Part shown: positions 1 through 58,993 of the stretch, in pieces
Layout: each line of letters opens with the position of its first letter
Position numbering within the stretch: the stretch's first letter is position 1
DNA from: Chloroflexota bacterium
GTDB taxonomy: Bacteria; Chloroflexota; Dehalococcoidia; JACPPY01
DNA length: 58,993 nt
NCBI GenBank assembly: GCA_016190755.1
Contig: JACPPY010000076.1
Location: 1-58,993, forward strand
Direction: 5' to 3'
Position numbers and translations under genes: made by a program
Notes under the pieces: generated by a model
Told to the model about the DNA's origin: nothing
The model's input: only the letters and a program-made list of their open reading frames with translations
Databases searched by the model: none

Positions 1-1
1 A

Positions 2-1156
2 TCTGGGCCGCCGAGAACTCGTATCTGGGGCGAAAAACTCACTGTAGAAGATGGGCCTAGCAGCGACGCTAACTTCGAACTGGCTGTGGACGAAGGCACG
101 AACGCATCTTGTGCCCGGTGCCATACCGGGCAGGGATTCCTATCATGGATCAAACAGAGTGATATGACCAAGTCGCTTCAGGGCAAAAATGGCAACGCCA
201 CGGCGGACGAAATGGCCGCCATGGGCCTGACTAAAGACACCATTCAACCCATCACGTGTGCCACATGCCACGACCCGCATGATGAAGGGAATATGGTGGC
301 CAATCCCCCGGTCATCAAGGTCCGTATTGACGGCGACACCGCCATGCTGCCATCGGGCTTCAAAGCCATGGCGGTAGGCAAGGGCGCACTGTGCATTACA
401 TGCCACAACACTCGCAATGGTGCCCACAACGATGCTGCAGGGCCTGATCCTTCACCTGACCGCGCTCCTCACGTAGCCGCCCAGGGAGACGTGATCATGG
501 GCGAGAATGCCTACTTCGTCAAGACAGGAGCTCGTTCCGCTCACGCCAACATAGAAGACTCATGCGTCACCTGCCATGTCGAAAGCTCACCGCCGCCGAA
601 ACCGTACACGACGAGCACCAACCACTCCTTCGCCGCCAGTACCGCCATCTGCGGTGACTGCCACGGGAAGTACGAGAACGCCGACAACCTAATGGCTGCC
701 AATGAGGTCAAGCTGAAACAGCTTGGCGACAAGTTGTCGGCTTATGCCTTGAACAAGTTACCCGACAAGGTAATGCTCAAGGACTACACACCTCACAAAG
801 TTGGAAGCAGGGACTATGATGTGGCCAGCGACGCCACGTCGGTCAATAAGACTGACATCAGGTCTCTAACTCCCGTTGAGGTGCATGGACGGCAAGGGTT
901 CGTGATCACCTTCACCGCACCAGTAACCTTCACCTACTCGCCATCCGGCGAGGCATCACACACTCAATCCTTGTCGCAAGCGCAGGTGCAGCTTGGCGGC
1001 CTGACCAAAGACGGCACTGCCCTCGCGTTCGCTGTTACCGACCCACTTTACAGGGTAGGCTGGAACTACTGGCTGATCCACGGTGATGCCAGCATGGGCG
1101 TGCACAACCCGAGCTTCGTGACAGATGTACTCCCCAGGCATCAATCGATGCTCTGA
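2..1156 (+). CDS. Multiheme c-type cytochrome, 5'-truncated by the window edge
   Basis: The frame is open from position 2. Five CXXCH motifs (CARCH, CATCH, CITCH, CVTCH, CGDCH) and a C-terminal DASMGVHNPSF motif typical of c552-like multiheme proteins. A probable 2-nt homopolymer indel lies near the 3' end. Confidence 0.9.
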   Translation, partial: SGPPRTRIWGEKLTVEDGPSSDANFELAVDEGTNASCARCHTGQGFLSWIKQSDMTKSLQGKNGNATADEMAAMGLTKDTIQPITCATCHDPHDEGNMVANPPVIKVRIDGDTAMLPSGFKAMAVGKGALCITCHNTRNGAHNDAAGPDPSPDRAPHVAAQGDVIMGENAYFVKTGARSAHANIEDSCVTCHVESSPPPKPYTTSTNHSFAASTAICGDCHGKYENADNLMAANEVKLKQLGDKLSAYALNKLPDKVMLKDYTPHKVGSRDYDVASDATSVNKTDIRSLTPVEVHGRQGFVITFTAPVTFTYSPSGEASHTQSLSQAQVQLGGLTKDGTALAFAVTDPLYRVGWNYWLIHGDASMGVHNPSFVTDVLPRHQSML

Positions 1157-1200
1157 AGTAGGTGCGACCAATGCCGAGCGCTGAAGCCATATTGGCGAGG

Positions 1201-1229
1201 CAGGGGAGGCCGGTCACCGGCCTCCCCTG
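1201..1229 (+). terminator. GC-rich stem-loop after the cytochrome gene
   Basis: CAGGGGAGGCCGG-TCA-CCGGCCTCCCCTG, a perfect 13-bp stem with a weak U tail. Confidence 0.65.
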
Positions 1230-1410
1230 GTCATATTCCTGACCACTTCATCACCATGCTGCCACCAGCGACTATTCGTAGAAAGCCTTCTCTTTTTTCC
1301 GCGGACAGCCGAAAGTACTGCTCCGATTGTTGCTCAACGGCTCGACAATAACTAAATATGTCTTCAGACCCGGCTATTCGTTTCTTGGGCAATCATTGCA
1401 TGTACTATGT

Positions 1411-1429
1411 TTGCACTAGCAACTATAAT
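1411..1429 (+). promoter_or_regulatory. Palindromic operator (TTGC-N4-GCAA) abutting a TATAAT -10 box of the MFS gene
   Basis: TTGCACTAGCAA at 1411-1422 and TATAAT at 1424-1429, 12 nt before ATG 1442. Confidence 0.45.
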
Positions 1430-1441
1430 AAGCAATAAACC

Positions 1442-2899
1442 ATGACCGCACGCACATTGCAGCAAGACCGTGCCGGCTCCCGGGTTGGGCCGGGCATATC
1501 CACGAGACAGGCATACGTCTCTTTCGCCATTGTTTCTCTTGCCTTTCTCATGGCATCCATCGACTCGACGATCGTTGCTGTGAGCCTGCCAAACATGCTC
1601 GACGACCTCAAGACAAATCTGGCCTGGGTCGGGTGGACGTTAACTGGCTATCAGTTCTCAGCATCAATTGCAATGCCGATAGTTGGCAAGATCAGCGACG
1701 AGTTTGGACGCAAACGGCTGTTTCTCGCTGCCGTCGTCATCTTCACTATCAGCTCGTTGGCTGCTGGCCTGGCGCCTAACATCTATTGGCTTATTGCGTT
1801 CCGTTTTCTGCAGGGTGTCGGAGGCGGCGCATTCATGCCTTCGGCGACAGGGATCGTGTGTGATGCGTTTGGTGAGCGAAGGGCCTCGGCTGTCGGGTTC
1901 TTCAACAGCATATATCCCATCGGCGGCATCCTGGGACCAAATATAGGCGGACTCATCGTCGGCCATTTTTCCTGGCGCTGGATTTTCTTCGTCAACGTCC
2001 CCATCGGAGCAGCCCTTTTTGTCTTCGGGACAATGCTGCTGCCTAAGAGCAACGTGCTGCCACCGGACCGTCGCGCCGACATTGTTGGCGCGGGGCTGTT
2101 CAGTGGTGGAGTTCTCGCACTCCTCTACGGCATGACTAACTGGGCGGAACATCCTGGAAGCATAGGGACAACAACTGTGGCCATGTTTGCAACAGGGATA
2201 TTACTTCTTTTCATCTTCGCCAGGCATGAGGTCAGGGCACAGCACCCCATAGTAGATATCGGGCTGCTCAGATCGCGTCCCTTCCTGGCAGCCAACGTCT
2301 ACAATTTCCTTTTCGGTGCAGCAATTTTCAGCGTATTGTCCTTCATTCCCTACTATGCTGTAGTTGGCTACGGCCTGACAACTGAAGAAAGCGGCCTGCT
2401 TCTTACACCGCGCTCATTAGTCATGATCCCGGCAGCAGTCCTGACCAGCCTGTTCATAACCCGCCTCCGGTATCGTCTGCCTATGATAATAGGTTTGGTG
2501 ACAATATCAGGCGGCCTTGCTCTCTTGAGTCGCGGTTATCATGACCCGGTAGTATTCGGTCTGGGTATGAGCAACATGGTGCTGTTAGCCCTCCTTGTGG
2601 CGATAAACGGTCTCGGTATGGGAATAGCCAGTCCTGCCTCCAACAACGCCGCTCTTGACCTGATGCCGGACAAAGTGGCTGCCGCATCCGGACTACGCGG
2701 CATGTTCCGTAGCGTCGGTGGAGCATTCGGCACTACGATACTAATCCTGGTACTCAGCCACTTCGAAGACAAGGCGCAGGGGATGCAAACGGTCTTCCTC
2801 TATTTCGCTGCACTGTTGCTGCTTCCCATTTTGATAGTCTTCCTGATCCCGGATATGGAACGGGAGAAGGGGAACCACCGCAAAGATGTTCCGCAATGA
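1442..2899 (+). CDS. MFS drug:H+ antiporter, DHA2 (EmrB/QacA-like)
   Basis: ASIDSTIVAVSLP motif D1, GKISDEFGRKR motif A, GPNIGG and WRWIFFVNVPIG; about 14 TM segments. Confidence 0.93.
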   Translation: MTARTLQQDRAGSRVGPGISTRQAYVSFAIVSLAFLMASIDSTIVAVSLPNMLDDLKTNLAWVGWTLTGYQFSASIAMPIVGKISDEFGRKRLFLAAVVIFTISSLAAGLAPNIYWLIAFRFLQGVGGGAFMPSATGIVCDAFGERRASAVGFFNSIYPIGGILGPNIGGLIVGHFSWRWIFFVNVPIGAALFVFGTMLLPKSNVLPPDRRADIVGAGLFSGGVLALLYGMTNWAEHPGSIGTTTVAMFATGILLLFIFARHEVRAQHPIVDIGLLRSRPFLAANVYNFLFGAAIFSVLSFIPYYAVVGYGLTTEESGLLLTPRSLVMIPAAVLTSLFITRLRYRLPMIIGLVTISGGLALLSRGYHDPVVFGLGMSNMVLLALLVAINGLGMGIASPASNNAALDLMPDKVAAASGLRGMFRSVGGAFGTTILILVLSHFEDKAQGMQTVFLYFAALLLLPILIVFLIPDMEREKGNHRKDVPQ

Positions 2900-2998
2900 G
2901 ACCTGGGTCAGAACAATAAAACTTGCTGCGATCAGATTGTCACTTGCCTGCTCGGTACATGTTTTGCCTTGCTCATGACAGCCTGTATCCCGGATGTC

Positions 2999-3865
2999 TC
3001 AAGGACCGTCTCTTGCTGTCCTCTCTTCATCCGGGGCCAGGCCGGGTACAACCGATACTAAACGTGAATGCCTCGTGCGTCTAATTTCCTGTATGAGCAA
3101 TCCCAGGCTGGTCCCGCCAACCGCCACATACGCGGCGAAAATGAAATAGAGCCTGTCGAGGCCACTACCGATATTCCAGGCAGTATGCAACAAAACCACA
3201 AACAGGAACATACCCACAGGCTTCCAATTGAATAGATGTCCCGTTCGGCCACGTTCGCGCCACATCACTGCACACACCAGCCCTGTCCACGCCGCATGGC
3301 CCGCGGGTGACAGGAACCCACGTACCAGAAGCACTTCCTGCATCGACCCGACGCTACCTTGAGAGTCGATAAGTGCAACCATTCCATAGCCGGCAGTCTC
3401 CAACGCGGAAAACCCCATTCCGGCTGCGACACCGAAGAGAAGGCCATCAGCTTCCGACCGGTAGCTCCACCTCAGGTATATGGCAAGCGGTAATATCAGT
3501 TTGGCGCTCTCCTCTATTAGCCCGACACCAAGCAGGCCAGGAATGTCCAAGTCGTTGAGTATTTGGTGTTCCAGGACCCCGGCAACAATGATGCCGACCG
3601 TCCCGCCTATGAGGAAACACACCAGCAGTAGAGTCAGAGGGAGCAGGCTGTGCACCTGCTGGTCGAGCTCGCGCTCCTGACTATAGAAGTAGGCAACGAA
3701 AGCCATGGGTATCGCAAAGGCACCTAGAAGAATGACTGTTGGAGAGTAATGGGGATTGCCGGTGAACTTCAAGGCCTGTTCGGATATCACGAACAGGATA
3801 AATCCTATAGAGAATACCTGAAACCATCTCTGATAAAAAAGGCGTAAAGATAACTGCAAACGCAT
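2999..3865 (-). CDS. prsW: PrsW-family intramembrane glutamic protease
   Basis: IEESAK, GFSALET, GHAAW and LHTAWN motifs; multi-TM protein. Confidence 0.88.
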   Translation of the reverse strand: MRLQLSLRLFYQRWFQVFSIGFILFVISEQALKFTGNPHYSPTVILLGAFAIPMAFVAYFYSQERELDQQVHSLLPLTLLLVCFLIGGTVGIIVAGVLEHQILNDLDIPGLLGVGLIEESAKLILPLAIYLRWSYRSEADGLLFGVAAGMGFSALETAGYGMVALIDSQGSVGSMQEVLLVRGFLSPAGHAAWTGLVCAVMWRERGRTGHLFNWKPVGMFLFVVLLHTAWNIGSGLDRLYFIFAAYVAVGGTSLGLLIQEIRRTRHSRLVSVVPGLAPDEERTARDGP

Positions 3866-3933
3866 TACCTCGGATGTGTTCCGCCGCGGCCCGGAAGAGG
3901 GAGATGTACCCTGTCTAACTTAATTCTAGCACC

Positions 3934-3959
3934 GTCGCTGGCATGTCTCCGAAGTTTGC
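3934..3959 (-). promoter_or_regulatory. Possible ECF-sigma promoter GCAAAC-N16-CGAC upstream of prsW
   Basis: Motif spacing is seen on the minus strand, but an extended -10 (TGCTAGAAT) just downstream is an alternative explanation. Confidence 0.3.
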
Positions 3960-4058
3960 ATCGGGCGTCTCACGACTCCTATGCAAGCGGGTTCAGGAAA
4001 AGAGCAATAATATGCTTCGGGAGTCTGCCAACATCGGCAGGGCAGCGGTTTAGCTGGA

Positions 4059-4406
4059 TCAAGTTGCGCCAAGCACGACGCCCAGGCTCAGAATGCAAAG
4101 TATTACCAAGGCCATAGCCGCGTAGGTAAGTTCACGACGGATGATAAAGTACACAGCACAGATAATAACTGCTATTATGGGCGTAAGCAGCAGCGCCAGT
4201 ATTCCCAACGAGACTAATGCCGCTGGTTCTCCGTGCAACAATGAGGACAGGACGCCCCCGAAAGCTATCCCGTCACGAACCGGCGCACCCTGTAGGCTGA
4301 TCCAGATAAACCCTATGATTGTGAGGACAAAGGACGATACCAGACCGGTCAGGAAAGCCTGCCGGAGCCAGGCATAAAGTCGGACATCGTTGCGGTCCGT
4401 CGTCAC
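4059..4406 (-). CDS. DUF1634-like small membrane protein (usual TauE partner)
   Basis: Three TM segments and the LGILALLLTP motif. The GTG start overlaps the TauE stop codon. Confidence 0.75.
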   Translation of the reverse strand: MTTDRNDVRLYAWLRQAFLTGLVSSFVLTIIGFIWISLQGAPVRDGIAFGGVLSSLLHGEPAALVSLGILALLLTPIIAVIICAVYFIIRRELTYAAMALVILCILSLGVVLGAT

Positions 4407-5251
4407 AAGTTCACCCCTACTGCCCGCAGCAGCATGAGCACCGCTACACACACGAGTACGGCCGAGAAGGCCAGCCGCAACTTGTTGCCGTTCACCCTAC
4501 GGGTAACGACGACTCCGGACTGGGCCCCGAGAAAGATGCCTACCAGCACAGGGGCCGTTGTCAGCAGATCGACGTAACCACGAACATAGTAGACGAAAGC
4601 GCTGGCCACAGCCGTTATTCCGATCATGAAATTGCTGGTACCTATTGCCGCTTTAATCGGCAGCCCCATCACCAGGTTCATCACAGGCACCTGGATTACG
4701 CCGCCACCTATGCCAAGCAGGCCGGACATTGCACCAGCAACTGCGCTGGCACAAAGCCCCTGTCTGACACGTATTACACAATACCTGACCTCGCCACCGC
4801 CTCCAGGGTCACGGTAGGACGCCTGAAGGGAAGTGGCAAAATTATGGTTGTTCGTGTCGGGGAGGGCGGCCACATTGATGGCAGTATTTCTGTTACGGAA
4901 CATGAAATAGCCGCTCAGGACAAGCCCCACCGCGAAAATCCCCGACAACCACCTCGCGCTCAAAAACATGCCCAAAAACGCTCCTGCGAGGGCTCCCGCT
5001 GTAGTAGTAGTCTCCAACAATACGCCCAGCCGGACATTGGTGAATCGAGCCTTAATATAAGAGGTGACAGAGCTGCAGCCAGTGCCGGCGACAGCTATAA
5101 GACTCATTGCAATAGCAGCATGCAAGGGAATGCCCGCGGCCAACGTCAACAAGGGCACGACAAATATTCCACCGCCGACTCCCATCATAGCGCCGAAGGC
5201 ACCGGCAGCTAGGCCGATAAGGATCAACAGACCTATATCTAACCAGTGCAT
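4403..5251 (-). CDS. Sulfite exporter TauE/SafE family membrane protein
   Basis: Duplicated GAMMGVGGG and SGLLGIGGG motifs, plus AIGTSNF. Likely start is MHWLD at 5251. Confidence 0.9.
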   Translation of the reverse strand: MHWLDIGLLILIGLAAGAFGAMMGVGGGIFVVPLLTLAAGIPLHAAIAMSLIAVAGTGCSSVTSYIKARFTNVRLGVLLETTTTAGALAGAFLGMFLSARWLSGIFAVGLVLSGYFMFRNRNTAINVAALPDTNNHNFATSLQASYRDPGGGGEVRYCVIRVRQGLCASAVAGAMSGLLGIGGGVIQVPVMNLVMGLPIKAAIGTSNFMIGITAVASAFVYYVRGYVDLLTTAPVLVGIFLGAQSGVVVTRRVNGNKLRLAFSAVLVCVAVLMLLRAVGVNL

Positions 5252-5413
5252 GCCATGAATATTAACACAAGCGCCATGCAGAAAGAACCGTTCACAGGTT
5301 TGTAACCACGCGTTCCGGTCATTCCTGTTGTATACTATCCCTGTTATCGCTTGTGTTAGTTTCCATGTCCGGGCTTGAATGACGAGAGCCATGTGCATTC
5401 CTCGGGAGGTACG

Positions 5414-5980
5414 ATGAGTACTTATACTGGACCACGAAGACACGCCGATGACCCTGAACGCAGAAAATGGCAGAATCCTGAGGCACTGCTGGCAGATATC
5501 GGGCTGAAGCCAGGGATGGTTATCGCCGATATTGGCTGCGGCGGCGGGTTCTTTGCGCTACCAGCTGCCAGAATATTGGGTGAGAAAGGGCAGGTTTATG
5601 GTGTTGATATAGACGCCGGGTCCGTAAGCGAATTGGAAAGCCTGGCCGCCAAGGAAGGCCTGACGAATATTAAACTGACGGTCGGCAAGGCCGAACAGGC
5701 TGTGCTTTGCAACTCATGTGCTGACGTCGTGTTCTTTGGCATAGACCTCCATGATTTTGAGGATCCGAATCAAGTTCTTCGCAACGCGAGAAAAATGCTC
5801 AGGCCCGGAGGTGAACTGGTTGACCTTGATTGGAAGAAAGAGCCAATGCCTCTTGGCCCACCTTTACAGAAGAGGTTCAGCGAAAATGATGCGGCCCGGC
5901 TGATAAGTGCTGCCGGTTTCAAGGTCGTGAACACAAAAGACGTCGGGCCCTATCATTACCTTATCACCGCCAGGAAATAG
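5414..5980 (+). CDS. Class I SAM-dependent methyltransferase
   Basis: IADIGCGGG motif I, VYGVDID and LRPGG; GGAGG RBS before ATG 5414. Confidence 0.9.
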   Translation: MSTYTGPRRHADDPERRKWQNPEALLADIGLKPGMVIADIGCGGGFFALPAARILGEKGQVYGVDIDAGSVSELESLAAKEGLTNIKLTVGKAEQAVLCNSCADVVFFGIDLHDFEDPNQVLRNARKMLRPGGELVDLDWKKEPMPLGPPLQKRFSENDAARLISAAGFKVVNTKDVGPYHYLITARK

Positions 5981-6024
5981 GGCCCCTTTGCGGCCTGCAG
6001 GCCACAGAAAACAGTGAAAAGGAG

Positions 6025-6540
6025 ATGCTGGTGGACTTTTTCCAAGTGATCCAGAAGCGCTATAGCGTGAGGTCATACAAGCCTGACCCGGTGGAGGACC
6101 AGAAGCTACAATCGATCATCGAGGCAGCGAGGCTGGCGCCGACTGCGTCCAACCGGCAACCCTTCAAGTTCATCGTCATACATACATCTGGACGGGAAGC
6201 AGAGCTCAACCAAATATACGCTCGTCCGTGGTTTGCTCAAGCCCCGTTGTTGATCGGCATTTTCACAACGCCAGATATCGCTTGGGTAAGAAGAGACGGC
6301 AAAAACTACTCGGACATAGACGCCGCGATAGCCATGGACCACCTTATACTGGCGGCCACTGAGCTTGGCTTGGGCACTTGCTGGGTGGCTGCGTTCGATC
6401 CGGTGGCTACGCGCCGGGTCTTGGGCCTTCCAGAAGGCGTGGAGCCCATCGCGTTCACACCGTTGGGTTATCCGAACGACCAGCCTAAAGCAAAAAAACG
6501 CAAAACCTCGTCCGACCTGGTCAAATACGACCGCTGGTAG
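6025..6540 (+). CDS. Nitroreductase family flavoprotein
   Basis: KRYSVRSY, APTASNRQP and LGLGTCW motifs. Confidence 0.92.
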   Translation: MLVDFFQVIQKRYSVRSYKPDPVEDQKLQSIIEAARLAPTASNRQPFKFIVIHTSGREAELNQIYARPWFAQAPLLIGIFTTPDIAWVRRDGKNYSDIDAAIAMDHLILAATELGLGTCWVAAFDPVATRRVLGLPEGVEPIAFTPLGYPNDQPKAKKRKTSSDLVKYDRW

Positions 6541-6885
6541 TTCTTTCTGCTGTCGCAGCCCGACTCAGTACCTGAACTGGGGGCTCTCTAACGCACCAGC
6601 AGATCGGCCTTCAGAACCTTAGCCTAACTGCCTGAAGCACATTCAGGTCTTGAGTCTTGCCGCTTGCATGCGGATAACAGCAACGCTGCCCCCATTTGCA
6701 TGCCTCCAGCCGAACATCCTGCCACAAAACGGCGGGCCGGCCAAATATGGCACGCGAACCGAACAGTGGTTTGTTGGCGGGGATCAAATGCGAGAGTAAC
6801 TCTTGACCTCTGCATTCCGTTGTATATTAGTGATAGGACCCCATCACGAACGAGCCTTGAAATATGCAGCCGGGAGAGACAGGCT

Positions 6886-8244
6886 TTGAACCATATTAGA
6901 AGCCCCTTCCAAACATATGCCCTGGCCATATCATCGGCCATAGCCGCGCTGATCAGGCTGGTAACAGCACCGCTCTCATCCGGGGCTGACGTCCCTCAGT
7001 TCTGGGCCTTTGCGCGGGTGTTCCAGGAATATGGACTTCACTTCTATCGCTACGCCGATGCCACCCTTGATATCTTTCCCGTAAAAGGGTGGCGTTTCGT
7101 CTATCCGCCCGTATGGCTCTTCATTTCGAGGTTGTCGTTGTTCGCCGCACCCGCGAGTATGGTTACCAGCGACATGGTGGACACGAGTTGGCGCATCGCG
7201 ATCAAGGCACCTACTATCGCCGCAGACATAGCGATTGGACTTCTCCTCTTTTGGGCGGTGACAGGATCTATGTGGCGAAAGCTGCTCTTTGCTGCTCTTT
7301 GGCTGTTTCATCCCCAGGCATGGTATGAATCGGCGGTCTTCGGACAATTCGATGCCGTAGCGGGTGTGTGCCTACTGGCCGCGGTGCTGATGCTGGAACG
7401 CAAAAGAGACCGCCTGGCTTTCCTGTTCGCCGGTCTCGCCCTCATGACCAAGCAGCACCTAGCCCTGTCGGTGGTGTTACTGGTGGTCGTGAGCGCCCGG
7501 AGTCTTCCCTTGCGTTCTTTCCTTGTGGACCTTGCAATAATGGCCGGGGTTGTCCTGGCATTATCGCTGCCATTCACGGTACTGGGCGATGCACGGGTTT
7601 ACATCGCCTCGATTGCAAAGCCGACACTTGGCTCGGGCTACCAGAACCCGCTAATGTACGCATTCAGCGGCAGTGCCTCGCTTCTGACGTACCTGCACAA
7701 CGTATTCGGCTGGGACACCGTAGGTCTTTTTGCCTGGAATTCCCGCCTGATCATAGCGGTGGCGGTGGTCGCCATTTTCGTATGCTACCTCAAGCCAGTC
7801 ACGCCGCTGCAAGCAACTTTGGTCGGCTTTTTGCTCTTCATAGGACTGTCGTATCAGGTCAATTACCAGTACTTGATCGTATATATACCGCTGGCCATAT
7901 TGGCGGCTTCCAGGGCACGTGGCTGGGAAAAGGCTCTCGACCTGGCGCTGGCATTTGCCCCGGCTGTCTGGCTGTGGCTATTCGATGTTTCCTTTTGGTT
8001 CACCTACTATTCACCGCCCCATTTCGAGGTCGTATCACCACTCAGTCGCATAGGTTTGGTGAGGTACGTGCCCGATTTTTCGTACGTCGCCCTGGCCGTG
8101 GTCGTCATGCTGCTCTGTCTAACGTATGTCGCGTTGACTCTGTTCCGCGCCACACAAGAGACAGAAAATCAGGGACTGACCGCCGTGGGTACAAGCAAGG
8201 AAGCCGGAAACAGAGAACACTTGAAACAGAAGCTTACAGTGTGA
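6886..8244 (+). CDS. Polytopic GT-C fold glycosyltransferase (GT87/DUF2029-like)
   Basis: FVYPP, ADIAIG, GQFD and LMTKQ motifs; many TM segments. Start is uncertain (ORF open from 6664; TTG 6886 follows GGAGAG). Confidence 0.7.
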   Translation: MNHIRSPFQTYALAISSAIAALIRLVTAPLSSGADVPQFWAFARVFQEYGLHFYRYADATLDIFPVKGWRFVYPPVWLFISRLSLFAAPASMVTSDMVDTSWRIAIKAPTIAADIAIGLLLFWAVTGSMWRKLLFAALWLFHPQAWYESAVFGQFDAVAGVCLLAAVLMLERKRDRLAFLFAGLALMTKQHLALSVVLLVVVSARSLPLRSFLVDLAIMAGVVLALSLPFTVLGDARVYIASIAKPTLGSGYQNPLMYAFSGSASLLTYLHNVFGWDTVGLFAWNSRLIIAVAVVAIFVCYLKPVTPLQATLVGFLLFIGLSYQVNYQYLIVYIPLAILAASRARGWEKALDLALAFAPAVWLWLFDVSFWFTYYSPPHFEVVSPLSRIGLVRYVPDFSYVALAVVVMLLCLTYVALTLFRATQETENQGLTAVGTSKEAGNREHLKQKLTV

Positions 8245-8276
8245 CTCAACCATAGAGCACTCCATTCCAATACATT

Positions 8277-9890
8277 TCAACCGCTTCGGGCTGGCGCGCC
8301 TTTGGGGTCAGCAGGAGGTTTTGATATGGGCTCGTTAAACGCCGCATTCAGTTCCGGGCCTGACAGCGTTTCCAGGTCGAGAAGCCTTCTGGCTATGTGA
8401 GTCAACCGGTCCCTGTTCTCTGTGATTATCCTTTTGGATATCTCATAGGCCTGCTTGACAATGGTATATACTTCCTCGTCAATCTGCCTGGCTATCTCTT
8501 CGCTGTAGTCCCTTTGTTCCGCCGTCCCGGCAGGATAGCCCGACACCCCTTCAGACCCATACGTCCTCAACCCCAGCTTTTCACTCATGCCATAGTCGGT
8601 AACCATCCTGCGGGCTATAGAAGTCGCTTGCTTCATATCACTGTGAGGACCGGTAGATATCTCCTTGAATACAAGCTCTTCCGCAGCATGCCCTGCCAAA
8701 AGCGTAGCCAGCGTTTCCTTGAACTTCGATGCCGTCATAAAGTACCGGTCTTCCGCCAGTATCCTCGTGTACCCGCCCATCGTGCCCCGAGCCACAATAG
8801 AGATCTTAGATACGGGGTCCACGTTCGGCAAGATATGCGCTACCAGGGCGTGCCCTGCCTCATGATATGCTGTTAGTTCCTTGTCCCTGGGGCTGATCTT
8901 AAGGCTTCTTCTTTCAGGGCCCGCAAGTATGCGGTCTATAGACTCCTCCAGCTCCGCCATTCCGATACTGGTCTTGTTACGCCTGACGGCGAGTATGGCC
9001 GCCTCGTTCATGAGAGCTGCCAGGTCGGCGCCGCTGAAACCATGGGTCTCCTTGGCTACAGCACCAAAATCGATCGAAGAGTCGAGCCGCTTGCCCTTTG
9101 CATGTACTTCCAATATGGCCTTGCGTCCGTGTGTGTCGGGAAGGTTCAAGACGACCCTCCGGTCAAAGCGTCCAGGCCGCAGCAGGGCCGGGTCCAGTAT
9201 GTCAGCACGGTTAGTAGCCGCCAGCACGACAACGCCGGAGTTCGTAGTGAAACCGTCCATCTCCACCAGTATCTGGTTCAATGTCTGCTCCCTTTCTTCA
9301 TGGCTTCCCGGCCCTCCGCTAGAACGCACACGGCCTACGGCATCTATTTCATCAATGAAGATTATGCAGGGCGCGTTGCGCTTCGCTTGTTCAAACAGGT
9401 CTCTCACCCTGGCGGCGCCCACACCGACGAACATCTCAACGAACTCGCTGCCGTTAACGGAGTAGAAAGGCACGCCAGCTTCACCGGCAACTGCACGTGC
9501 TAGCAATGTTTTGCCTGTGCCTGGAGGGCCAACCAGCAGCATGCCCTTTGGTATGGTTGCACCTATGGCCTGAAACCTGCTGCGGTCCTTGAGAAACTCA
9601 ACTACCTCTCGAAGGTCGTCCTTGACCTCTTCGACCCCAGCAACGTCACCAAAGGACACCGAAGGGCGGTTCGGAGTGATAAGTCTGGCTCTGCTCCGCC
9701 CGAACTTTGCCGCCTCATTCCTGGCGTCCTGTGCGCCTCGTCCGGAGCTCATGAAGAGATAAATCATGACGATGATTAGCAGGACCGGCAAGAAGTAAAT
9801 CAGTATGTTCCACGGGCGGCTGTCTGTAGCTGCCGGTTGCGCATAGTAACCCGGATCGAGAAGTTCCAGCAGATAAAGGCCGTTCATCAT
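8277..9890 (-). CDS. ftsH: ATP-dependent zinc metalloprotease FtsH (single-TM form)
   Basis: GPPGTGKT Walker A, IFIDEID Walker [14 protein letters not shown] and HEAGH zinc motif. Confidence 0.96.
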
Positions 9891-10035
9891 GAGACTACAT
9901 CCACCCCAATTCATTTTACCCTAGCTTTCGCCATTCAGTCCTGCTGCCAGCTATTGTGTGGCAGCGTGTCGGTGCCTATAATGCTCGTTACAGGCTATTC
10001 ATGCGACGCCAATTGCGGCGGGAAAGGATAACGAT

Positions 10036-11430
10036 ATGCAGTCCCCTCATAAGAATGGGACCAGCCGTCTCATCAGAACATTGCGCTGCAAGAACCTGAA
10101 CATCCCCGGCACTCTGGGGAGGCTTGCTTCCACCATAGGTTCTTCCGGAGCCGACATCGGGAACATAACCACCGTATACACGGGCCATAACTATGTTGTC
10201 AGGGACATAGATGTAATAGCCGAGAATGAGGCTTCCTTGGGACGCCTTACCGAACAGATATCGCAGCTTCCCGAGGTCAAACTCCTCGAGGTCATGGATG
10301 CAGTACTCGAAATGCACAAGAACGGCAAGGTCAGGATGATGAGCACAGTAGCCATTAAGTCGCTGGATGCCCTCAGGATGGCCTATACGCCGGGTGTTGC
10401 CGAGGTATGCCAGCTCATCCAAAACCACCCGGAGAAAAAAGATGTCTACACCAGCATACCGGCCTCCGTTGCCATAGTCACCGACGGGACAGCCGTGCTG
10501 GGTCTTGGCAACGTAGGATCGGTCGCAGGCATGCCGGTGATGGAAGGAAAAGCAGCGTTGCTGCAACAGCTTGTGGGTATTAGCGGTATACCCGTACTCC
10601 TGGATACTGCGGACGCCGATGAAGTCGTTGCGACAGTGAGACACATAGCACCTACCTTTGCCGGAATACACCTTGAAGATATTGCATCCCCGAGGTGTTT
10701 TGAAATTGAAAAACGTCTTCAGGCAGAGCTTCCAATACCTGTCATGCACGACGACCAGCACGGCACAGCGGTGGTGGTACTGGCGGCGCTTATAAACGCG
10801 TGCAAGATAGCTCGCATATCGCTGCAGCATGCCAGGATAGGAGCCATCGGGCTGGGAGCCGCCGGACTGTCTATAGCTACTCTGTTGATGGAGTTCACGG
10901 GCAACCCCGTGTACGGTACGGCAAGAACTGTAGCCAGCACCTCGCGGCTTGTCGAGCGAGGCGGCAAGGCATCGAACGTCGAAGAGATAATGCGCGACTC
11001 TGACATAGTTGTGTGCACCAGTGGAGTACAGGGACTTGTAAAGCCAGAGATGGTCAGGAAGGGCCAAATACTACTCGCCCTTTCCAACCCGTATCCGGAA
11101 ATAGAACCGGAAGTTGCCAGGGAAGCGGGCGCGGCCGTGGCCGCCGACGGCCGCTCCGTGAATAACCTCCTGGGTTATCCCGGGCTCTGGCGCGGTACAC
11201 TTGACGCCAAGGCAACTGCCATGACCAGCAGTATGTACAAAGCCGCGGCGCTCGCCATTGCGGCTGCCACACGAGAAGGGGAGCTCGTACCCAGCCCGTT
11301 GGACTGCAATGCCCACCTCGCTGTGGCAAAGGCTGTGGCAAGAGCCGCAATGGACTCCGGTGTGGCTCGCCGCCGGCTTGATGATGAATACTTCCAGCAG
11401 AAAGACGTCAAAGGACCTGTCTGGGAGTAA
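10036..11430 (+). CDS. NAD(P)-dependent malic enzyme with N-terminal ACT-like domain
   Basis: AYTPGVA, VTDGTAVLGLG, PVMEGKA, LEDI, HDDQHGT, GLGAAG and ALSNP motifs; N-terminal NIPGTLGRL...GADIGNI ACT pattern. Confidence 0.92.
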   Translation: MQSPHKNGTSRLIRTLRCKNLNIPGTLGRLASTIGSSGADIGNITTVYTGHNYVVRDIDVIAENEASLGRLTEQISQLPEVKLLEVMDAVLEMHKNGKVRMMSTVAIKSLDALRMAYTPGVAEVCQLIQNHPEKKDVYTSIPASVAIVTDGTAVLGLGNVGSVAGMPVMEGKAALLQQLVGISGIPVLLDTADADEVVATVRHIAPTFAGIHLEDIASPRCFEIEKRLQAELPIPVMHDDQHGTAVVVLAALINACKIARISLQHARIGAIGLGAAGLSIATLLMEFTGNPVYGTARTVASTSRLVERGGKASNVEEIMRDSDIVVCTSGVQGLVKPEMVRKGQILLALSNPYPEIEPEVAREAGAAVAADGRSVNNLLGYPGLWRGTLDAKATAMTSSMYKAAALAIAAATREGELVPSPLDCNAHLAVAKAVARAAMDSGVARRRLDDEYFQQKDVKGPVWE

Positions 11431-11617
11431 TGCTCCCATATCCGGGATTGCCCTTGCGCGTAATAAGCAGCTTCTGAGAAAACTCACCTGACCATCTCCC
11501 TTTTCCCCCGCCGCAACGCTGCTCAGGAGCCTCGGTATCCGTGGCAATTACATGATTTGCCCATCAAGGCCACACTGCAAGCAAACACACACAAGTTATA
11601 TTCTTGCGATGTCAGTT

Positions 11618-11718
11618 GTGTCGTTGTGAGGATGTTCGAGGACAGGCAAACCTGCTCGAGAACAGAGTTTGCTATCTGGTCATCTTGACAAGACATTCCT
11701 AACAACATCACAACACAC
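11618..11718 (+). promoter_or_regulatory. Candidate structured RNA element in the long leader upstream of pilA
   Basis: Nested complementary arms GTGT/ACAC, GTTGT/ACAAC, GATGTT/AACATC, AGGA/TCCT, and inner GCAAAC/GTTTGC. Confidence 0.35.
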
Positions 11719-11836
11719 TTAGTTGCCCGATACCTTGAGCCCTATGCTTATCTGTATCCCTGGAGGGAAAACATTTATTGCGGAACCTATGGCTGGATAG
11801 TGGCCACACCAGCCAAGGACATAAGGAGGGAAAAGT

Positions 11837-12208
11837 ATGAAACATTTTAGGAGAGGAAGCAAAGGTTTCACCCTGGTAGAAATGCTCGTGGTCGTTGCAA
11901 TCTTAGGCGTTCTTGCCGCAGTGGCTATCCCGAATGTTGGGAAATTCATAGGTAAGGGGAAGACCGAGGCCTACGCCACGGAACTCCATGATATCCAGAC
12001 CGCCGTCACGGCCATGTTATCCGAAAGCACCACGGCGACACTTGTCCAACCACTCGCGAATGTTACAGATATGGCCACTGTTTTGACCACCGATACTACA
12101 GCTTTGAAGCTGAGCGACTACCTCACTGGGCTCAACGGCACCAGTGTGAAGACGCCCGCCAATTACAGCTTCTCCGCCACCGGTACTGTAACCCAGACTA
12201 TCCCATAG
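11837..12208 (+). CDS. pilA: Major type IV pilin
   Basis: Class III signal KG|FTLVE with E5, hydrophobic N-terminal helix and P22; strong AAGGAGG RBS. Confidence 0.92.
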   Translation: MKHFRRGSKGFTLVEMLVVVAILGVLAAVAIPNVGKFIGKGKTEAYATELHDIQTAVTAMLSESTTATLVQPLANVTDMATVLTTDTTALKLSDYLTGLNGTSVKTPANYSFSATGTVTQTIP

Positions 12209-12242
12209 CAATAGAAACATAGCCAGCTCACATCTCTAAGGC

Positions 12243-12279
12243 ATCACCACCCCCTGATGGGGCTTCAGGGGGTGGTGAT
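12243..12279 (+). terminator. Stem-loop between pilA and pilC (terminator or mRNA stabiliser)
   Basis: ATCACCACCCCCTGA...TCAGGGGGTGGTGAT, a 15-bp perfect stem without a U tract. Confidence 0.7.
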
Positions 12280-12311
12280 CTCCAAAGCAGATTCTCATCC
12301 CGGGAGCAAGC

Positions 12312-13523
12312 ATGCAATTCTCGTATGTCGGCTACGCTGAAGACCACAAAATAGTCCGGGGCACGATATCCGCTCCAAGTGAAGGGGTAGCAGGTCAGGT
12401 ACTTGCTCGCAACGGGTACCGGGTGCTCGACATCAAGCCTACCATCTCTTTCTTGCCATCTTGGGAGAAACTTTTCCCTTCGCTGGTGAAAACGAAACCG
12501 GAAACGGTGGTGATGTTCTCCCGGCAACTGGCCCTGCTCCTGGAATCAGGTACAGACATAGTAACGGCATTGGAATTACTACAGGCCCAGGCTTCTAACC
12601 GCAACCTCGATAATGTGCTGGGCAGGATCATCGCAGACCTTCGCAACGGCGAACATTTGTCCACCGCCATGGCAAAACACCCTACCGTTTTCCCAAAGAT
12701 GTACGTCCAATCGCTCCTTGTAGGAGAGCAGAGCGGTGGGTTGGAAACAGTTCTCCGTCAGATAGCGGATTATATGGAGAAAGAAACGAAGGCTGCCAAA
12801 AGTATAAAGGGAGCCATGAGATACCCGATTATAGTTGGTGTCATCGCAGTCATAGTAATCGCTGTCATGATTATGTTTGTCTTTCCCGCTTTCGCGAGCC
12901 TGTATGCCACATTGGGAACAGAGTTGCCTTTGCCCACGAAGATAGTTATGTCCTCGGTTCAAGCCTTATCGCAGTATGGACTCTATGGCATAGGTGCAAT
13001 CCTCTTGATAGTTGTCGCCATCATGGCTTATGTCAAGACGCCGGGAGGAAAACTTCAATGGGATGGCGTAGTACTCAAGACACCTGTGCTCGGCCGTGTG
13101 GCCCATTTGAGTGAGCTAGCGCGCTGCTGCCGCAGCATATCAATCTTGTTCCGAGCCGGGCTGCCATTACCAAGAATAATGTCGCTGGTATCTGAAGGCA
13201 GCAACAATCTCGTGGTCAAGAACGCACTGGATCGTGTGCGGCAGGCGATGCTCAAGGGCGAAGGCCTGGCAGCACCGATGTCCAGGGATATGCTCTTCCT
13301 GCCAATGATGGTCCAGATGGTCCGGGTCGGCCAGGCGACCGGCAATTTGGATGTTACGCTGGCCTCGGTAGCCGAATGTTACGAAACTGAGGCTGAGGAC
13401 AAGATGAAATCGTTTGTTGCGATGCTGCAGCCAGCCATCACACTGTTCGTAGGCGGCGTGGTAGGACTTATCGCGATATCCCTTATATCTGCTATGTACT
13501 CTATTTACGGACAGGTCTCATGA
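12312..13523 (+). CDS. pilC: Type IV pilus platform protein PilC (T2SS F family)
   Basis: FSRQLALLLESG, GEQSGGLE, YP and GQATGNLD; duplicated T2SSF domains. Confidence 0.95.
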   Translation: MQFSYVGYAEDHKIVRGTISAPSEGVAGQVLARNGYRVLDIKPTISFLPSWEKLFPSLVKTKPETVVMFSRQLALLLESGTDIVTALELLQAQASNRNLDNVLGRIIADLRNGEHLSTAMAKHPTVFPKMYVQSLLVGEQSGGLETVLRQIADYMEKETKAAKSIKGAMRYPIIVGVIAVIVIAVMIMFVFPAFASLYATLGTELPLPTKIVMSSVQALSQYGLYGIGAILLIVVAIMAYVKTPGGKLQWDGVVLKTPVLGRVAHLSELARCCRSISILFRAGLPLPRIMSLVSEGSNNLVVKNALDRVRQAMLKGEGLAAPMSRDMLFLPMMVQMVRVGQATGNLDVTLASVAECYETEAEDKMKSFVAMLQPAITLFVGGVVGLIAISLISAMYSIYGQVS

Positions 13524-13975
13524 GACTGTTTCCTCGCGCAACGTCCGACGTCTCGAGACCCACCAAGCAGGATTTGTATCTGCGGGCCGAAAATGCTGGC
13601 ATCACGATGGTTGAGACGGCGATTGGCCTGGCAATACTAGGTCTGGTGGCTGTGGCGTTCCTCAGCGGGGTGGCCACTTCTTCGCGGGCGGCTCAAATAT
13701 CCGATCGAAGAGTAACGGCCGAGCGCCTGGCCCGAAGCCAGATAGAATACGTTAAGAGCCAGTCATATATAAGAATGGACGGAGGAGGCAGGCACTACAG
13801 GCTCGAAACTTTCCCGTCCGGATTCAGTGGCGAATTGCAGTCGGTGGCGATGGACCCTACCACGGCGCAGCCGCTACCAGCAGGTCAGGACGTGGGACTG
13901 CAAGAGATAACGGTCTCCGTGACGCAAGGCAGCAAGGCAGTATTCACTCTGAATGACTATAAGACGGACCGGTGA
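13520..13975 (+). CDS. Minor pilin
   Basis: AG|ITMVE prepilin cleavage motif followed by a hydrophobic helix; start overlaps the pilC stop. Confidence 0.8.
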   Translation: MRLFPRATSDVSRPTKQDLYLRAENAGITMVETAIGLAILGLVAVAFLSGVATSSRAAQISDRRVTAERLARSQIEYVKSQSYIRMDGGGRHYRLETFPSGFSGELQSVAMDPTTAQPLPAGQDVGLQEITVSVTQGSKAVFTLNDYKTDR

Positions 13976-14018
13976 CCAGAACGTAGCTGGTGCCCACCGC
14001 TCTAGGCGGTGTTTGTGC

Positions 14019-14612
14019 ATGATCAACAGAAGACAAAGTCATATACCTCCCGAACGTAACAGCCGATGGGGAGACACGAAACCCAAAGGCTCAAGAAGTT
14101 CCGCTGGCTTCACGTTTGTGGAGGTACTCCTGGTAATGACCATATCCGGAATTATCACGGCGGTCGTAGCCATAGGCATATTCCAGGTCTTGCAAGGCAG
14201 CAAGAGGAACCGGGACCACCTGACCGCGCTGCGGCAGGTGCAGAACGCGGGCTTCTGGGTTGGCCGGGATACGCTTATGGCGCAGACGATTACCGTCGGT
14301 GACGACCTATCTACACCAGGAGTGGAATTCATTGTACTGGACTGGGTTGACTGGTCAGATGGAGATAAGACCACTATCACATACACCCTCGAAGACATGC
14401 CGGGAGCGCTCAAGAGGTTGATGCGACGGAACAAGATGGTCGATCAGCTTGGGACCACTGTGAAATGGGATGGGACAACCCAGGTGGCCGACCGTATCAG
14501 CACTGCAAGTTTCACCCAGCAGTCGGGTGTGTGGAGACTAGACGTCCAGGCACGATCAGGAAACCAGACGGAGTCGGGACAATATTCCGCCCAGCAGAGG
14601 CTGGATTTATAG
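14019..14612 (+). CDS. Minor pilin (PilW/GspJ-like)
   Basis: AG|FTFVE motif. Start is uncertain (ORF open from 13953). Confidence 0.8.
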   Translation: MINRRQSHIPPERNSRWGDTKPKGSRSSAGFTFVEVLLVMTISGIITAVVAIGIFQVLQGSKRNRDHLTALRQVQNAGFWVGRDTLMAQTITVGDDLSTPGVEFIVLDWVDWSDGDKTTITYTLEDMPGALKRLMRRNKMVDQLGTTVKWDGTTQVADRISTASFTQQSGVWRLDVQARSGNQTESGQYSAQQRLDL

Positions 14613-15485
14613 ATGATTAGGTATCTTCATAGAATTGTGAAGGGCAACGAAGGCCAGATTTTCCCGCTGGTACTCATATTGCTTTTGGTCGGCGGGCTTG
14701 TGGTAGTACCAGGGTTAAGCTACGCATCTACCGCGATCAACGGCGGCAAGATAACCGAGCGCAACGTCAAAGGGCTGTACGCCGCAGATTCAGGCGTTGA
14801 GCATGCTATCTGGAAGCTTAAGAACTCCCCTCCAGAACTCTTCCCACATCTGTATCAGTTGACCGGCATAAACGGGTCAACGGTCGACATACGCATCGAC
14901 CAGATGACCCAGATCTATGGGCTGGCTATCGGGTCACCGGGAGTCCACTCCGACTATTTGGCTGTGGAGACGAGCCTGGTATATGACGCACCTGCGCAGA
15001 ACTGGCTCTACACCGTCACGATAATAAACAAGGACACGTCCACTATCCATTTAGATAAGGTTGTGGTCAAGATACCTGAGCAGTTCCAGTACATACCAGG
15101 CACAACTTCTGGTGACCTGACAGTGGCCGACCCCAGTACTATAACCGGCGATATCGAGACAGGCATGATGCTGGATTGGGACTTCGAAACGCCCAGGCCC
15201 ATGATCCCGGCCGGCCCCAATCCTCCCGCCGGCCAATATGGATCAGCTACGCACATCTTCCGATTGAGCGCCCCGGAGTCTTATGCCGGAGACAACGGGT
15301 ATATATGGGTGGTAGCTGAGAGAGAGGATATAGGTGCCGTAGGGGGCATACTGTACCAGATAACCTCCCAGGCAGTGGAATCTGGACGCACAGTTGCCAA
15401 GATCAAGGCAGGTATACTGAAGGACCCCGATACCGGATCTGTCGTAATCACTCATTGGGACATTAATCCCGTTCTTGGAGACTAA
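14613..15485 (+). CDS. Minor pilin lacking E5 (PilX/GspK-like)
   Basis: EG|QIFPLVL without Glu5, and YAADSGVEHA, a PilX N-terminal pattern. Confidence 0.75.
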   Translation: MIRYLHRIVKGNEGQIFPLVLILLLVGGLVVVPGLSYASTAINGGKITERNVKGLYAADSGVEHAIWKLKNSPPELFPHLYQLTGINGSTVDIRIDQMTQIYGLAIGSPGVHSDYLAVETSLVYDAPAQNWLYTVTIINKDTSTIHLDKVVVKIPEQFQYIPGTTSGDLTVADPSTITGDIETGMMLDWDFETPRPMIPAGPNPPAGQYGSATHIFRLSAPESYAGDNGYIWVVAEREDIGAVGGILYQITSQAVESGRTVAKIKAGILKDPDTGSVVITHWDINPVLGD

Positions 15486-15488
15486 TGC

Positions 15489-16112
15489 ATGAAACTCAGC
15501 AAGGCATCCCTGGGGATATTAGGCATAGGCTTTTTCGTCATAATCGGCTCCGGCATCGGTCTGTATTCAAGCCAGCAGGGAGAAGAACAGGCAAAGCTGG
15601 AGAAGCAACTTGTGTCTACAAACAACAGGATAAAGAACCTGCCGGCAAGAACAGGCAATGGCGATCTGGTGACGCAGCAGAAACAGATTGAAGCTTCGCA
15701 AGCCGACTCAGGCGTCCGGCTCCAGGCTACCATGGCGCGACTTCGCCAACAGGTAGAGAGCATAGAAACTGCAACTACACTTTACCGGGTCGCAGGTGAG
15801 TCTGGAGTAGCGGTCGTCTCTTTTACCACATCACCTCCGGCAGACAAAAAGGTAAAGAACATATCACTATCCTCGGTGTTGTTCACAGCAACAGTTGAAG
15901 GTGCCATACCGGACCTGGTGACGTTCGTGTCCAGGTTCAGCAGCCAGTTTCCAACAGGCGTGGTAGAGTCAGCCGATATCACAGTACCGACAGCTTCGCC
16001 CCAAAAAGAGGTTTCCGGAGTGACTCCCACGCCAACTCCAAATCAGAAGGACCAACCAAAACGGCCACGGGCCACTGTGGCATTGCGAATATTTCACTAT
16101 GAAGACAGGTAG
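15489..16112 (+). CDS. PilO-like alignment-complex protein
   Basis: N-terminal TM, coiled coil, then ATVEGAIPDLVTFV ferredoxin-like pattern; operon context. Confidence 0.6.
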   Translation: MKLSKASLGILGIGFFVIIGSGIGLYSSQQGEEQAKLEKQLVSTNNRIKNLPARTGNGDLVTQQKQIEASQADSGVRLQATMARLRQQVESIETATTLYRVAGESGVAVVSFTTSPPADKKVKNISLSSVLFTATVEGAIPDLVTFVSRFSSQFPTGVVESADITVPTASPQKEVSGVTPTPTPNQKDQPKRPRATVALRIFHYEDR

Positions 16113-16115
16113 AAT

Positions 16116-17585
16116 ATGCGGGGCACGATTGTAACTTTACAGGTAAACGACACCAGTATTCGCATGCTCGCCACACGGGGCAAGCGAGTGAGGCGCTGGC
16201 ATGAGATGCCGTTGGAGCCTGAGCTGGTCAAGGATGGCTTGGTAACCGACCCTCCGAAGCTCGCGGTCAAGCTCAGGGATATGCTGCAAGCCCTCGAAAT
16301 AAATGCCCGAACCGCGATAGTAGGCATGAGCGGCGTACATTGCCTGTTCCGTGTTATTTCTCTGCCTCAGTTGTCGGCGTCCATGTTGGACCAGGCGATC
16401 AGGCGCGAGGCTGAGGTGGCCTTGCAAGTTCCACTTGAGCAGGTACACCTGTGCTGGCAAGTAATCAACAGCGTCGGCGATGAAATCAAGGTGTTCCTGG
16501 CCGCCCCTCCACGTAACACAGTTGAATCGCTGATAACCACCATGCAACTGGCAAACATTCAGATACGGGAATTTGACCTCGCGCCTCTAGCCGTTTCCAG
16601 AGTGGTCGAGGTGGAAACCGCCATTGTAGCTGATATCCGCTCCGTAGAGGCTGATATCGTGATAATGATCGACGGCGTACCGCAGATTGTCCGGACTCTG
16701 CCGTATCCCGCTGATGCCCAGAACGTTCAAGAAAAACTGCTGGCGGTATCCGGCGAGATGGACCGCGCCATATCATACATTAACGCCAATTCCACACAAC
16801 TGGGCCAGGAGACACCGGTACTCATCTCGGGCGACCTGGTTCAAGAGGACGCAACGCAACAGTTCCTGAGTGCGGAGTTGAACCGCAATGTGATGCGGCA
16901 ACAGTTCCCGTTCGACTATCCAGAAGGCTTCGCAGCAAATCGCTACATAGCGAACGCGGGCCTGGCACTGCGCAGAATGAAGCCCGGCAGGAGGAACGGA
17001 TCACAAACACCGCTGTTGAATGCATTGCCGCATAGCTACCGGCGAAACTTCCGTGGTTTGTTCCAAGCAGCAGGCATCACTCTGGGCGCAGTTGCAGCGG
17101 TAGGCATCCTGGCCTATACCGCACTCTTGGCACGAGGCAATGCCGCTAAGACAACTTCGCTGCAGGCGCAGCTTGACACAGCCAACACGCTCCTTCAGAC
17201 ACGTGTGGGCCAGCAACAGGCCGACAAAAAGGAGGCGGACGACTTGAAAGCCAAGATATCCAAGGCACGGGCAGCCGCCGATGCTCTTGCGGCGCAGGCC
17301 ACAGCATTTGATAGCGTTTACAGCGACTTCACAAAACAGCGTGATGGTGCTAACGGAGATGTGTCGCTGGCTGTAAGCGCGGTGAAATCCGGGTTACAAC
17401 TATCGCAAGTTGAGCGAACTGGAAACGACTTGACCATACGCGGTCTGGCTGCCGGGGAGACAGATGTTGTGAGCTACGCCAGCGCACTCAGGAGCAGCAA
17501 ACGTTTCACGCATGTAGCGGTGTCCAGCTTGCAGCAAACGGACGCTGGCTTGCGGTTCATACTGACGCTTGAGGCGGTACAATAA
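16116..17585 (+). CDS. pilM: PilM-PilN fusion
   Basis: Actin-like PilM region (GLVTDP, VFLAAPPR, IVADI, IDGVPQIVR), then LLNALP, a TM helix, a coiled coil and a PilN-like LTIRGLA...YASALR domain. Confidence 0.8.
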   Translation: MRGTIVTLQVNDTSIRMLATRGKRVRRWHEMPLEPELVKDGLVTDPPKLAVKLRDMLQALEINARTAIVGMSGVHCLFRVISLPQLSASMLDQAIRREAEVALQVPLEQVHLCWQVINSVGDEIKVFLAAPPRNTVESLITTMQLANIQIREFDLAPLAVSRVVEVETAIVADIRSVEADIVIMIDGVPQIVRTLPYPADAQNVQEKLLAVSGEMDRAISYINANSTQLGQETPVLISGDLVQEDATQQFLSAELNRNVMRQQFPFDYPEGFAANRYIANAGLALRRMKPGRRNGSQTPLLNALPHSYRRNFRGLFQAAGITLGAVAAVGILAYTALLARGNAAKTTSLQAQLDTANTLLQTRVGQQQADKKEADDLKAKISKARAAADALAAQATAFDSVYSDFTKQRDGANGDVSLAVSAVKSGLQLSQVERTGNDLTIRGLAAGETDVVSYASALRSSKRFTHVAVSSLQQTDAGLRFILTLEAVQ

Positions 17586-17586
17586 A

Positions 17587-18729
17587 GTGGATTTACTATC
17601 AATGGTCGGCCTTGCCCGCGAACGTCAGGCATCTGATCTGCATTTGACCCCGGGCTATCCTCCCATGCTGCGCATACATGGCCATATCGTTCCACTGGAG
17701 GGATCAGAATCACTGACGCCACCCAGCATGGTCGAGGCACTGGCTCAGATTGCAAACAAGGAGCAGTTAGCCGAGTTCGAACGCGAGATGGAACTCGATA
17801 TGGGATGCAACCTTTCCGATGGCAGCCGCATACGGTGCAACGCCGCCAGACAGCGCAGTTCTATAAGCATGGCAATCCGTTTGCTGCCTCCCAAAGTCCC
17901 AAGCATAGAAGAGCTTGGACTGCCTGAGGTATGCAAGGACCTGGCGTTGAAACCTAGAGGGCTAGTGATAATCAGCGGTCCCACGGGTAGCGGCAAGTCG
18001 ACGACATTGGCATCCATGATCCACTACCTGAATGCGATTGAGAAGCGTCGCATCGTCACTGTCGAAGACCCGATAGAATACATATACCCTACCGGAACGT
18101 GCTCCATAGTACAGCGGGAGTTAGGCACAGACACGACATCCTTCGCCAATGCCTTGAAGCACGTCCTAAGACAGGATCCAGATGTGATACTTGTTGGTGA
18201 GATGAGAGACTCTGAAACAGCGTCAGCCGTGTTGACTGTGGCTGACACGGGCCACCTTGTCCTCACCACAGGACATGCGCCCAGTGCTTCCCAAGCCGTC
18301 GAACGTGTCATAGACCTGTTCCCGCCGCATGAGCGGCACCTCGCCCAAGCACGGCTGGCATCACTGCTTCTGGGCGTCTTTTGCCAGGCGTTGGTGCCAA
18401 AGGCCGATGGAACCGGACGGGTGGCCGCTGTGGAGATCATGCTGGCAAACCCTGCGGTGAAAAATCTCATTCGAGAGGGCAAAATATACCAACTGCCGAA
18501 CATAATACAGACACACGCCTCCGAGGGTATGCAGTTGCTCGACAGGGTGTTGGTAAACCTTTATTTGGGCCGGACCATTTCTTACGAGAGCATGATGGCC
18601 TTCTGCAACGACCGGAACGAGGTGGAGCGCCTCACTGGAAGGCCACCCGAACCCATTGTGTTGAAAGTCAAGCGGGACAAAGAGCCATCGCGAGACTCGC
18701 AGGTTGATGTCGGGGTCAAGTCAAACTAG
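17587..18729 (+). CDS. pilT: Pilus retraction ATPase PilT
   Basis: ASDLHL, GPTGSGKST, TVEDPIE, RQDPDVILVGEMRD and AVKNLIRE (AIRNLIRE motif). Confidence 0.95.
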   Translation: MDLLSMVGLARERQASDLHLTPGYPPMLRIHGHIVPLEGSESLTPPSMVEALAQIANKEQLAEFEREMELDMGCNLSDGSRIRCNAARQRSSISMAIRLLPPKVPSIEELGLPEVCKDLALKPRGLVIISGPTGSGKSTTLASMIHYLNAIEKRRIVTVEDPIEYIYPTGTCSIVQRELGTDTTSFANALKHVLRQDPDVILVGEMRDSETASAVLTVADTGHLVLTTGHAPSASQAVERVIDLFPPHERHLAQARLASLLLGVFCQALVPKADGTGRVAAVEIMLANPAVKNLIREGKIYQLPNIIQTHASEGMQLLDRVLVNLYLGRTISYESMMAFCNDRNEVERLTGRPPEPIVLKVKRDKEPSRDSQVDVGVKSN

Positions 18730-18880
18730 TCAGAAACCGGTCACTGACCAACCAGGAGAGGCGAGTAAAGACCCCACAGGTTGCTGCGGTCAGAGAACTG
18801 CTTGAAACCTGCCCATAGAACTATGATCAGGCAAAAGCTGTGAGGCCTCTGCGGAAAAAGTTGTTCCTTCGCTTAACTAC

Positions 18881-20395
18881 CTATCCACGGCAGAATACGG
18901 CGCGCAGGACCTCGTCCGGGGTGGTGATGCCGGCGCTGGCTTTTAGCATACCGTCCCGCCACATGGTGATCGTACCCTCAGTTTTTGCCTGAGCTCTGAT
19001 CTGTGTTGCGCTGCCGCCGGACAGGAGCAAGCTGCTGATTTCTTCACTGACGCTCAATATCTCGAATACGCCGGTCCGGCCCAAGTAGCCGGTGCCTGAG
19101 CAAGAGTTGCAGCCAACGCCGTAGTTGAACTCTTTGCGCTCTTCTCCAATCTCCTTGGCGTATGCCTTCCATGCTTCCTCAGGAGCCCCAATTAGCCTGT
19201 GGCAGTGAGGGCATACTCGTCGTACCATGCGCTGGGCCACCACGCCAATCAACGCCGACGCCACGTAGAAAGGCTTCACACCAAGCTCCATCAGCCGGAA
19301 CATCGCGCCCACCGTGTCAGTAGCATGGACTGATGACAGCACCAGGTGTCCCGTCAGGGCTGCCTGTACAGCTATTTCAGCCGTCTCGGCATCGCGTATT
19401 TCTCCCACCAGTATTACGTCAGGGTCCAGCCTCAATATGGAACGCAGGCCGGTGGCGAAGGTTAACCCCGCCCGCGGGTTGACCTCAATCTGGTTGATAT
19501 CCTTTAGTCGGTACTCCACAGGATCTTCGACGGTGATAATATTCCTTTTCGTCCGGTCGAGATGGTTTAGTGAGGCATATAGTGTAGTGGTCTTGCCCGA
19601 GCCGGTAGGCCCGGTCAACAGTATCATTCCATATGGGGACTTAAGAAGCTGTTTGTGCCGTCCCAGGCTGCCCGGCAGGAAACCTAATTCTGTCAACTCC
19701 AACGCAGTGAAAGTCCTGTCGAGTATGCGCAGCACAGCGCTCTGACCGTGCATCGTTTGGATCGTGACCACCCGCACGTTAATTTCACGATCATGCACCT
19801 TGAGCGCAAACTGACCATCCTGCGGTCGCTGGTCAGCAATGTTCATATTTGCCATTATCTTGATCCGCGAGAGGAGAGGCGCATGTGCGGTAAGAGGTAG
19901 CGACACTGTCTCGTGAAGCACGCCGTCAATGCGGTAGCGTACACGGAGCTTGCCTTCTTGCGGTTCAATATGGATATCCGAGGCGCGGTGCTTCACCGCC
20001 TCGCCGACCAGCATATCCAGTGCCCGGACGGCAGGCGCGTCAACGACATCTCCGACCTTAACTCCCTCTTCGGGCTTCGCCACAACATTGTCAGGCTGAA
20101 ACTGGCTTTCAATTTCATCATATGATTTATAGTTGCGGTCGATGGCCTTGCGGATTTCCTCTAGGGGAGCAATCTCGACCTCGACGCGCATTCGGGTGCG
20201 GGCTTCCAACGACTGCATCACCAGAAGGTCAACTGCATCCGCCATGGCGACGGTAAGCACATTATTGCTGACGCTTATCGGCATCAGGTCGTGTTTCCGG
20301 GCCACCGCCTCGGGTACCAGCCGCAAAGCCTCAGGTTCTATGTGCAAAGTATTGAGGTCAATGCGAGGTATACGCGAGCGTGCGGTCGTCACCAC
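18881..20395 (-). CDS. pilB: Pilus assembly ATPase PilB/GspE
   Basis: ASDIHIEP, PQDG, GPTGSGKTT, LRLDPDVILVGEIRD, TGHLV and CPHC...CNSC zinc site; AGGAGG RBS. Confidence 0.95.
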   Translation of the reverse strand: MVTTARSRIPRIDLNTLHIEPEALRLVPEAVARKHDLMPISVSNNVLTVAMADAVDLLVMQSLEARTRMRVEVEIAPLEEIRKAIDRNYKSYDEIESQFQPDNVVAKPEEGVKVGDVVDAPAVRALDMLVGEAVKHRASDIHIEPQEGKLRVRYRIDGVLHETVSLPLTAHAPLLSRIKIMANMNIADQRPQDGQFALKVHDREINVRVVTIQTMHGQSAVLRILDRTFTALELTELGFLPGSLGRHKQLLKSPYGMILLTGPTGSGKTTTLYASLNHLDRTKRNIITVEDPVEYRLKDINQIEVNPRAGLTFATGLRSILRLDPDVILVGEIRDAETAEIAVQAALTGHLVLSSVHATDTVGAMFRLMELGVKPFYVASALIGVVAQRMVRRVCPHCHRLIGAPEEAWKAYAKEIGEERKEFNYGVGCNSCSGTGYLGRTGVFEILSVSEEISSLLLSGGSATQIRAQAKTEGTITMWRDGMLKASAGITTPDEVLRAVFCRG

Positions 20396-20570
20396 AGTAT
20401 TGTCCTCCTAAGAAAACCGGAACCGTATAAAGATAAAAACAGACTTCTCGGGCTAGCAGTTGGACTACATCGGGATTCTAAGCAGCTAAGAGTTGCGCTC
20501 AGTGTGACTAATGTTTGTCTTTGGTTGAAGTGCACTCGTCGTACTTGGACCGACTGCATCTGGCGAAGCC

Positions 20571-20600
20571 TTGAATACTCTCGACAGAGGTCGCTATAAT
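20571..20600 (+). promoter_or_regulatory. Sigma70-type promoter of dcd
   Basis: TTGAAT-N18-TATAAT. Confidence 0.6.
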
Positions 20601-20634
20601 GCAAAGCGTTTCAGGACTGCGTTCAGGGGAGCAT

Positions 20635-21318
20635 ATGGTCTTATCTGATAAGGACATAAAAAGGGCCCTCAAAGAGGGACGCATCAGGGTGAACCCTTCT
20701 CCTGACTTGACCACACAACTCGGTCCGTGCTCCATTGATCTGCGCCTGAACAACGTCTTCCGCGTCTTCGAGCGCAGCCGCGCCCCATACATTGATACGC
20801 GGGTAACGGACTGTGAGGACCTCATGCGAGAGGTCACTGTCAAGCTGGATGAGCCGTTTATTATGCAGCCAGGAGAGCTGGTCCTGGCAAGCACACACGA
20901 GACGCTCGAGTTGCCTGACGATCTCCTGGCGCGGCTTGAGGGGCGCAGCAGCCTGGCACGGCTGGGCATAATAGTCCACGGCACGGCGGGAGTTTTCGAG
21001 CCCGGCTGGCGTGGCCATCCTACGCTGGAACTGGGGAACCTAGGGCCGATGCCTGTGGCGTTGCACCCACTGATGCGGATATGCTCTTTCACCTTCGAGG
21101 AGCTGTCATCACCGTCCGAGGTGCCTTACTGGAAGAAGGGCGGCAAGTACCTGGGCCAGGCCGGAGCCGATCCCAGCCGGTTCAGGACCGAGAAAGACAT
21201 GGAACTGGGCTATAGGATGACCAGAGCTCCAGAACTTCGCCCGGATAGGAATGATAAGCCCCCCCGTGCCCCAGCTCCGCAGTCGGGGACGGAGACTACC
21301 GCCCCAAACACGCAGTGA
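20635..21318 (+). CDS. dcd: dCTP deaminase
   Basis: MVLSDKDI, SIDLRL, EGRSSLARLG, HGTAG, PGWRG.PTLE and KYLGQ motifs. Confidence 0.95.
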   Translation: MVLSDKDIKRALKEGRIRVNPSPDLTTQLGPCSIDLRLNNVFRVFERSRAPYIDTRVTDCEDLMREVTVKLDEPFIMQPGELVLASTHETLELPDDLLARLEGRSSLARLGIIVHGTAGVFEPGWRGHPTLELGNLGPMPVALHPLMRICSFTFEELSSPSEVPYWKKGGKYLGQAGADPSRFRTEKDMELGYRMTRAPELRPDRNDKPPRAPAPQSGTETTAPNTQ

Positions 21319-21336
21319 TTCCGGGCAGGACCCCTC

Positions 21337-22014
21337 TTACCACCTCAGTACAGACTTTGCCAGGTCCCAGGTGTAGTCGTACAGATGGAGCCCCTTGCTC
21401 AGGGCGACTATCTCGCCGTCCTCGACACCAATCTGTCCGGCCATATACTCCTTCATCAACTGCAGCCCGCCCAGATTCGATGGGAAACCGCCCCAGAGGT
21501 CCCACGACCTGAAGTAGATGATGAAGTGCAAGGCGCCGTCGCTTATCCTGGTATCCACCAGGCGAAGGCATTGCGATGATGCTTGCTGCCCCGTCTCTTC
21601 CTCACGGCGGTATTGGAATAGTGAGTCCTTGCTGCCCACGGACATGCACAGCCTGTTTGTGCCCGTACCCCACTTCTTGTACAGCCGTATGACCTCGTCC
21701 ATCTGTGGCGCAAGGTCTTGCCCGTAGGTATAGTCTTCTCCAGGTTGAGGCTGGTCCGTCATAAGGTAAAGCACATACTCCTGAAGATATGCCTCCGTCG
21801 TAGGTGCGGGCACACCCTCCGGCACATCAGGCACCAACGGCCGGCGGCCGGGGTGTGATATGTGTATCGCAGCGAACTCTAGTTCTTTGCGCTTGCGGCT
21901 CTCGAAGCTACCCTTGTCGATTACATACTCACGGCCATGCAGCATCACGTTCTTGATCGCCAGGAACCAGGCTTCGGGCAGGTCTCTAGCTTCTATTTCA
22001 GTGATTTTCAACAA
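21337..22014 (-). CDS. thyA: Thymidylate synthase, short archaeal-type ThyA
   Basis: YTYG, catalytic QCLR, FRSWD, GFPSN and GLHLY motifs; adjacent to dcd. Confidence 0.85.
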   Translation of the reverse strand: MLKITEIEARDLPEAWFLAIKNVMLHGREYVIDKGSFESRKRKELEFAAIHISHPGRRPLVPDVPEGVPAPTTEAYLQEYVLYLMTDQPQPGEDYTYGQDLAPQMDEVIRLYKKWGTGTNRLCMSVGSKDSLFQYRREEETGQQASSQCLRLVDTRISDGALHFIIYFRSWDLWGGFPSNLGGLQLMKEYMAGQIGVEDGEIVALSKGLHLYDYTWDLAKSVLRW

Positions 22015-22093
22015 CGACTCCTTTCAGCGCCCCAGTCTCGTAACCCCAAGTTGAGGAGAAAAGGCTTTGCCACATGTGGATGGGTTAACGGCC

Positions 22094-22122
22094 ATTCTAG
22101 CACGGGTCTGGGAGGTCATCAA
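22094..22122 (-). promoter_or_regulatory. Sigma70-type promoter of thyA
   Basis: TTGATG-N17-TAGAAT on the minus strand, with an extended -10 TG. Confidence 0.55.
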
Positions 22123-22191
22123 GCGGTCCAGGTTCTGGTCGTACTCGAAGAGCATTGCATCAAGCTGCAAGTCTTTGCTACAGGCTTAGCT

Positions 22192-23835
22192 CTATCGAGC
22201 CCCGGTGGGTTGCCTGCCAGGCTCGATCAAGAGTAGCGCAGCGGCAAACCTTAACTTTGCCTGTGCTGCGGACGTGTGGCATCTACGAGCTACTTCTCCC
22301 CAGCCCTCCTGTTTCCCGGTAATGTACCCTTTGCGCAGCAAGTATATCTGCTGGTCTTCCTCAGGGACATCCTCCTCGTCCAGTTTCATGAGCACCTCCA
22401 GGTCATCCGCCGTGCCGATGACCCGGCCGATGGACGGGTCCAACGAAAATGCCTGTTGATAGTCAGTCTGTGCACTCTCCTTCTCGCCCAGTCGTTCACA
22501 AGCGACGGCGCGGTTGAACAACGTCCTGGTGTTGGTCGGAAAAAGCCACAGTGAGACATGATAGCATTCAATAGCTTCAGTAAACATGCCCCTGGCGAGG
22601 TAGCCATTGCCGATGATATACAGTGAAAGTCCGGCTATCTGCATCATGCTGAGGCTTCCCACCTCGAGTGCCGAATCCATCTCATCCGGGGTTAACTGCT
22701 TGAGCACCAGCTTTCCGTCTTCCCTGACCCTAGCCAAATATAAACGATGCCGTATATCGGGGGAGCCGTACCAGGGGTCAAGATACTTTTTGGTTCCATC
22801 CGACAGTTCTAAAGCGCAAACACAGTGCGGTACGAACCTGCCGCGATTATCTTGTATAACCTCCATTATTCCCGCATTCAGCCCGCCTTCCACCGCCAGG
22901 AACGACAGTATGCGGGCGTAACCCAGGCAGTCCGCACTGTGCCGGGTCAACACATTGGAAAGCTCCCAATATCTGCCTCTTTTGATGTTGTACCTGGTGA
23001 CCTTGTAGAGCCAATCCGCTATCCTGCTTTCGAGGCGGGACCTGTTCTCTGGCTCAGCTAGTCCCGGAAGCGATGACTTGCAGGCGGCCAGCACCTTGGT
23101 GAGCGACTTGTATACGGTTCCAATATCACACGGGCAACCCGGCATGACATGCCACTCCCGCAAGGCATCCCCGACTTGATTTGTAGTCCATGGCTCGATA
23201 CCGGCCTCTCCTGCAATGCGGCCAACGCGCCTCAGCTTGTCCATCTGCCGGTTAATGATGTTAAAGAAATCCTGCCTCTCCTCGACTACCGCCCGGCGCC
23301 CCATACGCCCCGCCAGCCAGGCATCGATTGAGCCGAAGGGCCCCGCTTTCTGGACCACCTTCCTCTCACGCCACGCGCCAACGAAACGCATGCCTCGGTC
23401 CAACCCTGAGTCACGGGCCAAGTCCAGGTCAATCTCCTGACCTTCCAGAACGGCCTGAACTATTATGTGATCGCTGTACGCAGGGAGCGACCTGATGCCG
23501 GAGATGATCTTCCGTATGTTGTTGGGCATTGGTTCGGATACGGAATCCTCTAGCTGTCGTGCCACGAACTCTAACAGCCCCTCTTCGCCGAAAATTTTCA
23601 GTACAATGAAACGCGCCGGTATGCCATTGGCCCGGAGCAACCCCGCCGTCAGCAGGGCTTTCCCGGCACACATGCCCCTGCCCTTTTGCAGGACTTCGTC
23701 TGCCGTCACATTCCACTCGTCGAGGTAGTAGAGAATGCCGTCCCGCACGAAGTTGGCTATGCGGTCCACGACCTCGCCCCAAGACCCCGCCCCTATCGCC
23801 AGTTCTTTAGCCTTTTGTTCGACTACAGATCCCAT
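22192..23835 (-). CDS. Protein with two transglutaminase-like domains, TPRs and a C-terminal HTH-like segment
   Basis: Triad 1: GMC/DH/DLD. Triad 2: ADC/PH/YLDP. TPR segment YIIGNGYL...LFNRAVA...AFSLDP; C-terminal IYLLRKG...WGEVARR. Confidence 0.7.
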   Translation of the reverse strand: MGSVVEQKAKELAIGAGSWGEVVDRIANFVRDGILYYLDEWNVTADEVLQKGRGMCAGKALLTAGLLRANGIPARFIVLKIFGEEGLLEFVARQLEDSVSEPMPNNIRKIISGIRSLPAYSDHIIVQAVLEGQEIDLDLARDSGLDRGMRFVGAWRERKVVQKAGPFGSIDAWLAGRMGRRAVVEERQDFFNIINRQMDKLRRVGRIAGEAGIEPWTTNQVGDALREWHVMPGCPCDIGTVYKSLTKVLAACKSSLPGLAEPENRSRLESRIADWLYKVTRYNIKRGRYWELSNVLTRHSADCLGYARILSFLAVEGGLNAGIMEVIQDNRGRFVPHCVCALELSDGTKKYLDPWYGSPDIRHRLYLARVREDGKLVLKQLTPDEMDSALEVGSLSMMQIAGLSLYIIGNGYLARGMFTEAIECYHVSLWLFPTNTRTLFNRAVACERLGEKESAQTDYQQAFSLDPSIGRVIGTADDLEVLMKLDEEDVPEEDQQIYLLRKGYITGKQEGWGEVARRCHTSAAQAKLRFAAALLLIEPGRQPTGAR

Positions 23836-24150
23836 GCGCATCCTCTGTGTGGCCCAAATACGCCCATTCTCCGGAGAAGCCAGTTTCAACGAAACTGTAC
23901 AGTCATATTAGCACAGCAGTCCGTTGTGCAAACACAGATTATTCGACCGGCCATTTTACGGAACTTCCTTTTATGTCAATCCCTGTCACAGCATCCATAT
24001 ACATAGCAAACAGACCTCTCAACCCATTCACACACACCAGGGAAACGAATCGATACAATCGTGTCGAGCAAAACTCTGTTGTTGTGCCGAGTGTGCCCGC
24101 CGATTCCTGAATGCAGGAAAAGTACCGTTGAAATCACACGGGAGATAGCT

Positions 24151-26289
24151 ATGAAAGCAAACATTGAAGAATTCGAACTGTCGCAGGAAACCTTAGCCAA
24201 CGCAACGAAAGAGTTAGAGGAGGCGAGAGAAAAGGCTCAAGCTGCTGAGAGAAAATTCCAAGTGGCAGTAGAGGCTCTGACAGTAGCGCAAAGGGAAGCT
24301 GAAGAGACAAGGCAGCAGGTAGAGCATGCTACCGACCAGAGCAAGCTGGCGGAAGAGGCCAAGAGGAAAGCCGAGCAGGAAGCCATAGAGGCCGAGGAAA
24401 CGGCGAAACAGCACTCTCACCAAGTCAAATCGGCCGAGGAAACTGAGGCTGAGGCCAGGGTACGGTTGGAGGAGGCCACAAAAAACAAGGAGATAGAATC
24501 CCAGCAGGCCAAGTTGGCAGTCGAAATCGAAGCCGAGAACACTAAGCTGTTTGAAGAGACAAAGAAGAACGTTGAGCAGTGTGCCGAACAGGTCAGGTCG
24601 GCGGAAGAAATTGCTGCGTTGGCCACGCAAGAGTTGGAAACGTGCAGGCAGGAGGCCGATAAAACTATCCAGGAAGCCAAGACCGCCGTGGAAGCCGCAG
24701 CTAACGCAACGAAGGGCTTGGACGAGGCCGGACAAATGGCAAAGAAAGTTGCACAGGATATCCAAATTGCTGAGGAAGACGAGGCCAGGGCAAAACACCA
24801 GGCTGAAGAGGCCAGAGGAAAAGCTATCCAAGCCGAAGAAGAAGCGGTAACCGCGGAAGAGGCGTTGAATAAGGTCAACCAGGATCTCATCGAGGCCCAG
24901 GAAATTGCTCAACAAGCAGCCAAGATGGCTGCTCTGGCGGTAGAAATGGAGGCCAAGTCCGACCAAAAGTTCACTGAGGCCAAAGAGCGCGCCAGGATGG
25001 CGGCTTTGGAAGCCAAGCAGGCCGAAGATGCTGTCGCTGTGGCGTTAAAAGAAGCGCAAGCGGCAAGAGACAAAGCTGAGGCGGCGGAGAACGACGTAAC
25101 GGCGCGAGAGGCGTCCAGGCCAGAGGCTGCGAAGGAGGCCGCAAAAGCCAAGCAAAGGGCCGCACGTACTGCAGAGAGATTGAAGATAGCAGAGGAAGCT
25201 GCGACTCGTGCGAGAGAGGCCGCCCAGGAAGCCCGGGGCAGGACAGTGGAACTGGAAGCGAGAGCCAAACAGGCTGACGAAGTCACGGCTGATACGGCCT
25301 CAAAGGTTGAAGAAGTAAGGGAAGAAGCTGCCAAGATACCTCAGGAGATCCAGGCTGCTGAGACACTGGCGTCCAAATTGGCTAAAGAAGCCGACACAGC
25401 TCAGCAAGAAGCTAAGCGAACCACAGAGAAACTGAAGGCTGCAGAGGAAGTAAGTTCCAGCATGCAGCAGGAGCTTCTCGGGCCCAAGCGTAAGTATGAT
25501 GTCGCGGCACAAGAGTTAAAAAGAATACAGGAAGTTCTGGCGAAAACGTCAATTGCATCCAGAGAGGCTAGACAGAAAGCTGAGCAGTCCACAGCGCAAT
25601 TTGTAGCTCAGGAAGACGCAGTGGCAAGGGCACGCCGAGAGGTCGCAGAGGCGCGAAAGCAGTTGGAGCAGGCTACTGCAAAGGTAACGTCAGCGCTGCA
25701 GGTGCGGTCTGAAACAGCTCGGAAGGCCACAGAGGCGCGTAAGCAATACGAGGAAGCCTCCAAACGAGCCGAGATAGCGGCTGAAGCTTTGACTAAAGCG
25801 AACCGAGAGGCAGTCGAGGCCAAAAACATTGCTGACGAAGCCACAAGCAAGGCTGAAGAGGCAGAAGACAATGAGGCCAAGGCAAGAAAAGAAGCCAAGA
25901 GAATGGCCAAGTTGAAAGCCAAGGAGGAGGCCAGAGAGGCTAAGGCGTTGCAAAAGAAGGAGGCGGAGGAGGAAAAGAGAAAAGAGGAGGAGAGAGCGGC
26001 CTTAACCAAACTTTACAGTGGGACAGTAAAGATCCTGTTGCCCTCGGGCGCCGATCATGAACAAGTAAAAGAACTCTCCGAGGCCCTCGGTAACGTAGAA
26101 GGGCTCAGGATGATCGGCACTGGTGGTTCGGACAACGGAGTCACAATGGTCGTATTCGCTGAGGCACCAGTCCGCTTGTTCAGCGAACTGGCATCTCTGG
26201 GCCCCATAGCGCAAGTCCATTTATCAAAGAAACATGGACCGAAGGCAATCGAGGTCACATTGGCAAAAAAACAAGGAATAGTCATGTGA
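24151..26289 (+). CDS. Long Ala/Glu/Lys-rich coiled-coil protein with a small C-terminal alpha/beta domain
   Basis: GGAG RBS before ATG 24151; 20 consecutive 28-aa repeats; no signal peptide or TM segment. Confidence 0.85.
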   Translation: MKANIEEFELSQETLANATKELEEAREKAQAAERKFQVAVEALTVAQREAEETRQQVEHATDQSKLAEEAKRKAEQEAIEAEETAKQHSHQVKSAEETEAEARVRLEEATKNKEIESQQAKLAVEIEAENTKLFEETKKNVEQCAEQVRSAEEIAALATQELETCRQEADKTIQEAKTAVEAAANATKGLDEAGQMAKKVAQDIQIAEEDEARAKHQAEEARGKAIQAEEEAVTAEEALNKVNQDLIEAQEIAQQAAKMAALAVEMEAKSDQKFTEAKERARMAALEAKQAEDAVAVALKEAQAARDKAEAAENDVTAREASRPEAAKEAAKAKQRAARTAERLKIAEEAATRAREAAQEARGRTVELEARAKQADEVTADTASKVEEVREEAAKIPQEIQAAETLASKLAKEADTAQQEAKRTTEKLKAAEEVSSSMQQELLGPKRKYDVAAQELKRIQEVLAKTSIASREARQKAEQSTAQFVAQEDAVARARREVAEARKQLEQATAKVTSALQVRSETARKATEARKQYEEASKRAEIAAEALTKANREAVEAKNIADEATSKAEEAEDNEAKARKEAKRMAKLKAKEEAREAKALQKKEAEEEKRKEEERAALTKLYSGTVKILLPSGADHEQVKELSEALGNVEGLRMIGTGGSDNGVTMVVFAEAPVRLFSELASLGPIAQVHLSKKHGPKAIEVTLAKKQGIVM
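24181..25860 (+). repeat. 20 tandem degenerate 84-bp (28-aa) coding repeats
   Basis: AEE/AVE-like starts recur every 28 aa without gaps, from SQETL (24181) to AEDNE (25861). Confidence 0.85.
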
Positions 26290-26353
26290 GCCGAGGTACA
26301 TTCGTGTGGCGACTATCAAGACAGTGTGCATCAGATGCTCAGAGGTAAATTCT

Positions 26354-28180
26354 CTATTCCCTATCCAGCCTCAGGACTGCAGCAAAGGCCTCCTGAGGCA
26401 CTTCGACCTCGCCGATGCGCTTAAGCCGTTTCTTACCCTCGGCCTGCTTCTCCAACAGCTTCCGTTTGCGGGTAATGTCGCCGCCGTAGCACTTGGCCAG
26501 CACATCCTTGCGCGAGGCCCTGATAGTCTCGCGGGCTATTATCTTCCCGCCGATAGCCGCTTGTATGGGAACGTCGAACAGCTGCCTTGGAATGAGCCGG
26601 CGCAGCTTATCGGCCAGCCGCCGGCCTTCCTGTTGTGCCTGGTCGGAGCGGATTATCTGTGACAGCGCGTCTACGGGCATTCCGTTGATAAGTATCTGTA
26701 GCTTCACCAGATGTGCCGGGCGATAGCCCGAGAACTCGTAGTCCATGGAGGCATAGCCCTGCGTGCGAGATTTCAACTGGTCATAGAATTCCACTAGCAT
26801 GGCGCTCAACGGCAGGTCGCACTCCAGCAATGCCTGGCCCCAGGTCTGGCGTGCTGCTGACTCCTGTCCCAAGTACTCCAGCCGACGTTGCTCGCCGCCA
26901 CGCTCTGCGACCAACTGCATGACGGCTCCAAGGTACTTTGCCGGCACAACGATGGTCACCTTCATCCAAGGTTCGCGGGCTTCCATTATATCTGCAGGAT
27001 CCGGGAACTCCGAAGGGCTCTTTACGGAAACCACTATGCCGGTCCTTTTGACGACCTGGTAGGCGACGCTGGGAGCGGTTATGAGAAGCGTAAGCCCGAA
27101 CTCACGTTCCAATCTCTCCCGCACAATATCCATGTGAAGCGTGCCGAGGAAGCCACAGCGAAAGCCGGCGCCCAGCGCGCTGCTTGTTTCGGGCTCGTAC
27201 ACAAACGACGCATCGTTCAGCTTCAATTTGCCGAGGGCATCCTGGAGGAACGGGTAATCACTGCTTTCAGCGGGGTATAGCCCGGCGAAGACCATGGGCT
27301 TGGCCGCCCGATATCCAGACAGGGGCTCCGGAGCAGGCCTGTCAAGGTGCGTTATAGTATCGCCGACCGAGCAGTCGCGCACGTTCTTCAAGCCGGTGGC
27401 AATGTAGCCGACCTCACCGGTTTCCAGGTTGTCCGTTGGCACTGGCTGTGGCCGGAACACGCCCACCTCAAGGGCTTCCAACGCCTTGTCGTTGGACATC
27501 ACCTTCAGCCGGTCGTTAGGCTTGACCGCGCCATCGACTACCCGCACATATGCGATCACGCCCTTGTAGTCGTCGTATTTCGAGTCGAACACCAGCGTCT
27601 TCAGCGGCGCAGATAAGTTTCCGATGGGCGAGGGAATACGCTTCACGATGGCTTCGAGCAACTCCTTAACGCCGTTACCTTCCTTTGCCGAAGCAAACAG
27701 TATCTCTTCGGCGGAGAAACCCAGCACATTAACAATTTCATCTGCGACGGCCTCGGGCATGGCGCTTGGCAGGTCTATCTTGTTCACGACCGGTATTAGC
27801 TTCAAGTCATGCTCCATGGCGATATAGACATTGGCCAGCGTCTGGGCCTGTATGCCCTGTGAGGCATCGACAACGAGTATGGCGCCCTCGCAGGCGGCAA
27901 TGCTGCGCGATACCTCATAGGTAAAGTCCACGTGTCCGGGCGTATCTATCAGGTTCAACTGGTAGTCTTGGCCGTCCGCTGCTTTGTAATTCATGCGGAC
28001 AGCTTTGGCCTTTATCGTGATGCCTCTCTCACGCTCCAGAGCCATCTGGTCCATTACCTGCTCACGCATGAGCCGCCTTTCGATGGTCCCGGTAAGCTCC
28101 AGCAGCCGGTCGGCAAGTGTGGACTTACCATGGTCGATATGAGCGATTATGCAGAAGTTCCTTATGTGCTCAAGTTTCAT
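26354..28180 (-). CDS. lepA: Elongation factor 4 (LepA)
   Basis: [28 protein letters not shown] and [17 protein letters not shown]. Confidence 0.98.
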
Positions 28181-28352
28181 ATCGTCATATTATAGCGGTC
28201 TGACGCCTGTAATTCCTCTTGCGAGGCCTTCCGCTCTTTCTGACCATGGCGTCCGGGTCGGGGGTACTGGTCATACTGACTTTCGCGCTGATTGCTAAGG
28301 TGGTAGAATGCCATTGTCTGAAAGGGCTTATGAAGCATGAGTATCCTGATCA

Positions 28353-29603
28353 ATGCACACGTTCGAATCTCTCAGGCTGCGTGATTTCCGCTTTCTCTGG
28401 CTAGGCCAGCTGGCTACCAATATGGGCCAGTGGATGGACCAGGTCACGAGAGCGTGGCTGATCTACACGCTGACCGGTTCCGCCCTGCAACTGGGTCTGG
28501 TCACCGCTGCACGCGGGGCGCCGATGCTCATATTCGGAGCAGTGGCCGGAGCAGTGGCTGACCGCTACGGGCGCAAGTCACAGCTCATAATCGCCCAATC
28601 TGTCTCTGCTGTTCTGAACGTTGCCCTTGCCGTCCTTGTGGTCACCGGCAGAGTCCAGCCGTGGCACGTTTACGTGACGGCTTTTCTCGCGGGCACAGTG
28701 CACGCATTCCAGAACCCGGCGCGACAGGTCATGATAGACGACCTGGTGGGCAGGGAGCAATTACTCAATGCCATCTCCCTAAACACAGCCGCCGTAAACG
28801 TCAGTCGTAGCGTAGGCCCCGCACTGAGCGGCTTCCTCATAGCCTTTGTCGGTGTGGGCACATCGTATTTCTTGCAGGCGGGTCTGTTTGCCATGTCTAC
28901 AGTGTGGGTATTTCAAATAAGGGTCCCGGATTCTGCCCGCTTGACCTACGGTAAGAACAACATGGCTGGCCAGACCTTGCTGGGCAGCACGCGAGAGGGG
29001 TTTGCATATATAGCGTCGAACCGGACAATACTCGCTATTGTGGTCCTTGGGCTGGCCCCGATGGTACTGGGAATGCCCTTCGTCAGCCTGATGCCTATAT
29101 TCGCCATCGATGTGTTCCACGGCAATTCCGTGACGCAGGGGATATTGTTGACCACGATGGGCGTAGGGGGCATTCTTGGGGCCCTTGCCATAGCGTCGGT
29201 CCGGCGTGGCGAAGCAATGAATGGGGCGCTGATGCTTGGCGCTGCGGCGGGATTCGGCCTTAGCCTGGTGTTCTTTTCCCGTTCTCCCCTGGCGGTCATA
29301 GCGGCATTGTTCACAATGCTGGCCGGGGTATGCCACTGTTCCTATACGGCTCAGGCCCAGACGATGCTTCAAGTGCTAACTCCGACAAACTTGCGCGGGC
29401 GAGTGCTCGGCATATACATGCTAGATAGAGGGCTCACCCCTATAGGCAGCCTGCTTGCCGGTGCGCTGGCCACCTTTCTGGGGGGGCCGTGGGCGGTCAC
29501 ACTGATGGGAGCTTCGTGTTTCCTCCTGGCGACGGGCGTCGCCTTCTTCGCTCCTAACCTGTGGAGGTTGAGGGCCGTGCCCGGTGCCGATGCAGGAACA
29601 TGA
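28353..29603 (+). CDS. MFS transporter (DHA3/MFS_3-like)
   Basis: DFRFLWLGQ, GAVADRYGRK, NPARQ and LRGRVLG; about 12 TM segments. Confidence 0.9.
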   Translation: MHTFESLRLRDFRFLWLGQLATNMGQWMDQVTRAWLIYTLTGSALQLGLVTAARGAPMLIFGAVAGAVADRYGRKSQLIIAQSVSAVLNVALAVLVVTGRVQPWHVYVTAFLAGTVHAFQNPARQVMIDDLVGREQLLNAISLNTAAVNVSRSVGPALSGFLIAFVGVGTSYFLQAGLFAMSTVWVFQIRVPDSARLTYGKNNMAGQTLLGSTREGFAYIASNRTILAIVVLGLAPMVLGMPFVSLMPIFAIDVFHGNSVTQGILLTTMGVGGILGALAIASVRRGEAMNGALMLGAAAGFGLSLVFFSRSPLAVIAALFTMLAGVCHCSYTAQAQTMLQVLTPTNLRGRVLGIYMLDRGLTPIGSLLAGALATFLGGPWAVTLMGASCFLLATGVAFFAPNLWRLRAVPGADAGT

Positions 29604-29608
29604 GGCCG

Positions 29609-31792
29609 TCACCTGCATTCGAGTCGATTCTGAAGCCGGGTATAACGATGCTGCACTCGGTCGTTCTTCACCGCCAAAGCTACAGCCTTCTTGCTACCGA
29701 CGATTATTGCAAGCCTCCTGGCCCTTGTCAGGGCGGTGTACAACAGGTTCCTCTGAAGCATCATGTAGTGCTGCATCAGCATTGGCACGATCACAGCCGG
29801 GTACTCGCTCCCCTGCGACTTGTGTACGGAGATGGCATAGGCCAGCACTAGCTCATCCAGGTCCGCCCGGTCGTAGCTGACCACTCTCCCATTGAAGTTG
29901 ACCTGTATCCTGTGTTCAACTAGGTCGACGGAAGTCACCCGGCCCACATCGCCGTTGAACACCTCTTTCTCGTAGTTGTTGCAGGTCTGCATTACCCTAT
30001 CACCGGCCCTGAAAATCCTGTCCCCATACGAAACAGCCGACCCCTGAGGGTTGAGCAGCGACTGCATCTCGGCATTGAGGTTGCCTACACCCACCGTGCC
30101 CCTGTGCATGGGAGTCAGTACCTGCACATCCTCAACAGGATCGAGACCGAATGTACTGGGCAGCCTGCGACAGCAGAGCTCCTTCACCACTTCCAGGACC
30201 TTGCCGGGGTCGTCTCGCTCTATGAAATAGAAATCTGTCTTGCCCTGTGCTTTCGTGGAGACAAATTGGCCCTGGTTAACCCGGTGGGCGTTGAGCACGA
30301 TCATGCTCTCCTGGGCCTGCCGGAACACTTCCGTGAGCCGCACTACATCTATGCAGCCTGAGTTGATCATGTCTTTTAGAACGTTTCCCGGCCCCACCGA
30401 GGGCAACTGGTCTACATCACCAACCAGTATAAGCGTAGCCTGCGGGGGAACAGCCTTTAGCGTGTGGTTCATGAGCAAGATATCGATCATGGAGGACTCG
30501 TCTACTATGATCACGTCTGCCTCCAGAGGATAGGCCTCGTTCCTGGCGAAGCCGTGCTCCTTGGGGTTGTACTCCAGCAGCCGGTGTATGGTCTTGGCCT
30601 CGCGGCCGGTGACCTCGGACAACCTCTTCGCTGCTCGTCCAGTTGGTGAGGCCAACAGTATGCGCTGTCGCTTCTTTTCCAGTATCTTTATGAGGCTATT
30701 GATCAACGTCGTCTTGCCGGTGCCCGGGCCACCGGTGATAACCAGCACCTTGCTACGTATAGCCTTCCTTATGGCCTCTTTCTGGAGTTCGGCCAGTTCC
30801 ATACGGTTCGTCTGCTGCACCCATTCAATAGCCTTCTCCACGTCTATTTGAAGTGTTCTCCTGGGGGACTGAAGCAACGTCTTGAGCCTCCTGGCGGCGT
30901 TCACTTCGGCCACGTGCAGCGGTTTAAGGTACACTGGAGTGTCCTCTCCCTCTTCAACCACTACCAGGTCTTGAACGGCAAGCGAGGATACCGCCGCCTC
31001 CAACACACCGGTCTCTACTCCCAGCAGCTCTGAGGCCTTAAGCAACAGGTCCTGGTAGGGGTAATACACATGCCCTTCATCAACCAACTCGCTCAACACA
31101 TGAGCAATGCCGGCCTCGGCCCTTATCTGCGAGCCGGGGTCAACGCCCATGCTGCGGGCGATTATGTCCGCGGTCTTGAAACCGATGCCGGTGACGTCCA
31201 GCGCCAGGCGGTAGGGGTTCTGCGTGACTGTGGGGACAGCTTTGTCGCCATAAACCTTGTAGATTTTTACCGCGTGCGTGGAGCTGACTCCATGGCTTTG
31301 GAGGAAGATCATGACCTGCCTGACCTCTTTCTGCTCATGCCATGCTAAGCAGATCCTTGCTTGCCTGACAGGCCCAATACCCTCGACGTCGAGAAGGCAC
31401 TCAGGCATCTGTTCGATGCGGTCCAGTGTGTCCAGTCCGAACTTCTTCACTATCCTGCTCGCCATGACTGGTCCGATACCCTTGACCAGCCCGGAGCCAA
31501 GGTACTTCTGTATGCCGGTCAATGTAGACGGGAGGATGGAGAGGCAGCTAGAGACGCGGAACTGCCGGCCAAACCTGGAGTCACTGGTCCACTGTCCTGT
31601 CAATCGCAGTGTTTCCCCGGGATTGGGAAGCGCCATGTTGCCGACGATGGTAACGAGGTCGTGGCAACCGGGCACCTGGAGGCGGGCGACCGCGTAGCTG
31701 TTCTCCTCGTTGAAAAAGACAATGCGCTCCAGGACGCCTTCCACAGTGGCCGGTGCAGATGTGGCGCTGCGTTGTGCGGGTTCTGCATGCAT
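29609..31792 (-). CDS. recD2: RecD2 helicase
   Basis: HhH KGIGP, NPYRL, GGPGTGKTT, PTGRAAKR, VDESSM, GDVDQLPSVG and HKSQGSE. Confidence 0.96.
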   Translation of the reverse strand: MHAEPAQRSATSAPATVEGVLERIVFFNEENSYAVARLQVPGCHDLVTIVGNMALPNPGETLRLTGQWTSDSRFGRQFRVSSCLSILPSTLTGIQKYLGSGLVKGIGPVMASRIVKKFGLDTLDRIEQMPECLLDVEGIGPVRQARICLAWHEQKEVRQVMIFLQSHGVSSTHAVKIYKVYGDKAVPTVTQNPYRLALDVTGIGFKTADIIARSMGVDPGSQIRAEAGIAHVLSELVDEGHVYYPYQDLLLKASELLGVETGVLEAAVSSLAVQDLVVVEEGEDTPVYLKPLHVAEVNAARRLKTLLQSPRRTLQIDVEKAIEWVQQTNRMELAELQKEAIRKAIRSKVLVITGGPGTGKTTLINSLIKILEKKRQRILLASPTGRAAKRLSEVTGREAKTIHRLLEYNPKEHGFARNEAYPLEADVIIVDESSMIDILLMNHTLKAVPPQATLILVGDVDQLPSVGPGNVLKDMINSGCIDVVRLTEVFRQAQESMIVLNAHRVNQGQFVSTKAQGKTDFYFIERDDPGKVLEVVKELCCRRLPSTFGLDPVEDVQVLTPMHRGTVGVGNLNAEMQSLLNPQGSAVSYGDRIFRAGDRVMQTCNNYEKEVFNGDVGRVTSVDLVEHRIQVNFNGRVVSYDRADLDELVLAYAISVHKSQGSEYPAVIVPMLMQHYMMLQRNLLYTALTRARRLAIIVGSKKAVALAVKNDRVQHRYTRLQNRLECR

Positions 31793-31800
31793 CAGTAGTT

Positions 31801-31829
31801 ACTATAGCAGCAGGTGTTGACACAGACAA
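31801..31829 (-). promoter_or_regulatory. Sigma70-type promoter of recD2 (near-leaderless)
   Basis: TTGTCT-N17-TATAGT, 8 nt upstream of the ATG; no SD. Confidence 0.55.
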
Positions 31830-31893
31830 ACGGTCGCGGGGTCTCAGGACTGTCTTGCATACTATCTCTTAACCTGTTCGTGTTTATCTCACA

Positions 31894-31924
31894 CACGGTC
31901 TGAAGGCGGCCTCTCAGGACCGTG
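31894..31924 (-). terminator. Stem-loop downstream of dodecin
   Basis: CACGGTC...GACCGTG with inner TGA/TCA and AGG/CCT pairing. Confidence 0.45.
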
Positions 31925-31949
31925 CGAAATAGGCCATGTGTGGTTTGCC

Positions 31950-32165
31950 CTACTCCCTGCCTTCGTATTTGAAAGAGAGCTTGATCTTTGCTCGGTAGGC
32001 GATGACCTTGCCTTCCTCGACCTGCATATCCAACTCGACGATCTCAGCTATGCGTAGGTCTCGCAGCGTATGTGACGCGGTCTCCACTGCCGTAGCCGCT
32101 GCCTTTTCCCAGGAATCTGGGCTGGTGCCGACCAGCTCGATGATCTTATAAACGCTTCCCACCAA
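31950..32165 (-). CDS. Dodecin family flavin-binding protein
   Basis: SVYKIIELVGTSPDSWEKAA...YRAKIKLSFK; AAGGAGG RBS. Confidence 0.92.
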   Translation of the reverse strand: MVGSVYKIIELVGTSPDSWEKAAATAVETASHTLRDLRIAEIVELDMQVEEGKVIAYRAKIKLSFKYEGRE

Positions 32166-32442
32166 GGTGCTCCTCCTTCTGATGTCTACTTCACTCTCCC
32201 TACCTCTAACTTCATAATATACCCGCAACTTCGCCTACTGATTCATTGGTCAGAGCCAGGAGAAGCGACCTTGGTATTCAGCAGTACATCAGCGCAAGGC
32301 GCTCCGGGAGTTCGTTAACGCATCTTGCAATGGGGTAGCCATGAGAGTCCTTTCCGTGTTGGCTGCTGTGGTGGTATTATTACTTCACTTAATAGCAAGA
32401 TCAAGCAGGTAATTATCGCGTCTTTTGTTATGGAGGTGCTCG

Positions 32443-33924
32443 ATGGCCGACCGACATAGTTCTTTGTACTTATTGGCACTACTGCTTTTGATCGTGATCA
32501 TGGCTTCTGTAGCATGCAGTTCCAATCCACAGTCAACGACAGCACCCGCTGGGTCGTCCACATCTGCGCCGGCATCTACGTCGGCCCCTACCTCTGCTCT
32601 GAATACTTCATCGGCAATCACGACTCCCACGACCACGACGTCTGTGGCCCGGGTAACTACGACTTCATCTCCGGCGCCGACGGCCACCACCACCACGTCA
32701 ACCACAATACTTATGCCTCCATCGACCATCGCACCTGCGCCGTCGACGACCATATCACCAACACCTAGTCCGACACCAAGGCCCGTGTCCACGCCAGCCA
32801 TTACTCCTACGCCCACAGCAATTCCTGTCGTGACATGGCGTAATACCTTTGGTGGCACAATGGATGATACCGGCACTTGTGTTGAACAGGCTCCCGACGG
32901 CGGGTATCTTGTCGCCGGAATTACTAAGTCCGGAACGGCCACCGGCTCCGACATCTACTTGGTGAAGATCAATTCCCAGGGACAACAAGAATGGGCCAAG
33001 AATATCGGCGCCACGCTTTACGACCAGGGCATGCAAGTGCGGGCGACGAAAGATGGCGGCTATGTCGTGGTAGGAAGAACTTTCGACACCAGTGCCAACC
33101 GGTATCGAGCGATCTTGCTCAAGATAGACTCCAAGGGCAATCAGGAATGGGCTCAGACCTCCACGTTGACGGACAGGCACGCGGAGGGCCAATCGGTACA
33201 GCAGACCACTGATGGCGGATATATACTCGCTGGTTGGGTCTGGACCGATGGCGATGATGCTGCGTACTTGATGAAGACAGACAGCCGGGGAACCAAGGAA
33301 TGGGAAAAGATGTATGGTGGCAACGGTACGGAAGCAGCATATTCGGTTCAACAAGCGTCAGACGGTGGTTACATCATGGTAGGCGAGACGAATAGCTCCG
33401 GCGCCGGCCGCAAAGACATGTATGTGGTCAAGACGGACGCTAAAGGCAGTCAGGAATGGTCCAAGACATTTGGAGGAACCGTCGACGAGATAGCTTACTC
33501 GATCCAGAAAACCTCGGATGGCGGGTACATACTGGCAGGAGAGACCGATTCATTCGGGGCCTACAAGGACGGCTACCTGGTCAAGATTGATGCCAAGGGA
33601 GACCAGCAATGGTACAAAGTTATCGGCGGCAATGGGGAAGACTTCTTCTATTTCGCTCAGCAGACCAAAGACGGCGGATACATAGCCGTTGGCTCGACCA
33701 CCTCCTTCGGCAGAGGCGGGAGAGATGTTTATCTGGTCAAGACTGACGAAAAAGGGAATCAGCTATGGTACAGGACGTTCGGCGAATACACTTATGATAG
33801 CGGGTGGTGGGTACAACAGACCGCGGATGGAGGATACATTATTGCTGGTAGTACTAACTCCTCTGGCCACGGCGTCCTGGATGCCCTTGTAATCAAAACG
33901 GATGCTGATGGCAAAGTCCAATAG
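32443..33924 (+). CDS. Lipoprotein with a Ser/Thr/Pro stalk and a 7-repeat beta-propeller
   Basis: Lipobox SVAC; about 110-aa S/T/P linker; seven ~51-aa repeats W.K.FGG...DGGYI.AG...YLVK.D..G; GGAGG RBS. Confidence 0.85.
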   Translation: MADRHSSLYLLALLLLIVIMASVACSSNPQSTTAPAGSSTSAPASTSAPTSALNTSSAITTPTTTTSVARVTTTSSPAPTATTTTSTTILMPPSTIAPAPSTTISPTPSPTPRPVSTPAITPTPTAIPVVTWRNTFGGTMDDTGTCVEQAPDGGYLVAGITKSGTATGSDIYLVKINSQGQQEWAKNIGATLYDQGMQVRATKDGGYVVVGRTFDTSANRYRAILLKIDSKGNQEWAQTSTLTDRHAEGQSVQQTTDGGYILAGWVWTDGDDAAYLMKTDSRGTKEWEKMYGGNGTEAAYSVQQASDGGYIMVGETNSSGAGRKDMYVVKTDAKGSQEWSKTFGGTVDEIAYSIQKTSDGGYILAGETDSFGAYKDGYLVKIDAKGDQQWYKVIGGNGEDFFYFAQQTKDGGYIAVGSTTSFGRGGRDVYLVKTDEKGNQLWYRTFGEYTYDSGWWVQQTADGGYIIAGSTNSSGHGVLDALVIKTDADGKVQ

Positions 33925-34016
33925 GGTAAATATCAACTTTGCTTCTGTCCAGGTCACCGAAAAATACTGTCTGTCCGGCCAGCGTCCAGCATCGCGGCAG
34001 CATTCGGCGGCTTGCA

Positions 34017-35289
34017 CTATGCCGGGTTCATTACTCTGCCAACGAAGAGGACGCTGCCGGTCTTGATATCACGTATCAGGAAGACGAATGGGCGATCGAT
34101 GCTCATAGTCTTGATTTCCGCGGGCATGCCAGTTGTCCCCACAATCACTCCTGTGGCGGCAGCAGCTTCGGTGCCGTTTTCATCAACGGAGACATAAGCC
34201 TTATGCACCACGTCCGTGATGTATAGGTCCTTCGCACCGTCCATGCCGGAGAAATCAGCCTGTGCTGCATCAAAGGCCACTCGCATGCCTAGTTGGCTCA
34301 GAGTCTGTTTGAGGCCGAGCTCTGCCTCTATCTTGAATTTGGGCATGGTCAGGTCTACTTCGTTGACCTTCAGGCTCTGAATGATCTGGGACACCTTCTG
34401 GTTGTCCAACCCGGTTTCAAAAATCTTGAACTGGCCCGCCTTCGGCAGCAGTATGATCATGGCGAGCTCACCACCATCATAAGGCAGCTGCACCGCCTGG
34501 TAGCTATCTCCTTCAGCATAAGGGAAACTGTGCCTTTGCTTCATCATGGCTGCGCTGACCTGGCTATTGTTCAGCAGTGTGAATTTGCCCTCTACGGTAG
34601 ACTCTTTCCTGAATTGAGAAGCCCAGGCGGCATTGAAATAGATGGCGTTGGTGAGCACCAGGCGGGTCAATTCATTGATGGCACCGGTTGGTAGCAGGTC
34701 CTTGATCTTGCCTTCGGTCTGCTCACTGACCCACTGGTTGATGATCTGCCGTGAGGGTTCGGGGGACTTAATGTAGTCTACAATGCGCAAACCAGCACCA
34801 TAGTTCTCCGCCAGCAAATCCAGGTAGGCCGAAAGGAACTTGAAGTCCTTCTGCCCCCAGATAGCATTGACTACCTTGAGACGGAAGCCTTTTTCATCCT
34901 GTCCTTTGGCTCCTTGTCCTCGTTTAGCCAATTCCATGTCCAGCTTGTTGAAGGCGGGATGTAACTGTCCCTGGGCTAGAAGGAACTGCATGGCGGCGGC
35001 CATCTCCATCTCCGTTTGGGCTCTTGCCCCTCCATAGGTCATGGCTAAGGCTTGAGAGATGCTGTAAGACGAGTAGAAGAGGTTGCCATCTTTCTCTTTG
35101 AGCAGTTGATAGATTGAAGGAGAAGGCACTGTTGCCTTTGACCAGATCATCCAGATCAGATTGGCTAACGACGGGTGAAGTCTGGCGTGGCTTGTCTGAT
35201 TTCAATTCGGCGGCGCTGACCGGCTGTACGCATGATGCCAACGTCAACACAAGAATCAAGGACAAAAACAAAGCTGCCGCTCTTTTCAT
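34017..35289 (-). pseudogene. Lipoprotein serpin split by one frameshift (pseudogene or sequencing error)
   Basis: The N-terminal ORF has lipobox LASC and GNSAFSFNL. The C-terminal frame has NLFYS.YSIS, INQWVSEQTEGKI, NAIYFNAAW, DENGTEAAAAT and DRPFVFLIRD. The shift is at about 35110. Confidence 0.85.
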
Positions 35290-35340
35290 GACGTCATTCC
35301 TTAACAGTGAACGTGGGCGTCAACACCCACAACTATATTA

Positions 35341-35367
35341 CAACGAATAGAACTCCAGAAAGTTTCT
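35341..35367 (-). promoter_or_regulatory. ECF-sigma-type promoter of the serpin
   Basis: AGAAAC-N16-CGTTG on the minus strand, with a T-run after the -35. Confidence 0.6.
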
Positions 35368-35378
35368 CCGCAATAGCC

Positions 35379-35406
35379 TGTAACATTTTTCGCTCCTCCT
35401 GCGTTA
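35379..35406 (+). promoter_or_regulatory. ECF-sigma-type promoter of the lipoprotein/DUF5666 genes
   Basis: TGTAAC-N17-CGTTA with a T-run after the -35. Confidence 0.6.
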
Positions 35407-35460
35407 CTAGGTGTATACGTACCTCGTCATGAGGAATTCTTGCAAGAAAGGAGCACTCGG

Positions 35461-35964
35461 TTGAAAAGGAAACTGGTTCGCCTTCTTACCCCCGTTCTGG
35501 CGATATCGGCGGTGACCTTTGCCGGTTGTGCGTCATCCGCCGGGCCGACCTCGTCTACCAAGCCACCAGCCACGTCGCCGGCCTCTAAGTCCGCTCAAAG
35601 TACCAAGACTGTGCAGAGCACAACTCCTGCGACGACCACAACCAGGACATCACCCGCTACCAGCACGTCGTCTGCCACCACAACGGCGCCCGCTACCAGC
35701 TCAACACCCGCGGTCAGCATATTCCTGAACATCACAGAGCCTGCGGATGAGAGCGTAACCGGTGAAAGCACCGTTACCATCAAGGGACAGACAACGCCCG
35801 AAGCAGTATTGAGCGTGAATGCCGACCTGGTCGCGGTTGACGCTAGCGGAAAGTTTGCCGTGGCCGTCCCCCTTGAAGAAGGACCTAATCCCTTCGATAT
35901 CATCGCCACAGATGAAGATGGAAACCAGGCAAGCGTCCAGTTGGTTGTCTCATACGCCCCATAG
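35461..35964 (+). CDS. Lipoprotein with a Ser/Thr stalk and a C-terminal Ig-like domain
   Basis: Lipobox FAGC, S/T linker and the ITEPAD...VTIKGQT...VPLEEGPN Ig-like pattern; AGGAG RBS before TTG. Confidence 0.8.
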   Translation: MKRKLVRLLTPVLAISAVTFAGCASSAGPTSSTKPPATSPASKSAQSTKTVQSTTPATTTTRTSPATSTSSATTTAPATSSTPAVSIFLNITEPADESVTGESTVTIKGQTTPEAVLSVNADLVAVDASGKFAVAVPLEEGPNPFDIIATDEDGNQASVQLVVSYAP

Positions 35965-36062
35965 CCGAATTACGAACAACGAGAGGCACGTTAAGCGAGA
36001 GGTCAACAACCCAGGATCTTAGCAAAGGCCAAAATAAAACTAATAGATAAAGGAGGAAACCA

Positions 36063-36875
36063 ATGAAGCACATATTTCGTACAGTCCTGATCCTTACCCT
36101 AGTAGCAGTAACCGCGATCGCCGGCACAAGTGTCGCCCTTGCCGCCGGTCCTGCCCAGGAACTTCAAATTAAGGGAACCATAAGCGACATAGCCAACGCT
36201 GCTACGCCACCCACGGTAACTATCACCCCCAAAGAGGGCGCCGCTGTCACAGTGAAGATCGATGACAAGACCAAGATCACCAAGGCCGGAGTCGGTCAGG
36301 CTACCGTCGCCGACCTGGCAAAGGGTGACCGCGCCACGGCGGAATATGATAAGGATACCCTGGTAGCAAGCCGGATCCAAGCCAGTAAGCCTATCTCTAA
36401 ACATCACGCGTACACGGGCACTATCAAATCCACCAGCGCCACCGGACTTGTGATTACCACCAAGAAAGGCGAAGTAACTATTGATGTAAACGCCCAGACC
36501 AGGTACAAGGTACCGGGACTCAAGGACGCCACGCTTGCGAATTTTAAGACCGGCAATAAGGTTGCCGTCCTCGCCGTGGAGTCAGGCACGGCCAGCCTGG
36601 CCCTGCACGTGATCCTCATCCCCGGCAAGCCGACCTCTGTCCAGCGCGTGGGCACGATCGAAGCATACGAAGCAGGTAAAAGCATCACCATCAAGGATAA
36701 GAAGGGCGACACCTCGACCTTTGTAGTAAATGCGGATACCAAGATTAGCTTCAAGAAAGGCGCTACTGAGGTCAAGGTAGGCGCGCGCGCCACGGTAACC
36801 GCCAAGCGCGACCCCGCCACCGACCAGTTTACTGCCAAGAATATGCTGGTCTTCGGCACCAAAGAGTCCAAGTAA
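36063..36875 (+). CDS. Secreted DUF5666-like protein with three beta-barrel repeats
   Basis: Signal peptide VALA|A; three repeats of G.I...T.I...L..G..V; Lys-rich; AAGGAGG RBS. Confidence 0.75.
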   Translation: MKHIFRTVLILTLVAVTAIAGTSVALAAGPAQELQIKGTISDIANAATPPTVTITPKEGAAVTVKIDDKTKITKAGVGQATVADLAKGDRATAEYDKDTLVASRIQASKPISKHHAYTGTIKSTSATGLVITTKKGEVTIDVNAQTRYKVPGLKDATLANFKTGNKVAVLAVESGTASLALHVILIPGKPTSVQRVGTIEAYEAGKSITIKDKKGDTSTFVVNADTKISFKKGATEVKVGARATVTAKRDPATDQFTAKNMLVFGTKESK

Positions 36876-36900
36876 TTAGCCCTCTGACAAGTTCTGTTTC

Positions 36901-36927
36901 GAGGCCGGACCAATTTGGTCCGGCCTC
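36901..36927 (+). terminator. Stem-loop after the DUF5666 gene
   Basis: GAGGCCGGACCA-ATT-TGGTCCGGCCTC, a 12-bp perfect stem. Confidence 0.7.
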
Positions 36928-37113
36928 AGCATAGCTACCATTCACCAAGAAGGTAGCTCTCCTCCAATGCAGGTGATAGAATCACTTTACCTTAGCTGGA
37001 GTATGATACAATCGTCTTTGTTCCCATTGGGAATCCCGCCTGATCGTCAGCCTTCACTGACGTGAAGGCAGCTACCAAGCTCAAGGCGACGACGACTTAC
37101 TTTGAGGCGCGAA

Positions 37114-38055
37114 ATGCCTGACACACAATTCCAAAGACCAGAAATAATCCGCCCGCCCAGCGAATGGAGGAGCTACTTCCTCCCCCTGACCAGCGGTTGT
37201 TCCAACAATACCTGCACCTTCTGCCGCTATTATGGATCGAAACTTCGCATAAGGGACGTCGATGATGTGAAACGAGAGGTGGGCGCCCTGGCGTTTTTTG
37301 TCAGGGGCGGCGGCTACCTCCCTGGAACACCGGAAGAGGTATACGCCATCGGCAGGGGCTGGGATGGAAAGAGGATATTCTTGCAGGATGGAGATGCCCT
37401 CGTTTATCCCTTTCCGAAACTGACGGAAGTGCTCGAACACGTGGGTTTGAAGCTCCCGTTCGTTCAGAGAATTGGGGCCTATGCTACGGCCCAGGATATA
37501 TTGCGTAAGAGCCCTGCCGAGCTAGCGGAACTGAAAAGGCTCAAACTCGGCATCCTATATCTGGGAGTCGAAAGCGGCGATGACGAGGTGCTCCGGAATA
37601 CAGCAAAGGGAGCTACTTCACAGCAAATGATCGAAGCGGGAAGAAGAGTGAAGGAGGCAGGCATACTTCTCTCGGTAACTGTCTTACTGGGTCTCGGTGG
37701 CGTGCCGGGCAGCGAGCGGCACGCCGGTGAGACAGCCAAGGTCCTGACGGAAATTGACCCCGACTACGCAGGGGCTTTGACTCTCACTCTCGTTCCAGGC
37801 ACTCCCTTGTTCGATGAATGCCAGAGAGGCGCGTTCGTGCCTGTTTCGCCGTTCGAGTCCATCAGGGAACTCGCGGATATTCTGGCCAAATCGGAGTTAA
37901 CCAATTGTTTCTTTAGCTCCATGCATGCTTCCAACTACCTGTCCATCAGAGCAAAGCTGCCTGAGGAACGAAACCACACGATTGCTGAGATAAACCATGT
38001 TCTGGCACAGGGAGACCCGTCCCAGCTCCGCGCCGAGTTCCTCAGAGGGCTGTAG
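37114..38055 (+). CDS. Radical SAM Fe-S protein
   Basis: IRPPSE, GCSNNTCTFC (CX4CX2C), FLQDGDAL, YLGVESGDD and HASNYL. Confidence 0.92.
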   Translation: MPDTQFQRPEIIRPPSEWRSYFLPLTSGCSNNTCTFCRYYGSKLRIRDVDDVKREVGALAFFVRGGGYLPGTPEEVYAIGRGWDGKRIFLQDGDALVYPFPKLTEVLEHVGLKLPFVQRIGAYATAQDILRKSPAELAELKRLKLGILYLGVESGDDEVLRNTAKGATSQQMIEAGRRVKEAGILLSVTVLLGLGGVPGSERHAGETAKVLTEIDPDYAGALTLTLVPGTPLFDECQRGAFVPVSPFESIRELADILAKSELTNCFFSSMHASNYLSIRAKLPEERNHTIAEINHVLAQGDPSQLRAEFLRGL

Positions 38056-38146
38056 AGGTATCCTGCAAACGGCCTGACACCAGCAGACCGCGTTCACATG
38101 GAAAGGCCCAGGCGGATACATGTGGAGACGTAGAGTACAAAACATT

Positions 38147-38305
38147 AGGAAGGGCGTGGACGCCGGACCAGGCCCGTCCTTCGCTGTACTCAGGCGGCAC
38201 CTCATCGTAGTGCAGGTGACTGTCCACCTCACAGCGCGAGGGTCGTGCCGGTGTGTGCCCGCCCTCGCAATGCCCGGCGTCCTAGCTCATCCCCGTAAAA
38301 GGCTG
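38147..38305 (-). ncRNA. Candidate structured noncoding RNA (possibly 6S-like)
   Basis: Closing stem GGACGCCGG/CCGGCGTCC and nested CGCTGT/ACAGCG, AGGTGG/CCGCCT, CACCT/AGGTG. G-U pairs favour the minus strand, and there is an upstream promoter. Confidence 0.55.
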
Positions 38306-38311
38306 AGCGAT

Positions 38312-38341
38312 ATAATAACACTGACCATGGGACGTTTGCAA
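38312..38341 (-). promoter_or_regulatory. Sigma70-type promoter pointing into the candidate ncRNA
   Basis: TTGCAA-N18-TATTAT with an extended -10 TG on the minus strand. Confidence 0.5.
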
Positions 38342-38542
38342 CACTTTGCACTTGCAATAAACATGGTTTACTCACAATACTTACAGCAATGTGTTAAATC
38401 CTCTGTCCTCAACTTCGCGAGTACGCTTCCGACGCTACCCGCCGACCAGTTTTTTCGTCCTGTCCCGCCACTTCTGGTAGAATACTAGCGCGTTTTGACG
38501 AAGTGCCAGCGCCTGCGATATATGAAGGACTCTGATACTTTC

Positions 38543-41521
38543 ATGAACAGCAACGAATTACGTGAACTATTCTTACGTTTCTTCGTGAGCAAAGGCCATC
38601 TTGTGGTGCCATCATCCTCGCTCGTACCTCATGGCGACCCCACGCTGTTGCTCACCACCGCCGGTATGGTCCAAATGAAGCCGTACTTCATGGGCCTGGC
38701 CACACCATCGAGCCCTCGCATGACCTCATGCCAGAAGTGCTTCCGAACCACGGACATCGATTCCGTGGGCGATACCAAGCACCTGACCTTCTTCGAGATG
38801 CTGGGCAACTTTAGCGTCGGAGATTACTTCAAGAAAGAAGCCATCTCCTGGGCATGGGAGTTCGTCACAGGATGGCTGGAATTGCCGGAGAAACGGCTGT
38901 GGACCACGGTATTCCTGGATGACGATGAGGCGGCCAAACTATGGCAGGAAATGGGCGTTCCCGCGATCCGTATCGTGCGCCTGGGAGAGAAGGACAACTT
39001 CTGGGGCCCGGCTGGTGATTCCGGGCCATGCGGGCCGTGCTCCGAGATACACTACGACCTGGGTGAGGAAGTCGGTTGCTGCAAGAAGACCTGCAACCCG
39101 TCCTGCGACTGCGGGCGCTTCGTGGAGATATGGAACCTGGTATTCATGCAGTTCAACCAGGACAAGCAGGGCAAACGCATTCCGCTGCCCCGGCCCAATA
39201 TCGATACGGGCATGGGCCTGGAGCGCATCAGCGCTATCATGCAGGGCAAAACAACGGTATACGACACCGATGTGTTCGGCTCTCTCCTGAAAAAGGTCTC
39301 CGAGATCAGCGGTGTAACATACGAGGAAGCCCCGCAAGGTAGGGCCATGAGGATTGTCGCAGAGCACTCCAGAGGCATCGCCTTCCTCATAGCCGATGGA
39401 GTCCTTCCCGGCAACGAGGGAAGAGGTTACGTATTGCGCCGTCTGCTCCGGCGTGCGGCGCTGCTGGGCAAGAAGCTGGGCGTGGAAAAGCCGTTCCTGG
39501 CCGAGATGGCGGACACGGTCATTAAGACACTGGGCCATGCCTATCCGGAGCTGCAGCACAGCCGCGATTTCATTCTTCGCGTGGTGGAGATGGAGGAGGA
39601 GCGCTTCCAGGTTACTCTGGGCACCGGCCTTCAGGGCCTGAGCGAGGTAATACGCGTCAAGGACGACTTCCGGCAGCATTTGAGCAAGGTCTTGGGTGAG
39701 ATGGAAAAGGCAACTCGATCGCCGCGCACCTCCGAGCCGCATGTCTTCGCCGAACTGGCAGCCAAGCTGAAAACGCTCAACCCAGTTGAGCCGGAGGTCG
39801 GACCCGGTTTCGTTTCGGCGAAGGTAACCAAGCCGCTCCAGGAATGGCGTGACGGGCTGGCCAGGGAGCTTGAGGAGTTGTCCCGTGCCTCGCCAGTAAT
39901 GCCGTCCGAGGATGCAATGCGCCTGATAAAGAGCAAGGTCCGCTTCAGCGCCGGCACAAACGAAGACCCCGCTGGCGTGAATGTTGACACCACGAACATC
40001 ATGCTGCAACACGTGTCGGGCGAAGAGGCTTTCATACTTTACGATACGTACGGGTTCCCTATTGAGCTGACGAAGGAGATAGCCCATGAAAAGGGCTTTG
40101 GGGTAGATGAGGCGGGATTCGAAGACCAGATGGAGCAGCAGAGGCTGCGGGCTCGCGCCGCCGCCAAGTTCGGCGGCAATATATCTGAAGCCGACTACTC
40201 GACCATCTCGCTGCCTCCCACGATATTCGTCGGATACGAGACTCTGCTGGCGGAGGGTCAGGTTATAGGCCTCCACGTCGACGGCAAGCAGGCGGAATCG
40301 GCTCAGGCCGGCCAGAATATAGAGGTAATACTGGACCGGACTCCTTTCTATGCCGAAATGGGAGGCCAGGTCGGAGACCGTGGTAGGCTAAGGGGCGACA
40401 ACGGGGTCATCGTCGTCGCTAACACTGTCTGGGTGCGCCCTAACGTTGCAGGCCATCGAGGTCGCGTGGCGGAAGGCTCGATCAAGCTGGGAGATAAAGT
40501 CCTGGCCGAGGTGGAGCCGGAGCGCCGCATGGATATCGCTCGTAACCATACGTCCACACATCTGCTTCATGCCGGGTTGCGCCATGTGCTAGGCACCCAC
40601 GTTCAGCAGCGGGGTTCACTCGTGTCGCCGGAGCGGCTGCGCTTCGATTTTTCCCATCTGAAGCCTCTGGAGCAGGAGCAGCTGTACGAAATACAGGACT
40701 GGGTCAACGAGACCATCAGAAAAGATCTACCGGTCATTACTCGTGTGGCCAGCTACAAGGAGGCCGTCGGAGAGGGCGTGATCGCCCTCTTCGGTGAGAA
40801 GTACGGCGATAAGGTGAGGATCGTCCAAGTAGGAGAAGGCCCCAACAGGGTAAGCGCGGAGCTATGCGGCGGCACGCACGTGTCAGATACCGGTCAAATA
40901 GGCCAGCTCATGATCACTTCGGAGAGCAGCGTTGGCTCCGGACTGCGACGCATCGAGGCTGTCACAGGCAGAGGGGCCGAGGGTATTATGAGGTCTAACA
41001 TGTCTGTCGTGCAGGAGTTGACTTCAAAGTTGAAGGCTGCTTCGCCCGATGAAGTATCTCAAAAAGTGGCGGCCTTGCAGAATGAGCTGGAGCAAGAGAA
41101 GAAGCGCAGCGAACAGCTCGAGCGTGAGCTGGCCCGCCGGAACGCGGAGTCCATGTTTCAGCTTGCAAGGCAGGTAAACGGAATTACTGTCCTGGCGACA
41201 AAGGTCCAGGCGTCCAGCTCGGCCGCCATGCGTGACATGGGAGACATACTGCGGAGCAAGCTGGGCAGTGGAGTAATAGCCTTGGGCGCGGTCATTGACG
41301 ACAGGCCGCAATTCCTGGTGATGGTGACTCTCGACCTGACAGGCAAGGGACTGAATGCCGGCGAAATTGCCAGAAAGGTAGCCCATGTAACGGGCGGCGG
41401 TGGCGGCGGCAGGCCGGAGATAGCCCAGGCCGGAGGTAAGGACAAGGCGAAGCTCGAAGAGGCTATCGGCCTGGTCGCAACACTTGTTGAAAAGGCCAGA
41501 ACGAAGCGAGGACAGCAGTGA
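38543..41521 (+). CDS. alaS: Alanine--tRNA ligase with an internal insertion
   Basis: DPTLLLTTAGM, HLTFFEMLGNFS, DTGMGLER, LYDTYGFP, editing motifs HTSTH and ELCGGTH, and GGGGGRP..AQAGG. Confidence 0.97.
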   Translation: MNSNELRELFLRFFVSKGHLVVPSSSLVPHGDPTLLLTTAGMVQMKPYFMGLATPSSPRMTSCQKCFRTTDIDSVGDTKHLTFFEMLGNFSVGDYFKKEAISWAWEFVTGWLELPEKRLWTTVFLDDDEAAKLWQEMGVPAIRIVRLGEKDNFWGPAGDSGPCGPCSEIHYDLGEEVGCCKKTCNPSCDCGRFVEIWNLVFMQFNQDKQGKRIPLPRPNIDTGMGLERISAIMQGKTTVYDTDVFGSLLKKVSEISGVTYEEAPQGRAMRIVAEHSRGIAFLIADGVLPGNEGRGYVLRRLLRRAALLGKKLGVEKPFLAEMADTVIKTLGHAYPELQHSRDFILRVVEMEEERFQVTLGTGLQGLSEVIRVKDDFRQHLSKVLGEMEKATRSPRTSEPHVFAELAAKLKTLNPVEPEVGPGFVSAKVTKPLQEWRDGLARELEELSRASPVMPSEDAMRLIKSKVRFSAGTNEDPAGVNVDTTNIMLQHVSGEEAFILYDTYGFPIELTKEIAHEKGFGVDEAGFEDQMEQQRLRARAAAKFGGNISEADYSTISLPPTIFVGYETLLAEGQVIGLHVDGKQAESAQAGQNIEVILDRTPFYAEMGGQVGDRGRLRGDNGVIVVANTVWVRPNVAGHRGRVAEGSIKLGDKVLAEVEPERRMDIARNHTSTHLLHAGLRHVLGTHVQQRGSLVSPERLRFDFSHLKPLEQEQLYEIQDWVNETIRKDLPVITRVASYKEAVGEGVIALFGEKYGDKVRIVQVGEGPNRVSAELCGGTHVSDTGQIGQLMITSESSVGSGLRRIEAVTGRGAEGIMRSNMSVVQELTSKLKAASPDEVSQKVAALQNELEQEKKRSEQLERELARRNAESMFQLARQVNGITVLATKVQASSSAAMRDMGDILRSKLGSGVIALGAVIDDRPQFLVMVTLDLTGKGLNAGEIARKVAHVTGGGGGGRPEIAQAGGKDKAKLEEAIGLVATLVEKARTKRGQQ

Positions 41522-41946
41522 CCTCTGTTTGCCTTGGCCTCGACGTGGGACGGCGCCGCATAGGCGTAGCGCTGAGCGACCCAGAAGGGCTCCTGGCTGT
41601 GCCGCTCACGACAGTCCTACGGTCGGACACCGAGTCCGCGTTGCAGGAGATATCGGACTTGGTCGGCAGACACAACGTTGGCTGCATCGTCGTTGGACTG
41701 CCATCGCTATTGAGCGGAGAGGCAGGCGAGGAGGTACAAAAGGTCAACGAGTTCGTAGCCGCAATGCAGGAACGTATACAGTTGCCGGTGGAATACTGGG
41801 ACGAAAGATTGTCCACCGTTGCCGCCGAAAAGATGCTCCGGGAAAGGGGCGCAAAGAGGGAAACGCGGGACGCCCGGCGCGATTCACTGGCAGCTGCCCT
41901 TATATTGCAAGGATATTTGGATAGCAAGAAGGTGTCGCAGCCTTGA
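41518..41946 (+). CDS. ruvX: YqgF/RuvX nuclease
   Basis: LGLDVGRRRIGVALSD, VVGLP, WDERLST and DSLAAALILQ. Confidence 0.95.
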   Translation: MTSVCLGLDVGRRRIGVALSDPEGLLAVPLTTVLRSDTESALQEISDLVGRHNVGCIVVGLPSLLSGEAGEEVQKVNEFVAAMQERIQLPVEYWDERLSTVAAEKMLRERGAKRETRDARRDSLAAALILQGYLDSKKVSQP

Positions 41947-42803
41947 AGCAATACCTGGCGATCATTGGATACCCCCTCCGGCATTCGATATCGCCGGATT
42001 TCCAGCAGGCTGCGCTCGACTCCTACGGGCTGGATATGGAGTACCAGGCATGGGAGACCAATCCCTCTCAGTTGGCCGCCGCAATCGGAGAGCTACGGTA
42101 CCCGCGCAATCTGGGGGCCAACGTGACCATACCATTCAAGGAAGAGGTATTGCCCATGCTGGACCAGGTGGACGAGATGGCTGACGAAATCGGTGCAGTC
42201 AACACAATAGCCAAGTGCGACGGCATGCTGACCGGGTACAACACCGACGCCGCCGGCTTTTTGCGTGCCCTTAGCGAGGATAGGGAATTCGATGCCCGCG
42301 AAAAGGCAGCAGTCGTCCTAGGTGCGGGCGGCGTGGCCAGGGCCGTTTGCCATTCCCTGCTCAATGCCGGCATATCGCGGTTGACATTGGCGAATCGCTC
42401 GGTGACCAGGGCTGAAGAACTGGCCGAAGCGCTACAGGACATCATAGCCAGAAAAGCGCTCCAGGTGGAGATTGATGCAGTCGCACTTGATGTCTCGGCA
42501 AACAGTGCTCTCTCTGATTGCGACCTCATAGTGAACTGCACACCTTTGGGCATGAAGCATGGTGGGCAGGAGAAGAAATCTCCGCTGCAGGCCGACCAGA
42601 TACCTGCTCATGCCCTTGTATATGACGTAGTGTATAATCCGGAGGTCACTCCGTTGCTCAAAGAGGCTGCACGGGCAGGCGCCCGCACACTCAGCGGGCT
42701 GCCGATGCTGGTGTACCAAGGAGCAGCTGCTTTCGAACTGTGGACAGGAAAAGAGGCTCCCCTGGGGGTCATGTTCGAGGCCGCGAGGGCGGCATTGAGA
42801 TGA
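41943..42803 (+). CDS. aroE: Shikimate dehydrogenase
   Basis: HSISP, NVTIPFKE, GAVNT, YNTD, GAGG and MLVYQG. Confidence 0.96.
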   Translation: MKQYLAIIGYPLRHSISPDFQQAALDSYGLDMEYQAWETNPSQLAAAIGELRYPRNLGANVTIPFKEEVLPMLDQVDEMADEIGAVNTIAKCDGMLTGYNTDAAGFLRALSEDREFDAREKAAVVLGAGGVARAVCHSLLNAGISRLTLANRSVTRAEELAEALQDIIARKALQVEIDAVALDVSANSALSDCDLIVNCTPLGMKHGGQEKKSPLQADQIPAHALVYDVVYNPEVTPLLKEAARAGARTLSGLPMLVYQGAAAFELWTGKEAPLGVMFEAARAALR

Positions 42804-43105
42804 AAGACAACAAAGAGTTGCACGAATTGGGCCGTGGCAAAGGCGAGTTGGTCAAAGTGTGCACCGCCTCCGGGCAACTCGAAGCCAATGTCCTAAAATC
42901 ACGACTTGAGGCCGAAGGCATACCATCGCTGCTGCGCTATGACAGCGCCTCAAGCGTTTTCGGTATCTACTTCGACGGGTTGGGGAGGGTGGATATCATG
43001 GTACCGGTCGAGCTGGCTGAGGACGCGGCCCGGGTATTGAGCAGCAAGCCGGACCTCATCACAGATGCAGACACAGAGCCTGAAAACAACTCGGGCGAAC
43101 GCTGA
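42800..43105 (+). CDS. DUF2007-like small protein
   Basis: EANVLKSRLEAEGIP...IMVP...AEDA pattern; ATGA overlap with aroE. Confidence 0.75.
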   Translation: MKDNKELHELGRGKGELVKVCTASGQLEANVLKSRLEAEGIPSLLRYDSASSVFGIYFDGLGRVDIMVPVELAEDAARVLSSKPDLITDADTEPENNSGER

Positions 43106-43139
43106 GGAAGCTTGGCGAGGTAGATCAGGACACAAACCG

Positions 43140-44303
43140 ATGGTCTTTAATTTTCTGACCGCTGGAGAGTCTCACGGCAAGGGGCTGACATCCATCATTG
43201 AAGGTATGGTGGCCGGATTACCCCTGGCCGAAGCCGACATAGACCGTGACCTGGCCCGCAGGCAGGGCGGCTACGGGCGTGGCGGCCGCATGAAGATAGA
43301 GCACGACCATGCCGAAATACTATCAGGTGTCAGGCATGGCCAGACGATAGGCAGTCCGATATCGCTCTTTATTCGCAACCGGGACTGGGAAAACTGGCAG
43401 GAGGACATGAGCGTAGCGCCGGTGAACAGCCCTGTGACGCGTGTCACGAGGCTGCGGCCCGGACACGCCGACATGGCAGGCACACTCAAGTACGGGTTCA
43501 ACGACGTGCGGCCGGTGCTGGAGCGCGCCAGCGCCAGGGAAACTGCGGCACGCGTCGCCGCCGGCTCCGTGGCACGCAAGTTCCTCGACCAATTCGGGAT
43601 TGCCATTCATAGTCATGTTATCGCTATTGGAGGCAGGCACCTGCGCGAGGCCGGTTCTATTGATTGGGAGAAGGTTGAGGCTTCACCAGTCCGGTGCACC
43701 GACCCCGAGGCGGAGAAAGAGATGAAGGCCATCATTGATCGGGCCAGGGGCAACGGCGATACAGTGGGTGGCGTTTTTGAGGTCGTCGCCGATGGCGTGC
43801 CGCCCGGCCTTGGCTCACATGTTCACTGGGACCGAAAGCTCAGCACACGCCTCGTACAGGCTATCGGCAGCATTAACGCAGTAAAGGGCATTGAAACAGG
43901 TGCGGGGTTTGCCATGGCGGACCTTCGAGGCTCTCAGGCCCACGACATCATAGTATCTTCGCCCGACGGATTAGGATTGCGACATACCAGCAACCGTGCC
44001 GGTGGTGTTGAGGGGGGAATGAGCAACGGCGAACCCATCATCGTCCGGGCTGCAGTCAAGCCGATAGCGACACTGACCAAGCCGTTGCCCTCGGTCGACC
44101 TTGAGACAGGCAGACCCGCAGAAGCACATGTCGAACGGAGTGACATATGTGTGGTACCTGCAGCGGGCGTTGTTGGAGAGGCTATGGTCGCCATTGTTCT
44201 GGCAGATGCCGTGCTGGAGAAATTCGGAGGCGACAGCCTTCGCGAGGTGCTACAAAACTACCATGAGTATCTGAAGTCCATCGAGGCCCGATGGACCAAA
44301 TGA
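43140..44303 (+). CDS. aroC: Chorismate synthase
   Basis: TAGESHG, RPGHAD, ERASARETA, GGMSNG and ERSD. Confidence 0.97.
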   Translation: MVFNFLTAGESHGKGLTSIIEGMVAGLPLAEADIDRDLARRQGGYGRGGRMKIEHDHAEILSGVRHGQTIGSPISLFIRNRDWENWQEDMSVAPVNSPVTRVTRLRPGHADMAGTLKYGFNDVRPVLERASARETAARVAAGSVARKFLDQFGIAIHSHVIAIGGRHLREAGSIDWEKVEASPVRCTDPEAEKEMKAIIDRARGNGDTVGGVFEVVADGVPPGLGSHVHWDRKLSTRLVQAIGSINAVKGIETGAGFAMADLRGSQAHDIIVSSPDGLGLRHTSNRAGGVEGGMSNGEPIIVRAAVKPIATLTKPLPSVDLETGRPAEAHVERSDICVVPAAGVVGEAMVAIVLADAVLEKFGGDSLREVLQNYHEYLKSIEARWTK

Positions 44304-45961
44304 ACGACCGCAGCACGTGGAACAACATAACGCTCATAGGTTTCTCAGGCACCGGCAAGTCCGCCGTGGCGCCGAAGCTGGCGGCCGCCCTAGGCTGGGC
44401 CTGGATTGATATGGACAATGAGATATCAAAGCTGGCCGGCAAGAATATCCAGGACATTTTCGCACAGGATGGCGAACCACGTTTCCGGGCGCTGGAGCGG
44501 CAGGTACTTGAGTCAACTTGCAAGAAGTCCGCGACAGTTATTTCCGCCGGAGGCGGGGCCGCTGTGGACCAGCACAACCGCGACCTGATGCACCGTTGCG
44601 GTATGGTTGTCCTCCTGGAAGCCACACCAGAGACGATATATAAGCGTCTTCAGGGCGGCATGAACGACGCCGCATCCGTGCGTCCCCTGCTGGCCGGTCC
44701 CGACCCACTGAAGAAAATAAGAGACCTTAAGCACCAGCGCCAGCCGTCATATGCCGCGGCCGATTGGACGGTGCACACCGACAACCTCTCTCTTGAAGAG
44801 GTGACCCAGGAGATAGTCCACGGCTGGGACTACTGGAGGCGGTCGTACCGAGGAGGGGCTGTTGAGGCCAATGCCGTAGCAACAGTAACAACCTCTACGC
44901 GCAGCTATCCCATCATAGCAGGCTGGGGTACGCTGGAAATGCTGGGCGCCAACATGACAGCAGCAGGGCTTTCGGGCTCAGCCTTTGTCATTAGCGACGA
45001 GACTCTACGCTATATTTATGGCGATAGAATACTCAGGTTTCTGGAGCAGGCCGGCTTCAAGGCCCAGTCCATGTCTCTGCCGCCGGGCGAGACGTCCAAG
45101 ACTCTGGCCAGTGTCCAGCGGGTATATGATTTCCTAGTCAACCACAGAGCAGAAAGGTCGGATGTCATTGTGGCTTTCGGCGGCGGCGTTATAGGTGATA
45201 TCGCCGGGTTCGTGGCCGCCACGTTCTTGCGCGGTATAGCCTTTGTGCAAGTGCCGACAACCCTGGTGGCCATGGTTGATGCCAGCATCGGAGGCAAGAC
45301 AGGGGTAGACCATCCTCAAGGGAAAAACCTTATCGGCGCCTTCTATCAGCCATCGTTGGTGCTGGCCGACGTGCAATTGCTGACGACGCTGGAGCGCCGG
45401 GAACTGATGTCTGGCTGGGCGGAAGTAATCAAACACGGCCTGATACTGGACGCCGAACTCTTCGAGTACCTGGACTCACACGCCGACAGTCTCAAAGCAC
45501 TTGAAGAAGAGGCTGTCGTATACGCAGTTTCTCGTAGTGCACAGATAAAAGCCCAGGTGGTCTCGGAAGACGAACGGGAGACCACGGGCAGGCGGACGCT
45601 GCTCAACTACGGGCATACGATAGCCCATGGCATTGAGACCGCTACAGACTATAAGCAGTACGCTCATGGTGAAGCTGTATCTATCGGCATGGTGGGCGCG
45701 GCCATGCTGGCCGAACGCCGTGGATTGGTCAAGCCCAATGTCACGGCGAGGCACAAAGAGGTGCTGGAGAAGTTCGAGTTGCCGGTGTCCTCCCCGGACG
45801 TCAGCCAAACCGCTGTGCTCAAGGCCATGGAGACAGATAAAAAAGTGAAGCGCAAGGCCATCCGGTGGGTGCTTCTAAAACAGATCGGGAAAGCGGTAGT
45901 GCGCTCCGACGTATCCGAGGCTCATGTGCGAGAGATACTCACCGAGCTGGGAATGAAATGA
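44291..45961 (+). CDS. aroKB: Bifunctional shikimate kinase / 3-dehydroquinate synthase
   Basis: GFSGTGKS, GEPRFR and RPLL (AroK), followed by GGGVIGD, DASIGGKT and LNYGHT (AroB). Confidence 0.95.
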   Translation: MDQMNDRSTWNNITLIGFSGTGKSAVAPKLAAALGWAWIDMDNEISKLAGKNIQDIFAQDGEPRFRALERQVLESTCKKSATVISAGGGAAVDQHNRDLMHRCGMVVLLEATPETIYKRLQGGMNDAASVRPLLAGPDPLKKIRDLKHQRQPSYAAADWTVHTDNLSLEEVTQEIVHGWDYWRRSYRGGAVEANAVATVTTSTRSYPIIAGWGTLEMLGANMTAAGLSGSAFVISDETLRYIYGDRILRFLEQAGFKAQSMSLPPGETSKTLASVQRVYDFLVNHRAERSDVIVAFGGGVIGDIAGFVAATFLRGIAFVQVPTTLVAMVDASIGGKTGVDHPQGKNLIGAFYQPSLVLADVQLLTTLERRELMSGWAEVIKHGLILDAELFEYLDSHADSLKALEEEAVVYAVSRSAQIKAQVVSEDERETTGRRTLLNYGHTIAHGIETATDYKQYAHGEAVSIGMVGAAMLAERRGLVKPNVTARHKEVLEKFELPVSSPDVSQTAVLKAMETDKKVKRKAIRWVLLKQIGKAVVRSDVSEAHVREILTELGMK

Positions 45962-45974
45962 GGCAGTACGGGCA

Positions 45975-46634
45975 TCACTTCACCCAGGTGGTGAATTCGG
46001 ACACCGGAGCACGCTCACGATCGAACCTGTTCACGGGATCGGACATATCTGGATAGCCCAGCGATATCGCGAACACGGCCAGGTTCTCTTCCGGTATGGG
46101 CAGTAGTTCTTTCAGGACTTCCGGGTAGCCCACAGCCATTACGGTAGGACACGTGGCCAAGCCTTTCTCCGTTGCTAGCAGCATTATGCACATGCCTATC
46201 ATGCCTATGTCGGGCAGCGCATGAGGGTAAATTGCCCTGGGGACGTGTATAACGGCCACGACTGGAGCGCCAAAAAACCGCAGCATTTCTTGTGCCCACC
46301 ATATGCGTCCCTGTATGTCCTTCCTGTCGATGCCCTTGGCCTTCAATACTTTGCTACCCAGCGTTCTCGAGCGCTCTTTCAGCACTCGGGAGTATGAAGG
46401 TAAAGGAATCTCCGGATGGCCGATAATATCGATCTTCGAAGCCTCCACGAGAGCCTTACTCAGCCTCTTCTTTGCGTCCCCGGAAACGACGACGATGTTC
46501 CATGCCTGCGTATTGCTCTCCGAGGGCGCCCAACGAGCGATATCCAATATGTCCTTCAGGACGTCTTCGGGCACCGGATCGGACAGATACGCCCGCATAG
46601 AACGCCTCTCCAATATGGCACGCCTGAGTTCCAT
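45975..46634 (-). CDS. Nitroreductase family flavoprotein
   Basis: RRSMRAY, APSESNTQAW, FFGAP, GLATCP and LGYPD. Confidence 0.9.
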   Translation of the reverse strand: MELRRAILERRSMRAYLSDPVPEDVLKDILDIARWAPSESNTQAWNIVVVSGDAKKRLSKALVEASKIDIIGHPEIPLPSYSRVLKERSRTLGSKVLKAKGIDRKDIQGRIWWAQEMLRFFGAPVVAVIHVPRAIYPHALPDIGMIGMCIMLLATEKGLATCPTVMAVGYPEVLKELLPIPEENLAVFAISLGYPDMSDPVNRFDRERAPVSEFTTWVK

Positions 46635-46795
46635 TCTTGCTGACCTCGTTGGCACCAGGGCTAAGATACGGAGAAGTATACCATAGAAGCATACAGCAGC
46701 CGGAAGTTCTGCCTGTAGGAGCATGGTAAACTGGTATTAAGGTATGCAGCCGGAGATGGCCCGGCTGAATGCCTCTTAGTTCGGAACAAGATGTA

Positions 46796-47650
46796 ATGGC
46801 TGATTCCACCAGGCTCGCCTGCTCGACGGACGAGATGACTTCGCTTGAGCCCAACAAGATCAAGGAACTGCTGGACAAGGACTCAAGGAATGAGTTCCTG
46901 CTCCTCGACGTGCGACAGCCTGAAGAGTATGCTGCTGGCCATATAGCCGGGGCGGTGCTCATACCCTTGGGGGAGCTGGAGTCCCGGCATACAGAACTGA
47001 GCAGGGCCAAAAAGATAATTGTCTACTGCCGCACAGGGCGGCGCACCATGGCCGCGGGAATCGTCCTGTGCCGGCTCGGATTCGAAAACCTATATCACCT
47101 CAAGGGCGGCATTGAGAATTGGGCGTACAACACAGTCAAGGAAAAGCCGGGGCGCAAGCCAGGCCTAATCCCCGAGACTTCCTGGCCCAAGGACATACTC
47201 GTGCTGGCAATGAAGCTGGAGAAAGGCTCCGCGGAGTTCTACTTGCAAGCAGCGGATAAGGTGCAACCGCCGGAAACGAAGCAGTTGTTCCGTACCCTGG
47301 CGGCCTTCGAGGAAAGGCACATGCAGAAGGTGTATGAGAAGGCAGAGAGAACGCTTGGCCGGGGCTATTTGCCGCCGTGGGAACAGCTAAGACGTGACCT
47401 GAAGGTGGAATACATGGAGGGCGGTGTCGAGGTCAGCTCTCGGCTGGCGGAAATCAACGAAAACTTCAGGGATGAGATGGAGGCACTGGAGATGGCATTG
47501 GAGAAAGAATACCTTGCGTATGACTTCTACCAGCGTGCTTCAGTGCTCTTGCCGGACGCCGATGCCAGAATACTCTTGCACAGCCTGGCTCTGGAGGAAC
47601 GTGGCCACGCGGACACAGTGCTGAACCGCCTGTCGAATATAGTGCGTTAG
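46796..47650 (+). CDS. Rhodanese domain fused to a rubrerythrin/ferritin-like diiron domain
   Basis: LLDVRQPEEY..GHIAGA and YCRTGRR, then E..FY...EERH and E..FY...EERGH. Start is uncertain. Confidence 0.85.
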   Translation: MADSTRLACSTDEMTSLEPNKIKELLDKDSRNEFLLLDVRQPEEYAAGHIAGAVLIPLGELESRHTELSRAKKIIVYCRTGRRTMAAGIVLCRLGFENLYHLKGGIENWAYNTVKEKPGRKPGLIPETSWPKDILVLAMKLEKGSAEFYLQAADKVQPPETKQLFRTLAAFEERHMQKVYEKAERTLGRGYLPPWEQLRRDLKVEYMEGGVEVSSRLAEINENFRDEMEALEMALEKEYLAYDFYQRASVLLPDADARILLHSLALEERGHADTVLNRLSNIVR

Positions 47651-47850
47651 CTGAGCCCGAACAAACCGTACCCCCTGACGTAGCCCGTGCCCACAGCCAC
47701 TTCCGACCGATAGTCATGGTCCATATGACTTCCTCGGCTGAGATGTCATCGCTTACTGGCCTTGCCCAATTATGTCAGGCATTATTGTCAAATACATGCC
47801 GTTCCAAGTTTACGATAATATCCGCTGGGACAAAGAGACAACGGGCCTCC

Positions 47851-47879
47851 TTGCAACTTTCACCGGAAAATGGTAGGCT
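47851..47879 (+). promoter_or_regulatory. Sigma70-type promoter of hppA
   Basis: TTGCAA-N17-TAGGCT with an extended -10 TG. Confidence 0.55.
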
Positions 47880-47925
47880 ACCGCTTTGCCTGCGTCAGGC
47901 ATTTCGTATAAGGAAAGGAGGCAAC

Positions 47926-50067
47926 ATGCCAGGTATTTTCTGGGTAGTGCCAATTGCGGGCGCGATCGCCGTGGTATTCGCGCTTTCTCTGGCACGGTGG
48001 GTCTTGAAGCAGTCGGCGGGTACCCCGAAGATGCAAGAAATCGGCGGCATCATCTTCGAAGGGGCTTGGGCCTTCATGAAACGCCAATACCGCACCATCG
48101 CCATGATCTCGATACTGGTCGCGATCATTATCGGTGTACTGGTCGGTGCATTGAGCGGAAGCAAAGAACTGGACACCCTGGGCGTGAGCGCCCTGGGAAT
48201 TGGATGGCGGACAGCGGTGGCCTTCCTCGTCGGCGCATTCTGCTCAGCCGTGTCCGGTTTCATCGGCATGTACATCGCCGTCAAGTCGAACCTTCGCTGC
48301 GCGGCAGCTTCACAGCGTGGACTGAACGCAGCAATACAGGTCGCCCTGCGCGGCGGCGCCGTATCAGGGTTCCTCATCGTTGCGCTTAGCCTCATCGGAG
48401 TGACTGCAATCTTCTTTGCCTTCGGTGGCTATAACAATCCCGATATAGCACCGAACCTAATCGTAGGTTTCGGCTTCGGCGCCTCTTTCGTGGCGCTGTT
48501 CGCCCAACTCGGAGGCGGTATCTATACTAAGGCTGCCGATATGGGCGCCGACCTTGTGGGCAAGGTTGAGGCCGGTATACCGGAGGACGACCCGCGCAAC
48601 GCCGCGGTCATCGCCGACCTGGTTGGGGATAACGTAGGTGACTGCGCCGGCCGTGGTGCTGACCTGTTCGAGTCTACAGCAGCCGAGAATATCGGCGCCA
48701 TGATACTTGGTGTGGCGGTGTATGCCATAACCAGAGACGTAGCCTGGATACTCTTCCCGCTGGTGGTCCGCTCCTTCGGGCTTATTGCCTCCATGATTGG
48801 CATCCTCGCGGTGCGTGGTCGAGAAGGCGAGAACCCTATGAGCGCACTGAACCGCGGCTACTATATAGCCGTCGTGCTGAGCGTGGTCGGCATGTACATT
48901 ACCACCAGGTTCATGCTGGGCGGTAACAACTGGCTGTTCGCCGCCGGCCTTGTAGGCATAATCGCCAGCGTTGTGGTTGTATACATTACGCAATACTACA
49001 CCGAGGGACGTTATGGCCCCGTCAAGGGAATCGCCAACGCATCGAAGACCGGCCCGGCGACCAACATCGTCATCGGTATGTCTGTCGGCTTCGAGACGAC
49101 TCTATCCTTCGCTCTCGTTATCGGCGTCTCTCTATTGCTGTCCCACTGGCTCGGCACACAGAGCGGCGTAGCCGGGGCTGGAGCCTTCGGCACCGCCGTG
49201 GCTACCATGGGTATGCTGATGACTGCCTCATACATACTCGCCGAGGATACCTTCGGGCCGATAACCGACAATGCCAACGGCGTGAACGAAATGGCTGGCT
49301 CGGGTTCAGAGATACGGCGCATTACAGACCGGCTGGATGCGGTCGGCAATACCACCAAGGCCTTGACCAAGGGTTACGCCATGGTGTCTGCTGGCCTGGC
49401 CGCATTTTTGCTCTTCCAGGCTTACCTGGACAGGGTGGCCCTCTTGCGCGGGTTGGACAAGTACGATGTTGTTAACCTCGCCCGCGTCGAGGTGTTTATC
49501 GGAGCTCTTCTGGCGACAATGCTCGTGTACTTCTTCAGCGCCTACGCCATCAAGGCCGTCGGCAAGACGGCGGGCAAGATAATCGAAGAGGTCCGCCGTC
49601 AGTTCAAAGCCGACCCGGGCATCATGGCCGGCACATCCAAGCCGGACTACGCTCGCGCCGTGGACATCACAGCCAGGGCGGGCCTTCGTGAGATGGTGGT
49701 GCCCGGCCTCATGCCTGTGCTTAGTCCGGTGCTGGTCGGCGTCATATTCAAATACCTCAATCCAGACTACGACGCGGCGATGGTGGTAGCCGCATTTCTC
49801 ATGGTGGGTACTATCGCCGGCATTATGCTCGCCGCCTTTATGAACAATGGAGGTGGCGCCTGGGACAACGCCAAGAAGACAATCGAGGACGGCCAACTTA
49901 AGGACGACAACGGGAATCCCATTGGCAAAGGTACCCAGACCCATGCCGCCGCCGTTGTCGGCGACACGGTTGGCGACCCGCTCAAGGATACCGCCGGCCC
50001 GTCACTGCACGTGCTGGTCAAGCTCTTGGCTACCATAACACTGGTGATGCTACCCTTGTTCAAATAG
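47926..50067 (+). CDS. hppA: Membrane-bound ion-translocating pyrophosphatase, K+-independent type
   Basis: GGGIYTKAADMGADLVGKVE, EDDPRN, GDNVGD, GNTTKA, GGAWDNAKK and GDTVGDPLKD; AAGGAGG RBS. Confidence 0.97.
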   Translation: MPGIFWVVPIAGAIAVVFALSLARWVLKQSAGTPKMQEIGGIIFEGAWAFMKRQYRTIAMISILVAIIIGVLVGALSGSKELDTLGVSALGIGWRTAVAFLVGAFCSAVSGFIGMYIAVKSNLRCAAASQRGLNAAIQVALRGGAVSGFLIVALSLIGVTAIFFAFGGYNNPDIAPNLIVGFGFGASFVALFAQLGGGIYTKAADMGADLVGKVEAGIPEDDPRNAAVIADLVGDNVGDCAGRGADLFESTAAENIGAMILGVAVYAITRDVAWILFPLVVRSFGLIASMIGILAVRGREGENPMSALNRGYYIAVVLSVVGMYITTRFMLGGNNWLFAAGLVGIIASVVVVYITQYYTEGRYGPVKGIANASKTGPATNIVIGMSVGFETTLSFALVIGVSLLLSHWLGTQSGVAGAGAFGTAVATMGMLMTASYILAEDTFGPITDNANGVNEMAGSGSEIRRITDRLDAVGNTTKALTKGYAMVSAGLAAFLLFQAYLDRVALLRGLDKYDVVNLARVEVFIGALLATMLVYFFSAYAIKAVGKTAGKIIEEVRRQFKADPGIMAGTSKPDYARAVDITARAGLREMVVPGLMPVLSPVLVGVIFKYLNPDYDAAMVVAAFLMVGTIAGIMLAAFMNNGGGAWDNAKKTIEDGQLKDDNGNPIGKGTQTHAAAVVGDTVGDPLKDTAGPSLHVLVKLLATITLVMLPLFK

Positions 50068-50092
50068 ACCGTCGAACAATATAGAACGACTA

Positions 50093-50126
50093 CGGGCGAG
50101 ACTCAAAAGGTCTCGCCCGCGTTTTT
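50093..50126 (+). terminator. Intrinsic terminator of hppA
   Basis: CGGGCGAGAC-N7-GTCTCGCCCG followed by CGTTTTT. Confidence 0.85.
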
Positions 50127-50173
50127 CTGTGAGGCAAACAAAGGGGTCAGTCTGGTATGCCTGACAGCCACGT

Positions 50174-50962
50174 TCACGACGGTTGGTTCTGCGTGGTTGG
50201 TGAAGGTGGGTCGGAAAGAAGTTGGACAGACGGCGCCAGAAGGCGTTCCAGGGATTGCGAATCCAGTTGATTGAGTACCGCTTTGGCCCTTTTCTTGGCT
50301 GGCTCAAGCTCAGCAGGAAGGTCACGACAGTCTGCCAGGAACTTTCTGATATCCTTCGCCATGGCACGTCCCTTGTCCTCGGCATCGCATGCATCCACCG
50401 CCTTAAACCCCTGAAGTTTTCGCGGCCCCTGGCCGCAGCCCCGGCAAGACTCCCATATCATGAAGCTCGCACCACAGCCGGCGTTGAAAATCAGAAAACC
50501 CGGCGGTGTGGCAACAGGCGGCACACCATGAGACAGACACATCGCCGTTTCTTCATGTCCCAGGCCGTTGCAATCAACAGTAATGTGGCCCCCCGGAGGT
50601 ACCAGGCCACATAGCATTTCCAGCGCCTTCCAGGGCAGGCCGGGCGTGTACACATGGCGTACTTTGGGCTCAACCCCAAAGCAGAACCGGGACCTGAGGA
50701 CGCTGATATCGATCCAGTTGTAGCCCCGGTGCTCTCCCTGGCTGTGCAACGCAACAACTACCGGCTCACAGCTTACACGTGAGATGGCATCCAGCAGGAA
50801 GATCTCGAAATGCACGGCGCCGCTGCGGTCTTCCGGCCCCTGCAACACGAGCATCTCATAGCTGAAGCGCAGAGGCTTACGATGAAGGCCAGCTAACGGG
50901 TGCTTGCGGTCGGGTGGAGTCCAGCCTTTTTCCAATAGAGCGAGGTGATGGTTATTAGACAT
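50174..50962 (-). CDS. DUF1122-like protein
   Basis: YNWID, LVPPGGHI.V, ET...L..GVPPVATP.G and GPRKLQGFK resemble the DUF1122 family. Confidence 0.65.
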   Translation of the reverse strand: MSNNHHLALLEKGWTPPDRKHPLAGLHRKPLRFSYEMLVLQGPEDRSGAVHFEIFLLDAISRVSCEPVVVALHSQGEHRGYNWIDISVLRSRFCFGVEPKVRHVYTPGLPWKALEMLCGLVPPGGHITVDCNGLGHEETAMCLSHGVPPVATPPGFLIFNAGCGASFMIWESCRGCGQGPRKLQGFKAVDACDAEDKGRAMAKDIRKFLADCRDLPAELEPAKKRAKAVLNQLDSQSLERLLAPSVQLLSDPPSPTTQNQPS

Positions 50963-51022
50963 CTCGAAGCCCTGTTGTCGTCAGGGGCTCAATCATAGCA
51001 TGAAAGGTACAAAAATAAAATC

Positions 51023-51157
51023 GGTGCACCATCACCCCTGTGTCCCACACCGCTTCCTCGAGGAAGCGGGGGGAGGAATTCTGTTCTGAAGGGGGCTGGC
51101 CTCCTTCGTACACGCTCCTGCTGGCGGGATCTGGAACAATGGGGTCTATGGTGCACC
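51023..51157. repeat. 135-bp palindromic REP/MITE-like element
   Basis: Terminal IR GGTGCACCAT..ACCCC / GGGGT..ATGGTGCACC; internal perfect 20-bp palindrome CCGCTTCCTCGAGGAAGCGG plus two more hairpins. Confidence 0.6.
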
Positions 51158-51211
51158 TGAGAAACAGGCCCTGATATCATGAGTTAGTAGGTTGCTCGGC
51201 GGAGGAGAGTC

Positions 51212-51892
51212 ATGGCTGCATTGATACTTGTTCTCGCCGTTGCCTTAGCACCGGGGTTGTTCTGGCTCTATATAGTGTATCGCAGAGACAAGTTCCATCC
51301 CGAGCCACGGGCGTTGGTAGCCGGGACATTCTTTCTGGGAATGGTTGTAGCCGTGCCTGTGGCCGCAGTTGAAGCTTTGCTTGAACCACACCCGGTCGGC
51401 ACCTCCGAACCGCTGAACCTTGAGACTGCGGCGTATGTCGCCTTCGTCGTCGCCGGCATCACTGAGGAGATCGGCAAGTTCGTGGTCGTAAGAGGAACGG
51501 TATATAGCTCCAGATATTTCGACGAGCCCATTGACGGGATCGTATACTCGTCCGCAGCAGCACTGGGTTTTGCCTCTCTGGAGAATGTCCTGTACGTATT
51601 GCGGTTTGGCATCGAGATAATGTTAATCAGAGGCCCTGTATCTTCCCTGGGCCATGCCGTGTTCTCCGCCTTCTGGGGCTATCCTCTCGCCTTGAGGAAA
51701 GTGCACAAACAGAGGACATCTTTCGGCACCATAGCGGGACTTCTTGCCGCCATCGTGGTACACGGACTGTTCGACTTCACCCTATTCGCTGGCGGGGATG
51801 TATCCCTGGCCTTCATACCCCTTTTCATCGCGGGCGCAGTCATCTTCTTTGCCATGATCGGCCACGCGCTCAAGGTCTCTCACTACGGATAG
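51212..51892 (+). CDS. prsW: PrsW-family intramembrane protease
   Basis: RDKFHPEP, TEEIGK, FDEPIDG, GFASLEN, GHAVF and VHGLFD; GGAGGAG RBS. Confidence 0.92.
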   Translation: MAALILVLAVALAPGLFWLYIVYRRDKFHPEPRALVAGTFFLGMVVAVPVAAVEALLEPHPVGTSEPLNLETAAYVAFVVAGITEEIGKFVVVRGTVYSSRYFDEPIDGIVYSSAAALGFASLENVLYVLRFGIEIMLIRGPVSSLGHAVFSAFWGYPLALRKVHKQRTSFGTIAGLLAAIVVHGLFDFTLFAGGDVSLAFIPLFIAGAVIFFAMIGHALKVSHYG

Positions 51893-52045
51893 CATGGAAG
51901 ACAGACAGCGATCTGAAGACGGAGATGGCCAACGAGGTCCAGTACACTCAGCCATAACCTCATGCCAGCAATCCGGCGGGACGTAAGGGAAAAGAAGGCG
52001 GCCAGCATTGACGCCATCGTTATGGGGTGAGAGGCCTACCTAACC

Positions 52046-52075
52046 CCTGACCTTTTGTCCTCTTTTTCGTTGTTA
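52046..52075 (+). promoter_or_regulatory. Possible ECF-sigma-type promoter of the thioester protein gene
   Basis: CCTGAC-N16 (T-rich)-CGTTGTTA; the -10 nearly matches the serpin's CGTTGTAA. Confidence 0.4.
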
Positions 52076-52124
52076 TTAGCAAAATTCTTCACCGGCGCAG
52101 CGATGTCGGACAGAAAGGAATACG

Positions 52125-55100
52125 ATGAGACGGCATTCTCTTATGTTAATCAGTACCATTCTCCTGGCGGCATTGCTCGCGCCGCTTATATCCGCCTGCA
52201 TACAGAAGGTCGAGGGCTCCGTGGACGGATACACGGCAGTGCTTCCAGCGGTGATCCAGTCGGGGAGCACTCAGAATATCTCCCTCTCGTTGTTCCGGGG
52301 CGACCAACTGGCGTCAGACACCGTCGAGTTGGCCTTGCTCAAGGGGCAAGATAAGGTTGCCGACTCGACGGCCCGCGTTGACGGCAAGGGGACTGTGAGG
52401 CTTGACGTACCGCCCCTGGAGGACGGCGAATACACAGTAAGGCTGAAGGGCAGCGGTTTCCAGGATGAGGCTAAGGTAAAGGTGGACAACTCCTACCTGG
52501 TATTCCTGGAGACGGACAAGCCCATTTATAAACCCGGCCAGACCGTGCATATGCGCGTCATCTCACTAAGTCCGGAACTCAAGCCGGTAAGCGAGAAGAT
52601 AAGCGTAGAGGTGATGGATGCCAAGGGAACGAAGGTCTTCCGCAAGGCGATTGATACGGACGACTACGGCACGGTTACGCTTGACCTGCCCGTGTCTGCT
52701 GAGCCTAACCTGGGAGTTTGGAAGATAGCTGCAGCCGGAGCGAAAGCGAAGACACAGCTGGACGTGCGTATAGAAGAGTACGTGCTGCCCAAGTACGAGG
52801 TGAAGGTCGACCTGCCCAAGGAATGGTTTCTGGTCAATGAGCCTATAACCGGCAAGATAAGCGCGGAGTATTCCTTCGGCAAGCAAGTGAACGGCGATCT
52901 GGAGATAAAGGCCTCGCGCTACGTCGGCCAGTGGCAGGACTACGCTACGTATACGGTGCCTATTGACGGCCAGTCAGAGTTCACCATTCCAGCCGCAGGC
53001 TACGTGGCTGCCGTGCCCGCCGCTGGAGGCCAGGGGAACATCATGCTGAATGTTTCTGTAATTGAGGAGGCGACGGGTTACAACGAAAAGACCAGCCGTA
53101 TGCTTACCGTAGCCCAATCTCCGACGAACTTGCAGGTAATCCCCTCAGGCTCCATGTTCAAGCCAGGCATACCTTTCTCTTTCTTGCTGGTGACGAAGAC
53201 GCCGGATGGTAGGCTGGTGGAAGCTAAAGCCAAGGTCCGCATATCTTACGTTTCCAAAGAGTTTAAAGAGATAGGGAGCGAAGATAAGACTACGGACACG
53301 ATCAAGGGGAAGGCGCTGCTCCAGGTGACACCCCCCGTCAATGCTGTAGCGATGTCGATAGAGGCATCGACCCCGGATGCACGCGCCTCAAAGACCGTTC
53401 AGGCAGGGTATTCTCCTTCCGGCAACTTCATACATGTGGAGCAGACAAGCGAAGGCACGGCCGCCTTGGGCCAGACAATAGCCTTCAAGGTGTACTCCAC
53501 GAAAGAAGCCTCTAACTTCTACTACGAGGTCATCTCTCGCGGCAAGGTTGTCTTCAGTGATTTCACTCGTGGTGACAGCATATCATTCAAAACGACACCA
53601 GCAATGGCGCCGACGTCCAAGCTGCTCGTGTACCAGATACTGCCTAATGCCGAGGTGGCGGCGGACTACATACCATTCAAGGTTGATGCACAGTACCCTC
53701 AAGCAGTAAAGGTTGACTTCAGCAAGCCAGAAGCCAGGCCCGGTGAGGACGTGACCATAAGCGTACAGACGGACGGCCAGGCAAAGGTCGGCCTGGCGGC
53801 TGTGGACAAATCGGTATTCATTCTGGCCGAGAACCGGCTTAACCTGCAGCAGGTGTTCGACGAGCTTGAGAAACTGTACATGAAGCCGCAGGTTGAGATA
53901 CACGAGGTCTCGCCACTCTACAGAGAGTCAGTGGCCATCAAGGGCTCCCGGGATGTGTTCAAGGATGCCGGCGCGGTCGTCATAAGCAACAAAAGCATAC
54001 CCGAGGGCGCAGAATACAAGAACAAAAACATGCCACGGCCCATGCCACTGGGCGGCGTGTGGAAAATGGCGGATCAGGCAGCCAGCGGTGCGCGCGGCGC
54101 AGTGCCTCCAGTTCCCGCGGCGGCCCCTGTCCCTGAGGCTTCCCACTCAGGGTTGGCCGAGGTAAAACGCGTACGGCAGTTCTTCCCCGAGACCTGGATA
54201 TGGCAAGAACTTACTACCGACGCCAGTGGCAAGGGAGCATTCAAGGTGAAAGTGCCTGACAGCATAACTACCTGGATGCTCCGTGCCGTTGCCCTGTCCA
54301 AGAGCAAAGGCCTGGGAATCGCGGAAAGCCAACTGAGGTCCTTCCAGCCCTTCTTCCTCAGCGTGGACCTGCCCTACTCAGCGATACGCGGCGAGGAGTT
54401 TCCTGCCAAGATCGCCATATACAACTACCTGGATACCTCGCAGAGTGTCACAGTCAAGCTGGATACGTCGCCCTGGTTTGACCTGCTGGATAAACCGGAG
54501 AAGACCGTGGACATCAAGGCCAACGATATCGGCGGCGTGCAATTCATGATAAGGCCGAAGAAATTGGGTGTGAACGACCTCAAAGTCACAGCTCAAAGTA
54601 AGCAAGACGCCGATGCCGTGATAAAGACTCTCATGGTCGAGTCTGAGGGCACGCCCAGAGAACTGGTCGACAACCTGATACTATCCGGTGGAGGCTCGAA
54701 GGCTGTTGATACGTCGGTCCCGCCCCAGGCGATAGACGACTCGGCGCGGGCTTACCTGACTTTGACCTCCTCGTACCTGGCGCAGACTATAGACGGGCTG
54801 GAAGGGTTGCTGCAAATGCCTTTCGGCTGCGGCGAGCAAAACATGATAGTCTTCGCCCCGGATGTCTTCATAACGAAGTACCTCAAGCAGTCTGGGCAGT
54901 TAAAGCCAGAGGTCATGGCCAAGGCGGAGAAACTGATGCTCACTGGCTATCAGAGAGAGCTAACCTACCGACGCAGCGACGGCTCGTTCTCGGCCTTCGG
55001 ACAACAGGATAAGGAAGGAAGCCTGTGGCTCACATCCTTCGTTCTTAAGAGTTTCGCCCAGGCCAGTGACCTGATCTTCATCGACGACAACGTGCTGGCG

Positions 55101-56294
55101 CAGGCACAGTCATGGATAAAGGCCCACCAGAACGCCGATGGCTCCTTCGATGCAGTTGGATTTGTCATACACAAGGAGATGATGGGCGGACTGCAGGGGA
55201 AGACAGCCATGAGTTCGTACGTGGCGATCGCCCTCATGCAGGCTGGAGAGAAGGTTTCTTCTGCCCGGGCTGTTTCCTACCTGGAGGGCAAACTGAGCGA
55301 TATCACCGACTCATACACCGCAGCTCTCGCGGCGTACGCGCTGGAGTTAGGTAATAGCCCGAAGGCCGCCGACGCTTATAACAAGCTGATGAAGATGGCC
55401 AAGGACGATGAGAACGGCCTGCATTGGGGTGGGGTGCAACCTGGTGAGCCAGGACCTATGCCGATGCCAAAGTTAGTACCCGGGATGCCAGGTGGGTACA
55501 TGCCGGCGCCCAGGACGTCGGACATAGAGGCGACTGGGTACGCCACACTGGCACTAGTTAAGCACGGAGACGCAGCCAACGCTGGCAAGGCCGCCCGATG
55601 GTTGGTCTCCAAAAGAAACGCGTACGGTGGCTTTGGCTCGACCCAGGATACTGTCGTTGGATTGGAGGCGCTTACCTCATACGCCACCGGCGTCAGAGCA
55701 GATGTCGACCTGATAGTCACGGTCGAAGCCGGCGGCAAGACCCAGGAGGTGAGGGTCCGATCTGACAATTTCGATGTCCTGCAGATAGTCGAGTTACCGG
55801 TCAACAGCCAGGTAAACATCAAAGTAGCTGGCAAGGGCGACGCGGTAGCCCAGGTGGTACGGCGCTTCAACCTGCCGGAGACGAAGAAGGCGGAAGAAGC
55901 CATGAAGGTGGATGTCAGCTACGATGTCACACGAGTGGCGGTGAACGATCTGGTGAAGGTTTCGGTGAAAGTAGCATTTAATCCGCCGTTCCCGGTAGAG
56001 GCTGGCATGACGGTCGTGGACATCTCGGTGCCCACCGGGTTCGCTCCGGTCAGCGATTCCATCGCGGCTGCCGTCAAAGCCCAGAAGAAACTACAGCGGT
56101 TCGACATCTCCGGCCGCAAGGTCATCTTATATATTGAGAACATGATGCCCGGCGACACGCTGGCATTCAGCTTCGATGTGAAGGCCATGTACCCGGTCAA
56201 GGCCAAGGGCACCTCGTCCAAGGCATACTCCTACTACAGGCTCGAACTGTCTGGTGAGACGATGGGACAGGACATGGTTGTAGTGGATAGATAG
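52125..56294 (+). CDS. Lipoprotein thioester-containing protein (alpha-2-macroglobulin/TEP/CD109 family)
   Basis: Lipobox ISAC; ETDKPIYKPGQ, EYVLPKYEV, AAVDKSV, FPETWIW, PDSITTW, GCGEQ thioester, DGSFSAFG, WLTSFV, GGFGSTQDT and a C-terminal receptor-binding-like domain. Confidence 0.95.
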   Translation: MRRHSLMLISTILLAALLAPLISACIQKVEGSVDGYTAVLPAVIQSGSTQNISLSLFRGDQLASDTVELALLKGQDKVADSTARVDGKGTVRLDVPPLEDGEYTVRLKGSGFQDEAKVKVDNSYLVFLETDKPIYKPGQTVHMRVISLSPELKPVSEKISVEVMDAKGTKVFRKAIDTDDYGTVTLDLPVSAEPNLGVWKIAAAGAKAKTQLDVRIEEYVLPKYEVKVDLPKEWFLVNEPITGKISAEYSFGKQVNGDLEIKASRYVGQWQDYATYTVPIDGQSEFTIPAAGYVAAVPAAGGQGNIMLNVSVIEEATGYNEKTSRMLTVAQSPTNLQVIPSGSMFKPGIPFSFLLVTKTPDGRLVEAKAKVRISYVSKEFKEIGSEDKTTDTIKGKALLQVTPPVNAVAMSIEASTPDARASKTVQAGYSPSGNFIHVEQTSEGTAALGQTIAFKVYSTKEASNFYYEVISRGKVVFSDFTRGDSISFKTTPAMAPTSKLLVYQILPNAEVAADYIPFKVDAQYPQAVKVDFSKPEARPGEDVTISVQTDGQAKVGLAAVDKSVFILAENRLNLQQVFDELEKLYMKPQVEIHEVSPLYRESVAIKGSRDVFKDAGAVVISNKSIPEGAEYKNKNMPRPMPLGGVWKMADQAASGARGAVPPVPAAAPVPEASHSGLAEVKRVRQFFPETWIWQELTTDASGKGAFKVKVPDSITTWMLRAVALSKSKGLGIAESQLRSFQPFFLSVDLPYSAIRGEEFPAKIAIYNYLDTSQSVTVKLDTSPWFDLLDKPEKTVDIKANDIGGVQFMIRPKKLGVNDLKVTAQSKQDADAVIKTLMVESEGTPRELVDNLILSGGGSKAVDTSVPPQAIDDSARAYLTLTSSYLAQTIDGLEGLLQMPFGCGEQNMIVFAPDVFITKYLKQSGQLKPEVMAKAEKLMLTGYQRELTYRRSDGSFSAFGQQDKEGSLWLTSFVLKSFAQASDLIFIDDNVLAQAQSWIKAHQNADGSFDAVGFVIHKEMMGGLQGKTAMSSYVAIALMQAGEKVSSARAVSYLEGKLSDITDSYTAALAAYALELGNSPKAADAYNKLMKMAKDDENGLHWGGVQPGEPGPMPMPKLVPGMPGGYMPAPRTSDIEATGYATLALVKHGDAANAGKAARWLVSKRNAYGGFGSTQDTVVGLEALTSYATGVRADVDLIVTVEAGGKTQEVRVRSDNFDVLQIVELPVNSQVNIKVAGKGDAVAQVVRRFNLPETKKAEEAMKVDVSYDVTRVAVNDLVKVSVKVAFNPPFPVEAGMTVVDISVPTGFAPVSDSIAAAVKAQKKLQRFDISGRKVILYIENMMPGDTLAFSFDVKAMYPVKAKGTSSKAYSYYRLELSGETMGQDMVVVDR

Positions 56295-56299
56295 CACGT

Positions 56300-56361
56300 T
56301 GCAACATGACGCACCCCGAACCTCCGGTCTGCTCCGGCATGGCTCGGGGTGTGTCATTGCA
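56300..56361 (+). terminator. Long stem-loop after the thioester protein gene
   Basis: ATGACGCACCCCGA/TCGGGGTGTGTCAT 14-bp stem with one G-U pair, and inner CCGG/CCGG. Confidence 0.55.
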
Positions 56362-56377
56362 GGGCCTCCGCCAGCCC

Positions 56378-56406
56378 TTGACACAAGAATGCCGCCGGAC
56401 TAGACT
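56378..56406 (+). promoter_or_regulatory. Sigma70 promoter of lexA
   Basis: TTGACA-N17-TAGACT. Confidence 0.85.
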
Positions 56407-56411
56407 TTGCG

Positions 56412-56427
56412 TAGAACATTAGTTCTA
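56412..56427 (+). promoter_or_regulatory. LexA operator (SOS box, GAAC-N4-GTTC type)
   Basis: Palindrome TAGAAC-ATTA-GTTCTA over the predicted +1 of lexA. Confidence 0.9.
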
Positions 56428-56444
56428 TGGAGGTCAAGCAGCGG

Positions 56445-57080
56445 ATGGTGGAGCTATCGCAAAAACGGCGCCAAATACTGAACTTTATTCGCGGCTTTGC
56501 CGAAGAACACGGCTATCCTCCCACCGTACGTGATATACAAAACGGATGTCACATTTCATCTACCTCCGTGGTCGACCATCACCTGCGCGTGCTGGAGCGC
56601 GACGGGCTTCTGCGGAGGGATGGCAAGACATCGCGCGGCTTGGAGTTAATCGGTGCTCCACCGCTGAAAAACACTATCCTCGTGCCCATGGCCGGCAACA
56701 TTGCGGCTGGCCAACCGATTCCTGTACCGCAGCCCGACGCCTGGGACACAGTCTCCGGCGGGGAGACCCTGGAACTGCCCGCAGAAATAATCCGCGGCCG
56801 CAAGAACGTATATGCGCTTCGCGTCAAGGGTCAATCCATGGTAGATGCCCTGATAAATGACGGTGACATCGTGCTCATGCAGCAGGTGCCCGCGGTCGAT
56901 GATGGAGATATGGCGGCCGTATGGCTGAAACAAGAGAAAGCAGTCACGCTGAAGAAACTTTACCGCGACAAGGACCGCCTGAGGCTGGAACCAGCAAACA
57001 CCCTCATGAAGCCAATCTACGTATCGCCTGAGAACACTGAGGTACAGGGCAAAGTAGTGGCGGTGATCAGGACATACTAG
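56445..57080 (+). CDS. lexA: LexA repressor
   Basis: GYPPTVRDI, STSVV, IAAGQP cleavage site, VKGQSM catalytic Ser and TLKK catalytic Lys; GGAGG RBS favours ATG 56445. Confidence 0.97.
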   Translation: MVELSQKRRQILNFIRGFAEEHGYPPTVRDIQNGCHISSTSVVDHHLRVLERDGLLRRDGKTSRGLELIGAPPLKNTILVPMAGNIAAGQPIPVPQPDAWDTVSGGETLELPAEIIRGRKNVYALRVKGQSMVDALINDGDIVLMQQVPAVDDGDMAAVWLKQEKAVTLKKLYRDKDRLRLEPANTLMKPIYVSPENTEVQGKVVAVIRTY

Positions 57081-57207
57081 AAGATCGATCTACTGTGAAG
57101 CCGGGCATACTGCCATTGTCGGCCTGTTCTGACTGCGGCATGGTGACGATCGGCAATCAGGAGTGTACAATGCACGGTGATAGCGACGATCATGTTGGAG
57201 TACTACT

Positions 57208-57771
57208 GTGGGATACTCATTTCTGCCGGAATTCCAGAGCGTCGGCGCAGAGCTTCGCCATGATAGGCTCGTCACTGCCTGCGGTGGCAACCTGAGCATG
57301 AGGCTCGGCAATCGTATGCTCATCACGCGGCATGGCTGCTCCCTGGGTCGTCTGACGAATAACGAGCTCGTCGAGACCGGATACGAGCCCGAAGACTCGG
57401 CCGACATCCGGGCATCAATGGAGCTTCCCGTGCATCGCGCTATCTACCACCACACCACCGCTCTGGCTATCGTGCACGCTCATGCCCCTCATGCCATCGC
57501 CGTTTCAATGAAGGCACAAGACATACGCCCGTTGGATGTTGAGGGTTCCGTCCTATTGGGCATAGTGCCTGTGCTTGGTCAGAGGGAAGAGATCGGCCCC
57601 GGCCACGGCGCCGAGCATATCGCTCGTGCATTGCAGGATAAACACGTGGTTATGGTGCGGGCCCACGGATGCTTCGCTGTGGGAAGAGACCTTGAAGAGG
57701 CACACGGCTACGTTTCCACACTCGAGGAAAGCTGCCGAATCCTGTGCCTGCTGCGGTCAATGGGGCAATAA
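57208..57771 (+). CDS. Class II aldolase/adducin family protein
   Basis: GGNLSMR, ASMELPVH, IVHAH and AHG zinc ligands. Confidence 0.9.
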   Translation: MGYSFLPEFQSVGAELRHDRLVTACGGNLSMRLGNRMLITRHGCSLGRLTNNELVETGYEPEDSADIRASMELPVHRAIYHHTTALAIVHAHAPHAIAVSMKAQDIRPLDVEGSVLLGIVPVLGQREEIGPGHGAEHIARALQDKHVVMVRAHGCFAVGRDLEEAHGYVSTLEESCRILCLLRSMGQ

Positions 57772-57793
57772 CGGACCAGCCAGGCAGAGGGCT

Positions 57794-58747
57794 TTATCTG
57801 CCCTTATTGACCTTGACCTCTGCTCCCAGTCCAGAGCGTACGGGCGTGCACCAGTGCTTGTACTTCGGGCTGCGTCCGTAGATGGCGTCGAAATACAGCT
57901 TCTGGAGCTGCCTGGTTACCTTACCGACAGAGCCATCGCCGATCCTGTAGTTGTCCACCTCTACGACCGATGTAAGGTGCGCGGCCGTACCGGTGAGGAA
58001 ACACTCGTCTGCCGTGAGCAATTCGCCGCGGCGGAAGTGCCGCTCCACCGTTTCTAGTCCCATCTCGTTGCGGGCAATTTGAATTACGCAGTCTCGGGTA
58101 ATGCCCATCAGTATGCTGTCGTATACCGGCGGCGTTATGAGTTGATTACGCCTGAGGATAAAGACGTTCTCACCGCTGCCTTCTGAGATGAATCCATCGC
58201 GCGTCTCGATGATAGACTCGTCGAAGCCCTTGTGGAAGGCATCGGTGCGGGCAAGCGCTGAGTTGACGTAGAAGCCGGTTATCTTGGCTCCCGGGGGCAC
58301 CTGGGTGTCGTCCGGCCGGCGCCACGAAGATATACAGCAGCGTGCTCCCTTGTCAGGATCCAGGTATGGGCCCCAGGGTATGATGAATATGGCTACTTCT
58401 ACTTCTACCTGATGCAGGCGGACCCAAAGCGCCTCAGACGCTGTATAGATAATAGGCCGGACATACTGGTCTTCCTTCAGGTCTTCCTTCTGAGCTAGCT
58501 CGATGGTAATGCGGGTGAGTTCTTCCGCCGTATAGGGCACATTGAACCTCAGCAGCTTGGCGTTGTTCAGCAGCCTCTGGTAATGCTCCTGGACACGAAA
58601 GAGGTATACCTGATGCTCCTCTTTGTTCCAGTTGCCACGTATGCCTTCAAATACGGCCGTGCCGTAATGGAAGGCATGGGTCATGACACTCAGGTTGGCC
58701 TGAGAGAACGGAACAAGATTCTTTTTAAAGTAGGCGTAAGCGGGCAT
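57794..58747 (-). CDS. ilvE: Branched-chain amino acid aminotransferase
   Basis: HYGTAVFEGIR, AKITG.Y, EGSGEN, GITR and FLTGTAA (class IV PLP enzyme). Confidence 0.95.
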   Translation of the reverse strand: MPAYAYFKKNLVPFSQANLSVMTHAFHYGTAVFEGIRGNWNKEEHQVYLFRVQEHYQRLLNNAKLLRFNVPYTAEELTRITIELAQKEDLKEDQYVRPIIYTASEALWVRLHQVEVEVAIFIIPWGPYLDPDKGARCCISSWRRPDDTQVPPGAKITGFYVNSALARTDAFHKGFDESIIETRDGFISEGSGENVFILRRNQLITPPVYDSILMGITRDCVIQIARNEMGLETVERHFRRGELLTADECFLTGTAAHLTSVVEVDNYRIGDGSVGKVTRQLQKLYFDAIYGRSPKYKHWCTPVRSGLGAEVKVNKGR

Positions 58748-58820
58748 CGCGCCTCTCCTCTATCTTTCTCTCCCGTGGGCCAACGGCAAGCGCTTTCCCA
58801 TAGGAGTGGCGATGCGCGTC

Positions 58821-58849
58821 ATTATATCTCAACGAAGTGTCCCTGACAA
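58821..58849 (-). promoter_or_regulatory. Sigma70 promoter of ilvE
   Basis: TTGTCA-N17-TATAAT on the minus strand. Confidence 0.75.
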
Positions 58850-58868
58850 CGCTGGCCAGGGCAAGAGC

Positions 58869-58973
58869 TTCCCGCGAAACGCGCAAAACTGCAAAGCACC
58901 AGATACGAAAGGTCTTGACCGGGGCAGTTCCACAGATACGGACTGATTCACCGACTACCGCGTTTCGCGGGAA
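58869..58973. repeat. 105-bp element bounded by perfect 15-bp inverted repeats
   Basis: TTCCCGCGAAACGCG (58869-58883) and CGCGTTTCGCGGGAA (58959-58973). Confidence 0.7.
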
Positions 58974-58993
58974 ATTCCATGGGGTAATTATTC

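Follow-up and report, generated by a model that had tools for sequence, protein, structure and literature searches.

A lipobox-bearing, animal-like thioester alpha-macroglobulin from Dehalococcoidia and its probable role as a protease trap

The 58,993-nucleotide contig JACPPY010000076.1 of a Chloroflexota bacterium (class Dehalococcoidia, assembly GCA_016190755.1), hereafter the window, contains a gene for a large protein with a GCGEQ thioester motif. This raises the question whether the protein is an opsonin-like tagging factor, as a first-pass annotation of the DNA had proposed, or a protease inhibitor. The reading frame (positions 52125–56294, + strand, as for all features below) is open and translates into 1389 residues, and the lipoprotein character claimed for the product is borne out by a signal peptide with the lipobox L-I-S-A-C (52125–52199), in which Cys25 is the predicted lipidation site. 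The database gene call for the same protein starts at Met7 and gives 1383 residues with 100% identity, leaving the lipobox unchanged. Of the 120 family members among the homologues listed, 110 have a lipobox-like motif, and the host genome encodes Lgt (two matches) and LspA (one match). Inspection of the protein sequence reveals no hydrophobic tail or GPI-anchor signal at the C-terminus (...GQDMVVVDR). From the sequence we infer that the protein is anchored to the membrane by an N-terminal lipid. Cys25 and Cys902 are its only two cysteines.

Seven Pfam domains are found above cut-off, i.e., MG2, MG3, MG4, A2M_BRD, A2M, TED_complement and A2M_recep. With a score of 2e-86 for TED_complement and all six other alpha-macroglobulin domains above threshold, chance can be dismissed as the source of these matches. 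The protein belongs to the alpha-macroglobulin/thioester-containing protein superfamily, with an array of MG domains, a bait domain, a thioester domain (TED) within a CUB domain, a C-terminal MG8/RBD domain and the CGEQ motif. Domains MG2, MG3, MG4 and A2M_BRD (MG5/MG6) span residues 126–567 (52500–53825) and are preceded by only ∼100 residues, comprising one MG domain. The bait region (residues ∼621–680, 53985–54164) is rich in Ala, Pro and Gly, lies upstream of FFPETWIW and is hypervariable among family members, both in length and in sequence; the Pro/Met/Ala/Arg stretch described earlier corresponds to a Pro/Ala/Met-rich segment preceding RVRQFFPETWIW. In the 120-row family alignment residues 621–680 exceed every other part of the protein in entropy and gap content, with mean gaps in 20–57 of the 120 rows and an entropy of up to 2.13 bits, compared to 0.2–0.9 bits in the flanks. 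High variability is described for alpha-macroglobulin baits in PMC7864068, and these residues fit the bait of alpha-macroglobulin protease inhibitors, an exposed, poorly conserved segment between the halves of MG6. Residues 681–779 (54165–54461) hold the next motif, RVRQFFPETWIW, as well as the A2M (MG7) domain; residues R, F, P, E, T, W and W of the motif are invariant in all 38 rows of a second alignment (A1), metazoan rows included.

The TED (residues 883–1186, 54771–55682) is helical in the structural model described below. Its GCGEQ motif is located at 54825–54839 (residues 901–905), exactly where it had been annotated, and includes Cys902 and Gln905, which would form the thioester; GCGEQNM is invariant in all 120 family homologues listed. 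The motif GGFGSTQDT is present as reported. A second variable loop in the TED, rich in Pro, Met and Gly (residues ∼1101–1130, 55425–55514), shows mean gaps in 57 of 120 rows and low model confidence, with pLDDT values below 50 at model residues 429–453. The A2M_recep (MG8/RBD) domain (residues 1292–1375, 55998–56249) includes AYSYY, whose two Tyr residues (Y695 and Y696 of alignment A1) do not vary in either the prokaryote or the metazoan rows. The motif itself had been recognized correctly, but it does not end the protein, lying at residues 1367–1371, 18 residues short of the C-terminus.

The protein lies much nearer to animal macroglobulins than to the alpha-2-macroglobulins typical of bacteria. 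The best PDB matches (best 60 of 75 rows) are human CD109, A2M and A2ML1 with E-values of about 1e-144, whereas a BLASTP comparison with E. coli YfhM yields 38 bits. No bacterial A2M is found among the best 60 of 75 PDB rows, the 51 TED matches or the best 50 Foldseek rows. YfhM is a long, CLEQ-type protein encoded beside PBP1C, as the first-pass annotation had stated: the E. coli K-12 gene encodes 1653 residues with a GCLEQ motif and abuts pbpC. The two proteins belong to the same superfamily and share an N-terminal lipoprotein anchor (LAGC in YfhM, LISAC here) and a thioester motif, and YfhM/ECAM is described as a lipoprotein-anchored, monomeric 'snap-trap' inhibitor (PMC12939704). However, YfhM has ∼270 extra N-terminal residues (MG0/NIE); residues 22–258 of the present protein, in which MG2 begins at residue 126, align to YfhM residues 292–521. 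The absence of this extension, together with the GCGEQ motif, the A2M_recep/MG8 domain and the lack of a pbpC link, identifies the protein as animal-like and not YfhM-type. Of the features of canonical YfhM proteins, i.e., MG0/NIE domains with a length of ∼1650 residues, pbpC adjacency, clustering by sequence and a lipoprotein anchor, only the last is found. Long canonical A2Ms of the same phylum are 24–31% identical to the protein, over part of its length only.

The genomic context agrees with the reported absence of an adjacent PBP1C gene, as the flanking genes encode a PrsW-family protease (upstream, 51212–51892) and LexA (56427–57080). A search of the whole genome, which is 81% complete, gave neither a Transgly (PF00912) nor a Transpeptidase (PF00905) domain, and peptidoglycan synthases appear to be missing from the host. 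In 15 other loci the gene is accompanied by none of its ten window neighbours, the PrsW-family protease included; over all 16 loci, the most frequent neighbour family occurs in no more than 4. The gene stands alone, without a conserved neighbourhood.

An AF2 model of residues 676–1389 (pLDDT 83.0, pTM 0.73) matches the native forms of CD109, A2ML1 and the A2M monomer with TMq values of 0.79, 0.80 and 0.80, respectively, but fits poorly to activated forms (C3b, 0.35; induced A2M, 0.45; active CD109, 0.39). The protein is predicted to adopt a native, thioester-shielded conformation, although the native-like state of the model may partly reflect AlphaFold training on solved relatives. CD109 (PDB entries 8s3o, native, and 9fx3, active) is the top match both in sequence (8.8e-144) and in structure (E-value 7.6e-60, 32% identity); identities to CD109-like proteins are 33–36%. 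Like the present protein, CD109 has ∼1400–1450 residues, a GCGEQ motif, a His at the column discussed below and a membrane lipid tether, and it is described as a monomeric protease trap (PMC12927315). Unlike the present protein, it is processed by furin, held by a GPI anchor at its C-terminus and released once activated (PMC12927315). The bacterial protein, in turn, has an N-terminal lipobox, two cysteines instead of a disulfide network, and a position outside the CD109/iTEP clan. A2ML1 (PDB entry 7q1y), a monomeric inhibitor according to PMC7864068, differs in being metazoan, secreted and devoid of a membrane anchor, and in belonging to an A2M/PZP clan that excludes the bacterial protein.

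The proposal of an opsonin-like function had been based on a His in FVIHKEMMGG, 114 residues past the thioester Cys. This residue, His1016 (55170–55172), is confirmed, and its assignment to the position that governs hydroxyl reactivity holds, since in the TED alignment it occupies the column of A2ML1 His-1084 and A2M Asn-1088. The H1084N variant of A2ML1 shows that His-1084 confers hydroxyl reactivity and is required to inhibit amine-free thermolysin, and in A2ML1 this residue aids conjugation of proteases via hydroxyls; C3 and C4B reach surface glycans through a conserved His that is the same as that of A2ML1 (PMC7864068). The catalytic His of the complement opsonins C3 and C4 is therefore present by way of the A2ML1 alignment, the C3/C4B equivalence being taken from PMC7864068. 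However, tagging instead of protease trapping does not follow from this residue, because A2ML1 and CD109, which both carry it, are described as monomeric protease inhibitors (PMC7864068, PMC12927315), and because His is the commonest residue at this column, in 100 of 141 rows of a superfamily sample. As it is also invariant in all 120 family homologues listed, the alignments point to His1016 as the common family state, and not as a marker of special function. The residue is equally compatible with the tagging of non-protease targets.

Taken with the domain set, these observations suggest that the protein probably functions as a protease trap that is monomeric, depends on conjugation and is anchored by an N-terminal lipid. 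This lipid would hold the monomer-type protein, in its native state, on the outside of the cytoplasmic membrane. A foreign protease would cut the exposed, hypervariable bait (residues ∼621–680), upon which the protein would rearrange and expose the Cys902–Gln905 thioester. His1016 could then attack the thioester to give an acyl-imidazole, which would react with amine or hydroxyl groups of the nearby protease, so that the protease would be bound covalently at the cell surface and hindered sterically. Such a capture mechanism is reported for monomeric A2ML1 and CD109 (PMC7864068, PMC12927315); monomeric macroglobulins need conjugation for inhibition, and CD109 is an example of a membrane-bound monomer (PMC12927315). 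In a host apparently devoid of peptidoglycan synthases, the trap would guard exposed membrane and S-layer proteins rather than assist PBP1C in wall repair. No target protease is identifiable from the gene context.

The alternative that the protein is a prokaryotic opsonin- or complement-like factor, in which a protease-triggered, His-activated thioester tags hydroxyl-rich foreign surfaces such as cells or viruses, draws on the invariant catalytic-position His, on the use of such a His by C3 and C4B toward glycans, and on a suggestion, offered as speculation by Makarova et al. (PMC8416519), that archaeal alpha-macroglobulin homologues have complement-like roles. We consider it very unlikely: beyond the occurrence of this His in inhibitors and in most of the superfamily sample, ANATO and C345C/NTR domains are absent from the Pfam scan (E 0.01 or better), and the neighbours in the 16 loci include no conserved partner gene fit as convertase, receptor or effector, though such partners may be encoded elsewhere. 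In addition, an N-terminal tether to the cell's own membrane would leave a tagged target attached to the cell that made the protein, and no downstream reader of such a tag is known. Thioesters also mediate covalent adhesion in the unrelated Gram-positive thioester-domain adhesins. By this precedent, and given its surface tethering and predicted hydroxyl-reactive thioester, the protein could be an adhesin or matrix anchor that upon proteolysis attaches the cell, or else its S-layer or matrix, to a substrate or a partner cell. The conservation of the full bait/MG/CUB/TED/MG8 protease-trap apparatus, the hypervariability typical of protease baits and the absence of adhesion-type domains from the Pfam scan make this most improbable.

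The protein is not singular but a member of a large, already auto-annotated Dehalococcoidia family. At least 120 homologues with 57–65% identity are found, mostly in Dehalococcoidia MAGs and annotated automatically as 'alpha-2-macroglobulin' or, by JGI, 'CD109 antigen', with at least 538 matching stretches in species-representative genomes; family members contain 2–5 cysteines. In a 50-row IQ-TREE phylogeny the 17 metazoan rows are united in a clan (100/99) without the query, which lies outside both the intact CD109/iTEP clan (9 rows, 100/99) and the intact A2M clan (99/98), in a prokaryote-only clan. Nor does it cluster within the canonical bacterial A2Ms, of which five long forms group apart as a clan of their own (100), subtended by a long branch. 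A recent acquisition of a CD109-like or iTEP-like animal gene, or eukaryotic contamination of the bin, for which human CD109 as best PDB match, the JGI names and the metazoan-to-bacterium transfer proposed for bacterial A2Ms (Budd 2004, via PMC13069473) might be adduced, is practically untenable, being already contradicted by the tree, by a 59-kb contig full of bacterial housekeeping genes (FtsH, AlaRS, LepA, RecD2, LexA, shikimate pathway), by a gene GC content of 0.55–0.575 within the 0.53–0.59 of the window, by two cysteines against 9–42 in the named metazoan representatives, and by homologues in five single-contig Chloroflexota genomes.

The relation to the animal proteins may run in the opposite direction. 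In all five outgroup-rooted runs the root falls among prokaryotic lineages with the metazoan clan nested, although this nesting of animal thioester proteins within prokaryotic diversity is not significant (AU p 0.086). The query family joins a clade with metazoa at 99 in two runs with all ingroup rows and EcYfhM, and at 100 in a run without EcYfhM; in two runs that leave out the GCFEQ clade it falls with an Acidobacteriota/archaeal clade as the sister of the metazoan clan, with support values of 78 and 52. It is possible, though doubtful, that the short macroglobulins of free-living Dehalococcoidia with GCGEQ and His but without MG0/NIE, along with related forms from Acidobacteriota and DPANN archaea, are the closest prokaryotic relatives of the animal TEP/complement superfamily, and that animal TEPs descended from such a gene. 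If true, descent would be from prokaryote to animal, the reverse of the still-quoted bacterial uptake of A2M from metazoan hosts, which a 2026 review terms a "non-definitive hypothesis" (PMC13069473).

No paper on the clade was found. Another 2026 review places A2M in metazoans and Gram-negative bacteria, the bacterial forms having extra MG0/NIE domains (PMC12939704). The present gene represents a third, uncharacterised prokaryotic form, with animal-like architecture and no PBP1C link, abundant in free-living, apparently wall-less Dehalococcoidia. The family adds data on the origin of animal thioester immunity and would offer a simple model for monomeric macroglobulins of the His type, free of disulfides and suited to expression in bacteria. 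Archaeal alpha-2-macroglobulin homologues are, as described by Makarova et al. 2021 (PMC8416519), likewise prokaryotic proteins that bear a TED, a CxEQ motif and a signal peptide and occur outside the Gram-negative bacteria; by that description, these haloarchaeal and methanogen proteins vary in architecture and occur in conflict-type neighbourhoods, whereas the architecture of the present family is fixed and its neighbourhood is not conserved. The wider clan of the query includes one cluster named Undinarchaeales/Methanopyri archaeon.

The open reading frame at 52125-56294 on the forward strand is uninterrupted and encodes 1389 residues. Its N-terminus, MRRHSLMLISTILLAALLAPLISAC, closes with the lipobox cysteine (Cys25), the thioester motif GCGEQ occupies residues 901-905 (nt 54825-54839, forward strand), and His1016, in the segment FVIHKEMMGG (nt 55170-55172, forward strand), lies 114 residues C-terminal to the thioester cysteine, Cys902. 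The lipobox and thioester cysteines are the only two in the protein. An Ala/Pro/Gly/Met-rich stretch is located upstream of RVRQFFPETWIW, and GGFGSTQDT is found as well; all motifs listed in the first-pass annotation (lipobox, GCGEQ, histidine, bait-like stretch and GGFGSTQDT) are thus present in the translated frame. The motif AYSYY, which had been described as the end of the C-terminal domain, is also present, but at residues 1367-1371, 18 residues short of the C-terminus. A Pfam scan identified MG2, MG3, MG4, A2M_BRD, A2M, TED_complement (2e-86) and A2M_recep, each above its cut-off, and none of the bacterial-specific macroglobulin-domain families. Variation and indels across the alignment of 120 family members peak in residues 621-680, the bait. 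The thioester, FPETW, GGF.STQDT and two tyrosines of MG8 are invariant in the alignments, metazoan rows included.

A search of solved structures returned human CD109 (8.8e-144), human A2M (2.6e-143) and A2ML1 (2.7e-131) as the best matches, followed by C4, TEP1 and C3. No bacterial alpha-2-macroglobulin occurs among the best 60 of the 75 matches to the whole protein, nor in any of the 51 matches to the thioester domain alone. In contrast, the canonical E. coli protein YfhM gives only 38 bits in BLASTP, restricted to the macroglobulin (MG) domains, and residues 22-258 align with YfhM 292-521, so that YfhM has approximately 270 additional residues at its N-terminus. In architecture and similarity the protein is therefore of the animal type and not of the YfhM type, as had been proposed from the sequence. 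An AlphaFold2 model of residues 676-1389 (mean pLDDT 83.0, pTM 0.73) was compared with known structures using Foldseek. The structure-match scores (TMq) are high for the native forms of CD109 (0.79), A2ML1 (0.80) and the A2M monomer (0.80), followed by TEP1 (0.72-0.74) and native C3 (0.69-0.71), the two proteins on which superposition had been suggested; they are low for the activated forms, i.e., C3b (about 0.35), induced A2M (0.45) and active CD109 (0.39). The model thus predicts the native arrangement, in which the thioester domain packs against MG8.

The comparison with E. coli also holds as first described: yfhM of strain K-12 encodes 1653 residues with a GCLEQ motif and abuts pbpC. No Transgly or Transpeptidase domain was found in the 81%-complete genome, in which only one Mur-ligase-type domain is encoded, and these data fit a peptidoglycan-less, Dehalococcoidia-type host cell. 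The missing PBP1C partner would accordingly be a property of the lineage and not a peculiarity of the locus. The genome encodes two Lgt proteins and one LspA, and lipoprotein maturation is thus available to the host.

In a HMMER alignment of thioester domains (TEDs), GFVIHKEMMGG of the bacterial protein is equivalent to GRVIHSELQGG of CD109, GNLLHTAMKGG of A2ML1 and GSLLNNAIKGG of A2M. Counting positions in this alignment, His1016 pairs with A2ML1 chain position 1066, which is His-1084 of the precursor, and with Asn-1088 of A2M. These are exactly the residues mutated by Harwood et al. (PMC7864068), who showed that A2ML1 inhibits proteases as a monomer, that its reactivity towards hydroxyls comes from His-1084, and that this residue is needed for conjugating and inhibiting amine-free thermolysin. 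CD109, too, inhibits proteases as a membrane-bound monomer, and conjugation is required for inhibition by monomeric forms (PMC12927315). Within the family the histidine is invariant (120/120), and in 92 of the 120 members it is directly preceded by a second histidine, forming an HH doublet, where the protein studied here has Ile-His (position 1015). Across the superfamily, represented by the aligned TEDs of 141 sequences with a thioester (from a 50%-identity representative set plus YfhM), histidine occupies the column in 100 rows, among them 29/34 of the low-cysteine GCGEQ rows, 52/76 of the high-cysteine, metazoan-type GCGEQ rows and 13/20 of the low-cysteine GCFEQ rows. The minority states are Asn, Asp and Ser. 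As histidine is the majority state in each group, it is common and, judged from this alignment, probably ancestral. It does not tell opsonins from inhibitors. The step from the histidine to opsonin-like tagging, taken in the first-pass annotation, is unsupported, as the same residue is present in the inhibitors A2ML1 and CD109 and in most of the superfamily.

The protein is most economically read as a lipid-anchored protease trap of the monomer type. The hypervariable bait, which a decoy substrate would be expected to show, counts in favour of this reading, as do the invariant motifs and the predicted native-like fold. A foreign protease would cut the bait within residues 621-680 and thereby induce a conformational change, upon which His1016 could attack the thioester to form an acyl-imidazole. 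This intermediate would conjugate the protease via lysine or hydroxyl side chains, and the captured protease would be immobilised at the cell surface. In a cell apparently lacking a peptidoglycan wall, such a trap might shield the exposed membrane and S-layer proteins. The main value of the protein lies in offering a tractable His-type monomeric macroglobulin, and in the evidence it brings to bear on the origin of the animal thioester proteins.

An exhaustive search of representative sequences yielded 12,902 proteins (E <= 0.001), forming a continuum of identity from 55% to about 30%, and cysteine count splits the representatives into a low-cysteine and a high-cysteine kind. Names were looked up for ten high-cysteine representatives and bore out the split for nine of them; the named rows are mollusc, myriapod and skate CD109-like proteins, an unnamed lamprey protein, amphioxus A2M/PZP and fish A2ML1. 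The first ten clusters tried, a mixture of low-cysteine and unidentified high-cysteine rows, gave two names, both low-cysteine, one Undinarchaeales/Methanopyri archaeal and one Acidobacteriota. A 130-row FastTree and a 50-row IQ-TREE (LG+G4, 1204 columns; ultrafast bootstrap and SH-aLRT) are concordant. In the latter, all 17 metazoan rows group in a single clan (100/99), in which the CD109/iTEP (100/99) and A2M/PZP (99/98) clans are both intact, and the bacterial protein falls within a 25-row clan of the prokaryote type (100/99). The protein is therefore neither a recent derivative of an animal CD109 or A2M nor a YfhM-type protein; the phylogeny proposed as a check places it outside the YfhM-type proteins and likewise outside both animal clans. 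The metazoan clan has at its base four high-cysteine rows, P0182, P0185, P0240 and P0263, for which organism names were not found. Prokaryotes also form a large clade apart, which carries GCFEQ (representatives P0184, P0191, P0198, P0200 and about 25 more; 1530-1800 residues); its members have N-terminal extensions, mostly keep the histidine, and are distinct from YfhM.

Rooting with E. coli YfhM as sole outgroup was dropped, as FastTree paired it with a long metazoan row in a long-branch join. Five canonical long bacterial forms, four of the same phylum plus YfhM, were used instead, over 664 columns from MG6b to the C-terminus. In both the LG+C20+F+G4 PMSF and the LG+G4 trees the root falls among prokaryotic lineages, adjoining the GCFEQ clade, and the metazoan clan is nested within prokaryotic GCGEQ diversity; the Chloroflexota clade of the protein and the metazoa share one 32-row clade (SH-aLRT 99). 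The root lay on or inside the metazoan clan in none of five rooted runs. Without the GCFEQ clade, the outgroup attaches to different long branches among the prokaryotes (support 18-59), so that the position of the root is unstable. In an AU test (LG+G4), the grouping of all 29 prokaryote-type rows, named after the tree had been seen, is not rejected (delta lnL 25.7, p 0.086). Because of the long outgroup branch, the shifting root, this p value and the post hoc choice of group, the rooting is not secure, and a prokaryotic origin of the animal thioester proteins is treated as a live but unproven proposition.

The protein represents an uncharacterised variant of a known superfamily, one that is abundant and has already been named by automatic annotation; a literature search found no paper on its clade. 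Of 8000 candidates scored in a word-indexed search, 1327 match at E <= 0.001. The 120 best listed, leaving aside the self-match, show 57-65% identity; they have 1367-1414 residues and the same Pfam set, and are named, where names are given, "alpha-2-macroglobulin [Chloroflexi/Dehalococcoidia]" (NCBI) or "CD109 antigen" (JGI). A scan seeded with motifs and run over species-representative genomes gave at least 599 stretches, with at least 538 confirmed relatives, the best 80 of which comprise 78 from Dehalococcoidia/Chloroflexota and one each from Acidobacteriota and Sphingomonadaceae. Of 401 genomes sampled evenly across the phylum, 36 match at E <= 1e-20. The short form is present in 25, counting the window's genome and one fragment; two single-contig genomes of the same class (G069 and G276) have copies at 55% identity. 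The other 11 matches are weak (24-31% identity), involve long frames of 1822-2239 residues plus one 1041-residue frame where a contig ends, and belong to the canonical kind. The gene is patchily distributed. Three macroglobulin-like frames of the same phylum (L118, L119 and L120; 2044-2196 residues) have no CxEQ motif, and may be of the thioester-less YfaS/MagD kind.

The window is one of 98 contigs (C55) of a 2.09-Mb genome. Judged from the names of the nearest homologues (Chloroflexi, Dehalococcoidia, Dehalococcoidales), the host probably belongs to this lineage. The macroglobulin gene is set among common bacterial genes. A PrsW-family intramembrane metalloprotease is encoded immediately upstream, at 51212-51892 on the same, forward strand, with a gap of 232 bp between the two genes; others nearby encode chorismate synthase, shikimate kinase/DHQ synthase, an H+-pyrophosphatase and a DUF1122 protein. 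LexA, a class II aldolase and an aminotransferase are encoded downstream, and FtsH, LepA, RecD2 and AlaRS farther off. The GC content of the gene (0.55-0.575) is in line with that of the window (0.53-0.59). None of ten neighbouring genes has a tblastn match (E <= 1e-5) within ~7 kb of the macroglobulin gene in 15 other genomes; PrsW has none at these 15 loci, and its pairing with the macroglobulin is not kept. In an all-against-all clustering of 203 frames from 16 loci, only the macroglobulin recurs in all 16, the next clusters spanning four and three loci; the recurrent clusters scanned are response regulators, a glycosyl hydrolase, a CSD protein and a PAC2 protein, and no partner gene was found in these neighbourhoods. 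A promoter and terminator scan of 51100-57200 was uninformative: it gave six promoter-like sites, where 2.9 are expected, none of them in the 232-bp gap, and the forward strand of this interval showed no terminator-like site. No RNA sequencing run containing the stretch is listed; two DNA runs labelled groundwater metagenome contain most of it and may represent the sample of origin. The DUF1122 protein (262 residues; 50174-50962, reverse strand) is encoded between the H+-pyrophosphatase and PrsW genes. A 742-residue frame at 24061-26289 (forward strand) has no Pfam match; it is rich in Ala, Glu, Lys and Gln with a coiled-coil appearance, shows strong local AT skew (0.47) and a GC skew of 0.19, and ends in a short, non-repetitive C-terminal domain.
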